DNA of 49,304 nucleotides from Dehalococcoidia bacterium. GTDB taxonomy: Bacteria > Chloroflexota > Dehalococcoidia > Dehalococcoidales > Fen-1064. Location: assembly GCA_003162335.1 (NCBI GenBank), contig PMMG01000083.1:184-49487 (forward strand), given 5' to 3'. Below, in pieces: positions 1-49,304 of the stretch. A program made the position numbers and the translations under genes. The stretch's first letter is position 1, and the number at the start of each line of letters is the position of its first letter. The notes under the pieces are model-generated. The model searched no databases and was not told the origin of the DNA. It saw only the letters and a program-made list of their open reading frames with translations.

Positions 1-1425
1 GGTGGCTGAGGGAGCTGCACGCCCGCAGTTGTGCGGGCAAGTGTCGCTGCAGAGAAAGCCGGATTCCCCACGACTTCCATTGTGCTTAGCGGCTTTCTGG
101 GACAGGCTAAAACTGTCGCGCAAGCGCTGGGTATAAAAAACCTGGCCCTCGCTGAATATCCCGGTCTGGTAGCGATGGACAGTCCGGATGAATTGCGCCG
201 TAAGGTCACCGAAACCGTTGTTAAAAACATCATCTCCGGCTTCACGCGGCAGGTCGAAGATATCGGGCAGAGCAGAGAACCCAAACCGAGTGATATCATC
301 TTTACTGGCAATCTGGAGGAAGTCCAGGAGCATTTCCTTAAAAACTACTGGACGGACGGCCTGCCGGTGATTCCTCCCACGGTTGATAAAATTGAAAAAT
401 TCCTCCGATTTACCACGCGTAAGCCGGATGAAATTATTGGTAAATTGTTGCCGGAAAACCGGGAAGCGACGGTCTGGAATGTCGCGGTTAACGGCGTCAT
501 GGCCGGCTGCCGTCCCGAATATATGCCCATCTTATTATCTGTAGCCGAAGCCGTTGCCGACCCTGAATTCCGTATCCAGGACGCCGGCGCTACCCCTGGC
601 TGGGAACCGTTGATCATTTTGAACGGCCCCATTATCAAGCAATTAAACTTCAACTACGAGACCGGGGTGATGCGCTTCGGACGTCGGGCTAATACCAGCA
701 TCGGCCGTTTTCTGAAGCTATTTTTAATTAATATTGCCGGTTTGCGCATTCCGCCGGGACTGAGCGATAAAGCGACAATCGGCAGTGGTTTTCTTGTGGT
801 TTTACCGGAGAATGAGGATGCCGTCGCCGAAATAGGCTGGGAATCTTTCAGCATGTACCGCGGTTTTAAACGGGAAGATAATGTGGTCACCGTCCAGAGT
901 GTGGTTTACGAATCTTCCCCAATGGCCACCGGCGGCGAAAAAGCCGTCGACCACCTGCAAACGCTCTCTGAAGTTATCGGCGGCAGCATGGCGCCGTGGA
1001 CGCACGTGGCGTTGAACTGGGGGAAATTTTACCCGCTGATTGTTATTCCTCCGGGTGTCGCCCGATTCCTGGCCAAAGAAGGGGTCACCAAGAAGGACAT
1101 TAGGCGGTACTTATACGACCACACTAAAGTCTCGGTAAAATCAATGGAAAGGCTGGCCCATCACGGCGGTCTGACTTCTTTTTATGTCGATCAACTGGTA
1201 AAAGACGGCATTGCCCCGCCGGCATACGCGGAAACCAATGATCCTGACCGGATGGTACCGGTATTCCTGAGGCCGGAATGGATCGGCATCGTGGTCAGCG
1301 GCGACCCCGGCCGTACCCGCTGCCGTGGCTATGTGCAGAACCACGAACAGGGGCCGCCGGTCAGTAAAAAGATACAGCTCCCGGCAAATTGGGAAAACAG
1401 CCTGAATCCGCTGAATAAACTATAA
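1..1425 (+). CDS. UGSC-family selenoprotein fused to an uncharacterised C-terminal domain. It is 5'-partial (continues upstream of the window) and the in-frame UGA at 7..9 is read as selenocysteine. The track ORF 31..1425 is only the part after the first internal Met.
   Basis: Frame 1 is open from nt 1 apart from the TGA at 7..9, giving GG-U-GSCTPAVVRASVAAEKAGFPT... This aligns residue by residue with the region after the UGA of the free-standing gene 2281..2814 (U-GSCTTWCIHAAVALEKAGKPT...). The downstream domain (WTDGLPVIPPT...AVNGVMAGC...) is paralogous to the CDS 3719..4750. Confidence 0.6.
18..43 (+). promoter_or_regulatory. Candidate bacterial SECIS hairpin (mRNA structure) downstream of the UGA at 7..9.
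   Basis: CAC-GCCCGCA-GUUG-UGCGGGC-AA-GUG has a 7-bp upper stem, a GUUG apical loop, an AA bulge and a 3-bp lower stem. It starts 8 nt after the UGA and the upper stem begins 11 nt after it. Confidence 0.4.
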
Positions 1426-1534
1426 TTAAATTAGCCATTAAAGTTACACCCTCTTTCTATGCCCCTCCCATAAAAAGGGCGAGAGCGAGAGAGCGTGGAC
1501 AAACAGTTGAACGCTGCAACCAAGGAGCTTAAAA

Positions 1535-2266
1535 ATGCCAAATTACACAATCCATCCTATTGCCGTCTGCAAGGGCCCGCGCGATGGTTCGCATTTTACC
1601 TACCGCGCCAATTTCGGCGTGACAATTAACACTGCCTGTTATGCCTGGTATATCTCCGGTTCAACACAGAAAATCCTTGTCGATACCGGAGGCCGTGCCG
1701 CCACATTCCGCGAAAAAGGTGCGGAAGAAACTGATATTATTTCGGTCGAAGACGGGCTGGCGAAGCTCGGCGTCAAACCGGAAGAAATCGATATCGTCAT
1801 TCTCACTCATTTACACTGCGATCATGTGGAATTGGCTTATCTTTACAAAAATGCCCGGTTCATCGTGCAAAAAAAGGAACTGGATTACAGCAAAAATCCC
1901 CATCCCCTGGACGCCGATTTCTATGTGCCGCGTTATTGGGAAAAGATTAAATTTGATGTCATCAACGGCGACGCGAAGATTGAGCCCGGCCTTTCCGTTT
2001 TCCTCTCGCCGGGTCATTCTCCCGGCGGCCAATCCGTAGAAATCAAGACTGCTTCCGGCACAGCCGTTATTCCTGGTTTTTGCTGTGTTGGCGATACTTT
2101 TAAACAAACTCCGGCCATGAAACACCGCGGTTGGGAGGTAACCATTCCTTTAATTCACCAGAATGCGCTGGAAACCTATGATAGCGTCTTGAAAGTGAAA
2201 AAGAAAGCGGATATCATCCTTCCTTTACATGGCCCGGAATATATAGGCGTAGAAAAAGTATCCTGA
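1535..2266 (+). CDS. Metallo-beta-lactamase-fold hydrolase, lactonase-like.
   Basis: HLHCDH metal-binding motif; SPGHSPGG and the C-terminal LHGP are typical of MBL-fold proteins. An AAGGAG RBS sits upstream. Confidence 0.75.
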   Translation: MPNYTIHPIAVCKGPRDGSHFTYRANFGVTINTACYAWYISGSTQKILVDTGGRAATFREKGAEETDIISVEDGLAKLGVKPEEIDIVILTHLHCDHVELAYLYKNARFIVQKKELDYSKNPHPLDADFYVPRYWEKIKFDVINGDAKIEPGLSVFLSPGHSPGGQSVEIKTASGTAVIPGFCCVGDTFKQTPAMKHRGWEVTIPLIHQNALETYDSVLKVKKKADIILPLHGPEYIGVEKVS

Positions 2267-2280
2267 CGAGGTTTGAAACA

Positions 2281-2814
2281 ATGGCCGATATGATCGAGAT
2301 ATTTATTCCTACCGCTGAACCTAAGATTAAAAAGTTCGCCGTCAATTCCCGGCTGGCTAACCTCGATGGAGAGGTGTTAGGTTTTCTCTGGAATGAAAAG
2401 CCTAACGGCGATGTTTTATTGCGCCGTCTAAGGCAACAACTCACGCAAAAGTACAAACTGGGCGGTACCACCTGGGAGCAGATCGGTGGACTGCACGTCG
2501 ATGTCGACAAAGCGCCGGAAATAAAGAAAATCGCCGCTGCTGCGGATACGGTTATAATCGCGGTCTGTGACTGAGGGAGCTGTACGACGTGGTGTATCCA
2601 CGCCGCGGTTGCCCTGGAAAAGGCCGGTAAGCCTACTGTCACCATTTGCTCCAATAGATTTGAAATCCTGGCGCGCGCCACAGCCGGTGGCCTGGGTATG
2701 AAAGATATTCCACTGGTCATTGTGCCTCATCCCGTCGGCGGCATCAGTCCGGAAGAAGTCGAAGCTAAAGCTGATGTAATTCTGGATAAAGTTATTGCCC
2801 GGCTGGTTGCATAA
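2281..2814 (+). CDS. UGSC-family selenoprotein, free-standing (~177 aa), with UGA at 2572..2574 decoded as Sec. The track truncates it at 2574.
   Basis: The same frame continues after the TGA as ...IIAVCD-U-GSCTTWCIHAAVALEKAGKPTVTICSNRF...ARLVA* to a TAA at 2812..2814. The continuation is homologous to the 5' end of the first gene. A GAGGT RBS precedes the ATG. Confidence 0.6.
2585..2605 (+). promoter_or_regulatory. Candidate SECIS hairpin downstream of the UGA at 2572..2574.
   Basis: CGACGUGG-UGUAU-CCACGCCG forms an 8-bp stem with one A.C mismatch and a UGUAU loop. It starts 10 nt after the UGA. Confidence 0.35.
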
Positions 2815-2829
2815 ACGGCAAAGGAGCGG

Positions 2830-3681
2830 ATGCTATTGAATGCCATCGACAGGCTGCTGAAAGGTTCCATTGATATTCACGCGCATTATGGGCCGGACGC
2901 TGCCGCGAAAAGGAAAGTGGATGCGCTCGCGGGAGCGCAGCAGGCTGTTGCTACCGGTATGCGGGCGATCGTGCTGAAAAGCCACGAATATCCTACTGCG
3001 CCCCTTGCTTATACTATTACTCAAGCCGTGCCGGAAATATCGGTGTTCGGCAGCATCGCATTGAATTCTGAAACCGGCGGCTTAGATCCAGTTGTTGTGG
3101 AAACCTCTGCCAAATTAGGTGCTAAGGTTATTTGGATGCCCACTTTGAGTTCCAATTATGACTATTTGCATAAAAAGTTCAAAACAGGCGGCATCAGTAT
3201 CCTTGACGAAAAAGGCAAATTGCTGCCGGTTGTAGAAAAGATCCTGGGAATCGTTAAACAATATGATATCGTTGTTGCTACCGGTCATTTGCCAGTGAAT
3301 GAATGTTTTGTGTTAGTGGAAAAAGCCAGGGAGATGGGCCTGCGGAAAATCGTGGCCACGCATCCGCTCGGTTTCGAACTTAATACTTATTATACGATCG
3401 AGCAGCAGTGCCGGATTGCGGACATGGGTGCGATAGTGGAGTATTGTTTCGTTACTACCCTGCCGGAGGACGGCATGCCTGTACAAACGATGGTGGAGGC
3501 GATTAGAACGGTGGGTGTCGGACGCTGCCTGCTCAGTAGCGACCTCGGCCAGGCGCACAATCCACCGCCTGCCGAAGGAATGAAAATGATGATTGCCACA
3601 ATGCTCAGCGGCGGTCTAAGCGAAAAAGAAATCGAAATAATGGTGAAAATCAACCCGGCCCGGTTGCTCGGCCTGACTTAG
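2830..3681 (+). CDS. Metal-dependent TIM-barrel hydrolase, amidohydrolase-like.
   Basis: An N-terminal IDIHAHY metal-binding motif, plus internal His/Asp positions typical of the amidohydrolase superfamily. The AAGGAG RBS is only 3 nt from the ATG at 2830, so the in-frame TTG at 2836 is an alternative start. Confidence 0.55.
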   Translation: MLLNAIDRLLKGSIDIHAHYGPDAAAKRKVDALAGAQQAVATGMRAIVLKSHEYPTAPLAYTITQAVPEISVFGSIALNSETGGLDPVVVETSAKLGAKVIWMPTLSSNYDYLHKKFKTGGISILDEKGKLLPVVEKILGIVKQYDIVVATGHLPVNECFVLVEKAREMGLRKIVATHPLGFELNTYYTIEQQCRIADMGAIVEYCFVTTLPEDGMPVQTMVEAIRTVGVGRCLLSSDLGQAHNPPPAEGMKMMIATMLSGGLSEKEIEIMVKINPARLLGLT

Positions 3682-3718
3682 TCCGTGTTTAAGCTTCCCC
3701 GTTTTAAAAGAGGATAAT

Positions 3719-4750
3719 ATGGATCGTAAATATTTATCTGAAAAAATGCTGGTCGAAGATTCTTTCGAGGCGGTTAATAATTTGTTCATCGAAAAAGGGT
3801 GGAGCGACGGCTTACCGGTCATTCCACCCACTGTATCGGCTGTTGAGAAAATGCTATCGGGAACTAAAAGAGACCCATCTGAAATGTTGGCGAAAATACC
3901 TCCGTCATGGGGTGAAGCCTCAATCGAAAAAATTGCCGTCAATGCGGTCATGGCCGGGTGTTTGCCGGAATACCTGCCGGTGATTATCACCACGGTCGAA
4001 GCGATGTGTGACGAAAAATTCCGACTAGGGGAAATTCAACCAACCACTCATCCGGTGGCCCCGCTCATTGTCGTCAACGGTCCCATTGCCAAAAAGCTGG
4101 ATATCAATAGCAAAGCGGGAGCTTTCGGACCCTGCTGGCGGGCTAATGCCACCATCGGACGGGCAATCCGTTTGATTTTATTGAACATCGGCGGCGCATA
4201 CCCTGGCAAACTCGATTTAGCGACCCAGGGTCAACCCTGTAAATATACCTATTGCATCGCGGAGAACGAAGAGGATAGTCCGTGGGAACCTCTGCACGTG
4301 GAAAGAGGGTTCGCTGCCTTTGCTGGTACCGTTACTGTTGTGGCCGCGGAAAATCCCCATAATATTAACGAGCATGTCGGCATCAACGGCGAAGAGATTT
4401 TGACTTCCATCTGTAATGCCGTAATGAACACCGGTACCAACAACGTCCTGTTTCAGGAAGGTACGCCGGTCATCGCAATTTGCCCTGAGCATGCCGCGAC
4501 AATTGCCGCGAGCGGGTTTTCCAAGCAGGGTGTCCGTGACTACATTTACGAAAACAGTAAAATGCCGCTGAAACGTTTCTATCCGCGCCAGATCGATAAA
4601 TATTTCCCGGGCTGGGACGAAAACAGGCTTGTTCCGATCACAGCCCATAAAGAAGACCTCATCATCATTGTTGTCGGGGGCACCGGCAAACACTCCAGTT
4701 ATTTGCCTGCCTTTCTGCCGCCCTCCGTCACCAGGGAAATCAAGGAATAA
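3719..4750 (+). CDS. Uncharacterised protein, paralog of the C-terminal domain of the first (fused) UGSC selenoprotein.
   Basis: GWSDGLPVIPPTVSAVEKML...AVNAVMAGCLPEYLPVI...NGPIAKKLD...ANATIGRAIRLILLNIGG aligns with WTDGLPVIPPTVDKIEKFL...AVNGVMAGCRPEYMPIL...NGPIIKQLN...ANTSIGRFLKLFLINIAG of CDS 1..1425. An AAGAGGA RBS is present. Confidence 0.65.
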   Translation: MDRKYLSEKMLVEDSFEAVNNLFIEKGWSDGLPVIPPTVSAVEKMLSGTKRDPSEMLAKIPPSWGEASIEKIAVNAVMAGCLPEYLPVIITTVEAMCDEKFRLGEIQPTTHPVAPLIVVNGPIAKKLDINSKAGAFGPCWRANATIGRAIRLILLNIGGAYPGKLDLATQGQPCKYTYCIAENEEDSPWEPLHVERGFAAFAGTVTVVAAENPHNINEHVGINGEEILTSICNAVMNTGTNNVLFQEGTPVIAICPEHAATIAASGFSKQGVRDYIYENSKMPLKRFYPRQIDKYFPGWDENRLVPITAHKEDLIIIVVGGTGKHSSYLPAFLPPSVTREIKE

Positions 4751-4788
4751 AATTATTAAGCATAAATAGTTTCGGTATGGGGGCATCG

Positions 4789-5772
4789 ATGAAAATAGAT
4801 GTGTTCTGTCACATTGTCCCGCCCAAATATAAATCCGCCCTGGATAAAACTATCGGTACCGTGGCGATGGTTGATGTCCTGCCTACAATGTATGATATGG
4901 ATGCACGCTTCCGCATCATGGACAAAACTGAAGACCTGCGGCAGGTATTAACCGTCTCATTGCCTCCGCTGGAAACCGTACCGGACAGGAAAAAGGCAGT
5001 ATCGCTGGCTAAATTGGCCAACGACGAAATGGCCGAACTCGTACTTAAATATCCGGATAGATTCGCGGCCGCGATCGCCAGTTTGCCCATGAATGACATT
5101 GATGCCGCTTTGCGCGAAACAGACCGGGCGATAAATGATTTGAAATTTAAAGGCGTTCAGATTTTTACCCCCATGAATGACAAACCTCTCGATGCTCCAG
5201 AATTCTGGCCTTTGTATGAGAAAATGGCTAAATACGACCTGCCGATATTGATTCACCCGCACCGTGAATCTGACTATGCGGATTACCGCACGGAAAAAGA
5301 ATCCCTGTACAGCATGAACACATTATTAGGCTGGATCTATGAAACCTCCGCGGCGATGATCCGCTTAACTTACAGCGGGGTCATGGAAAAATACCCCGGG
5401 TTGAAGATTATTACTCACCATGCCGGCGCGATGATCCCATTTCTGGAACAACGAGTCCTGGATTTCGCCGATTTCGGTGAAAATCTGCTGAAATCCCATG
5501 TTAAACGGAACCTGGATAAACCCGTGATCGATTACCTGAAAATGTTTTACGTCGATACCGCTCTTTATGGCAACACTCCCGGTCTGATGTGCAGCTATGC
5601 GCTCTATGGTTCTGAACATATGCTGTTTGCCACAGACTTTCCCTATGATACTGAGTTCGGACTGAAGCACGACCGTGCGACTATCGCCGCTATCGAAAAA
5701 ATGGACATTAACGCCGCCGAAAAGAAAATGATATTTGAAGGTAATGCCCGCCGTTTGTTGCATCTGCCATGA
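4789..5772 (+). CDS. Amidohydrolase-2 family protein (ACMSD-like metal-dependent hydrolase/decarboxylase fold).
   Basis: An N-terminal IDVFCHI motif and a C-terminal ...MIFEGNARRLLHL end typical of PF04909-like proteins. The start is taken as the ATG at 4789, which has a GGGGG SD 6 nt upstream; the track's ATG at 4777 has none. Confidence 0.65.
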   Translation: MKIDVFCHIVPPKYKSALDKTIGTVAMVDVLPTMYDMDARFRIMDKTEDLRQVLTVSLPPLETVPDRKKAVSLAKLANDEMAELVLKYPDRFAAAIASLPMNDIDAALRETDRAINDLKFKGVQIFTPMNDKPLDAPEFWPLYEKMAKYDLPILIHPHRESDYADYRTEKESLYSMNTLLGWIYETSAAMIRLTYSGVMEKYPGLKIITHHAGAMIPFLEQRVLDFADFGENLLKSHVKRNLDKPVIDYLKMFYVDTALYGNTPGLMCSYALYGSEHMLFATDFPYDTEFGLKHDRATIAAIEKMDINAAEKKMIFEGNARRLLHLP

Positions 5773-5903
5773 TAGCCACGATACAGAGTCCTGCTTTACA
5801 AGAATAATGAGCGTTTATTTTACCCGTCGGATAATACGGTTCTGCATCTGGTCGACAGCGCTGAACCGGAGAGTAATCGCTGTCTCCATCACCGCGATAA
5901 AAA

Positions 5904-5933
5904 CTTGAGAGGGGCATTAATGCCCCTCTCAAG
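5904..5933. terminator. Bidirectional rho-independent terminator between the convergent amidohydrolase-2 (+) and flotillin (-) genes.
   Basis: A perfect 13-bp stem, CTTGAGAGGGGCA-TTAA-TGCCCCTCTCAAG. It is flanked by AAAAA on the + strand, which reads as a U-tract on the - strand. Confidence 0.7.
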
Positions 5934-5958
5934 TGTATCTTGGCTGAAAACTTTTAGT

Positions 5959-7773
5959 TTACTTCTTCTCCGGTGTTGCTGGTTTATCCTCCGCCAATTC
6001 TCTTGCGTATTTGGCCGTCAGCGCGCCGATCAGATTGCCGAACCCCCCACCGTCTCCCGAACCGCTGACCAGGGTCGTCGGTACGATCGGAATATTCTTT
6101 TCCGCCAACGCTTTGATCACGTTGACCAGTGTCGTTCCTTCTGCGCCCAGCGCCTGACGTTGTCTTTCGTAACCTTCTGCCAGACCGATACCTGTAGCCG
6201 CGTTGGTCTTCTGCAGGTAAGTCGCCTCACCCTCGGCCTCGCGCATTCTTGCGGTGGCCAGGTCGGTTTTAATGTCGATCTCCAGCTTGGCGTTAATTAC
6301 ATCTTTCTGCTTGGCTGCTCTCGCGGCTTTTTCCTGCACATCGATGTTCTTTTCCTGTGCCCGGGCTTGTTCCGCGAACTGCGTTTGCTGCTGCAAAGCG
6401 ATTTCTTTTTGTGTCTGTGTTTCCAGCAGCGATTCAGGAATATTGATGTAAGCCACCAGCAGGTTCTGTGCTTCTACGTTGTATTCCTCGAATACCGACC
6501 GCGCGTGCGCCAGTGCCTCTAACTGCAAAATTGTCCTGCTCTGGAAGAAATCGATTGCCTTTTTCTCCCCTGCCTTGTTTCTGAATGAACTATCGATCAG
6601 AGGATGGACGATCTGGTCGATCAGGTTATCCACCGAACCGAATCGGGCGATGATAAAGGCCGCGTTCTCCGGTTTGACCCTGATTACCATGCGGACATTC
6701 ACGTCCAATTGGAAACCATCCATCGATGTCACGCGTAAAGGATTAAATTTGTACAATACGCCTTCGCTGGGCACACCTTTCACATCGGTGCCGATTTTTC
6801 CTTCCCCGGCCCAGTCGATTGTCACAGCTGATGTCGGTACCATGTACGGTGTGTAGGCGATGGTGTTCAGGTTATATTTTCCCGGCGCTACCGGCTCCCG
6901 CCAGATACCGCGTGTATATTTGTTCGTAATCAGCAGCTTTTCCACCTCTTCGTGTACGGGTCCCTTCAAACTGGCCTGTTCTTCGGCAAGGCTTGGTTTG
7001 ACGGTTGATTTCTCTAATTCCGCGCCCACGTTGGATCGTATGACCGCCACGTAGCCCGGCGCAACTTCAGCGATCGGCGCCAGCGTTACTCTGAACAATG
7101 CGATATTAATGTAATATTGTCCCGGTTGGAGTGTTTCCAATTGCGGCCCACGGTAACCGCCGGCATTGATAAATTCCTGGCCGTTCTGATAGTGTTGATG
7201 GTTATATTTGTTATTTTCGTCTTCCGGTTCCGGTGCGATGACATAACCGTTCGGCAGTACTTTGCCATCTTCTGCTACTACCAGACCAACCTGATTTTTA
7301 TCAATCATTGTCGCATCCGCGACATTAATCTTGAACACTCTGGTATTGATACGGTAAGAACCCGGTCTAATCGTGTCAACCTGACCGCCGCGGTAGCCGC
7401 CGTTCTCCAGGAATTTTTGCGCATCCTGGAAAGAACTGCACTCTACCGCATCACCCAGTATCCGGTGCGCGGGCAGCGGTTGACCGTCGATCGATTCAAC
7501 GATTCCTATTTTACCGGGTGGAATGACGGTGATCTTGGCCTTTTCCCACTTCCAGAAAACCCAGAATTTCCAGTAAATGCCGGGCATCAGGACTCCAGCC
7601 TGCAAACCGTTTTCCCCTTTGCGTGCCACCACCGTTCCCTGCGGTAATTTGTTACCGGTCATCTTTTTCGTCAGGATGCCGACTTCGTTTGCCCCGATCA
7701 CGAAGATCCCTGGCAGAATGAAAATCAGGAAAAGCAAGACAACGATGGCAATCACGATAAATACTATTTGCAT
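5959..7773 (-). CDS. Flotillin-like SPFH/band-7 membrane protein (YqiK/FloT-like).
   Basis: An N-terminal TM helix, an SPFH domain, a long Ala/Glu/Gln-rich coiled-coil region (QEKAARAAKQKDV...REAEGEATYLQ) and a Gly-rich C-terminal tail. A GGGGGTG RBS is present. Confidence 0.8.
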   Translation of the reverse strand: MQIVFIVIAIVVLLFLIFILPGIFVIGANEVGILTKKMTGNKLPQGTVVARKGENGLQAGVLMPGIYWKFWVFWKWEKAKITVIPPGKIGIVESIDGQPLPAHRILGDAVECSSFQDAQKFLENGGYRGGQVDTIRPGSYRINTRVFKINVADATMIDKNQVGLVVAEDGKVLPNGYVIAPEPEDENNKYNHQHYQNGQEFINAGGYRGPQLETLQPGQYYINIALFRVTLAPIAEVAPGYVAVIRSNVGAELEKSTVKPSLAEEQASLKGPVHEEVEKLLITNKYTRGIWREPVAPGKYNLNTIAYTPYMVPTSAVTIDWAGEGKIGTDVKGVPSEGVLYKFNPLRVTSMDGFQLDVNVRMVIRVKPENAAFIIARFGSVDNLIDQIVHPLIDSSFRNKAGEKKAIDFFQSRTILQLEALAHARSVFEEYNVEAQNLLVAYINIPESLLETQTQKEIALQQQTQFAEQARAQEKNIDVQEKAARAAKQKDVINAKLEIDIKTDLATARMREAEGEATYLQKTNAATGIGLAEGYERQRQALGAEGTTLVNVIKALAEKNIPIVPTTLVSGSGDGGGFGNLIGALTAKYARELAEDKPATPEKK

Positions 7774-7977
7774 TTTTCACCCCCTTTTCATCAACGCTGA
7801 CTTTATCCTACTCAATCTAGTATTATTAGCCCGCATTTTGCAAATGTCAACTGATCGTCAGACTCATTTTATACCTATTCTAGTGGGTAGTGCACTCATG
7901 GAAAATTGAATAAATGGGAATAATGAGTCTCTAAGGAAATTCAAGAAGTGCATTTACCACTGATAGATGGTAATTCA

Positions 7978-8538
7978 TTACTTCGCGATTCTTCCGAACA
8001 GTGCCAGAAAAACCGTTGCTGATACCAGTAAAACCACTAATCCGATTAACGCAGAGGCTAAGATGGAATTATCCAGCACTTTTGAAAAGAATTGTCCGAC
8101 ACCAATACCGAGAATCACGGAAATCATGGAACCGCCAAATATCCCCACCGTGCGATTTACATGAGACGCGACTTTCTTTTTCAAACTGCTCGAATCATAA
8201 GCGCTGAATTCATTTTTAGTGACAGCGGTAACCAGCCGGAGAAATTCAGCGCTTAATAATTCTTCGGCAAACTGCTTTTCTGTGGGGTCAGTTTCCATTT
8301 CTATTTCCGCGGAGATATTGGCCGAGTTATCCTCATATGTAATGCGGATATTTGCAGTGCAGGCCCAGCGTTCGGGATCAAAATTGAAAATAGTGCCGAA
8401 CATGGAACCACGTTTAAATTTGAGGATGTGTCCGGACACAGGTAATTGCCGGTAACCGGATTGAGTCAGGAAACCTGTGACTCGCTCGATAGCGGTAGCC
8501 TCGGGAATAGAGGCTGAAAATGAACGTACTATTTTCAT
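7978..8538 (-). CDS. Hypothetical membrane protein with a soluble N-terminal domain and C-terminal TM helices, immediately upstream of the flotillin gene.
   Basis: Its ORF has two hydrophobic C-terminal helices (GIFGGSMISVILGIGVG...LIGLVVLLVSATVFLALF). No clear SD precedes it. It sits where NfeD-type flotillin partners usually sit, but with the reverse topology. Confidence 0.4.
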   Translation of the reverse strand: MKIVRSFSASIPEATAIERVTGFLTQSGYRQLPVSGHILKFKRGSMFGTIFNFDPERWACTANIRITYEDNSANISAEIEMETDPTEKQFAEELLSAEFLRLVTAVTKNEFSAYDSSSLKKKVASHVNRTVGIFGGSMISVILGIGVGQFFSKVLDNSILASALIGLVVLLVSATVFLALFGRIAK

Positions 8539-8655
8539 TTAAAAGCATTATACACTATTTGCGGAGGATAACAACCATCTATTTTCGACATCGATTATTT
8601 ATCCCGGAAATGTATAATATGCGGAAAAGCGGAGTGCATTCCGGTAATTATTTCT

Positions 8656-9231
8656 CTAATTCACTTTTTGCCAGGTCAAAATTTGCGTCAGATCTTTATC
8701 CTGATAAATTGCTGTTAATATACCGTCTTTCAATCTTAAATCGGTATAAACAATCGGGCGGGCGCTGGGGCCGTTGTCTTTCATCGTCAGCGCCCCGTTG
8801 CTGAATGTCCACTCTCCGGTATAATTGGTCGAACCGCCGTGGGTTTCATTAATATTTATCTTGTCGAACAAGAAAATATAGGCGTCCGGGCCGCTGGTGC
8901 CGTAAGTTCTGGTCTGTGTCATTCCGCTAATGTAATTGTCTATTTTTATCTCTGCCCAGGACCCCAGCAGTACACTGGAATCGGTTACCGGCACCCCGGA
9001 ACCGGATTTATTTATTGCGCTCGACGCCGTGGATATAGAAATAGCAGCTGTTTCTGCTGTTATCGATGTGGTTCTGGTGGTTGAAGTTTTCAAAGACGTA
9101 GCCGTTTGTGCAGTAGCGGCGCTGCTGCAGCCAAATGAAGTAAACAAAGTTGGAACAATCACAAGCATAATCACAATTAAGAAAGGATAAGGAGCCTGAT
9201 TATTTGTAGTTTTAAAAGAAGTCTGTTTCAT
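8656..9231 (-). CDS. Lipoprotein with a Thr/Ser-rich linker and a small beta-rich domain (lipocalin-like?).
   Basis: A signal peptide plus lipobox (LFTSFGC), followed by TTSITAETAAISISTASS. An AAGGAG RBS is present. Confidence 0.55.
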   Translation of the reverse strand: MKQTSFKTTNNQAPYPFLIVIMLVIVPTLFTSFGCSSAATAQTATSLKTSTTRTTSITAETAAISISTASSAINKSGSGVPVTDSSVLLGSWAEIKIDNYISGMTQTRTYGTSGPDAYIFLFDKININETHGGSTNYTGEWTFSNGALTMKDNGPSARPIVYTDLRLKDGILTAIYQDKDLTQILTWQKVN

Positions 9232-9451
9232 GATGATTTTCTCCTTAAATTTTTCCCTGACAGCAGATCCCGTGAAGCCTGCAAATAATCACCTATTGAA
9301 TGTCTTCGTAAAATGTGGCATATTTATCTCATTATACTTCTTGTATTATCGAATATACTTGAATAGTGATAAGCACAGTAATATCCGAGTATTATACGAT
9401 ATTTTATAGCCAAATAAAAAACACAGGATAAAACAAATCTGGAGGAAGAAA

Positions 9452-9982
9452 ATGTCTGTTGAACGGCAGGCCGCGGTTATGAAAATTCTGGACGACCAGA
9501 ACCATCTCTCAGAGAGGGCCGATGGCAAGGCTATATCACTACTATCCATGCTTGGTATTTTTACGGTCTTTTTCGTCAGCCAAATCGGCAGTATGAAAAA
9601 TATGAGTCTCTTCATGAACATCGCTGTGGTTGTATACTTTGTCTCCGTTTTGATGTCCATTATCCAGATCATACAGGCAATCTCCCCCCGTATACGTACC
9701 GTAAAACATATTTCAAAATCGGGCCCGAAAGCAAAGCCCATCCCGCAACCGACATTCTTCGGTGGAATCTGCAAATTCCCAAATTCCGAGGAATATAAAA
9801 AATGCCTGGATGATGTCATTAAGAATGATGACGAAATAACTGATATTTATATCAAACAGATCTACGAAGTGGCACAAATAAATGCGACCAAATATTCGTG
9901 TGTCAACCGTGCCGTCTGGTTCGTAGTCCTTGCTTTAGGCAGCCAGTTAGCTATTATTGCTTATATATTCGCTACCAAATAG
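9452..9982 (+). CDS. Small 3-TM membrane protein of unknown function, co-oriented 39 nt upstream of the cyclase gene.
   Basis: A GGAGGAAG RBS. An N-terminal polar helix ending in ...ERADGKAISLL, two TM helices, a ~70-aa cytoplasmic segment and a C-terminal TM helix. Confidence 0.5.
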   Translation: MSVERQAAVMKILDDQNHLSERADGKAISLLSMLGIFTVFFVSQIGSMKNMSLFMNIAVVVYFVSVLMSIIQIIQAISPRIRTVKHISKSGPKAKPIPQPTFFGGICKFPNSEEYKKCLDDVIKNDDEITDIYIKQIYEVAQINATKYSCVNRAVWFVVLALGSQLAIIAYIFATK

Positions 9983-10021
9983 GTTACACTGATTATATTT
10001 GGTTTAAGGTGTTTTAAAAAC

Positions 10022-11881
10022 TTGGTTAAAATAAAAAAACCGGTAATAAAATTAAAATGGACGCAGCGCAATAAGCGGCGTGTCCTTCATGCCGGGATTT
10101 TAATGGCGGCCGGAGGATTATTTATTCTGGCAATCGCTCTGGTCCAGCCGTTTTATACCTTTAACCTGTGGTTTTCTGACCGGTTTGTTTCCTCAGGTCG
10201 TGTTTCGCCCAATATCGTTATCGCGGGTATCGATGATGCATCCTTGGCCAAATACGGAAAATGGTCGGATTGGCCGCGCAGTTTACATGCCCAGGCCGTG
10301 AATAATCTGGAGGATGCCGGTGCTTCGGTTATCGGTTATGATGTAATTTTCGCTGATACCTCCAATAATGACCAGTCATTTGCCGCCAGTATGAAAAAGG
10401 CCGGTAATGTTATACTCGCTGGCGCGGGAACTACCCGCCTCGCTTTAAAAGATGCCCCGCCAACATACCAGCAATTTTTGCTTCCCGCTGCGACTCTTTA
10501 TCAATCTGCTGGTATGATAGGTCATGTTAATATTGTCCCTGATCCTGACGGAAAAGTCCGACGGATTCCACTAATTGTCCGGCAAGCGGATGGTAATACC
10601 TATCCGTCGCTAAGTGTCGCCGCGCTGTATACGCTCTTTCATAAGCCGCTATCGGTGAGCTATCCACTGTCCAACAGTAAGCTCAACCTGTTAATGCGGG
10701 ATATTCCGGTCGATTCGTCTTATTTTATGCTCTTAAATTATTCCGCCATCGATACCAAACCGGCATATCTTTCCTACGGCGATATTATCGCTAATACTTT
10801 TGACCCGTCGTTGGTCAAGAATAAAATCGTATTTATCGGTATGACTGCCACCGGCGATACCGACCAGTTCTCTGTCCCTAATTCCTCTGTGCGTATCCCC
10901 GGCGTCTACATTCACGCCGCTGCCGCCGATACCATTTTACGTACGCAATTCTTGACCGAGCAGCCTCTTTCCACCACACTGTGGACAATGGGGCTCTTGA
11001 TTATTTTATGCGCGGTGATGCTGCCTGTTTTCGGCACCTGGCATTGGACGGATATCCTGAAGGGTACCTGTTTTATGATCGTTTTACTGTTTATCTATAT
11101 CATAATGGCTTCGCTGCTGGCCGGACAGGGCTATATCATGAATATCCTCTATCCGTCCCTGCTTTTACTGGCACTGTTTATCACGGACATTGTTTTCATG
11201 ATTATCCAGGAGCAAAGTGATAAAAAATTCGTCAAAGACCTTTTCGGCCGGTATGTTTCCCCGCAGATTTCCAAAGAGATCGTCAGTATGGCCAATCAAG
11301 GCGGGCTCCGGCTCGGCGGCGAAGAAAGGGAAGTCACTATCCTTTTCGCCGATATACGGAATTTCACTACGATCAGTGAAAAGATGACGCCGGACGGCGT
11401 CGTAAAAATGCTCAATACCTGTTTGCCTGTTTTAATTGATGTTATTGTGCAAAATGGCGGTTTGGTCAATAAATTTGCCGGTGATAATCTGATGGGCGTT
11501 TGGAATGCCCCGCAATCTCAAGTCGACCATCCGAGATTAGCTGTTAAAGCTGCATTGGAAGGCCAGCAAAAAATGGCAGAATTATGCGCCATTAATACAG
11601 AATTGAGCAATGTTCAATTCGGCATCGGCATTAATACCGGTAAGGCTTTGGCTGGTAATGTTGGGTCCTTAGGGCGAGCCGAATATACCGTGATTGGCGA
11701 TGAAGTGAATTTGGCTTCACGCATCTGCAGTGTCACACCCGGCGGTGAAATCTATATCGGTCCGGATACATTCGACCAGACTCAGCAATATTTCAATGTT
11801 GAGGCGCAGCCGCCCCAGATTTTTAAAGGTAAAAGCAAGCCCATCGTTGTTTATAAAGTGCTTGGATTTAAAATAAAGTAA
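10022..11881 (+). CDS. CHASE2-sensor class III adenylate/guanylate cyclase.
   Basis: An N-terminal TM helix followed by CHASE2 motifs (VIAGIDDASL...GKWSDWPRS...YDVIFAD), then further TM helices. The C-terminal cyclase domain has FADIRNFT, NKFAGDNLMG, GIGINTG and GDEVNLASRI. The start is a TTG at 10022 with AAGGTG upstream. Confidence 0.8.
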   Translation: MVKIKKPVIKLKWTQRNKRRVLHAGILMAAGGLFILAIALVQPFYTFNLWFSDRFVSSGRVSPNIVIAGIDDASLAKYGKWSDWPRSLHAQAVNNLEDAGASVIGYDVIFADTSNNDQSFAASMKKAGNVILAGAGTTRLALKDAPPTYQQFLLPAATLYQSAGMIGHVNIVPDPDGKVRRIPLIVRQADGNTYPSLSVAALYTLFHKPLSVSYPLSNSKLNLLMRDIPVDSSYFMLLNYSAIDTKPAYLSYGDIIANTFDPSLVKNKIVFIGMTATGDTDQFSVPNSSVRIPGVYIHAAAADTILRTQFLTEQPLSTTLWTMGLLIILCAVMLPVFGTWHWTDILKGTCFMIVLLFIYIIMASLLAGQGYIMNILYPSLLLLALFITDIVFMIIQEQSDKKFVKDLFGRYVSPQISKEIVSMANQGGLRLGGEEREVTILFADIRNFTTISEKMTPDGVVKMLNTCLPVLIDVIVQNGGLVNKFAGDNLMGVWNAPQSQVDHPRLAVKAALEGQQKMAELCAINTELSNVQFGIGINTGKALAGNVGSLGRAEYTVIGDEVNLASRICSVTPGGEIYIGPDTFDQTQQYFNVEAQPPQIFKGKSKPIVVYKVLGFKIK

Positions 11882-11922
11882 TCATTGAAATGCCTATATT
11901 GCCGAACACTGGAGGAATGTAA

Positions 11923-13413
11923 ATGAGAATAACCCATTCCTTACTATTCAGAATTCTGCTGTTCGTCCCTGTATTCCTTTCTTTATTTTTAGGCCTTACA
12001 TCATGCGGAACAAAAAGTGGAAATGATCCTTTAACTGTCTTGTCGATAGCAGGGGGGAATGTTTCAATCCAAAAATCGGGCTCTTCAGACTGGAGTAACG
12101 GCAAAGAAGGCCTCACGCTGGCAAAGGGCGACAAGATCAAAACGGACACCGACAGCACTGCATCCATCACCTTTTTTGACGGCAGTATTATCCAGTTAAG
12201 TGGCGGTACGGAAATATCCCTGGACGAACTCATTACAAAATCTTCGACTTCTGCGAAGATCATTAAAATCGGCCAGACAATTGGTATAACTTCCAGCAAT
12301 ATCGTGAAGCTGGTTGATTCGGCTTCAAAATTTGAAATAGATACACAATCCGGTGTAGCTGCCGTCCGGGGCAGCAAAATGGTAGTCCAGGTGGCCTTGG
12401 ATAACACGACCAGTGTTTATAACGTTGAAGGCGCTATCAGTTTCATTGCGCAGGGCAAAGAAGTCGCCATCCCGGTCGGCTCGGTCAGTTCTGCCAAACC
12501 GGGTTCAGCCCCCAGTGCTCCGCAACCCGGCACGCCACCGGTGATCAGCGTCCCCAATGTAACCTCGGTTTCTTCGCTGTTAGGCTGGCAGCAGACCGGA
12601 TTATACCTTAAATCCGGTGATAAATATTATGTGGAATACCGCGGCGGCAGCTGGAGTGTTAATATCCATGGTTACCCTTATGTCGGGCCTCTGGGTCTGC
12701 CTAACGACATTGATAATAAAGTTGACAATGGCTCTAAAATTGACCTGTCAGTCCCCTATGGCTATTTGCTGGGAAAGGTAGGCAGCGGTAATGTGGTTAC
12801 AGTTGGTGATAAAGGCGGGCCGTTTACGGCCGACGCCACCGGTTTCCTGTCATTGCGAATGAATGATGGCGATAACATTCTGGGCGACAATGACGGCGCG
12901 ATTTCTGTCGCATTACGTACAACAGTTTATTTTGCCTTCGACGACTATAGTGTCACAAAAGGGAATCCGAATTGCAGCTGGTCTTACGGCTGGATGCCCA
13001 CTGACTTCAGCAAATTTAATCCATATGTTACCCACAATTCGATCCAATGGTACGGTCCGCAAGGCGGCGACCTGACTCCATGCATCTGGATCAACACTGG
13101 CGGTACAACGTACGGAGTGCCTACCGGCTGGCTTTCGCTGCATCCCGGCCCTGGTACAGAACCTTCAATTCTCCGTTGGACCGCGCCGGTTGTCGGTAAA
13201 GTCCATGTCACGGGTCAGTTCCTGGCCGGCGATGGCGGGATCATGACTATCGCAGTATTCCATAATGTTCAAAAATTGTGGACGGCATCTGATGCCGGCA
13301 AATTCGATCTGAATATTGTTGTCGCTGCGGGTGATAATATCGACTTTGCCGTTTATGGCGGTTATGGCTATGGAAATACCCCCATCAGCGCGACAATCAG
13401 CTACGGCAATTAG
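11923..13413 (+). CDS. Secreted FecR-domain lipoprotein with an unknown ~300-aa Gly/Tyr-rich C-terminal domain (paralog A).
   Basis: A signal peptide plus Cys (LGLTSCG); a FecR-like segment (GLTLAKGDKIKTD...ITFFDGSIIQLSGGTEISLDEL); a conserved C-terminal region (GSWSVNIHGYPYVGPLGLP...VYGGYGYGNTP). A GGAGG RBS is present. Confidence 0.7.
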   Translation: MRITHSLLFRILLFVPVFLSLFLGLTSCGTKSGNDPLTVLSIAGGNVSIQKSGSSDWSNGKEGLTLAKGDKIKTDTDSTASITFFDGSIIQLSGGTEISLDELITKSSTSAKIIKIGQTIGITSSNIVKLVDSASKFEIDTQSGVAAVRGSKMVVQVALDNTTSVYNVEGAISFIAQGKEVAIPVGSVSSAKPGSAPSAPQPGTPPVISVPNVTSVSSLLGWQQTGLYLKSGDKYYVEYRGGSWSVNIHGYPYVGPLGLPNDIDNKVDNGSKIDLSVPYGYLLGKVGSGNVVTVGDKGGPFTADATGFLSLRMNDGDNILGDNDGAISVALRTTVYFAFDDYSVTKGNPNCSWSYGWMPTDFSKFNPYVTHNSIQWYGPQGGDLTPCIWINTGGTTYGVPTGWLSLHPGPGTEPSILRWTAPVVGKVHVTGQFLAGDGGIMTIAVFHNVQKLWTASDAGKFDLNIVVAAGDNIDFAVYGGYGYGNTPISATISYGN

Positions 13414-13501
13414 TTAGGATAGCGGAATCATCAGGAATTGAAAACATAAAAATAAAAACTGAACAGTTGATTATTGACTGCTTTAATAGAGGGAGAACAC
13501 C

Positions 13502-15058
13502 ATGCGCTTCAATAACTTCCTACTGAGATTCTTGTTGCCAGTCCCCATCATGATGTCCTTATTTTTAGGAATAACGGCTTGCGGTTCAGGCGCCGCTCCC
13601 GCTAAAATTAATAATACTCCCTTAACCGTCTTATCGATTACCGGCGGTAACGTTTCGATACAAAAATCCGGCTCCGGCAATTGGGTTAGCGCTACCGAAG
13701 GCCTTACCCTGACGAAAGGAGATAAAATCAAAACTGACGCCAATGGCAAGGCAGTGATCACTTTCTTCGATGGCAGTATTATCGAATTGAACGGCGGTAC
13801 CGAGATCTCAATGGATGAACTCATCGCCAAATCGGCATCTTCTCCTAAAACAATTAAGATCGGGCAAAAAATCGGCGAAACCACCAGCACGATCGTTAAA
13901 CTGGTTGACCCGGCGTCAAAATACGAAATTGATACCCAATCCGGTGTGGCCGCTGTTCGCGGCAGCAAAATGTTCGTGAACGTAGCCTCCGACAACACTA
14001 CCAGTGTTTATAATCTTGAAGGTTCTATCAGTTTCACCGCTCAGGGCAAAGAAGTCCTGATTCCGGTCGGTTCGGGTAGTTCCGCCAAACCCGGCGAAGT
14101 CCCATCTGCGCCGCAACCAGGCCTCCCGTCCGGTATCGACGCATCAGGGATAACCTCAGGTTTGATCTCCGTTTCTTCCCTGACAGGCTGGCAGCAGACT
14201 AACTTACAGCTGAACGCTGGTGATAAGTTCTATGTCGAATACAGGGGCGGCAGCTGGAGTGTTAATATCCATGGTTACCCTTATGTCGGGCCTCTGGGTC
14301 TGCCTACCGATATCGATAATAAAGTTGACAACGGATCTAAAATTACCGTTTCAGTCCCGTATGGTTATTTGATCGGAAAGGTCGGCAGCGGTAACGTGAT
14401 AAACATCGGTAACATGGGCGGGCCGTTTACAGCCGACGCGAGCGGTTTCCTGTCGCTGAGAATGAATGATGGCGATAAGACATTAGGAGACAATGACGGC
14501 GCGATTACAGTCGCGGTGAGGGCTACTGTTTACTCTGCATTACACGATTTTAGTACTACCAACGGGAATCCCAACGGCAGTTGGTCTTACGGTTCGATGC
14601 CTACCGACTTCAGTAAGTTCAATGTCTATAACGCTAACAGTACATTCATGTGGTACGGAAATATAGGCAGTGACCTTACCCCCTATATATGGATTAATAC
14701 AGGTGATTTGACTAATGGAGTGCCTCCAGGTCTTACCAACACTAATGGCGTCGCAAGCGGAGTGCCTACCGGCTGGCTTTCGTTACACCCCGGCCCGAAC
14801 TCCGAGCCTTCAGTGCTGCGTTGGACCGCGCCTGTTGATGGTGATGTTCATGTCACGGGGCAATTCCTTGCCGGTGATCGTGGAATCATGACCGTTGCAG
14901 TTCGCCATAATATTCAAGAGATGTGGAAAGCATCGAATTCCGGCAGCTTCGATGTGAATATTAAGGTTGCACGGGGAGACACCATCGACTTTGTGGTTTA
15001 TGGGGGTTACGGTTACGGCAACACTCCTGTCAGCGCAACCATCAGTTATAATAATTAG
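13502..15058 (+). CDS. Secreted FecR-domain lipoprotein, paralog B of the preceding gene.
   Basis: Colinear with 11923..13413 at high amino-acid identity. A GGGAG RBS and a lipobox (ITACG) are present. Confidence 0.7.
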   Translation: MRFNNFLLRFLLPVPIMMSLFLGITACGSGAAPAKINNTPLTVLSITGGNVSIQKSGSGNWVSATEGLTLTKGDKIKTDANGKAVITFFDGSIIELNGGTEISMDELIAKSASSPKTIKIGQKIGETTSTIVKLVDPASKYEIDTQSGVAAVRGSKMFVNVASDNTTSVYNLEGSISFTAQGKEVLIPVGSGSSAKPGEVPSAPQPGLPSGIDASGITSGLISVSSLTGWQQTNLQLNAGDKFYVEYRGGSWSVNIHGYPYVGPLGLPTDIDNKVDNGSKITVSVPYGYLIGKVGSGNVINIGNMGGPFTADASGFLSLRMNDGDKTLGDNDGAITVAVRATVYSALHDFSTTNGNPNGSWSYGSMPTDFSKFNVYNANSTFMWYGNIGSDLTPYIWINTGDLTNGVPPGLTNTNGVASGVPTGWLSLHPGPNSEPSVLRWTAPVDGDVHVTGQFLAGDRGIMTVAVRHNIQEMWKASNSGSFDVNIKVARGDTIDFVVYGGYGYGNTPVSATISYNN

Positions 15059-15229
15059 TTTTGTTGCTAACGTTACTGCCGTGATTTCATAACGACGGCA
15101 CGGCCTGGAGTGCAACTCCTGCCGGGACCTGTTATGGTTTGGTCTCGATATGGGGCAGTTCTGCCTCTGATATCTTCGCAGAGAGAACCGGTGTTGTACA
15201 TTATCAGCCGTAAAGAGTAAAATCAGGCC

Positions 15230-15580
15230 ATGAATAAATTAACAGCCGACGATATACTAAAAAGCCGGGTGCAGCCGGAACAGGTTAATATTATCTCGCT
15301 GCTGCGGCTTACGGTGCTTGAAATTGCTCCGGACGCGAGGGAAGTAGTCGTCAATGGTATGCCTGGATATAAACGGAATAATATGTTGGCGGTCGTCAGT
15401 CCCATCGGGAAAAAGGTCTTCCTGGCTTTTCCGCACGGTGCGGCTTTCGTAGATAAATACGGTTTGCTCTGCGGCGACGGTTCGGAATCAAAAAACCTGA
15501 AATTCAAACAAACCGGCGATGTTAATAAAGATGTGCTCGGTTATTACATCCGCCAGGCCGTCGAACTGGACCGCCAGTGA
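15230..15580 (+). CDS. DUF1801 (YdhG-like) domain protein.
   Basis: It has the size and pattern of a DUF1801 protein (EIAPDAREVVVNGMPGYK...VFLAF). Confidence 0.5.
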   Translation: MNKLTADDILKSRVQPEQVNIISLLRLTVLEIAPDAREVVVNGMPGYKRNNMLAVVSPIGKKVFLAFPHGAAFVDKYGLLCGDGSESKNLKFKQTGDVNKDVLGYYIRQAVELDRQ

Positions 15581-15699
15581 CAATCGTCAGTTGAGAAAAG
15601 CTGCCGACAATCCTCGCCGTTTTCGGAAACCGAGTTAGAGGGTGAAGTTTTCAAAGATGGTGAAAATGTGAATCGCTCGTCTCTTTCATACAAAACTAC

Positions 15700-17697
15700 C
15701 TACAGTAATCTCGCTACCTGGTAAACAATTATTGCCAGCGAAAACGATAATACCAGTTGAAATGCGATCGTAAAAAGCGGCCATTTCCAGGTCTTTGTCT
15801 CCTGCCTGATTGCCGCCACCGTAGCCACGCAGGGAATAAAAAGCACTTGCACCACCAGAAAAGCGACCGCTGCCGCCGGTGTCAGTAACGTTTTCAGTTG
15901 CGCATTCAGACCGGCGCCGGTTCCGCCAAGCAGCGTCCCCAGTGTGGCAATTGTGTTTTCCTTGGCAATAAAGCTGGAGAAAAGCGCGACCATCACCTGC
16001 CAGTTGAAGCCCATCAGTTTTCCCAGCGGCTCAAAAAATTTCCCAATGTGCGCCAGGACACTGGTATTAATATCTCCGTTAGGCACTGTTGCCAGCAGCC
16101 AGATAATCAAAGATACCGCAAGGATAATTGTCCCCGCACGCTTGATGAAGGCCATCGTGTTTTGCCATGTTACCAGTCCGATAATGCGCGGATTCGGTAA
16201 ATGATACAACGGTAATTCCATCAACAGAGCGCTGTCTTCCCCGCCTACCACAAACCGGTTCATGAGCAATCCGGTAATAATCAGCATGATCAGACTGAAT
16301 ATTACGATTCCGATCGAAACAAATATCGCCGCGCCGCCGAAGAATGCCGCCGCAATCAACGTTACAACTGCCATCCTGCCGGTGCAGGGCACCAGCGGCG
16401 CCACGATGATCGTCAGCAGACGCGATCGCGGCGAATCGATGATGCGCGTGCCCAAAATGGCGGGCACATTACAGCCGAATCCTAAAACCAATGGTAAAAC
16501 CGATTTCCCGTGCAGCCCCAGCAAATGCATAAACCTGTCTGTCACAAAAGCTGCCCTGGCGGTATAGCCGACATCTTCCATAAATGCCCAGGCGGCAAAA
16601 AACAGCATCAATATCGGGATAAAGGTCAGCACGGTTCCGACGCCGCTGATAATTCCGTTGGCTAACAGGCTTCTAACCCAGGCCGGCGCGCTGACCAAGT
16701 TAGTATTTACCAGCGTTTTACCGCTCTCGACCAGGTGCACTTCCAGGAATTTTTGCAGCGGGATGCCGATACTGTAAACCAACCCGAAAATCAGGCCGAA
16801 GACTAATAAAAGTACGAATAAACCACTGATCGGGTGCGTTGCTGCGCGGTCGATTTTTTCGGTCAGCGAAACTCTCCCCAAGGGTGGTTTTTCCTGTGTC
16901 TTCGCCATCATTCTCTCCACCCATTCATAGCGCAGGGTGGCGATGGTGACTGCGGCGGATTCGTTCTCCCTGAGATAGGCATTCAGCGCTGAGGATTTCC
17001 CAACGCCAGCCCGGCCCATTACCAGTTTGTCGATCTGGGTATCGCCTTCCAGTAATTTCATTGCCGTCCAATGTTTGGGATAAGGCGCGGTGATGGAATC
17101 GTCAAGTAATTCCTCCACATGGTTGATGACTTTAAGTATTTCGCTGCCGTATTCGATGTGTTTTAATTCCCGAGCGCCCGCCGGTTGGCGGTATTCCTGC
17201 TCGATTGCAGTCAATAATTCATTGATGCCCTGGTTCTTACTCGCGGCGATCGGGATTACCGGAATGTTTAAGGCTTCAGCTAACGCTTTGGCATCGATCT
17301 TTTTGCCCTGCTGCTGTGCCACGTCCATCATGTTTAACGCAATGACCAGGCGTGGAGATAATTCGATCAGTTCCGCGACCAGATACAAATGCCGTTCCAG
17401 ACTGGCGGCGTTCAGGATTGCCACTACGACATCGGGATTTTCCTTCACCAGGTAGTCCCTCGCGATTTGTTCTTCCGCGGAATTAGCGGTTAAGCTGTAT
17501 GTTCCTGGCAAATCGACAATATCCATAGTCAGATTGCCGCGGTGTGTCACTCCTGTTTTTTGCTCGACGGTTTTTCCCGGCCAGTTGCCCACGTGCTGTG
17601 AAAGCCCCGTCAGAAGATTGAAGACAGTGCTTTTACCGACATTGGGGGCTCCGGCCAGCGCCACGACAATGTGCTTTCCCATGGCAGTTTCTGTCAT
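15700..17697 (-). CDS. feoB: Ferrous iron transporter FeoB.
   Basis: An N-terminal G-domain (ALAGAPNVGKSTVFN, DLPGTYSL) followed by a polytopic membrane domain. Its start overlaps the upstream stop as ATGA. Confidence 0.9.
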   Translation of the reverse strand: MTETAMGKHIVVALAGAPNVGKSTVFNLLTGLSQHVGNWPGKTVEQKTGVTHRGNLTMDIVDLPGTYSLTANSAEEQIARDYLVKENPDVVVAILNAASLERHLYLVAELIELSPRLVIALNMMDVAQQQGKKIDAKALAEALNIPVIPIAASKNQGINELLTAIEQEYRQPAGARELKHIEYGSEILKVINHVEELLDDSITAPYPKHWTAMKLLEGDTQIDKLVMGRAGVGKSSALNAYLRENESAAVTIATLRYEWVERMMAKTQEKPPLGRVSLTEKIDRAATHPISGLFVLLLVFGLIFGLVYSIGIPLQKFLEVHLVESGKTLVNTNLVSAPAWVRSLLANGIISGVGTVLTFIPILMLFFAAWAFMEDVGYTARAAFVTDRFMHLLGLHGKSVLPLVLGFGCNVPAILGTRIIDSPRSRLLTIIVAPLVPCTGRMAVVTLIAAAFFGGAAIFVSIGIVIFSLIMLIITGLLMNRFVVGGEDSALLMELPLYHLPNPRIIGLVTWQNTMAFIKRAGTIILAVSLIIWLLATVPNGDINTSVLAHIGKFFEPLGKLMGFNWQVMVALFSSFIAKENTIATLGTLLGGTGAGLNAQLKTLLTPAAAVAFLVVQVLFIPCVATVAAIRQETKTWKWPLFTIAFQLVLSFSLAIIVYQVARLL

Positions 17698-18605
17698 GCG
17701 TTTTCATTCCGGGTTACAGTAATGTGGTCTGCGAGGTCGCGGCCTAAAGCTACTTCCGTATCGTGCACTTTCACCAGAACCGGTCCGCTGTTGAAGTTCT
17801 CCAGCATCTTGACTACGCTGCCGGGAGTAAAACCGAGTGAAAGACAACGCCCCAGCAGGTTGCGTTCTCCGGTATATTCTTTTAGTACACACGTATTTCC
17901 GGCATTCAGTTTACTGAGGGTGGTTTCTTCCTTAATAGTATCCCGCTGCCCGGCGCTGACCGGCTCTGCCAGCAGGGCCATCGCCAGGTCTGCGTTTATC
18001 TTTATTTTCCTGTTTCCGGCTTCCAATTCCAGAGAGCCGTCCTCGTTTTTTTTATGTATGGTCACTATTACCTGCGGCTTTAATCCCTTTTTTTCGATTG
18101 CTGCTAATAATCTGGAATCGCCCTCGTCAATAGCGGTAATATTCACTCGCTGCAAAGCCTGAAATCTGGTCAACGGCACGGCTTTTTCCTTTTTGATATT
18201 GCCTTTATTATCCGGGATGGCGTGGCCGTGCGGGCATGTATCTGTATCGCCGAGAATAACCGCTAACCGTTCTTCCACTTCCGGCACATCGAGGTGCTCC
18301 AATTTACAAGCCACCTCATGTACTTTGTCCCATTTCATCCCCAGCACATCGGTCAGGAATCTTTCCCATAACCGGTGACGGCGGATAACTCCCAGCGCCC
18401 GTTCCACCCCCAATTCGGTGAGCGTTGCCCCTTTACTTGATTTATAGTCGATCAGCCCTTTACTTTCCAGGTTTTTCAACATGTCTGTTACTGCGGGCTG
18501 CGATACACCCAGGTCTCTGGCTAAAAAAGAAGTAGACGCCGGATCTCCCTTGGTTTGTTCTTTATAAATGGCTTCAAGGTATTCTTCTGTACGTTCACTA
18601 TCCAT
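17694..18605 (-). CDS. DtxR/MntR-family metal-dependent repressor fused to two C-terminal FeoA-like (SH3-like) domains.
   Basis: An N-terminal HTH (FLARDLGVSQPAVTDMLKNLE), a metal-binding/dimerisation helix (RRHRLWERFLTDVLG...HEVACKLEH) and two FeoA-like segments. A GGAGGGTGAG RBS. It is translationally coupled to feoB. Confidence 0.8.
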   Translation of the reverse strand: MDSERTEEYLEAIYKEQTKGDPASTSFLARDLGVSQPAVTDMLKNLESKGLIDYKSSKGATLTELGVERALGVIRRHRLWERFLTDVLGMKWDKVHEVACKLEHLDVPEVEERLAVILGDTDTCPHGHAIPDNKGNIKKEKAVPLTRFQALQRVNITAIDEGDSRLLAAIEKKGLKPQVIVTIHKKNEDGSLELEAGNRKIKINADLAMALLAEPVSAGQRDTIKEETTLSKLNAGNTCVLKEYTGERNLLGRCLSLGFTPGSVVKMLENFNSGPVLVKVHDTEVALGRDLADHITVTRNENA

Positions 18606-18619
18606 CTCACCCTCCGCTG

Positions 18620-18650
18620 TTAAGCTGCCTTAATTAAGCTATCTTAATTA
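18620..18650. promoter_or_regulatory. Candidate operator/promoter repeats upstream of the dtxR-like gene.
   Basis: TTAAGCT occurs twice, alongside the palindrome CTTAATTAAG and a further TTAATTA, all within 20-50 nt upstream of the RBS. Confidence 0.3.
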
Positions 18651-18859
18651 TCGCACGGCAAGACTTTTTCTGCAAGCCGAATTTGTAACTTGCCGTTGAT
18701 AACTAAAGGGTGAGAACAGATTCCTGCCGGTTTTTCGAAGTTAGATATTGAAATTTGTTTGACTAATGGCTTCTGGATATCCGGATTTCACTTGCTATTG
18801 ATATTTTCCCTTTTAAGGACTAGATTTAAGTTAGAAACAATATATTTATGGGAGTAAAC

Positions 18860-18922
18860 ATGAACTGGCAATTTCCGCGTGATTCGTTCTGTCCGCCTGA
18901 TGATGACGACGATGATGATTGA
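18860..18922 (+). CDS. Candidate 20-aa small ORF, MNWQFPRDSFCPPDDDDDDD, upstream of the stomatin-like gene.
   Basis: An ATG with a GGGAG SD 5 nt upstream; it terminates in seven consecutive Asp codons. Confidence 0.2.
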   Translation: MNWQFPRDSFCPPDDDDDDD

Positions 18923-19040
18923 AGACCATCACAGGGCGAATTTCGCTGCTTGAAATTTAACCGGTGGGCGAGTAGCATAGGTAAATGGAACTATATTACT
19001 CGAAAAACGAGAAAATAGTTATAAGGAGGGAGTTACTCAC

Positions 19041-19970
19041 ATGCAAACATGGGTTATCGTTGTTATCATAGCCGCTATTCTCCTGGTTATCTGGCTCCTG
19101 ACACAGGCCATTCATACCGTCAGACCGACCAGCCGTGGTCTTATCGAGCGTTTCGGTAAGTATAACCGTTTTGCCAACCCCGGTATTATTTTTCTGATCC
19201 CGTTTATTGAGAAACTGGTAGTCGTCAATATCACCGAGAATATGATCGATGCCGGATTACAGGAAATTATTACCAGCGACAGCCTGAATGCCCAGGTGGA
19301 TGCTCAGGTTTATTTTAAAGTCCGCTCGGATGAAGATAGTGTCAAGGCATCCCAATATAACGTGTACAACTATATGCGGCAGATCGTGGCGCTTGCCAGG
19401 ACTACATTGAGAAATATCATCGGTACGATGACGCTAAAAGACGCCAACAGCGAGCGCGGTAAGATCAACAGCGCGCTGTATAATAACCTGGCCACTGAAA
19501 CCAAGAGCTGGGGTCTGGAAATTGTCCGTACAGAATTGAAAGAAATTAACCCTCCGACCGATGTTCAGGAAACCATGAACAAAGTGGTCAAGGCCAGCAA
19601 CGAAAAAATCGCTGCTATTGACTTTGCCACAGCCCGCGAAACACAGGCGGACGGCGAAAGACGTGCTGCCATCAAAGTTGCTGAAGGGCAAAGACAGGCC
19701 GCCATCTTACAGGCTGAAGGCCAGCGGCAGGCCAAAGTCCTCGTTGCCGACGGTGAAGCCCAGGCCATTAAACTGGTCAACGAATCGGCCGATCTTTACT
19801 TTAAAGGTAATGCTCAATTGCTCCGTCAATTACAGGCAGTAGAAACGTCGCTCACCAATAACTCCAAGATCGTAGTGCCGACCGATTCCTCACTCGTCAA
19901 TGTTATCGGTGGACTCGCCGGCATCGATACACCACGTCCCTCTGCCATCCCTCCCCAGGCAATGAAATAG
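19041..19970 (+). CDS. SPFH/band-7 protein, stomatin/HflC-like.
   Basis: An N-terminal TM helix, an SPFH core (RGLIERFGKY...GIIFLIPFIEK) and a C-terminal Ala/Gln-rich repeat region (AEGQRQAAILQAEGQRQAKVLVADGEAQA). An AAGGAGG RBS is present. Confidence 0.8.
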   Translation: MQTWVIVVIIAAILLVIWLLTQAIHTVRPTSRGLIERFGKYNRFANPGIIFLIPFIEKLVVVNITENMIDAGLQEIITSDSLNAQVDAQVYFKVRSDEDSVKASQYNVYNYMRQIVALARTTLRNIIGTMTLKDANSERGKINSALYNNLATETKSWGLEIVRTELKEINPPTDVQETMNKVVKASNEKIAAIDFATARETQADGERRAAIKVAEGQRQAAILQAEGQRQAKVLVADGEAQAIKLVNESADLYFKGNAQLLRQLQAVETSLTNNSKIVVPTDSSLVNVIGGLAGIDTPRPSAIPPQAMK

Positions 19971-20001
19971 ACTTTAATCACTAAATATAATAAAAATAAA
20001 A

Positions 20002-20031
20002 AGCGAGGGCCTTAGTGCCCTCGCTTTTTAT
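20002..20031 (+). terminator. Rho-independent terminator after the stomatin-like gene.
   Basis: AGCGAGGGC-CTTAGT-GCCCTCGCT followed by TTTTTATT. Confidence 0.75.
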
Positions 20032-20388
20032 TATAGTATTGGGTATATAGGGAGTCCAAGAGGCTGGAACCCGAAGGTACTTTGCGGAGTTATTCGGAGC
20101 AAATGTATAGGATCATTTCGAAGTAAAGTATAAGAGTAATTCGGAGTCAACGAAGGCATTAAGCCCTTCTTAAGTAAAAAATTGCCTTATTCTTGCCAGA
20201 GAGGGGCGAGGAGTGAGTCGCTTAGATTATGATTGGGTTCGAGTAAATATCCATAGACTGATAATTTATTATCTTGTTGAAAGTATTAGTTTCTTCAAAC
20301 TCGATCATTGAATTCAAAACTGAAAACTGATAGCTGACTGCTCTACAATCATTGACCCTGCTGCCTTCCCCAAGCTATTATTGGACTT

Positions 20389-21267
20389 ATGCTTGGTGTA
20401 ATTATTGCCCTTACCGCTTCCCTGGCCTGGGCCGGCAGCAGTATTTTTGTTAAATACCTGTCTTCCCGCATTGATTCCCTTTCCATTAATACCATGCGGT
20501 TGTGGACTGGCGCACTGGTACTGATTTCGATTGTTTTTCTTACCGGTAGAGGCGCCGATATCCTGCATACTCCGATCGTACCGCTGATCTTTGTTATTCT
20601 GTCAGGGATATCATCCAATGCCATCGGAGATACTATTTACATCCAGAGCCTCTTGTATCTTGATGTTTCCGTCGCCTATCCAATTTCCCAGTCTGCTTTT
20701 CCTGTATTGACGCTGCTCACCGCCATTTTCTTCCTCAACGAGACTTTTACCTGGTTTAACATCCTGGGCGCGGTGTGCGTGATCGCCGGTATTCTGATTA
20801 TCGTCAGGAACAATAAAACAAAAGTGACGAAAAAAACTACCACCAAAGGCGTCATTTTGTCACTCGTCGCAGCGGTGCTCTGGACAGTCGGTTCGGTCAC
20901 ATTGAAAATCGGACTTAATCAGGTGGATACTATTTTAGCAGCCGCTATCCGTGTTACTACCTCGGCTTTAATTCTCACTGGTGTTACATTGGTCAGCAAT
21001 ACACCGAACAAGTTACGGTTGAAAACCTACGGCACGCGTAATTTAATATTTGTTGCTTGCGCGGGCGTTCTGACTTATACCATCGGCGCCTTGGGCTATG
21101 TCACCGCGATTCATCTTATCGGCGCCGGTAAAACAGTGCTGCTCTCCGCTTCCGCGCCTGTCTTTGTATTGCCGTTGTCGGTGTTTATTCTCAAAGAACG
21201 CCTTTCCCCACTGGCGCTCACCGGGGTTTTTATCGCGGTCGCTGGAATCTGTCTCGTTGCTTTGTGA
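20389..21267 (+). CDS. EamA/DMT-family transporter.
   Basis: Ten predicted TM helices arranged as two EamA-like repeats. No clear SD, so the start is uncertain. Confidence 0.7.
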   Translation: MLGVIIALTASLAWAGSSIFVKYLSSRIDSLSINTMRLWTGALVLISIVFLTGRGADILHTPIVPLIFVILSGISSNAIGDTIYIQSLLYLDVSVAYPISQSAFPVLTLLTAIFFLNETFTWFNILGAVCVIAGILIIVRNNKTKVTKKTTTKGVILSLVAAVLWTVGSVTLKIGLNQVDTILAAAIRVTTSALILTGVTLVSNTPNKLRLKTYGTRNLIFVACAGVLTYTIGALGYVTAIHLIGAGKTVLLSASAPVFVLPLSVFILKERLSPLALTGVFIAVAGICLVAL

Positions 21268-21398
21268 AATCAAATTTAGTAATATATTCCTTCAAAATTC
21301 AGCCGGATATGCTATGTTAGATATATAAAGCGGTAGTTAACAGTTACCCTGGATAGTATTGTGGCATCATTAATAAAGCCAGCATAAAAGGAGTTAAC

Positions 21399-22625
21399 AT
21401 GAAATCTTTACGCACCCTCGGATTAATTGTCCTTGCCTTGTTGCTCTTTATCGGGGGAATCGGAACTGGTGTTTTTATCGATAAGCAAAATGCCAAACCA
21501 AACCCCAATACGGTTACGGTTCAACCCGGTACGGCGGCTGATTTCCAGCTTATGAATGAGGCCTGGGGTTTGATTAAAAGTAATTATGTTGATCAGTCTG
21601 CAGTGAAACCAACCAATCTGACCTACGGCGCGATCGGCGGTATGGTAGATGCGTTGGGAGACACCGGGCACAGCACATTTCTTTCCCCGACAGAAGTACA
21701 GCAGGCCAATGACTCCAATCAGGGACAGTTGCAGGGCGTTGGATTACAGGTGCAGGCAAAAAATGGCAATGTTGTAGTTGTTGCCCCTATAGACGGCTCT
21801 CCGGCACAAAAGGCCGGAATTGTTTCCGGTGATATTATCACGCAAGTTGACGGTAAACCGGTTACTGATGTTGTTACAGCTGTTACATTAATTCGCGGCA
21901 CTGCGGGCACATCGGTAACTCTTACCATTCTGGATGCTGCCGGCAACACCAAAACTGTCCCGCTCGTCCGGGCTGTTATCAACCTGGTCAATGTCGCCTG
22001 GAATATGTTACCCGGTACGACGATTGCCCATCTCAGACTGGCTAGTTTCGCCGCGAATGTAACCGGCGAACTGGATACCGCATTGTCAGCAATCAAGGCA
22101 CAAGGCGCTACCGGCATTATCCTGGACCTGCGCGACAATCCCGGCGGTCTTCTCGACCAGGCTGTTGCGGTCACCAGCCGCTTCATCAGCAAAGGCAATG
22201 TGATCCAGGAAAAAGACATAAACGGAAAAATAACAACCATTCCGGTTTTAAAGGGCATTCCCGTCACGAATACGTCGATGGTCATCCTTGTTAATCAGGG
22301 AACAGCTTCTGCGGCCGAGATTGTTGTCGGAGCTTTGGAGGATGCGGGACGCGCCAGGAGCATCGGTGAGACAACTTTTGGTACCGGCACTGTGCTGGTG
22401 CAATTCCCCCTTAGCGACCACTCTGCGCTGGTTCTGGCGATTCAGGAATGGCTTACTCCGTCCGGTAAGACGATATGGCATACGGGGTTGACCCCGGATA
22501 CGGTCGTCGCTCTGCCGACCGGTGTGACTCCCTTATTCCCGCAAGCCGAAAAAGGAATGACACAAGCGCAAATCCAATCCAGCGGCGACCCACAGCTGCT
22601 GGCCGCGCTCAAAGCCTTCCCATAG
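21399..22625 (+). CDS. S41 family C-terminal processing peptidase.
   Basis: A PDZ segment (PIDGSPAQKAGIVSGDIITQVDGKPV) followed by an S41 core (ILDLRDNPGG...VNQGTASAAEIV). A signal/TM anchor and an AAGGAG RBS are present. Confidence 0.8.
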   Translation: MKSLRTLGLIVLALLLFIGGIGTGVFIDKQNAKPNPNTVTVQPGTAADFQLMNEAWGLIKSNYVDQSAVKPTNLTYGAIGGMVDALGDTGHSTFLSPTEVQQANDSNQGQLQGVGLQVQAKNGNVVVVAPIDGSPAQKAGIVSGDIITQVDGKPVTDVVTAVTLIRGTAGTSVTLTILDAAGNTKTVPLVRAVINLVNVAWNMLPGTTIAHLRLASFAANVTGELDTALSAIKAQGATGIILDLRDNPGGLLDQAVAVTSRFISKGNVIQEKDINGKITTIPVLKGIPVTNTSMVILVNQGTASAAEIVVGALEDAGRARSIGETTFGTGTVLVQFPLSDHSALVLAIQEWLTPSGKTIWHTGLTPDTVVALPTGVTPLFPQAEKGMTQAQIQSSGDPQLLAALKAFP

Positions 22626-22649
22626 TCAATAATCGTTAGTTTAGGTCTA

Positions 22650-22868
22650 ATAGTAATTTAAATAATGACATAATAGGCATGGTCAAAAATCGGCGCTTCC
22701 GCGCTGTAGATGGCTGAGCGCTTTGATGCTTTCGCCGGGCTTAAATTTGTCCAGGCCGATCAGCAGGTGTTTAGACAGTTGTCTCCCGACTCTGCCGTAA
22801 GTGGCGGCCTCGCTGGCGACAGTCAAAAAACACGGAGCCCTGCATGCCGTGGTGGCCTTCGGCATCAA
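22650..22868 (-). pseudogene. Frameshifted, truncated remnant of a cupin gene, paralogous to 22946..23449.
   Basis: A 16-nt tract, CATAATAGGCATGGTC, is shared with the intact cupin. One frame encodes ...LIGLDKFKPGESIKALSHLQ and the +1 frame encodes PIFDHAYYVII*; together these match cupin residues MMGLGTFNPGGGIEEHYHVY...PIFDHAYYVISG. Confidence 0.45.
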
Positions 22869-22945
22869 CTTTATGCTATAACCGTCATGATGTTCAATAT
22901 CTTTGATCGATAATATATAATCTTTTCCGGCTTCTTCCGTGTTTT

Positions 22946-23449
22946 TTACTTCTTCGCGGTACGTTTTTTCACTTCTACTTTTTCATGCGCCGGTCCGTTT
23001 GGTTTCCAGGTTGTCCAGACCGCATCGCCCATCTTGGCAGCTTCGTTACAGGCGCTGACGCGTAGCACTTTGGCCTGGGTTTTGCCGACGTTGGTGATGG
23101 AATGTTTGATGTTCGAAGGACAATAAAGCAGGCTGTCGTGCCCGACGATCCTGACCGTATCGCCGATGACTGCCTTGATCTTGCCGGATATCACATAATA
23201 GGCATGGTCGAAGATCGGCACATCGTCGGCGTAGACATGGTAATGTTCTTCAATGCCGCCCCCGGGATTAAAGGTGCCTAAACCCATCATTATGTGGATG
23301 GCATTTTCTTTATCGGTCAGCTTGCCTTTATGCGTGGTCGGGTTAAGGAAGCTGTTAACATGTCCGTTATAATGATTCGTGTTCATGCCGTACTCATGTG
23401 TTTCCAATTCATTAATTGATACAACAAATCCCTTCCCGTAGTCTGCCAT
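22946..23449 (-). CDS. Cupin-domain protein.
   Basis: Cupin motif 1 is G(X)5HYH (GGIEEHYHVYADD). Motif 2 lies in VISGKIKAVIGD...GHDSLLYCPSNIKH. Confidence 0.65.
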   Translation of the reverse strand: MADYGKGFVVSINELETHEYGMNTNHYNGHVNSFLNPTTHKGKLTDKENAIHIMMGLGTFNPGGGIEEHYHVYADDVPIFDHAYYVISGKIKAVIGDTVRIVGHDSLLYCPSNIKHSITNVGKTQAKVLRVSACNEAAKMGDAVWTTWKPNGPAHEKVEVKKRTAKK

Positions 23450-23517
23450 TTTTCACTCCTGCTTCTGATTATTTAAGTATTACAGACGATTATAATTGAA
23501 TCTCCAGTCAAAATCTA

Positions 23518-24399
23518 TTACGGGACGTATTTTTCTTCCAGGTCGTGCCAGAATTTATGTCCCCTGAGTTTGTCCGAAATCTCCCTGCCCTGTGTTCCCT
23601 GGCGGGCATTCGGGCCGCAGTCATAGAGTTCCTGGTATATAGTAAATAAAGTTTCTTTCACCGCGCCTGATGGTGAGGCATCCGGCATGCACATTTTCGC
23701 GCCGATATCCTCGTAATCTTGAATTGAAAAGCCGTCTCCCATGCCCCAGATCCAGACATCCGGCGCGCCGATCTGTTTAAAAAGTTTACTCAGGGTCTCT
23801 TTGTCCCTGCGTCCGTATTTAGACTCCGGCGGACGCTGGTGCGGCACGATCACATCCACGCCCAGTTTGACGAGCGCTTTAGCCCGCGCGACTACTTCTT
23901 CATCGCCCATCAACGCTCCGGCATCGATTCTGGCAAAGATCAGAAAATCTTTATCCATACCGTTTCGTGCTTCGATAATGGCGCCCATCTTGCCCAGATA
24001 TTCCGCGCGCGGCAGCACTTCCAGCATGTTGTGCGGAACTCTGGCCGGGATGACCGGCTTGCGGTCGCTGAGATACATTGCGGCAGCGCCGGCCCGGATC
24101 AACTCCTCCGCGGTGCGAAAGGCGCCTAATGCTCCGCCGAATCCGTCATCGACATTGACGATAAGCGGTACATTGACCGAATTCGCGATACATTTGGCCC
24201 AATAAACTACTTCGGTAGAGGTGGCCAGGCCGATTCCCGGTAAACCAAGTTGCGCGTCACTGGCAGCGCTGACGGCCATGAACAGCGCTTTAAATCCCAC
24301 TGTTTCGGCGATGCGGGCAGACATGGCGTCATATACCACCGGCAAACTGACAAAGCCGGGCTTTTTTAACAGATTACGAAGCATGGTTGTTTTTTTCAT
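23518..24399 (-). CDS. Isocitrate lyase/PEP mutase superfamily protein with a non-canonical active-site loop.
   Basis: The fold-level pattern resembles methylisocitrate lyase (PrpB). However, the loop that is IEDQ...KRCGH in PrpB reads LSDRKPVIPARVPHN here. Confidence 0.65.
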   Translation of the reverse strand: MKKTTMLRNLLKKPGFVSLPVVYDAMSARIAETVGFKALFMAVSAASDAQLGLPGIGLATSTEVVYWAKCIANSVNVPLIVNVDDGFGGALGAFRTAEELIRAGAAAMYLSDRKPVIPARVPHNMLEVLPRAEYLGKMGAIIEARNGMDKDFLIFARIDAGALMGDEEVVARAKALVKLGVDVIVPHQRPPESKYGRRDKETLSKLFKQIGAPDVWIWGMGDGFSIQDYEDIGAKMCMPDASPSGAVKETLFTIYQELYDCGPNARQGTQGREISDKLRGHKFWHDLEEKYVP

Positions 24400-24455
24400 G
24401 TATTCCTCTTTGTTTGATATTTATTTTGGCATGGTTGTTAACAAAAATATATTCG

Positions 24456-24485
24456 GAAGAGTTAAGGCGCAGTCCTTAACCCTTC
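24456..24485 (-). terminator. Possible terminator hairpin downstream of the SBP gene.
   Basis: GAAGAGTTAAGG-CGCAGT-CCTTAACCCTTC, followed on the minus strand by CGAAUAUAUUUUUGU. Confidence 0.35.
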
Positions 24486-24529
24486 CGATGAATAACCTTT
24501 TAACAATCGGTTGCTTTTTCGTTATGTCG

Positions 24530-26395
24530 CTAATGCCCTGATGCTTTCTTGACACCCTGGTCTACCCAATACCTGGCTTCATAAAAGCTTAAATTGACCG
24601 GAGTGGAGCCGGTCGATTGGGCTTGAGCGTTAAAGCCTTTTACCCATGGTTGGCAGAGGCTCCAGGTATTTACGGTCAGCAGGGATACCGTGAGATGCTG
24701 GCGGGCGATATATTCGTTGGCATTTTCCAGTGTTTTTGCCAGATCATCCGGATTAGTTGCTGCCAGACCTGTGTTGTAATACCCGTCAATGGTCGGGTCG
24801 CTCACGCCAATATAATTATAAACAACTCCTGTCCTGAAGCGATTCAACTGCGCGACGGCGGTTTGGGTTTGTCCCAGTGTCCCGGTAGTGCGTTGTGCCA
24901 GCGCATCCTGCTTATGGTTGGTCATCACAAAAGATGCCCAGGAACTGGTATCCATCGGTCTGATTTCCATATCTACGCCAATCGCTAAGAAATATGACTT
25001 GATTGCCTGTAATAAATCCTGGTCGGCAGCGCTGTCGACGACAATGTCAGTCTTAAAACCACTTGGGAAACCGGCATCGGCCAGCAGCTTTTTAGCGGCG
25101 GTCGGGTTATATGTATAGGTATCTTTTAAATCCTGCGGCCAGGCCGAGTAGGGGAATCCCCCGCCGTTCTGATAAATCGAAGTCAGAGAAGAAGGAGACG
25201 GACTAACAAGGTTATTGTAGTAATTGGCTGCTAAGCCCGGCAGGTCGATTGCCATCTGCAATGCCTCGCGTACTCTGATATCTTTGTACGGCGCCATATC
25301 GTTGCGCGGATCGATGGTAGTGGCGGAGTTTGCCGGGACAGGTACCTGTAATATTGCCGGATTTGATTTCTGCACCAGTAGCGCTGTGGCGGAAGTAACT
25401 GAATCGATTAAGTCAATTTTACCGGTGCGTACGGCTGCTAAAGCTGTTGCATTGTCCGGAATTACCAGAATCTTCAGGGAATCGGCGTAGGGGAGTTTAT
25501 TCTGGGGATAACGCTCGTCATAACCCCAGTATGCCGGGTTCTTTACCATTGTTGCCGAACCGCTGGAGACCACGTCAGTCAAAATGAAGGGGCCGGTACC
25601 GATGGCATGGTGCCAGTCATTGGCGTCGCCCCATTGATTCACCACATCGGATGCTTCAATACACTGAGTGGAGCTGACTCCCTGGATGGTAATCAGGTTT
25701 TGTGCAGCGTTCGCCACATTGAATTTGAAAACGACGGTATATTTATCCGTGGATGCCACTGATGTCATGGTTGTACTGGCCACATACGGGCTGGGTTTAG
25801 TAAAACCGGCGCCGATGCCGTAAAGGCGTCCATAATGGTACACCACGTCAGTGGCGGTCAACTCGCGGCCGTTAACCGGCGCGATGTTCTGCCAGTGGAT
25901 GCCCTGACGGATGTGGACGACCAGAGTGCTCTGGTCGGAAAATTCCCAACTTTCGGCCAGACGGCCTTTGACAAATTTGGGGTCCAGGATCGTTAGTTTA
26001 TAGTCAAATACGGCCGGGTCTAATGTCCAATCAGGTTCGAACAGTGTCTCCATCCAGCCACCCATAATGTTGGCCAGCTGTGAAGCGAAATACGGGTCAA
26101 AATTCGTAATGTTGCTGGTAGTGCGAAGTGAGATTTCGCCACCGTACTGGGGCGTGCCTAGCTTGTCCCACCAGTTGCCGGTAGCCGAAGTGGGGGTCGT
26201 GGCTGGTTTGGTGGTGGAGGTTGTGACAGATGCAGATGTCGTTTTCGAGGTTGTCGTGACAACCGGCGCAGAAGACGTCGTGGTTGTTGTTGTCGACGTC
26301 GTCGTGCATGATGCCAAAATCACAGAGGTCACGATCAAACACGTGAGTATAATCCAGATTAGTCCTCTTTTCATTATTCTCCTTAATGTTGTCAT
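24530..26395 (-). CDS. ABC transporter substrate-binding lipoprotein, family 5 (peptide/nickel/opine type).
   Basis: A signal peptide plus lipobox (VILASC), a poly-Thr linker, and an SBP_bac_5-like body (PNYWGYDERYPQNKLPYAD...). Confidence 0.8.
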   Translation of the reverse strand: MTTLRRIMKRGLIWIILTCLIVTSVILASCTTTSTTTTTTSSAPVVTTTSKTTSASVTTSTTKPATTPTSATGNWWDKLGTPQYGGEISLRTTSNITNFDPYFASQLANIMGGWMETLFEPDWTLDPAVFDYKLTILDPKFVKGRLAESWEFSDQSTLVVHIRQGIHWQNIAPVNGRELTATDVVYHYGRLYGIGAGFTKPSPYVASTTMTSVASTDKYTVVFKFNVANAAQNLITIQGVSSTQCIEASDVVNQWGDANDWHHAIGTGPFILTDVVSSGSATMVKNPAYWGYDERYPQNKLPYADSLKILVIPDNATALAAVRTGKIDLIDSVTSATALLVQKSNPAILQVPVPANSATTIDPRNDMAPYKDIRVREALQMAIDLPGLAANYYNNLVSPSPSSLTSIYQNGGGFPYSAWPQDLKDTYTYNPTAAKKLLADAGFPSGFKTDIVVDSAADQDLLQAIKSYFLAIGVDMEIRPMDTSSWASFVMTNHKQDALAQRTTGTLGQTQTAVAQLNRFRTGVVYNYIGVSDPTIDGYYNTGLAATNPDDLAKTLENANEYIARQHLTVSLLTVNTWSLCQPWVKGFNAQAQSTGSTPVNLSFYEARYWVDQGVKKASGH

Positions 26396-26418
26396 ATGTT
26401 GTCCGGTATTAATGAACT

Positions 26419-28287
26419 TTAATGCCCCATGGACTTTTTCAGGTTCTGGTCTACCCAGAAACTGGCCTCATAAGTGTAGGCATAAAACGGACCGTTGCTG
26501 CCGGCGGTGGCGCCATATTGCCCGTTGAAGCCTTTAAGCCAGGGCTGCCCGATGTAGAAAATGGTCGGCTGCAGCAGGCTGATGGCAAAATGATGCTGAA
26601 CGACATATTTATTGGCGTCGGTGACGATGGTTTTAACTTCATCGGTGGAAGTGGCGGCCAGCGCATTGTTATAGAAAGCGTCAACGGCAGGGTCACTGAC
26701 CACACATACGTTCTGTGATGAATTTGTAAAGAACTTGGTCAGTTGCCGGATGGGGTAGAACGTCACTCCGAGCGAGCCGGTCGTGCGGTAGGCGAATGCG
26801 TCGTTCTTGTGGCCGCTGGTAACAAACGCGGTAAATGCGGTGTGAGTCATAACGTTGATCGTCATGTCAACACCAACCTTGGCGAAGTAGGATTGGACCA
26901 CCTGCAGCAGGTCTAGATCCGCGAGGTTATCTGCGGCGCAGTTAGTCTTGAAGCCAGACGGGAAACCGGCAGCGGCCAGTAACTGTTTCGCCCCGGTCGG
27001 ATTGTAGGCGTACTCGTCTTTGAGAGATTGCGGCCATTGACTGTACGGGAATCCCCACCCTTTGAGGTAGTTCGAGGTCAATGGCAGCGGAGACGGATCG
27101 GCGCTGCCGACATAATAAGTTTGCGCGAGCTCCGGCAGGTTGAGCGACATTTGTAATGCCTGCCGCACTCTGACGTCATTGAAAGGCGCCTTGTCATTGC
27201 GTGGGTCTAGTGTCAAACCGTTGCCCAGCGGGACGGGTATCTGATTTATTTCGGGATTTGTTTTTTTCATTGCCTGCGAATCCGGCAAAGAAAGCGAGTC
27301 CATCAGGTCGATTTTACCGGTGCGCACTCCTGCCAGCGCAGTGGAGTTGTCAGGAATGATCAGGCAATTCATATTGTCGGCGTATGGTAATTTGTTCTGA
27401 GGATACCGGTCGTCGTATCCCCAGTAATTGGGGTTTTTCACCATGGTTGCGGAACTACCGGAAATATAATCTTTCAAAATAAACGGGCCGGTGCCGATAG
27501 AATGATGCCAGTCGCTGAGATCTGTCCATTGTTTGACGGCGTCAGGACACTCGATAGTGCAATCGCAACCGGGAGCCTGCATGTTCTGTAAGATAAACTC
27601 CGGGTTGGCGGCGGAGAATTTCATGGCGACAGTATATTTATCGGTGGCGGTGACAGACGTCAGGTAATTAAGCCAGAGGTCAGTTTTAAAATAGGCATTG
27701 GGAGCAGTATAACCGCTGCCCAGTCCGTTCATCCGGTTAAAATGAAATACGACATCATCGGCGACAAATTCGCGTCCGTTGGCCGGCGGGATGTCCTGCC
27801 AGTGAATGCCCTGGCGTAAATGGAGGATGAGGGTGGCAGGGACGGTAAACTCCCAGCTCGTTAACAGGTTCCCTTTCGTATATTCCCCGGATACGTAGCT
27901 CAACTGGAAGTTTTGTACCGCCGGGTCTACTTTCCAGTCCGGTTTGAACAGTCCTTCCATCCATATCCAATATAAGGCCATTGATGCGGTGCCCTGGTTG
28001 GGGTCAAAGAACAGGGGATCGGTGGAGACGCTAATGCTGATTTCCCCGCCGTACTGGGGCTTGCCGAGCGAGTCCCACCAGTTACCGGCAGTAGTGGCGC
28101 TGGTGGTAGCGGTCGGTTTGGTGGTGGACGTGGTTACCGGTGCAGCCGTCGACGTCGAGGTGGTGGTGACAGCCGGTTTAACGGATGTGGTAGTCACTTG
28201 CGAAGTTGTCGATGTCGTGCAAGATGCCAGAATCAGAGATGCCAGGATCAAACAAGTGAGTGCAATCCAGATTATTCCTTTTTTCAT
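26419..28287 (-). CDS. ABC transporter substrate-binding lipoprotein, family 5; tandem paralog of the preceding gene.
   Basis: Colinear with 24530..26395 (for example GIHWQ, NPNYWGYDDRYPQNKLPYAD, FPSGFKT). Confidence 0.8.
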   Translation of the reverse strand: MKKGIIWIALTCLILASLILASCTTSTTSQVTTTSVKPAVTTTSTSTAAPVTTSTTKPTATTSATTAGNWWDSLGKPQYGGEISISVSTDPLFFDPNQGTASMALYWIWMEGLFKPDWKVDPAVQNFQLSYVSGEYTKGNLLTSWEFTVPATLILHLRQGIHWQDIPPANGREFVADDVVFHFNRMNGLGSGYTAPNAYFKTDLWLNYLTSVTATDKYTVAMKFSAANPEFILQNMQAPGCDCTIECPDAVKQWTDLSDWHHSIGTGPFILKDYISGSSATMVKNPNYWGYDDRYPQNKLPYADNMNCLIIPDNSTALAGVRTGKIDLMDSLSLPDSQAMKKTNPEINQIPVPLGNGLTLDPRNDKAPFNDVRVRQALQMSLNLPELAQTYYVGSADPSPLPLTSNYLKGWGFPYSQWPQSLKDEYAYNPTGAKQLLAAAGFPSGFKTNCAADNLADLDLLQVVQSYFAKVGVDMTINVMTHTAFTAFVTSGHKNDAFAYRTTGSLGVTFYPIRQLTKFFTNSSQNVCVVSDPAVDAFYNNALAATSTDEVKTIVTDANKYVVQHHFAISLLQPTIFYIGQPWLKGFNGQYGATAGSNGPFYAYTYEASFWVDQNLKKSMGH

Positions 28288-28644
28288 TTCAATCTCCTTT
28301 ATTATTCGGGGAATGTTGGAATCTTTAATAAAGTCACATGGCGTAAATATCCGGATAATCGTTTCTTATCCGATATTTCATCCTATAGGAATTCTTAATA
28401 GATTTCTTAATAGAAATCCGAGAGTACCATGCAGTATATCATCGGTTTTTAAGTTTGTCAAACAAAAGTCGGGAGTGAATAGTAAGACTGCTTTATATGT
28501 AACCGGCTGAACAGCCAATAATCAAGGAAAATACGAAATCCCCGAAGGTATCGAAATACCAAATAAATTCCAAATTTAAACGCAAAATAATCGACACACA
28601 TTATCTGTCGATTGACTTTCGGGGCGTAACGAATGGGGGCTGCG

Positions 28645-29505
28645 TCAGAGTAAAATGCGCGAATAAAATTCCGGCATTCCCTTGATACCAGGACTCAGGC
28701 GGAACAACGCTCCCGCGCGCGGGCCGTTTTTTGTCTTGCCGCCGCGGCTTGCCGTTGTGACGTACATATCGGTGAGAGTATCGCCGCCGAACGTAACGCT
28801 CGATACTTTACTGGCAGGAAAACGAATACGCTGCTCCTCGATGCCTTGCGGTGAATATCGGACCAGCGACCAGCCGTCCCACCGGGCCGACCAGATATGT
28901 CCTGCCGCGTCTACGGTCATACCGTCTGGAACGCCTTCTTCGGCAACAGATAATTTGAGAAATACCCGCTGATTGGCTAATGCTCCGGTTTCCCGGTTGT
29001 AATCGAAGATGTAGATTGTTTTTGCAACCGAATCGGTGTAATACATCTGCTTGCGGTCGAGCGTGAAACCCATACCGTTGGAACAGCCGATATTATAGAG
29101 AATCTTGTGTATCGAACCGTCGGTATCCAGACAGTAAAGCCTGCCCGGGATACCTTTATCCGAGTAAGTGCCGCAGAAGACACGGCCTTCCGGGTCCGCG
29201 ATCACATCATTAAAACGCAATTTACGTTCCTCCGGAATTTCTTTAATGACACTGGTAATTTTCCCATTACGCCAGAGAACCACCTCTCCTTTTGTGCGGA
29301 AAAGGAGCAGCGCGCCGTCTTGCTGAATAGTGAATCCGCCCACAGGTATATCTTCATAACACATTTCGGATTTGCGAGTCGCGGGGTCGAAACGGAATAT
29401 CCGGCCTCTATCGATGTCGACCCAATACAGCTTCTTTTCTTGGGGGTGCCAGAGTGGGTTTTCTCCACATTCGTCCTGATAATCCGCGATCAATTCCGGT
29501 TCCAT
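28645..29505 (-). CDS. SMP-30/gluconolactonase/LRE-like beta-propeller hydrolase.
   Basis: CGENPLWHP...LYWVDI...RIFRFD and later repeats are typical of the SGL family. An AAGGAG RBS is present. Confidence 0.7.
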   Translation of the reverse strand: MEPELIADYQDECGENPLWHPQEKKLYWVDIDRGRIFRFDPATRKSEMCYEDIPVGGFTIQQDGALLLFRTKGEVVLWRNGKITSVIKEIPEERKLRFNDVIADPEGRVFCGTYSDKGIPGRLYCLDTDGSIHKILYNIGCSNGMGFTLDRKQMYYTDSVAKTIYIFDYNRETGALANQRVFLKLSVAEEGVPDGMTVDAAGHIWSARWDGWSLVRYSPQGIEEQRIRFPASKVSSVTFGGDTLTDMYVTTASRGGKTKNGPRAGALFRLSPGIKGMPEFYSRILL

Positions 29506-29530
29506 CGGGAGGCTCCTTCACACTGATTTA

Positions 29531-29572
29531 AATCGGGTAATAAAAAAGCCCCGCAGATTTCAGTCCGCGGGG
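29531..29572 (-). terminator. Rho-independent terminator after the permease gene (minus strand).
   Basis: On the minus strand: AAAAGCCCCGCGGACTGAAATCTGCGGGGCTTTTTTATT. Confidence 0.7.
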
Positions 29573-29588
29573 CTTTTGCTTAATTATA

Positions 29589-30824
29589 TTATTCCGTGCG
29601 CAGGGCTTTGATTGGTTCCAGGCGGGAGGCATTCCAGGCCGGGTAAAATCCGAAGAAAAGTCCGATTCCCACGGACACGGAAACTGCCAGAATAATTGAG
29701 GAACTGGTAATGACTGTCGTAAAAAGCCCTGTACGGTTGATAATAAGCGCCCCGCCTACGCCAAAAATCACCCCGATAATGCCGCCGCTAAATGTCAAGA
29801 AAATGGCTTCGACGAGGAATTGACTCCAGATATCGCTTTCTTTAGCGCCTAACGCTTTGCGGATACCGATTTCGCGGGTTCTTTCCAATACCGAGACAAG
29901 CATGATGTTCATCACACCGATACCGCCGACCAGCAGTGAAATAGCGGCGATCGCACCCAGCAGCAGGGTCAATTGGCCGGTAATGGAGTTTACGCTGGCT
30001 AGTAATGCCTCAACTGAGGTAATCTGAAAATCAGCTTTGGTTGGATCGGTAATGGCGTGGCGGTCAAGTAGCAGCGCAGTAATATCATTGGTGACCTGGG
30101 TAGCATATTTCACGTCTGTTTCCATGATGCCGATTGTTCTCACGACATGGTCGCCGTTTTTCGTCAGTGATTGTCCGCCCAGTAATTGCAAAGTGGTGAA
30201 CGGCGTAATGATCGAGTTATCCGTCGAGCCTGCAATTGACTGGCCGCTGGATTGCATGACGCCGGTCACATTTAAAATATAGTTACCGGCCCGGATCTGT
30301 TGACCCAGAGGGTCTGAATCAGGGAAAAGCGTAGTGGCAACAGTGGCGCCGATGACGGCGATGCGGGCATTACTGTTATAATCGTCAGCGGTGATGAAAT
30401 CGCCTTCGGCCATTTTTACACCGTAAACAGTGGCATAATCCGGGGTCACACCGGTGACGGTGGCACGCATGTTCTGGTTACCTGCAATGGCCTGTACGGT
30501 AGTAGTGGATGAGGGGGCAACCGCCTGGACATTAGCAACATTGGCGGCAATCGCATTGGCGTCTTCCAGAGTTAAAGTATTTGCGCTGCCGAAGGCCGTG
30601 CGTACTCCGGATGTTTGTGTGAATCCCGGGCTGATGAAAAGGGTATTGGCGCCCAGACTGGAAATACGGGAAACAACTGACTCAGTGGTGCCTTTACCGA
30701 CGGCGAGCAAAATAATAACGGCGGTAACCCCGATAACAATGCCCAACATCGTCAAAAGACTGCGCAGTTTATGAGTAGAAATTCCTCCCCAGACCGCCCC
30801 CAGTAATCCAACTAGTTTCTTCAT
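29589..30824 (-). CDS. ABC transporter permease, FtsX/MacB-type.
   Basis: An N-terminal TM helix, a large periplasmic domain, and a C-terminal FtsX-like 3-TM bundle ending in ...NASRLEPIKALRTE. It overlaps the ATPase gene as ATGA. Confidence 0.85.
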   Translation of the reverse strand: MKKLVGLLGAVWGGISTHKLRSLLTMLGIVIGVTAVIILLAVGKGTTESVVSRISSLGANTLFISPGFTQTSGVRTAFGSANTLTLEDANAIAANVANVQAVAPSSTTTVQAIAGNQNMRATVTGVTPDYATVYGVKMAEGDFITADDYNSNARIAVIGATVATTLFPDSDPLGQQIRAGNYILNVTGVMQSSGQSIAGSTDNSIITPFTTLQLLGGQSLTKNGDHVVRTIGIMETDVKYATQVTNDITALLLDRHAITDPTKADFQITSVEALLASVNSITGQLTLLLGAIAAISLLVGGIGVMNIMLVSVLERTREIGIRKALGAKESDIWSQFLVEAIFLTFSGGIIGVIFGVGGALIINRTGLFTTVITSSSIILAVSVSVGIGLFFGFYPAWNASRLEPIKALRTE

Positions 30825-31507
30825 AAGTTTTCCTCCGCGATAATCTGACCATCCTTGATGTGGATGATCCGCTGGCAGCGGTGGGCAACGGTGGCATCAT
30901 GGGTGACAATAATTAAGGTAGTTCCCCTTTCGGCATGTAACGAAAGGAGAATTGACATTACTTCTTCGCCGGAACTGCTGTCCAGTTGGCCGGTCGGTTC
31001 GTCGCATAAAAAGAGCGCGGGGTCTTTGACAATGGCGCGGGCAATGGCCACACGCTGCTGTTCGCCGCCGGAAAGTTCCAGCGGACGGTGATGCAGACGT
31101 TTGTCTAGTCCAACCTTGCCGAGTGCTTCGATGGCGGCTTTCCGGTTAACCCCGCCGGCATAGGTCATCCCCAGTTCCACGTTAGCCAGCGCAGTAATGC
31201 GGGAAAGCAGGTTAAATGTCTGAAAAATAAACCCGATACTCTTTCCGCGTATTGCTGCCAGTTCGCTGCTTTTCAGACGGCTGACCTCTTTATCTTCGAA
31301 GTAATATTTCCCGGTGCTCGGTCTATCCAGGCAGCCGACAATATTCAGCATTGTGGTTTTACCGGAACCGGAGGCACCCATGATTGCTACCAGCTCGCCT
31401 TTCTTGACCTGCAGGTTGATACCTTTCAGCACCACCAGGTCGCGTTTGCCCATCTTATACGACTTGGTGATATTCTCAAGCGTAATCATGTTATTCGGGG
31501 CTATCAT
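30821..31507 (-). CDS. ABC transporter ATP-binding protein (MacB/LolD-like).
   Basis: Walker A (GASGSGKTT), ABC signature (LSGGEQQRVAIARA) and Walker B (LFLCDEPTGQLD). Confidence 0.9.
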   Translation of the reverse strand: MIAPNNMITLENITKSYKMGKRDLVVLKGINLQVKKGELVAIMGASGSGKTTMLNIVGCLDRPSTGKYYFEDKEVSRLKSSELAAIRGKSIGFIFQTFNLLSRITALANVELGMTYAGGVNRKAAIEALGKVGLDKRLHHRPLELSGGEQQRVAIARAIVKDPALFLCDEPTGQLDSSSGEEVMSILLSLHAERGTTLIIVTHDATVAHRCQRIIHIKDGQIIAEENL

Positions 31508-33333
31508 CTCAAAATGCCCCCTCCACCGATGCCCGGAATTCCGCCGGGCCGGCTCGTTGTAGTGGTAGTGCCGACAGAGAGACCGGTCTTGGTGATGAGT
31601 ATCGTTTCTCCGCCGTTTAATCCTGTAAGTATTTGAGTATTTTGATAGTCCTTTAAGCCTGTAGTGACTTCTGTTTGTGTCGGCGTGCCGCTGCTGGACT
31701 TAACCTGTACATAGCTTTTGCCGCTGACGACTTTAATCGCCTGGTTGGGGACCACGACTACGTTCACTGCTTGTTTTTCAATCAGATTTACGGTCAGAGA
31801 CAAGCCCTGGCGGAGTTGTGTAGCTGTGGCTGCGGCGGCGGCCTGTCTGGCGGCCTGCGCCTGCTGGAGTTGGGCAATCTGATCCGGTGTTAAACTACCT
31901 GTCCCGCCTGCACCCGGGGTGCCTGTGGGGAATGTTCCGGTGCCTGTTCTGCGGGTACCGGTGGTAGTAGTGGTCGTCCCTGATTGACTGGCTGGTGTTG
32001 TGGCCGCGGTAGTATCGGTCTGACCGGTCGCAGGTGTAGTGGTAGTTGTTCCCGTGCCGGTACCCGGTCCGGTGCCATTTCCAGCCCCGCCTCCTGTCCT
32101 TGTCCCTGTACCGGTTGCGGGTGCTACACCCAGAATGGTAGCGGTAACCGCGTAGTTCACAACGCCGGATTGTACCGTGGCTGTGGGGGAGATATCGGTA
32201 ACGCGGGCTGAAAGGGTGACACCGGGCAGCCCGGTGGCCGTCACAGTAGCCATCGTCCCGAGGCTGATATTCTGAATATCTGTTTCATTGACCAGCATAT
32301 TAGCTTCGAATTTGCTGGTATCAGCGATAACCATGGCGGTGGCGCCGGCTTTAATGGCGCCGGATGAGTTAACGCTCAAGCCGACCCCGGCCTGGACGTT
32401 AACGGTAGTAATTGCACCGTCGAAAGGTGCAACGATCTGAGTACTGGCGGCGTTGGCGGTGTTTAGATTGGTTTGTGCGGTGTTCACTGCCGTTTGTGCG
32501 GTTGCCACATCCTGCTGCGAGTTGGTGACGGATTGATTAGCGTTATCGACGGCAGCTTGATATCCCACCAGCGTATTCTGGTCCTGGGTAATTTTCAACT
32601 GATCCAGAGCTAATTGCGTCTGTGCTGCCGTGATCTGCAAAGCAGCTGTGGTGGTTAAAGTGGTGGCTGTGCTGTTTAAAACCTGTTTCAGGTTTAAGTT
32701 CGCTTGTGCCAAAACAACTTTAAGCTGGTTAATATAAGTGGTAAGGAATGAAGCCGAACCGTTATCGCCCTGTGCCTGGGCGACCTGCAGCGCAGCTTGT
32801 GCTGATTCCAAATTGTTCTGAGCCGAATCGACGGCGTTCTGCGCCGTTTGCACGGCCGTTAAGTTAGTAAGACTATTCTGGTCGGAGGCCAGCTTATTCT
32901 GGTCCGACTGGATATTAAGCTGTCCCTGGGTGATATTCAATTGGGCGGTGGTTACTGCCCGCTGGTTTGATGCCAGCGTACTTTGCGCGGTGGTCAGGGA
33001 GCGTTGCGAATTTTGTAACGCAGTGGTTAAGCTCTGTATGTAATTGTTCCAGGCAGTTGGGTCTAATGCGGCTAAAACCTGGCCTTTCTTGACCAGATCC
33101 CCGACTTTCACATTGACCGTGCCGACGTTACCATCGGCGGCGAAAGAAAGATTCTCATAATCCGCGTAATCCATCGAACCGGTGGACGTGATGGAAACGG
33201 TGACCGTGCCTTTGCCGACGGTCACTTCCGATGTTGTTGTTACAGGGGTTGTCGTTTTTTTTGCGCAACCGGCCGCAAGCACGCCTACCAGTGTTAATGC
33301 CATAATCAGACCGAGAATTTTCGGAATTTTCAT
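31504..33333 (-). CDS. Efflux-pump periplasmic adaptor (HlyD/MacA family) lipoprotein with a long coiled coil and a Gly/Thr-rich low-complexity insertion.
   Basis: A lipobox (LAAGC), a biotinyl-lipoyl-like segment (VKVGDLVKKGQVLAALD) and a long Gln/Ala/Thr coiled coil. A ~100-aa G/T/P-rich tract precedes the C-terminal membrane-proximal domain. Confidence 0.75.
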   Translation of the reverse strand: MKIPKILGLIMALTLVGVLAAGCAKKTTTPVTTTSEVTVGKGTVTVSITSTGSMDYADYENLSFAADGNVGTVNVKVGDLVKKGQVLAALDPTAWNNYIQSLTTALQNSQRSLTTAQSTLASNQRAVTTAQLNITQGQLNIQSDQNKLASDQNSLTNLTAVQTAQNAVDSAQNNLESAQAALQVAQAQGDNGSASFLTTYINQLKVVLAQANLNLKQVLNSTATTLTTTAALQITAAQTQLALDQLKITQDQNTLVGYQAAVDNANQSVTNSQQDVATAQTAVNTAQTNLNTANAASTQIVAPFDGAITTVNVQAGVGLSVNSSGAIKAGATAMVIADTSKFEANMLVNETDIQNISLGTMATVTATGLPGVTLSARVTDISPTATVQSGVVNYAVTATILGVAPATGTGTRTGGGAGNGTGPGTGTGTTTTTPATGQTDTTAATTPASQSGTTTTTTGTRRTGTGTFPTGTPGAGGTGSLTPDQIAQLQQAQAARQAAAAATATQLRQGLSLTVNLIEKQAVNVVVVPNQAIKVVSGKSYVQVKSSSGTPTQTEVTTGLKDYQNTQILTGLNGGETILITKTGLSVGTTTTTSRPGGIPGIGGGGILR

Positions 33334-33449
33334 ATGTACCTCACAAGTTTTCTTCTCAACTTATCTAACCAACGCTAATTATACTAAAGCAAAATGAACA
33401 GAACATGAACACTGAAATTAGTATAGCGAAAATATACTGAAAAGGAAAT

Positions 33450-33974
33450 CTACGTCTTTTTAATCACAGCTTCAATATCTATCCGGGCCTGCTTTAAGAC
33501 TTTTTGAATTTCTTTATATTGTTCGGGACGAAGGCGGCGCGGTGCCCGCCCTCCGCGCACAACGGTTCCGGCCAAATTACGTAATTCATCCAGCGTATCA
33601 CGAACATCAGGTTCCAGCTTATTGGCAAAAGGCATCTCGCCGGGAGCCGGAAAGACATTCTCCATATTTTCTTTGTTTTCAGCTAAATATAGCTTGCCTT
33701 CGGCGGTGATTTCATAAATTTTTTTATTTCCGGCGGTATGTGAAACAACATACCCCATTTCCTCCAGCATTTGCAGGGTAGGGTAGATCGCGCCCGGGCT
33801 GGGCGTATAGAACCCATCTCCACGGGATTCGATGCCTTTCATGATTTCATACCCGTGCTGGGGTTTTTCCTGCAGCATTTCTAAAATCACAAATTTAACC
33901 GCGCCGCGGGCAAAAAAAGGCGGCTGCATACCGCCGGGACTAAATCTATGCCACATGTTTTCTCTCCATTTCAA
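33450..33974 (-). CDS. PadR-family transcriptional regulator.
   Basis: A winged-HTH PadR signature (KPQHGYEIMKGIE...SPGAIYPTLQMLEEMGYV). It is the first gene of the efflux operon. Confidence 0.8.
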   Translation of the reverse strand: MKWRENMWHRFSPGGMQPPFFARGAVKFVILEMLQEKPQHGYEIMKGIESRGDGFYTPSPGAIYPTLQMLEEMGYVVSHTAGNKKIYEITAEGKLYLAENKENMENVFPAPGEMPFANKLEPDVRDTLDELRNLAGTVVRGGRAPRRLRPEQYKEIQKVLKQARIDIEAVIKKT

Positions 33975-33982
33975 TTGATAGC

Positions 33983-34020
33983 GATATATCTTTATAGTAT
34001 ATCTTTACGATATATCTTAT
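33983..34020. promoter_or_regulatory. Candidate PadR operator: three ~13-nt repeats of (G)ATATATCTT upstream of padR.
   Basis: GATATATCTTTATA / GTATATCTTTAC / GATATATCTTATTG. GATATATC is itself palindromic. The repeats lie 9-45 nt upstream of the padR start. Confidence 0.35.
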
Positions 34021-34229
34021 TGTAATATTTTGTCAAAGTGCCGATCGGATTTTCTCAGATATCGCAATGATTAAGTCCGAAGAAGACAATCGCGAATGGA
34101 TGATGCGGGAATTAAAATGAGTGTTCCGGTTAAATCAAGCCCGCTCGTAGTTGTGGTGGGGAATTTAATCGTGATAATATAATTCAGTAAACTATTGGTT
34201 AGTTGAAGAGAACACTGAAGGAATTATTG

Positions 34230-34388
34230 ATGAAAGTAACTACTAGAAAAATTTATTGCCCTAATTGTCTAAAACTGGTCATGGGCAGCGAAAAACTGGT
34301 TGATGACACCATCAAAGTAAGTTGCCCGATCTGCAAAGAGATTATCTGGGACTGGAACGGCACTTACTGGCACCAGGTCAGAAAATAG
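34230..34388 (+). CDS. Small zinc-ribbon protein.
   Basis: Two CxxC pairs (CPNC...CPIC). An AAGGAA SD lies 7 nt before the ATG at 34230; the track's TTG at 34203 has none. Confidence 0.4.
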   Translation: MKVTTRKIYCPNCLKLVMGSEKLVDDTIKVSCPICKEIIWDWNGTYWHQVRK

Positions 34389-34395
34389 CTTGACC

Positions 34396-35983
34396 CTAAA
34401 CCGGATAAACCGTATTGTTATAATTTGCAGTAATCCTGTCCGGATTCTCGCGGTAGTACCTTACCGCCCGCGGTAATGTGTTCAGGATGTCCTCTGCTGT
34501 CATTCCGTCGGGGCCGATCTTTTTAGCCGCCAGATCACCGGAAAGCCCGTGAATAAACACCCCGGCGCGCACTGCGTCTTCAATATTTAATCCCAGACAG
34601 AACATCGCCGCGATGGCGCCGTTTAAAACATCGCCGCTGCCGGCGGTGGCCATACCGGCCTTACCTTCGGTGTCACCTGAATTATTAATGAAAATCCGTC
34701 CGTCCGGGCAGCCGATCAACGAATGCGGACCTTTTAGTACGATATATGCCCTCATCATCTGGCAGGTAGCTTGCAGTACGCTTACCTTGTCTTTTTCGAT
34801 ATCATCTTTAGTCATGGCGGTCAACCGTGACATTTCACCCATATGCGGTGTTAAAACGGTTGGGGCTTGCCTTTTCCAGATAATCCCGGTATCGGCAGCG
34901 ATTGCCGTGAGTCCGTCGCCGTCGATCAATAAAGGTTTTTGAATCTCTTTTACCAATATCCTGACCAGTTCCTGCGTCTCTTTGTCCAGTGACAATCCCG
35001 GACCAAGGATGACCATTTTCATTCTTTCCGTCAGCTTCAGAAGAGTGTCTTTGTTGGCCAGCGCAATACTGCCGGAGGCTGTTTCCTGTTGCGGCTGGAT
35101 GACAAGTTCCCAGCTTTTCCTGGCGACCGATGGCGCCAGAGTTTTCGGACAAGCCAGATAGACGTAACCGCCGCCGGATTTCAGAAACGAATAGGCAGAA
35201 GCGTGCGGCGCCCAGTAGTAATTAGCTGCTCCGGCGATGACCAGCACCGGACCGTAATCCATTTTATTGGAATCAGCCTGCCTTTCCGGCAGACGCAGCG
35301 GTTCGGCTATCTCAACTTTTAATTCTGTAGATTCAAAAAGCGGGCCCGGGAAAGAGATGTGCGATACGAACAACTTGCCGCCGCGGCTGTAACCGGGATA
35401 GAGCAGGTTGCCCAGCTTGGGGAGCCCGAAGGTTATGGTGGCATCTGCTTGAATGGCGGCGCCCATTTCCCGTCCGTTATCGCCGTTGATACCTGATGGT
35501 ATATCCACTGCGAAGACCTTTTTCCCGCAGGCATTTACAGCCTTGATCACCTGACTGAATAACCCTTCGACGTCACGGTCCAGGCCGGTGCCGAGTAAAG
35601 CATCGATCACAGCATCAACCGCGGCTAAATCGCTTTTGATCTGCCGGGCAGAAGTGATAACTTTAACGGGGATGGGAAAGCGGTCAAGGATTTCCAGGTT
35701 CTTTTTTGCAGCAGCATGATATATTTCCCTGGCCGCCAGCAGAAAGACGTTCACTGAGCCGCCGGCGGAATGGAGTTTTCTGGCAATGACAAAGCCGTCA
35801 CCGCCGTTATTACCGGATCCGCAGAGAATGGCAAAATTTTTACCTGCGATGCCGAATTCCTGCCGGATGACTTCATAAACTGCGCCGCCGGCATTTTCCA
35901 TCAGGATTTCCGGGGACAGACCGTATTCATCGGTGGCTTGCTTATCCATCCGCCGCAATTCTTCCGTGCGACATATCTTCATG
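34396..35983 (-). CDS. nnr: Bifunctional NAD(P)H-hydrate repair enzyme Nnr (epimerase plus ADP-dependent dehydratase).
   Basis: An N-terminal YjeF_N domain (ILCGSGNNGGDGFV) and a C-terminal carbohydrate-kinase-like domain (VLTPHMGEM...ATAGSGDVLNG). The start is taken at MKICRTEEL, which has an AAGGAGG SD 8 nt upstream, not at the track's 36033. Confidence 0.85.
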
Positions 35984-36191
35984 GCATCGTCCTCCTTTGG
36001 CACAGGGAAAGAGATTAATAAGTATTTTAGCACGGTTCAGCTAAGAGAAAATAAACAAATATCAATAACCAATATACAAATAAATCCGAAACGCCAAACT
36101 CGTTACATGGGTAAGATAATAGTAGAAATTTTCACTCTCCCTAATCCCTCGCTATTAAGGAGAGAGAAACAGTCCTGTTTTAGACGCACGA

Positions 36192-38849
36192 TCAGCTGGA
36201 GACAACGCGATCGCGGCCTTCCTGTTTGGCTTTATAGAGAGCGGTATCTGCCACGCGCAGCAGTTCGTCCATTCTGGTGCCGTTATCCGGATAGGCGGCG
36301 ACGCCCATGGACATGGTAATGGTGCCGAGGATCTGTCCCTGGAAAACCATCTCCATCTTCTTGATCTCCTCGCGTAAACTATCGGCGCGTTTGATCGTAT
36401 CGGTCAGTGAGGTTTCGGGGAGAATGATCAGGAATTCTTCGCCGCCGTAACGGCAGGCGATATCCGAACCGCGGAACTTATCGTTGAAGAGTTTGCCGAT
36501 CTGGCTGATAATTTTGTCGCCCGCAGCATGACCGTAAACATCATTGAATTTCTTGAAATGGTCGAGGTCGCCCATGATAATGCCGATGGGGGTGTTTTTC
36601 CGCACGGCGCGGGTAATTTCACGCAGCAGTGATTCTTCCATAAAACGCCGGTTGTATAACCCGGTCTGGGGGTCTTGAATCGATTGCCGGGAGAGGCTTT
36701 CGCTCAGTTTCACATTGGCGATGGAGAGCGAGAGGTATTCAGATAAAGTTGTAGCCATTTGCCGCAGATCGGCGATTTCCTGAATTCCCGAACCGTTGGT
36801 GCTGAAGGCATTCTTGAGGTGGAGTAGACCCAGAATGTCGCCTTTGGCCATTAACGGTAAACAGACATAAGGCGCCGGAGGGGTGTTAATCAGGTGCGGG
36901 CAAATCGGCCCGATTTTAGGATCCTCCACGACATGCGCCCGTCCGCGTCTTAATCCCCAGCAGGCGTCCGGCGGGAAGACATTATTCTCAGGGCTGGCCG
37001 GGAAATTGCCCCAGGTCACGACTGATTCCAGGTCGGAGCGGGAATTACTTAGCAGGAACAATGCGCCTTGTGATGTCGGGAACAACTTTTTCATAAAACC
37101 CATGATGATGGGGGCGGTTTCTTCCATCTTTGAGCAAGCCTGCAGCATATCCCGCATTTCGGTCAGGATGGCGCTTTGCCTCTGTTGTTCTTCGAGTCGT
37201 TTCACGATCGAGGTCAGCTGCGCATTTGCTTGTTTTGTTTCCTGTTCCAGCCGTTTCATTTCGGTGATGTCCCTGCCGATGCCGAGGAAGTAGAGGAACT
37301 TGCCGTTAGCATTGAGCACAGAATTACCGGTGCCGTTATGCCAGCGCCATTCGCCTGAAGCATGACGGACGCGATATTCGGTGCCGCCGGGAGTCTGGTG
37401 TCCATCCACGATATTATGCCGGACGGCGGCTTGGACGTTTTTCACATCATCCGGATGGACGATCGATTGAAAAAGACGGCCGACGAGGTCCTCGGGATTA
37501 TAGCCGAGGATTTTTTTTGCGGAGGGCGAGACGTAGATGAAATTCCCGTCAGCATTGAGCGTAAAGATAATATCGATGCTGTTTTCTACGATTAACCGGT
37601 ATTTCGCTTCGCTCTCATGCTGCGCTTCTTCGGCCAGTTTACGCTCGGTGATATCGTTATACAGGGTTTGGTTTTGCTGCTTGCCGTCCCAGAAAACCTG
37701 CTTCATGGAAACATCCAGGTGTCTAACCATACCGTCTTTGCGGATGATATCGATGTCCACCTGTTTGGGCATTGGTTCGCCGCGCAACAGTTTTTCATGC
37801 CTCTCGACCCAGGCAGCATGATCTTCTGGAGCGTAATGTTCCGGCGGGGGGCTTGCTTTTATTTCATCCATGTTTTTATAGCCGAATATATCCATGAATG
37901 ATTGGTTTACATAACGGGTGTTATCACGATTATCGGAGATACGGATCCCGATTGACGAACTGTCCATGGAACTGCGGAAGTTTTGTTCCGAAAGTTTCAA
38001 TGCGTCTTCCGCCCGCGTCCGTTCGGTGGCGTCAGTAAAGAAACCGATGTTGCAGGCTCTGCCGTCGATAACGGCTTTGGTTGCGCTGATATCTGCGTAA
38101 ATCACTGTACCGTCTTTCTTCAAACAGGGGAGGGTTATCATGAACTTTTCCCCTTTTGCTTGAGCGGTAAACTCTGCTTTGACTTGGTCAGACATATTTT
38201 TAGGATGAATCTCGGTGATATTCATGTTTATTAATTCATCCCGTGTATAGCCCAGCATTTTACAAATGGCCGGATTGGCGTATTTTTGTTGCTGGGTTTC
38301 GATATCGGCTATTAATATCCCGTTGGCCGCTGATTCAAACAGAGTTTTATATCTTTCTTCTGACAGCTTTAATTCAGCTTCTGCATTCTTACGTTCGGTA
38401 ACATCACGGACAACTACCATGGTGGCAGTTTTGCCTTTGAAAACGATATTCTGCGCCCTGGTTTCCACGGGAATTTTCTTACCGCCAGCGGCTATGAGTT
38501 CTATTTCCAGTGCGTTGGGCTCTCCGTCGACAAGTTTCATATCGTAGTTTTCTTTTAATACCCGCTGGCCATCCGGAGTAACTATTTCCAGGAATTGTTT
38601 ACCGAGGATCTCATCCTCAGAATATCCCAACATCCTGAACATTTTCCGGTTGCAAAATTCAATGACGTGCGAATAAAGAATGACAATGCCGTCGGCGTTT
38701 TTTTCAATTAGCGAAAAATAATTTTCTTGCGCTGTTTTTAATGCGATCTCTACTTGCGTGAGTTCAGCGGCGCAATTATCAGGCATGCTTTGCCCCGTCT
38801 TGCCTGGTGTCTCGGCCGATTTTGTGCTGGATCTGGCGGGTTTCGTCAT
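36192..38849 (-). CDS. Sensor diguanylate cyclase: multi-PAS, GAF and GGDEF domains.
   Basis: Several PAS-like repeats (for example RDVTERKNAE, NDITERKLAE, GRDITEMKRLE), a GAF-like region and a C-terminal GGDEF (RYGGEEF) with RVADTALYKAK. Confidence 0.85.
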   Translation of the reverse strand: MTKPARSSTKSAETPGKTGQSMPDNCAAELTQVEIALKTAQENYFSLIEKNADGIVILYSHVIEFCNRKMFRMLGYSEDEILGKQFLEIVTPDGQRVLKENYDMKLVDGEPNALEIELIAAGGKKIPVETRAQNIVFKGKTATMVVVRDVTERKNAEAELKLSEERYKTLFESAANGILIADIETQQQKYANPAICKMLGYTRDELINMNITEIHPKNMSDQVKAEFTAQAKGEKFMITLPCLKKDGTVIYADISATKAVIDGRACNIGFFTDATERTRAEDALKLSEQNFRSSMDSSSIGIRISDNRDNTRYVNQSFMDIFGYKNMDEIKASPPPEHYAPEDHAAWVERHEKLLRGEPMPKQVDIDIIRKDGMVRHLDVSMKQVFWDGKQQNQTLYNDITERKLAEEAQHESEAKYRLIVENSIDIIFTLNADGNFIYVSPSAKKILGYNPEDLVGRLFQSIVHPDDVKNVQAAVRHNIVDGHQTPGGTEYRVRHASGEWRWHNGTGNSVLNANGKFLYFLGIGRDITEMKRLEQETKQANAQLTSIVKRLEEQQRQSAILTEMRDMLQACSKMEETAPIIMGFMKKLFPTSQGALFLLSNSRSDLESVVTWGNFPASPENNVFPPDACWGLRRGRAHVVEDPKIGPICPHLINTPPAPYVCLPLMAKGDILGLLHLKNAFSTNGSGIQEIADLRQMATTLSEYLSLSIANVKLSESLSRQSIQDPQTGLYNRRFMEESLLREITRAVRKNTPIGIIMGDLDHFKKFNDVYGHAAGDKIISQIGKLFNDKFRGSDIACRYGGEEFLIILPETSLTDTIKRADSLREEIKKMEMVFQGQILGTITMSMGVAAYPDNGTRMDELLRVADTALYKAKQEGRDRVVSS

Positions 38850-39202
38850 TTTCTCCTCCTTGAAAGGACCCTGAGCCGTCTATTTTCGCAATATTTTCCA
38901 GTTACTAACCCTGGTGATATTAATATAAACCGCGCTCCGGAATCCTGAAATGAGGGTGTACCATATTCATTAGTGTATTCATTAATTAAATTATACACGC
39001 ATTTTGGTATGGTAAGTTTATTACCGGCACATGTATTTGTCAAGTTGTTCGAGGGTGAATAAAACAAATCAGACAAAAGTACTATGCCCTGTAAAATCAT
39101 AATATCGAAATCCTTGTAAATATATGAATAGCAATGCAGAGGATTAGAAATGAAATGGGTTTTTCGGGTTGCGACCGGAAGGGGAAAAGCAAGACAATGC
39201 TC

Positions 39203-40204
39203 TTAAGAAATTCTTAAAACTGCCGCGGCCCGGATGTTGCCCTGTTTCAGTAACAGCAGCGCTTCGTTAGCCTGACTTAAATCAAATTCCTGTACTTCGG
39301 AGATAATGGGGATCTTCGCGGCCAGCGGGAGAAATTCTTCTGCGTCCTTGCGGGTAATATTGGCGACGCTTTTTATCTCTTTCTCATCCCATAAAAAACG
39401 GGAATAATCCATCGGTGGGATTATTGTGTTCTTGCGAATAACAGCAATGACCAGCCTGCCGCCCTTTTCCAGGGCATTAAGCGCCAGAGGAATGGTCTCT
39501 CCAGCCGGCGTAAAGTCAATGGCGCAGTCTACTTTCTGCGGGGGCACGTCTTCAGAGGTCCCGGTCCAATCGGCGCCCAGTGATTGAGCGAAGCGGCGGT
39601 GTTCCGTGCCGCGGGTGAAAACAAAAACCTTGCAGCCCTGGTATTTGGCCAATTGGATCACAATGTGGGCAGAAGCGCCGAAACCGAACAGTCCGAGGGT
39701 TTGTCCTTTTTTTATACCGGAAAGCCGCAGGTCGCGGTAACCGATAGCCCCGGCGCACAGCAGCGGTGCGGACTGGGCATCGGTGAAAATCTGGGGAATC
39801 GGATAGGCAAATTTTTCATTTATTACGGTGTATTCGGCATAACCGCCGTCGGCCTGGCAGCCGGTGCCAATAAAATCCGCACAGAGGTTTTCTTTGCCTT
39901 CCAGACAGAAATGGCATTTGCCGCATGCGGAGTGAATCCAGGCGATACCGACTCTATCACCGGTTTTGAATCTGCGGGAGCCCTTGCCGGAAGCGGTAAC
40001 GGTACCCACGATCTGGTGCCCGGGTATAACCGGCAGTTTAGTAAGAAGTCTGCCCTCGATCTCGTCCAGTTCGGTATGGCAGACACCGCAAACGGCGACC
40101 TTGACCAGTATTTCGCCGTCTTTGGGTTGCGGAACCGGTACATCGACGCGCTGAAGAGGTTTTTCTTCGACCGGAGCAATTTTATTAAGAACCTGGGCTT
40201 TCAA
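39203..40204 (-). CDS. Zinc-dependent alcohol dehydrogenase (MDR family).
   Basis: GVCHTELD catalytic-zinc motif, a structural-zinc Cys cluster (CGKCHFCLEGKENLC) and a GLFGFGASAH Rossmann motif. Confidence 0.85.
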   Translation of the reverse strand: MKAQVLNKIAPVEEKPLQRVDVPVPQPKDGEILVKVAVCGVCHTELDEIEGRLLTKLPVIPGHQIVGTVTASGKGSRRFKTGDRVGIAWIHSACGKCHFCLEGKENLCADFIGTGCQADGGYAEYTVINEKFAYPIPQIFTDAQSAPLLCAGAIGYRDLRLSGIKKGQTLGLFGFGASAHIVIQLAKYQGCKVFVFTRGTEHRRFAQSLGADWTGTSEDVPPQKVDCAIDFTPAGETIPLALNALEKGGRLVIAVIRKNTIIPPMDYSRFLWDEKEIKSVANITRKDAEEFLPLAAKIPIISEVQEFDLSQANEALLLLKQGNIRAAAVLRIS

Positions 40205-40352
40205 TTTGTCACCTGATTTATATGGAAAGTAAGAATATTATAGCAAAACGCAATAGCAGCGGAGATCGGAGTTATGTTTTAAGATTGACAAAATCTAATA
40301 ATTTGGATATTGTTTCACTAATAAGACTAACGGCAATATCGAGAAATAAAAC

Positions 40353-40676
40353 TTGAGAAAATTTGTAATTATTATTCCTGCTATCGTGTTTTGGGCGATC
40401 ATAGCTATTTCACTGGTTGTGTTTGCCGGCATAGGAATATCGATGCTGTATTTTCTGCTCAGCTATATTATTTTTGCGGTGATAATCCGTAACCCGGCAA
40501 TTCTTGAACGCGTTAGGGGCGAGAAATACACTGAGGAACAAAGAGCCCATTTATCAGAAATTACAAATTCGAATAATTACAGGATATTATTTATAGGTAT
40601 CTTGGTAATTTTTGTTATTTTAACGGTAATATTGCTGTTTAATAACTACCGGATGATTGATTTCATCGGTAATTGA
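40353..40676 (+). CDS. Hypothetical small membrane protein.
   Basis: Three hydrophobic helices. It lies in the gap between convergent and divergent genes. No homology is recognised. Confidence 0.3.
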   Translation: MRKFVIIIPAIVFWAIIAISLVVFAGIGISMLYFLLSYIIFAVIIRNPAILERVRGEKYTEEQRAHLSEITNSNNYRILFIGILVIFVILTVILLFNNYRMIDFIGN

Positions 40677-40815
40677 TCTTTATAACGACCTTTACAACGA
40701 AAATCGGTATCCGGAGTCACAAGATCCCTCTTGCAGGCCTTCTCTTGGAGGGGGCTTAAAAGATACCCTCATCCAAGCTTCTCCCCTGAAGGGACAAGGA
40801 AGAGTCTTTATGCCA

Positions 40816-41904
40816 CTAGACTGTCGTTTTCCCGACCGCGTCATAGAAAGCACGCCAGAAGGGATCGACAATGGGGTGCTTGAGCTTCTTTTCTTTGCCG
40901 TTCTCGACGAGAATCATGCCATTCTTCGCTTCAACCAATTCCCCGACGACGGAGGATTTAATGCTTTTCTTTGCCAGGGCTTTGACCACCGCTTCGGCTT
41001 TCTGCGGACGGCAGGATGCGATGAGGGTACCTTCGCTGATCGAAGCATAAGAATCGATACCGAAATAGTCGCAGATCTCCGGCACGCATTCCTCGACGAC
41101 GATGTCTTCTTTGACTATGCGTACGCCGAGACCGGCTGCCTGCGCTACTTCGTACAGGCCGCCCCAGATGCCGCATTCGGTGGCATCATGCATGGACGTA
41201 ATCCCGTTTTCCCGGACGCCGACTTTAACAGCGGTCATGGCGTCTTCCACTACAGACATTTTGTAGAACAGTTTTTGCGCTTTTTTACTGAAGGTCTTGC
41301 CGAACTTTTTCTCCAACAAAGCAGGGAACATTGTAGCGAAAATACCGGAGGCTTCGATTGCCGGGCCTTTGCTGATAATGATCTTATCGCCGGCTTTGGC
41401 CAGGCGCGGCGTGACATATTCGTCCAGTTCACCCACGCCGATAATTGTTGCTCCGCCGACCATTGGATAATTACAGTTTTCGTAGCGGGCGGTGTGTCCG
41501 GTGATCACAGTGACGCCCAATCTTTCGCACTCTTTGTGAATAGTATCCCACATAATGAGCAGCTGTTCTTTCGTCATGTCCATAGGGAGGTTCAAATCGA
41601 TGGAGAGGTATTTCGGTTTCAGGCCGCTGGTCACGGAATCGGACAATATAATGTGAATAGCAAACCAGGCTGCGCGTTCCCAGCCGTATTGCGGCACGAT
41701 GAACACCGGGTCGGTAGTAAAAGAAACGGCTTTATCGCCGATCTGCACGATGCCGACATCCACGCCGTGCTGAGGCCCGACAATAATATCTTTGCTCTTC
41801 GCTCCCAGGCGGGGAAAGATCACTTCGGTAAATATTTCCGGTGAAATTTTGCCGATTTCCGGCATTTCCGCACCGGGTGTTGTTTGCTTTTTCTGTCCTT
41901 TCAT
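40816..41904 (-). CDS. PurM-like (AIR synthase-related, HypE-like) protein.
   Basis: A PurM-fold pattern (VSFTTDPVFIVPQYG...AAWFAIHIILSDSVTSGLKP...VITGHTARY). It lacks both the SelD N-terminal Cys/Sec motif and the HypE C-terminal Cys. The start is taken at MKGQKK (41904), which has an AAAGGAG SD 5 nt upstream. Confidence 0.65.
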   Translation of the reverse strand: MKGQKKQTTPGAEMPEIGKISPEIFTEVIFPRLGAKSKDIIVGPQHGVDVGIVQIGDKAVSFTTDPVFIVPQYGWERAAWFAIHIILSDSVTSGLKPKYLSIDLNLPMDMTKEQLLIMWDTIHKECERLGVTVITGHTARYENCNYPMVGGATIIGVGELDEYVTPRLAKAGDKIIISKGPAIEASGIFATMFPALLEKKFGKTFSKKAQKLFYKMSVVEDAMTAVKVGVRENGITSMHDATECGIWGGLYEVAQAAGLGVRIVKEDIVVEECVPEICDYFGIDSYASISEGTLIASCRPQKAEAVVKALAKKSIKSSVVGELVEAKNGMILVENGKEKKLKHPIVDPFWRAFYDAVGKTTV

Positions 41905-42048
41905 GTTGCTCCTTTGGTTGAATAGTGAGTTCATATTCCTGAATTTTAAGTTGCCGGTTACGGGTTCAATATTGATATTATATCAAAAAGAAAATATGGG
42001 TAATTATTAACGAGCAAATCCCTCCCGGAGAGATAATGTCAGGCTGTT

Positions 42049-43068
42049 TCATCCTTTCCCGCTCAGGCCTTTGCCCTGGCTTAACCAGACCGCGGTTTTA
42101 ATTGCTTCGGCGATACTTTCCGCGTTGGCAATGCCTTTACCGGCGATATCGAATGCAGTGCCGTGGTCGACAGAAGTTCGCAGGAAAGGCAAGCCTAACG
42201 CGACGCTGACACTCTTTGCAAAGCCGTACACCTTGACTGGAATATGCCCCTGATCGTGGTACATCACCAGCACTGCGTCGAATTCACCGTTAATCGCGCG
42301 GTTAAATATAGAATCGGCGGGGAACGGCCCTCGGGCATCGATGCCTAGGCCGATGGCTGCTTGCACGGCCGGCGCGATTTCGTCGATTTCTTCGCGGCCG
42401 AACATCCCGTTTTCACCGCCGTGGGGATTGAGCGCCGCCACGCCGATGATTGGTTGGCCGAAGCCCCATTGTCGGAAAGAGGCATCGGTCAGTTTGAGTC
42501 GCTCCAGGATAAAATCCTTTTTCACCTTGTCGCAGGCATCCCGCAGCGAATAATGGGTGGTAAGGTGAACACACCGTAGATTGCCTGTAGCGAGCATAGT
42601 GGCGTATGTTTTTGTTTTAGTGACCTGCGCCAGGTATTCGAGGTGCCCCAGCCCTGTATAACCTGCCAGCATTGTAGCTTCTTTGTTGATGGGGGCATTG
42701 ACCATGGCGGTGATTTCTTTGTTCAAGGCCAATTGCAGAGCCGTTTCCAGGTATAACATCGAGGCTTTTCCGCACTCTGCTGAGACCTGCCCGATCTTGA
42801 CTTTGTCCCACTCCGGGATATGCATATCCAGAACATCGATTCTGCCGGATTTACCGGCGGCATCAGCGGCCTGTGCCACCGGATTCATAATAAAATGATT
42901 TTTAACGAGTTTTGTGGCCGCTTTAAGAGTATTACTTTCACCGATGACCAGCGGCCTGCACATACGATAAATTGACTGGTCAGTCAGCGCTTTGACGACT
43001 ACCTCCGGCCCGATACCGGCCGGGTCACCGATGGTGATGGCGATAATCGGTCTTTTTTCAATGGTCAT
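42049..43068 (-). CDS. pdxA: PdxA-family 4-hydroxythreonine-4-phosphate dehydrogenase-like protein.
   Basis: IAITIGDPAGIGPE at the N-terminus, and HLEYL...SVDHGTAFDIAG metal-binding motifs. The start is taken at MTIEKRP, which has a GGAGG SD 8 nt upstream. Confidence 0.75.
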   Translation of the reverse strand: MTIEKRPIIAITIGDPAGIGPEVVVKALTDQSIYRMCRPLVIGESNTLKAATKLVKNHFIMNPVAQAADAAGKSGRIDVLDMHIPEWDKVKIGQVSAECGKASMLYLETALQLALNKEITAMVNAPINKEATMLAGYTGLGHLEYLAQVTKTKTYATMLATGNLRCVHLTTHYSLRDACDKVKKDFILERLKLTDASFRQWGFGQPIIGVAALNPHGGENGMFGREEIDEIAPAVQAAIGLGIDARGPFPADSIFNRAINGEFDAVLVMYHDQGHIPVKVYGFAKSVSVALGLPFLRTSVDHGTAFDIAGKGIANAESIAEAIKTAVWLSQGKGLSGKG

Positions 43069-43138
43069 TTGTGCGCCTCCGTTTGCTGAAAACACTCTAT
43101 TAGCCTGCCTGCTGGCATTTTATTTTTATACTAATTAC

Positions 43139-43175
43139 AATTATAGCCTCTTCCATATGGAAAGAGGCTATAATT
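43139..43175. other. Near-perfect 35-nt palindrome centred on CATATG, lying between pat and pdxA.
   Basis: TTATAGCCTCTTCCATATGGAAAGAGGCTATAA. It is followed on the + strand by TTTTTC and on the - strand by UUGUAAUUAGU. Confidence 0.4.
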
Positions 43176-43211
43176 TTTCAATATTATATCAAATCGGTTT
43201 TTTTAGAGCAC

Positions 43212-45896
43212 CTAGAATTCGATGGTGGCTTTACATTCATCGGCGTCTACTGATTCGATGGCAAAGCCGAGACTGCGGGCCAGACCGACCATCTTGGCGT
43301 TATCTTTCAGAATGACGCCGTACATGCTCTTCAACCCTTTTTCCATGGCAATCCCGATCAGCATATCGGTGAGTTTATGGCCGAGGCCGATATCCTGAAA
43401 ATCGTCGGTAACCAGGGTCGCGAACTCGCCGTTCAGGGTGCCTGGCTGGAAGACCAGTCTGCCGACGCCGACATTCCTGCGCTTGCCATTTGTATTCGCT
43501 TCGGCAATGATCGCGATTTCACGCCCGTAATCGATATTGCAGAAACGGCTGAGCATATCGTGAGAGATGTCCTTGATGATATAGAAGAAGCGGAAGCGGG
43601 ATGATTCTGGGGAGAGCCCGGCGATCAGTTCGTGTTCCAGCGGTTCATCTTCCGGTCTGATGGGTCGGAGTAAGATCGACCGCCCGTCTCGGCAAGTCCA
43701 TTGTTGTACATAGCGCGTGGGATAAGGCGAAATGATCAGGTGCGAAAACTCGCCTGTGTCATTTTTCACGGCTTTCTCATCGATGATAATGCGCGCGTCC
43801 AATGCGATAACTCGGTCTCCGCTGACCACCAGCGGGTTGATATCCAGTTCCTTGATCTCGGGAAAATCGACGATCATGTTGGAAAGCCGGATCAGTGTTT
43901 CATCGAGCAATCTGAGGTTAACCGCCGGTTTCTTGCGGAAGCCTTTGGAGAGCATTTCATATATATTGGTTTTCGAGATCAACATCCGGGCCAGTCTCTG
44001 GTTAAGCGGGGGCAGGCCAACGGCAACATCTTTAAAATACTCGGTCTCGGTGCCGCCCTGTCCGAAAATAATAACCGGGCCCAATGTCGGGTCCTTTTTA
44101 CTGCCGATAATCAATTCATAATCGTACGTGGTGATCATCTGCTGGATGGTCACACCTTCGATCCGGGCTTCGGGGAATTGCTCTTTGATGGTGGTAACCA
44201 TTTCGGTAAATGCTTTGCGCACTTCTTCCGGGGACTTCAAGTTGAGCGCTACACCGCCGACATCTGATTTATGCGAGATATCCGGGGACTGTATTTTCAT
44301 CACGACCGGATAGCCCAGACCCGATGCCGAACTGGCCGCCGCATTGGCGTCCGAGGCAAAATGGGGGAGAGTAACATTGATGCGGTAGGTATTAAGGAAT
44401 TTCTTGGAGTCGTCTTCACTTAAAGTCAGTTTCCCGGCGCGGACAGCATTGCGGATAAGCAATTTGAGATGATTCTTGGGTGTGCCCATATCCAGCGGCA
44501 CATCTTCCGGTGTTTCGTAGAGATTTTCCAGGTTCCGCGCGTAGTGGTACATGTACATGTAGGTTTTAATTGCTTCTTCAGGGAACTCATAGGTGGGGAC
44601 TTTATTATCATAGAATACCTGACGGGCTTTTTCGACTTCTTTACTACCCATCATGGCAGTCAGAATCGGTTTGGTGCTCTTCTTGGCGGTTTTAGAGATT
44701 GCTTTTGCCAGATCTACAGAAGTAGCAACACCCTGCGGCGTGTAAATAATTACAATGCCATGTACCGCCGGGTCCTTTATTACTATATCGATGGCGCTGA
44801 CATAACGCTCGACGCTGGCATCTCCCAGGATATCGATCGGGTTGGATTTGCTCCAGTAAGTGGGCAAGACCTGATTCAGTTCGTCCATGGTTTGTTGACT
44901 CAGGGTGGCCAGTTTGCCGCCTCTGCCGATGAGTGCATCGGTAGTCAGGACGGCCGGTCCGCCGGCATTAGTGATGATCGCCAAATTTTGCCCTTTGGGT
45001 AAAACTGCGGTATCTAGAATGGAGGCGCAATCAAACAGGTCGCCGATTTGCTCAACGCGTACTACGCCGGCCCGGTCGAACACAGCATTGTAATAAGCAT
45101 CATCCCCAACCATGGCGCCGGTGTGGGATTTGGCAGCTTCCCGGCTTTCCTGGAATTTACCGGCCTTTATCACGATAATCGGCTTATTACGGGCAAAACC
45201 CCGGACCGCGCTCATGAATTTCCGCGCATTTTCCAGGGTATTACCAAGGGATTCAAGATAAATAATAATGCTCTTGGTTTGCGGGTCGACGCCGAAGAAG
45301 TCGATCAAGTCACCGAAATCAATATCCAGCATCGATCCTAATGAAACGAAAGCGCTGAATCCAATATCTCTGCTGACCGCCCAGTCCAGGACGGAGGTGC
45401 CGAGCGCGCCGCTCTGGGACAGGAAAGCGATTTTCCCCGGTTTTGTGCCCTTGCGGGCGAAGGTCGCATTCAGTCCGGTGCCGGGACGGATTGCCCCGAG
45501 GCAGTTCGGCCCCATAATGCGCATGCCGTACTTTCTGGCATATTCCATGATCTGTGTTTCGCGGTCCTGGCCTTTTTCCCCGGCTTCTTTAAATCCGGAT
45601 GAGATAATCAGTACGGCTTTGATGCCCATTATGCCGCATTCTTCCACGATCGAGGCAACTGATTCAGCTCCGGTCGCAATAATAGCCAGTTCCGGAACTT
45701 CCGGCAGGGCGGACAGTTTGGGATAACATTTGGTATCCATCAACTGTTCGTGTTTAGGGTGTACTATATATATATTACGCGAATCTTGCGATGAGAGCAG
45801 ATTTTTCAGAGTGACCTGGCCCACGGTGCCGGGCCGGTCGGTGGCTCCAAATAAAACCACACTTTTCGGGTCAAAAAACAGATTAATTGTGTCCAT
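43212..45896 (-). CDS. Pat-like protein lysine acetyltransferase: an ADP-forming acetyl-CoA synthetase (NDP-forming acyl-CoA synthetase alpha+beta) fused to a C-terminal GNAT domain.
   Basis: An N-terminal CoA-binding segment (VVLFGATDRPG), succinyl-CoA-synthetase-like and ATP-grasp regions, and a C-terminal GNAT (IAIIAEANTNG...VGVGRLV...LGHKLTDMLIGIA). Confidence 0.85.
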   Translation of the reverse strand: MDTINLFFDPKSVVLFGATDRPGTVGQVTLKNLLSSQDSRNIYIVHPKHEQLMDTKCYPKLSALPEVPELAIIATGAESVASIVEECGIMGIKAVLIISSGFKEAGEKGQDRETQIMEYARKYGMRIMGPNCLGAIRPGTGLNATFARKGTKPGKIAFLSQSGALGTSVLDWAVSRDIGFSAFVSLGSMLDIDFGDLIDFFGVDPQTKSIIIYLESLGNTLENARKFMSAVRGFARNKPIIVIKAGKFQESREAAKSHTGAMVGDDAYYNAVFDRAGVVRVEQIGDLFDCASILDTAVLPKGQNLAIITNAGGPAVLTTDALIGRGGKLATLSQQTMDELNQVLPTYWSKSNPIDILGDASVERYVSAIDIVIKDPAVHGIVIIYTPQGVATSVDLAKAISKTAKKSTKPILTAMMGSKEVEKARQVFYDNKVPTYEFPEEAIKTYMYMYHYARNLENLYETPEDVPLDMGTPKNHLKLLIRNAVRAGKLTLSEDDSKKFLNTYRINVTLPHFASDANAAASSASGLGYPVVMKIQSPDISHKSDVGGVALNLKSPEEVRKAFTEMVTTIKEQFPEARIEGVTIQQMITTYDYELIIGSKKDPTLGPVIIFGQGGTETEYFKDVAVGLPPLNQRLARMLISKTNIYEMLSKGFRKKPAVNLRLLDETLIRLSNMIVDFPEIKELDINPLVVSGDRVIALDARIIIDEKAVKNDTGEFSHLIISPYPTRYVQQWTCRDGRSILLRPIRPEDEPLEHELIAGLSPESSRFRFFYIIKDISHDMLSRFCNIDYGREIAIIAEANTNGKRRNVGVGRLVFQPGTLNGEFATLVTDDFQDIGLGHKLTDMLIGIAMEKGLKSMYGVILKDNAKMVGLARSLGFAIESVDADECKATIEF

Positions 45897-46109
45897 CTAC
45901 CATCCTTAGCTTTGAGCAGGGTTTACATATTCATGACATCAATAACCCACTATTATATAATAAGACTCACCCCTTGAAATGACAACTCCCATTTTCCTGT
46001 TGCATCCGGTTGTGCCTGCGTGATATGCTAGCTTAACTGCGTTTGCCGGTTTTTCCGGCTTTACCGGACAGCTGTGAAGCGAATAAAATAACAAGAATGG
46101 GCAGTGTAG

Positions 46110-47441
46110 ATGACTCATAATTGGAAATTTCCGCCAGATTATTATCAGCATTCGCAGGAAATGCTGGAAACCGCCCTCGATGTAATTCCGGCATACCGCT
46201 CATGGCGGGTATTTGACCCCGGCAAGAATTATCCTCTGGATGCGCGCTACCAGGTTATGCCGGCTTTAACCAAGAAAGATATCCGCCAGTTTTTTCCTGA
46301 GGGACTACTGCCGCCCGGTAAAAACATTCAAAACGGGTTGGAAAGCGGCGCAATCTCGTTTGTGAATACCAGTGGCACGACGGATGACAAAGTCACTAAT
46401 ATCTGGAATCAGAAGTGGTGGGATGTTTCGGAAAAAGCTTCTTGGAAGCTGAATGCGCATGCCGCTCGCCTGGCAACCGGCAGCCATCCCGAGGCCATTC
46501 TGGTCAATCCGTTGAATGTCGGCATTGCATCTGACACCGTCGACCTGCCGCTGGCGGAGCGTCGCTTGGCCAGATTCCTGTATATGAGTGAAAGGACGAG
46601 CTATTCCACGTGGACAAATCAGCACATGGACAGAATGATCCGCGAACTGGCGATTTTCCAGCCTGTGATTCTGGAAGCGAATCCGTCGTTATTGGCAAAA
46701 TTATGCCGTTATATTGATGAAAGCAAACAAAAGGTATTCCAGCCCGGATTGATTGTTTTAACCTACGAAAACCCGACCAATTTCCATTACCGGCAGATCC
46801 GGCGGGTGTTTAATTGCCCGACCGCCAGTTCTTACGGTACCACCGAGACCGGGTATGTCTTTATGCAGTGTGAAGATGGCAAATTCCATCAGAATACCGA
46901 ATTCTGCCGGGTGGATTTTCAGCCGTTGAAAAAAGAACACGGCGGTCCTTTGCTGGGCCGCATACTGGTCACTCCCTTTCATAATGAGTGGTATCACCTG
47001 GTGCGCTTCGATGTGGGCGATCTTGTGCGGCTGGACGAAACGGATAAATGTGGCTGCGGTAGAGATATCGGGATGATTGTATCTGCCACCGAGGGGCGGT
47101 TTGCCAATGTGACCTTAACCTGCTCGGGCAAACTGGTATCCTCCCGCGAACTGGATAATAATTTAAGCGTTCTGGATGGCATCGATGAATACAAACTGGA
47201 GCAGACCAAACCGGACAGTTACGAGTTGCACATCGCCAGCCGGGAACAGGATAAACAAAAGCTGGGGGAAACGGCGGTGGCAATATTAAAAGGACTCTAC
47301 GGCAGTGCCGCGAATATCACAATACTGCATGAGAGAATAATTGCCCCGGAAGTCTCCGGCAAATACCGGATCTCCAAAACACTATTCCCCTTAAAAATAG
47401 AGGATTATCTGGAAGAAAATCCTCTTAATACACAAAGATAA
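46110..47441 (+). CDS. PaaK/coenzyme-F390-synthetase-like adenylate-forming enzyme with an atypical P-loop.
   Basis: ANL motifs SYGTTETGYVF and FDVGDLVRLDE. The A3 P-loop is TSGTTDDK rather than TSGTTGKP. The SD is weak. Confidence 0.6.
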   Translation: MTHNWKFPPDYYQHSQEMLETALDVIPAYRSWRVFDPGKNYPLDARYQVMPALTKKDIRQFFPEGLLPPGKNIQNGLESGAISFVNTSGTTDDKVTNIWNQKWWDVSEKASWKLNAHAARLATGSHPEAILVNPLNVGIASDTVDLPLAERRLARFLYMSERTSYSTWTNQHMDRMIRELAIFQPVILEANPSLLAKLCRYIDESKQKVFQPGLIVLTYENPTNFHYRQIRRVFNCPTASSYGTTETGYVFMQCEDGKFHQNTEFCRVDFQPLKKEHGGPLLGRILVTPFHNEWYHLVRFDVGDLVRLDETDKCGCGRDIGMIVSATEGRFANVTLTCSGKLVSSRELDNNLSVLDGIDEYKLEQTKPDSYELHIASREQDKQKLGETAVAILKGLYGSAANITILHERIIAPEVSGKYRISKTLFPLKIEDYLEENPLNTQR

Positions 47442-47457
47442 TTGAGGTTAAGCAAAA

Positions 47458-48162
47458 ATGAGCGGTTTACAACCTGTTTATCTGTTAGCGGGAGGGAGAC
47501 CCCGCAATGCCCAAACTTTTAATCCACTGTTGCAGGCGGTGCTAAAGGAAAGCGGTAAAGAACATCCCACTATCGCCTATGTCGGCGCGGCCAGTGATGA
47601 AAACAAGGCTTTTTATCTGATGATGGCGGCGATGTTGAAAGGTGCGGGTGCGGGCAAGATTAGACATGCCGTACTTGCTCCGGCCAAAGCGGATGTCAAA
47701 AAGGCCAGGGAGATTCTGGAAACATCGGATATCGTATATATCAGCGGCGGCGATGTGGAACATGGGATGCAGGTGGTGCAGGAGAAGAACATCGCCGATT
47801 ATCTGGTCGGGCTTTATAAACAGGGCAAGCCGTTTTTCGGGGTGTCTGCCGGGAGTATCATGCTGGCCAAAGAGTGGATCCGCTGGCGCGACCCTGATGA
47901 CGATGCCACTGCGGAAATTTTCCCCTGCCTGGGCATCGCGCCGGTGATCTGCGACACCCACGGTGAAGCAGATGGTTGGGAAGAATTACAGGCATTAATG
48001 GCGCTGGAAAAAGACGGCACGATCGGCTGCGGTATTGTATCCGGCACGGCGATTAAAGTTTTCCCCGACGGCAAGATTGAGGCGTTTGGCGGCGCAATTC
48101 ACCCGTATTTAAAAAAGAATGGAAAAGTGGAAAGAATCGGAGATATTTTACCGGTAGTTTAG
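47458..48162 (+). CDS. S51-family peptidase (peptidase E / cyanophycinase-like, class-I glutamine amidotransferase-like fold).
   Basis: VYISGGD together with the nucleophile elbow FFGVSAGSIM, and a His further downstream. A GAGGT RBS. It lies 16 nt after the ligase gene. Confidence 0.65.
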   Translation: MSGLQPVYLLAGGRPRNAQTFNPLLQAVLKESGKEHPTIAYVGAASDENKAFYLMMAAMLKGAGAGKIRHAVLAPAKADVKKAREILETSDIVYISGGDVEHGMQVVQEKNIADYLVGLYKQGKPFFGVSAGSIMLAKEWIRWRDPDDDATAEIFPCLGIAPVICDTHGEADGWEELQALMALEKDGTIGCGIVSGTAIKVFPDGKIEAFGGAIHPYLKKNGKVERIGDILPVV

Positions 48163-48261
48163 AATAGGTTATCGAAACACTAAACAAATACAAAATGAAA
48201 ATTCCAAAATTAACAGGACTTTTATCCAGATTCTTTCGTTCGCCAAAATAAGCGTAACAAA

Positions 48262-48290
48262 AGGAGCTGCTTTTGAAAGCAGCCTCTTAA
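48262..48290. terminator. Bidirectional terminator between the convergent S51 peptidase gene and dapA.
   Basis: GCTGCTTT-TG-AAAGCAGC hairpin, with T-rich flanks on both strands. Confidence 0.55.
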
Positions 48291-48314
48291 ATTTTAAGCG
48301 TAATAATTTTGTTC

Positions 48315-49211
48315 TTACTTCGCCGGTAAATCTATCTTGGATTTCTTCAGGGCTTCATCAATGAGAGCGGCGGTTACCGCATCCGGTTCCACTAACGGCA
48401 GACGCGGTTCGCCGACATTAAATCCGATTTTATTCAAGGCATATTTTACCGGCTGCGGATTGGAAACCAGGAACAATGAAGTGAACAGCGGTAAAAGTTG
48501 CATGTGTATTTCTGCTGCTTTCCTGGTATCGCCATTCACAAAGCTGTAGATCATGTCGTGCATCTGTTTACCGGCCAGGTGGGAGGCTACACTGATCACG
48601 CCGTGACCGCCGATAGATAGCATCGGCAGTGTGTCACCGTCGTCACCGCTCCAGACAAGAAAACCTTTTTTAGCGCCCTGGATAATTTTAGCAACCTGGA
48701 TTAAATCGCCGCTGCCTTCTTTAATACCGATGATGTTCGGGATTTTGCTCAGCCTGATCGTCGTCTCCGCGCTCATGTTAGTGATCGTGCGGATGGGCAG
48801 ATTATAAAGGATGCAGGGCAATTTCGTGCTTTCTGCAATCGTCTTGAAATGTTGATAGAGTCCTTCTTGTGTCGGTTTATTGTAATAAGGCACTACCAGT
48901 AAACAGGCATCCACACCGATCTTCTCGGCGTCTTGTGTTGATTCCACCGCCTCGGCGGTGCTGTTGCTGCCGGTGTTGGCGATGATCGAGCCTTTATTGC
49001 CGACGGCTTTCTTCACTTCTTGAAACAATGGTATTTCTTCTTCCTTATGCAGCAGGGTGGGAGACTCTCCGGTGGTGCCGGCCAGAACCAGCCCTTCGCT
49101 ACCGGATTTTATTAACGCTAAAGCCAGTTTCTTTGCCTGGTCGTAATCCACTTCCCCTTTTTTATCAAAAGGTGTAACCATTGCCGTGATCAGTCTGCCG
49201 AGTTCTTTCAT
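48315..49211 (-). CDS. dapA: 4-hydroxy-tetrahydrodipicolinate synthase.
   Basis: MVTPFDKKGEVD...AGTTGESPTL...YNKP... and the catalytic-Lys region are typical of DapA. Confidence 0.9.
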   Translation of the reverse strand: MKELGRLITAMVTPFDKKGEVDYDQAKKLALALIKSGSEGLVLAGTTGESPTLLHKEEEIPLFQEVKKAVGNKGSIIANTGSNSTAEAVESTQDAEKIGVDACLLVVPYYNKPTQEGLYQHFKTIAESTKLPCILYNLPIRTITNMSAETTIRLSKIPNIIGIKEGSGDLIQVAKIIQGAKKGFLVWSGDDGDTLPMLSIGGHGVISVASHLAGKQMHDMIYSFVNGDTRKAAEIHMQLLPLFTSLFLVSNPQPVKYALNKIGFNVGEPRLPLVEPDAVTAALIDEALKKSKIDLPAK

Positions 49212-49214
49212 GTC

Positions 49215-49304
49215 CTAACCTTTGGGAAGAAACCATTCCCTTTTCATCATTTCTTGCGCGATTTGTACCGCATTTAATGCCGCGCCTTTTCTAATATTAT
49301 CAGC
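49215..49304 (-). CDS. asd: Aspartate-semialdehyde dehydrogenase, 3' end only (partial; continues beyond the window).
   Basis: The C-terminal peptide ...KGAALNAVQIAQEMMKREWFLPKG* matches the characteristic ASD C-terminus (KGAALNAVQIAE...). Its stop lies 3 nt before the dapA start. Confidence 0.55.
   Translation of the reverse strand, partial: ADNIRKGAALNAVQIAQEMMKREWFLPKG

What the first reader, a model, noticed from the sequence alone, without database searches (positions are those of the whole stretch)
1..2814. Two UGSC-family selenoprotein genes with in-frame UGA and SECIS-like hairpins, which the supplied ORF track (like any stop-delimited gene caller) splits or truncates
Two genes carry TGA exactly at the first position of a conserved U-G-S-C-T motif (nt 7-9 and 2572-2574). 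In both, the same frame continues open with clearly homologous sequence (GSCTPAVVRASVAAEKAGFPT... versus GSCTTWCIHAAVALEKAGKPT...). In both, a stable hairpin with G/U in the apical loop begins 8-10 nt after the UGA, which is the geometry of bacterial SECIS elements. A stop-codon reading would truncate one protein at 97 aa and orphan the N-terminus of the other. U-x-x-C is a selenenylsulfide redox motif analogous to the CxxC motif of thiol oxidoreductases.
Basis: partly seen in the sequence, partly recalled or inferred. Interest (0 to 1): 0.8.

Follow-up and report, generated by a model that had tools for sequence, protein, structure and literature searches.

The report
Two UGSC selenoprotein genes, one fused
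Both in-frame TGA codons are real selenocysteine sites in two genes of the known but functionally uncharacterised UGSC selenoprotein family, and these genes always sit beside, or are fused to, a large unnamed partner protein family.

Summary
TGA at 7-9 and 2572-2574 sits at the U of U-G-S-C-T, and the frame continues. Gene B (2281-2814, 177 aa) passes the curated NCBIfam (NF041046) and Pfam (PF24696) UGSC models across both sides of the TGA.

Gene A is cut by the window start. Near-identical metagenome contigs give a 575-aa protein: a UGSC domain fused to a ~390-aa domain with no Pfam or NCBIfam match.

All 21 gene-B homologues and the top 120 gene-A homologues in the protein database are split at this column. 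Actinomycetota homologues carry Cys there. Substitutions downstream of the TGA are mostly synonymous. TGA ends 10 of 37 other genes, so the genetic code is standard.

A hairpin with its apical loop 18-19 nt after UGA occurs in 81% of 68 Sec forms, against 17% of Cys forms, and its stem covaries.

- The fused domain has a free-standing paralogue at 3719-4750.
- It lies next to or fused with UGSC in almost every locus examined.
- It has no solved structural relative.
- The UGSC Sec module is homologous to that of glycine reductase GrdB (hhalign probability 97%).

I could not test for selABCD. The family is already known, so this is a new member, not a new kind.

The parts
1..1425 (+). Gene A, 3' part: codons 102-575 of a 575-codon gene that starts 303 nt upstream of the window. 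It encodes a UGSC domain fused to the partner domain.
   Evidence: L001 matches the window with 4 mismatches in 12.3 kb. Pfam UGSC 97.4 bits over residues 8-180 of the full protein.
7..9 (+). In-frame TGA of gene A, read as selenocysteine (residue 104)
   Evidence: The top 120 homologues of the downstream ORF are 368-479 aa, none near the 575-aa full length, so all lack the part upstream of this codon.
17..44 (+). SECIS-like hairpin of gene A. Core stem 21-27 with 32-38, apical loop GUUG at 28-31, lower stem 17-20 with 41-44.
   Evidence: for the fold. for family-wide conservation and covariation.
304..1425 (+). Partner domain fused in gene A. It carries the WTDGLPVIPPT and NGVMAGCRPEY motifs.
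   Evidence: 30% identity to 3719-4750, E 2e-24. No Pfam or NCBIfam match. AF2 model pLDDT 83.6. No PDB relative.
2281..2814 (+). Gene B, a stand-alone UGSC selenoprotein of 177 aa with Sec at residue 98
   Evidence: Orthologues with the same TGA and the same stop position.
2572..2574 (+). In-frame TGA of gene B, read as selenocysteine
   Evidence: All 21 database homologues end at this column. Downstream substitutions are mostly synonymous.
2575..2613 (+). SECIS-like hairpin of gene B. Core stem 2588-2592 with 2598-2602, apical loop UGUAU at 2593-2597, lower stem 2578-2583 with 2605-2610.
   Evidence: The core is nearly invariant at the nucleotide level in orthologues, including synonymous sites.
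3719..4750 (+). Stand-alone partner protein (343 aa), a paralogue of the domain fused in gene A and the presumed partner of gene B
1535..2266 (+). MBL-fold hydrolase (lactonase-like) lying between genes A and B. Context gene, also present in the related locus L009.
2830..3681 (+). DUF6282 protein lying between gene B and the partner gene. The same order is seen in L009 and L014.
4777..5772 (+). Amidohydro_2 family protein at the end of the same-strand cluster
   Evidence: Amidohydro_2 also recurs near Cys-form UGSC genes.

Best explanation
Both TGA codons are selenocysteine codons. A SECIS hairpin lies inside the coding sequence immediately 3' of each UGA, with its apical loop 18 nt downstream. 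By the established bacterial mechanism, this hairpin recruits SelB with Sec-tRNA(Sec), so the ribosome inserts Sec instead of terminating.

The products are two members of the UGSC selenoprotein family. Gene B is a 177-aa stand-alone form. Gene A is a 575-aa natural fusion of a UGSC domain with a ~390-aa partner domain.

The same partner family is also encoded separately at 3719-4750. I infer that UGSC and the partner form a two-component enzyme, here present both fused and unfused.

Inferred mechanism: the U-G-S-C module is homologous to the Sec module of glycine/betaine reductase selenoprotein B. It would act as the redox or nucleophilic centre, with Sec attacking a substrate or an oxidised group held by the partner. 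The Cys three residues on would resolve the adduct to a selenenylsulfide. A thioredoxin-reductase-type system would re-reduce it.

Shown here: the recoding signals, family membership, the linkage to the partner, and the GrdB homology. Inferred only: the chemistry, the substrate and the electron donor.
For: Family membership.

TGA conserved at the column:
- In homologues down to 51% identity for gene B, all 97-99 aa fragments, with read-through verified on the DNA of L009-L015.
- In homologues down to 56% identity for gene A, with the top 120 being 368-479 aa and none near the 575-aa full length.

Cys at the same column in 29 Actinomycetota/Alphaproteobacteria loci and in full-length fusions P0270 and P0272.

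Downstream of the TGA, synonymous changes exceed nonsynonymous ones (27 against 15 versus L009), and third-position changes dominate.

TGA is an ordinary stop in 10 of 37 window genes, so the code is not reassigned.

Six independent assemblies carry the same sequence.

Hairpin:
- A contiguous stem of at least 6 bp at a fixed distance occurs in 81% of 68 distinct Sec-form UGSC genes and 95% of 20 GrdB genes. It occurs in 17% of 30 Cys forms and 14% of codon-shuffled controls (Mann-Whitney p = 3e-9).
- 73% of cells are paired, against 23-46% when the partner columns are slid. The covariation score is 0.305 against 0.04-0.18, and 0 of 500 shuffles reach it.
- The commonest loops are GUG and GUU.

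Partner linkage:
- Adjacent to UGSC in the genome loci (tblastn).
- Adjacent or fused, in either order, in nearly all metagenome loci with enough flank.
- Fusion lengths appear.

GrdB homology: hhalign probability 97.3%, E 2e-11, with Sec aligned on Sec.

A TrxR-like flavoprotein with a CATC motif lies next to UGSC in 6 loci.
Against: No selA, selB, selC or selD lies in the 49-kb window or the flanks I could read. The organism's ability to decode Sec is therefore inferred, not shown.

Each of the two window hairpins taken alone is not significantly more stable than shuffled sequence. RNAalifold returned no consensus on the ungapped family alignment, because the stem register differs by 1-2 nt between subfamilies.

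No dedicated bSECIS predictor was available, and Rfam has no hit.

Gene A falls below the NCBIfam equivalog cutoff (62 against 125 bits).

For the mechanism:
- The partner shows no detectable similarity to GrdE/PrdA or to the GrdB N-terminal domain.
- Some fusion homologues have lost both redox residues (P0269, P0282).
- No substrate is indicated.
Confidence: 0.9

Rival explanations
1. The TGAs are true stops. The genes are split or decaying, and only the fragments (97 aa and 103 aa N-terminal pieces, plus a 464-aa downstream ORF starting at GTG 31) are made.
For: This is what stop-delimited gene callers report on every public contig. The single-sequence hairpin z-scores are weak. Sec machinery was not found in the window.
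Against: The same split at the same codon recurs in more than 140 homologue clusters across phyla. In gene B, the first 41 codons after the TGA would be non-coding, yet they are the most conserved part of the protein and evolve mostly by synonymous change. Cys-form homologues are single ORFs. The Pfam model matches across the TGA.
Confidence: 0.03
2. UGA is read through or reassigned to a standard amino acid (Trp, Gly or Cys) instead of selenocysteine, either through an alternative genetic code or through SECIS-independent suppression.
For: Sec machinery is not demonstrated for this organism. Cys can functionally occupy this column in homologues.
Against: TGA terminates 10 of 37 other genes in the window. 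The only window gene with an internal in-frame TGA is gene B, with gene A the second case, so there is no code-wide reassignment. A hairpin at the position expected for a SECIS accompanies TGA forms but not TGY (Cys-codon) forms. The same arrangement occurs in bona fide GrdB selenoprotein genes caught by the same pattern.
Confidence: 0.05
3. The genes are genuine selenoproteins, but UGSC acts as a free-standing thioredoxin-like thiol/selenol oxidoreductase, as suggested in the literature. On this view the adjacent partner gene is only a co-regulated neighbour and not a physical or catalytic partner.
For: Zhang and Gladyshev 2008 (PMC2398784) proposed a Trx-like fold and a general redox role. 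The U-x-x-C motif is typical of such proteins. Neighbouring genes other than the partner vary widely.
Against: Adjacency holds across Chloroflexota, Thermodesulfobacteriota, Actinomycetota and Alphaproteobacteria. Independent fusions exist in both orders, which argues for physical association. Profile comparison links UGSC to the GrdB Sec module. Neither the Pfam scan nor the PDB sequence search returned a thioredoxin-family match.
Confidence: 0.15

Closest known systems
UGSC-containing selenoprotein family (NCBIfam NF041046, Pfam PF24696; Zhang & Gladyshev 2008, PMC2398784; first noted in Hyphomonas neptunium and ocean metagenomes, PMC1976440)
   Same: The U-G-S-C motif is at the same column. 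The HMM matches over the whole domain. Sec forms predominate and Cys forms are rarer. The function is unknown. A 'UGSC/Unknown_1' fusion has already been reported.
   Different: Gene A falls below NCBI's equivalog cutoff and is a fusion protein. I could not verify that the published 'Unknown_1' is the same partner domain, because Fig. S1A is held only as an image. The papers I read that mention UGSC call it Trx-like and mention neither the near-universal partner gene nor the GrdB relationship.
Glycine/sarcosine/betaine reductase selenoprotein B (GrdB; Pfam GRDB PF07355) and D-proline reductase PrdB
   Same: The Sec module is homologous: U-G-x-C, then 11 residues, then E-K-x-G-x-P with identical spacing. 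hhalign gives 97.3% probability over 97 columns with Sec aligned on Sec. My DNA pattern for UGSC also retrieved 20 GrdB genes. These carry the same kind of SECIS hairpin at the same distance, with GGU or GGC loops.
   Different: UGSC lacks the ~330-residue GRDB N-terminal domain (no PF07355 hit). Its partner is unrelated by sequence to GrdE/PrdA or to the GrdB N-terminus. No grdA, grdC or grdD-like genes are nearby. The reductive C-N cleavage chemistry of GrdB/PrdB comes from my knowledge of the literature and is only an analogy here.
Bacterial SECIS elements (E. coli fdhF type; bSECISearch consensus)
   Same: The hairpin lies within the ORF directly after UGA. The apical loop is 18-19 nt from UGA and usually has G as its first or second base, followed by U. 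Stem sequences vary while pairing is kept. The consensus figures (loop 16-37 nt from UGA, G in the first two loop positions) are from my memory of Zhang & Gladyshev 2005.
   Different: SelB binding was not tested. No curated model exists in Rfam. Loops are often only 3 nt (GUG), which is shorter than in fdhF.

Membership tests
UGSC family (seleno)protein (NF041046 / PF24696) | HMM score at or above the curated cutoff | tested here: met
   Gene B: NCBIfam 131.4 bits against a cutoff of 125, and Pfam 155.3 against 25. Gene A full length: Pfam 97.4 against 25 is met, but NCBIfam 62.3 against 125 is not. Gene A is therefore a member at the Pfam-domain level only.
UGSC family (seleno)protein (NF041046 / PF24696) | U/C-G-S-C motif at the conserved column, with Sec or Cys in homologues | tested here: met
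   The column holds TGA in Chloroflexota, Smithellaceae and metagenome relatives, and Cys in Actinomycetota and in some fusion homologues.
Bacterial selenoprotein gene (Sec decoding) | In-frame UGA with conserved, translated sequence on both sides | tested here: met
Bacterial selenoprotein gene (Sec decoding) | SECIS hairpin immediately 3' of the UGA, conserved in Sec forms and dispensable in Cys forms | tested here: met
   The test used my own hairpin criteria and the count of structure pairs, not bSECISearch. RNAalifold gave no consensus.
Bacterial selenoprotein gene (Sec decoding) | selA, selB, selC (tRNA-Sec) and selD present in the same genome | not testable with these tools
   No tRNA in the window. 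The AIRS protein at 40816-41934(-) scores 41 bits against a SelD cutoff of 125. Flanks seen hold no sel genes.
Bacterial selenoprotein gene (Sec decoding) | Selenium actually incorporated at the UGA position | not testable with these tools
   This needs 75Se labelling or mass spectrometry.
Glycine/betaine/proline reductase component B (GrdB/PrdB, PF07355) | GRDB N-terminal domain | tested here: not met
   Neither gene hits PF07355. NCBIfam GrdB models match only weakly (about 20 bits against cutoffs of 65 or more) over the Sec region.
Glycine/betaine/proline reductase component B (GrdB/PrdB, PF07355) | Homologous Sec-containing C-terminal module | tested here: met
   hhalign probability 97.3%, E 2e-11
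Glycine/betaine/proline reductase component B (GrdB/PrdB, PF07355) | Pyruvoyl proprotein partner (GrdE/PrdA) | tested here: not met
   Partner alignment against GrdE alignment gives hhalign probability 0.1%. No GrdE-like gene is in the window.

The most novel reading that the evidence does not exclude
UGSC plus its partner protein form a previously unrecognised, widespread two-subunit (or fused) selenocysteine-dependent enzyme. The Sec module shares ancestry with glycine/proline reductase selenoprotein B. The partner has no solved structural relative and carries invariant Cys, Asp, Arg and Glu residues; it would play the substrate-binding or activating role that GrdE/PrdA play in those reductases. 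In this window, two such units sit among three hydrolase genes. That arrangement suggests a catabolic pathway with a reductive bond-cleavage step, recharged by a thioredoxin-reductase-type system.
Probability: 0.3. Interest if true: 0.7.

Novelty: new member of a known kind. Interest (0 to 1): 0.4.

Why it matters
For annotation: both genes, and hundreds of relatives in public data, are currently split into 'hypothetical protein' fragments. The Pfam GRDB model also ends right at the Sec position, at residue 349 of GrdB proteins whose Sec aligns at position 350.

For biology: UGSC is one of the most abundant orphan selenoprotein families in aquatic metagenomes (PMC2398784). Three results turn 'unknown redox protein' into a testable hypothesis about a two-component selenoenzyme:
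- It is almost always paired or fused with one specific uncharacterised family, which has at least 5,469 clusters at 50% identity.
- Its Sec module is GrdB-like.
- A TrxR-like gene is sometimes adjacent.

The natural fusion in gene A is a ready-made construct for structural and biochemical work.

Tried and rejected
- SelD candidate: the AIRS/AIRS_C protein at 40816-41934(-) looked like SelD from its Pfam domains. It scores only 41 bits against a 125-bit cutoff and is closer to HypE/ThiL, so I rejected it.
- Rfam gathering scan of the window: no hits.
- RNAalifold on the 68-sequence ungapped alignment: no consensus structure. Per-sequence folding and named-structure counting were informative instead.
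- Genome scan: writing C for U biased one search pattern towards Cys forms. The Sec:Cys ratio in that result therefore means nothing. It still supplied Cys controls and two Sec genomes.
I therefore modelled only the in-window part of gene A, which lacks the N-terminal half of the UGSC domain. The position of Sec relative to the partner could not be examined.
- The afdb50 fold library was unavailable.
- Sequence searches of the PDB found nothing for either family.
- The idea that the partner is a GrdE/PrdA-type proprotein or a GRDB-N domain was rejected at the sequence level.
- I tried to match the published 'Unknown_1' fusion domain. The figure is an image and the sequence dataset is truncated.
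- The first neighbour census was spoiled by antisense ORFs and by my overlap filter. I redid it.
Full report
**Observation**

Frame 1 reads GG-TGA(7-9)-GSCTPAVVRASVAAEKAGFPT and stays open to the TAA at 1423-1425. An ORF starting at ATG 2281 reaches TGA at 2572-2574 after 97 codons. It continues in frame as GSCTTWCIHAAVALEKAGKPT to the TAA at 2812-2814.

Both UGAs are followed by a hairpin.
- Gene A: a 7-bp core stem, 21-27 with 32-38, loop GUUG.
- Gene B: a 5-bp core stem, 2588-2592 with 2598-2602, loop UGUAU, plus a lower stem.
- In both, the apical loop begins 18 nt after the UGA.
- Taken singly, neither fold is significant against shuffles (z -1.9 and -0.9).

**What the genes are**

Gene B, with U written as C, scores 131.4 bits on NCBIfam NF041046 'UGSC family (seleno)protein' (cutoff 125). 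It scores 155 bits on Pfam PF24696, and that match spans residues 7-176, so it covers both sides of the TGA.

Gene A runs off the window start. Six public metagenome contigs match the window almost exactly (4-13 mismatches in 12.3 kb). They show a 103-codon ORF that ends at this very TGA. The full gene is therefore 575 codons.

Residues 8-180 of gene A match Pfam UGSC at 97 bits. The NCBIfam score is only 62, below the cutoff. The remaining ~390 residues match nothing in Pfam or NCBIfam. They are 30% identical (E 2e-24) to the 343-aa product of 3719-4750. Gene A is thus a UGSC domain fused to a 'partner' domain, and gene B has a free-standing copy of that partner two genes downstream.

**Is the UGA decoded?**

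All 21 database homologues of gene B (51-99% identity) are 97-99-aa fragments that end at this column. On their DNA (L009-L015) the codon is TGA. The frame continues for 79 codons to a stop, and the downstream peptide is more conserved than the upstream one.

Against L009, the downstream part has 27 synonymous and 15 nonsynonymous codon changes, and 39 of 62 base differences fall at third positions.

The top 120 homologues of gene A's downstream ORF (56-100% identity) are 368-479 aa. None approaches the 575-aa full length, so all lack the part upstream of the Sec codon.

In 29 Actinomycetota and Alphaproteobacteria genomes, and in full-length fusion proteins such as P0270 and P0272, the column is Cys in a single ORF.

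In the window, TGA ends 10 of 37 genes. No other window gene has an internal in-frame TGA, so the genetic code is standard.

**SECIS**

A pattern scan of metagenome contigs used TGA-GGN-DSN-TGY-N33-GARAAR-N3-GG-N4-CC. It returned 82 matches, and all were confirmed by a UGSC HMM. By score and ORF length on either side of the TGA they sort into:
- stand-alone UGSC genes;
- UGSC-partner fusions (24, counted by a downstream ORF over 300 aa);
- reverse-order partner-UGSC fusions, which that length rule files with the stand-alone group;
- 20 genuine GrdB genes (PF07355).

Per-sequence folding puts an apical loop at nt 21-25 from the U of UGA in nearly all of them. The commonest loops are GUG, GUU and, in GrdB, GGU or GGC.

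On an ungapped 68-sequence alignment, the stem formed by columns 14-22 with 26-34 behaves as follows:
- 73% of cells are paired, against 23-46% for slid registers.
- The covariation score is 0.305, against 0.04-0.18 for slid registers.
- None of 500 shuffles reaches the observed value.

A contiguous stem of at least 6 bp at this position is present in 81% of Sec-form UGSC genes and 95% of GrdB genes. It is present in only 17% of Cys-form UGSC genes, despite their 74% G+C, and in 14% of codon-shuffled controls (p = 3e-9).

This is the expected signature of a bacterial SECIS. RNAalifold found no consensus because registers differ by 1-2 nt between subfamilies, and Rfam has no model for it.

**What could not be shown**

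The window has no tRNA gene and no selA, selB or selD. The one AIRS-domain protein is not SelD. The readable flanks hold none either. The tools do not reach the rest of the genome. Named hits point to Chloroflexota.

**The partner**

A homologue of the 3719-4750 protein lies directly beside the UGSC gene in the genome loci. These span Chloroflexia, Smithellaceae, many Actinomycetota and an alphaproteobacterium (tblastn). In the metagenome loci it is adjacent or fused, in either order, wherever enough flank exists.

An exhaustive search finds 5,469 cluster representatives at 50% identity with E up to 1e-3. Their lengths indicate several forms:
- stand-alone proteins of about 345 aa;
- Sec-truncated fusions of about 410-470 aa;
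- full-length Cys fusions of about 530-570 aa;
- a reverse-order fusion cut at Sec;
- tandem partner domains.

All are labelled hypothetical and none has a Pfam domain.

Invariant residues, in the numbering of the 343-aa protein, are D30-G31 (in WxDGLP), A79-G80-C81 (in MAGC), G121-P122, N143, G147-R148 and E182. C179 is nearly invariant.

**Relation to known enzymes**

The UGSC profile aligns with the C-terminal Sec region of GrdB at 97.3% probability (E 2e-11, 97 columns), with Sec on Sec. The shared motif is U-G-x-C, 11 residues, then E-K-x-G-x-P.

The partner shows no similarity to GrdE or to the GRDB N-terminal domain (probability 0.1% and 0.4%). UGSC-plus-partner is therefore not a glycine or proline reductase, although its Sec module is of that lineage.

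A thioredoxin-reductase-like flavoprotein with a CATC motif lies next to UGSC in six loci, including the close relative L009. Other neighbours are catabolic: SDR, Zn-ADH, Amidohydro_2, aldehyde dehydrogenase and an ABC peptide transporter. In this window they are an MBL-fold hydrolase, DUF6282 and Amidohydro_2.

**Literature**

'UGSC-containing protein' has been a recognised selenoprotein family of unknown function since 2005-2008. It had 255 Sec and 21 Cys forms in the GOS data, was suggested to be Trx-like, and was reported with a 'UGSC/Unknown_1' fusion (PMC2398784; PMC1976440; reviews). I could not check whether Unknown_1 is the partner described here.

**Verdict**

It concerns a known family, so it is a new member and not a new kind.

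The added value lies in three points:
- Gene A is a fusion.
- There is a near-obligate partner family with no solved structural relative.
- The UGSC Sec module is homologous to that of GrdB.

Together these suggest a testable two-component selenoenzyme. Confidence that both UGAs encode Sec is 0.9. Confidence in the proposed chemistry is low, about 0.3.

Noticed in passing
window 9452-9982 (+) and 10022-11881 (+): A PycTM-type two-transmembrane effector (PADLOC PycTM, 74.6 bits) lies directly upstream of a 619-aa CHASE2-fused nucleotide cyclase. The cyclase matches Pycsar PycC models at 88.9 bits. Together they look like a Pycsar-like anti-phage pair with an unusual CHASE2 sensor domain on the cyclase.
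   Followed up: partly
window 40816-41934 (-): An AIRS/AIRS_C protein of 362-372 aa lies next to pdxA. It falls below cutoff for every NCBIfam model: HypE 95 bits against 252, ThiL 64 against 184, SelD 41 against 125. It is an unassigned PurM-superfamily member and not SelD.
   Followed up: partly
Metagenome loci L048-L126 (GrdB-like subset), e.g. L053 3388: The Pfam GRDB model (PF07355, 347 positions) ends at residue 349 of GrdB proteins, one residue before the Sec column (position 350 in the GrdB alignment). The ~85-residue Sec module is outside the model, probably because the seed sequences were truncated ORFs.
   Followed up: partly
L003 7083-7961 (upstream of gene A in contig ERZ27248486 k141_2967765): In one strain variant, an IS1595-family transposase gene and two small ORFs lie between the signal-peptide-peptidase-like gene and gene A. 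The other five contigs lack them.
   Followed up: no
L005 11296-12147 (equivalent to window 2830-3681): In one metagenome contig the DUF6282 gene is called as two ORFs (94 + 181 aa). This suggests a frameshift or nonsense variant of that gene in one population.
   Followed up: no
P0269 and P0282; P0284: Some full-length UGSC-partner fusions have lost both the Sec/Cys and the resolving Cys (IGGS and SGVY in place of UGSC). One protein carries two tandem partner domains and no UGSC. The partner may therefore also work without the redox module.
   Followed up: no
window 11923-13413 (+) and 13502-15058 (+): Two consecutive large FecR-domain proteins (496 and 518 aa) lie downstream of the cyclase gene. 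Their function was not examined.
   Followed up: no
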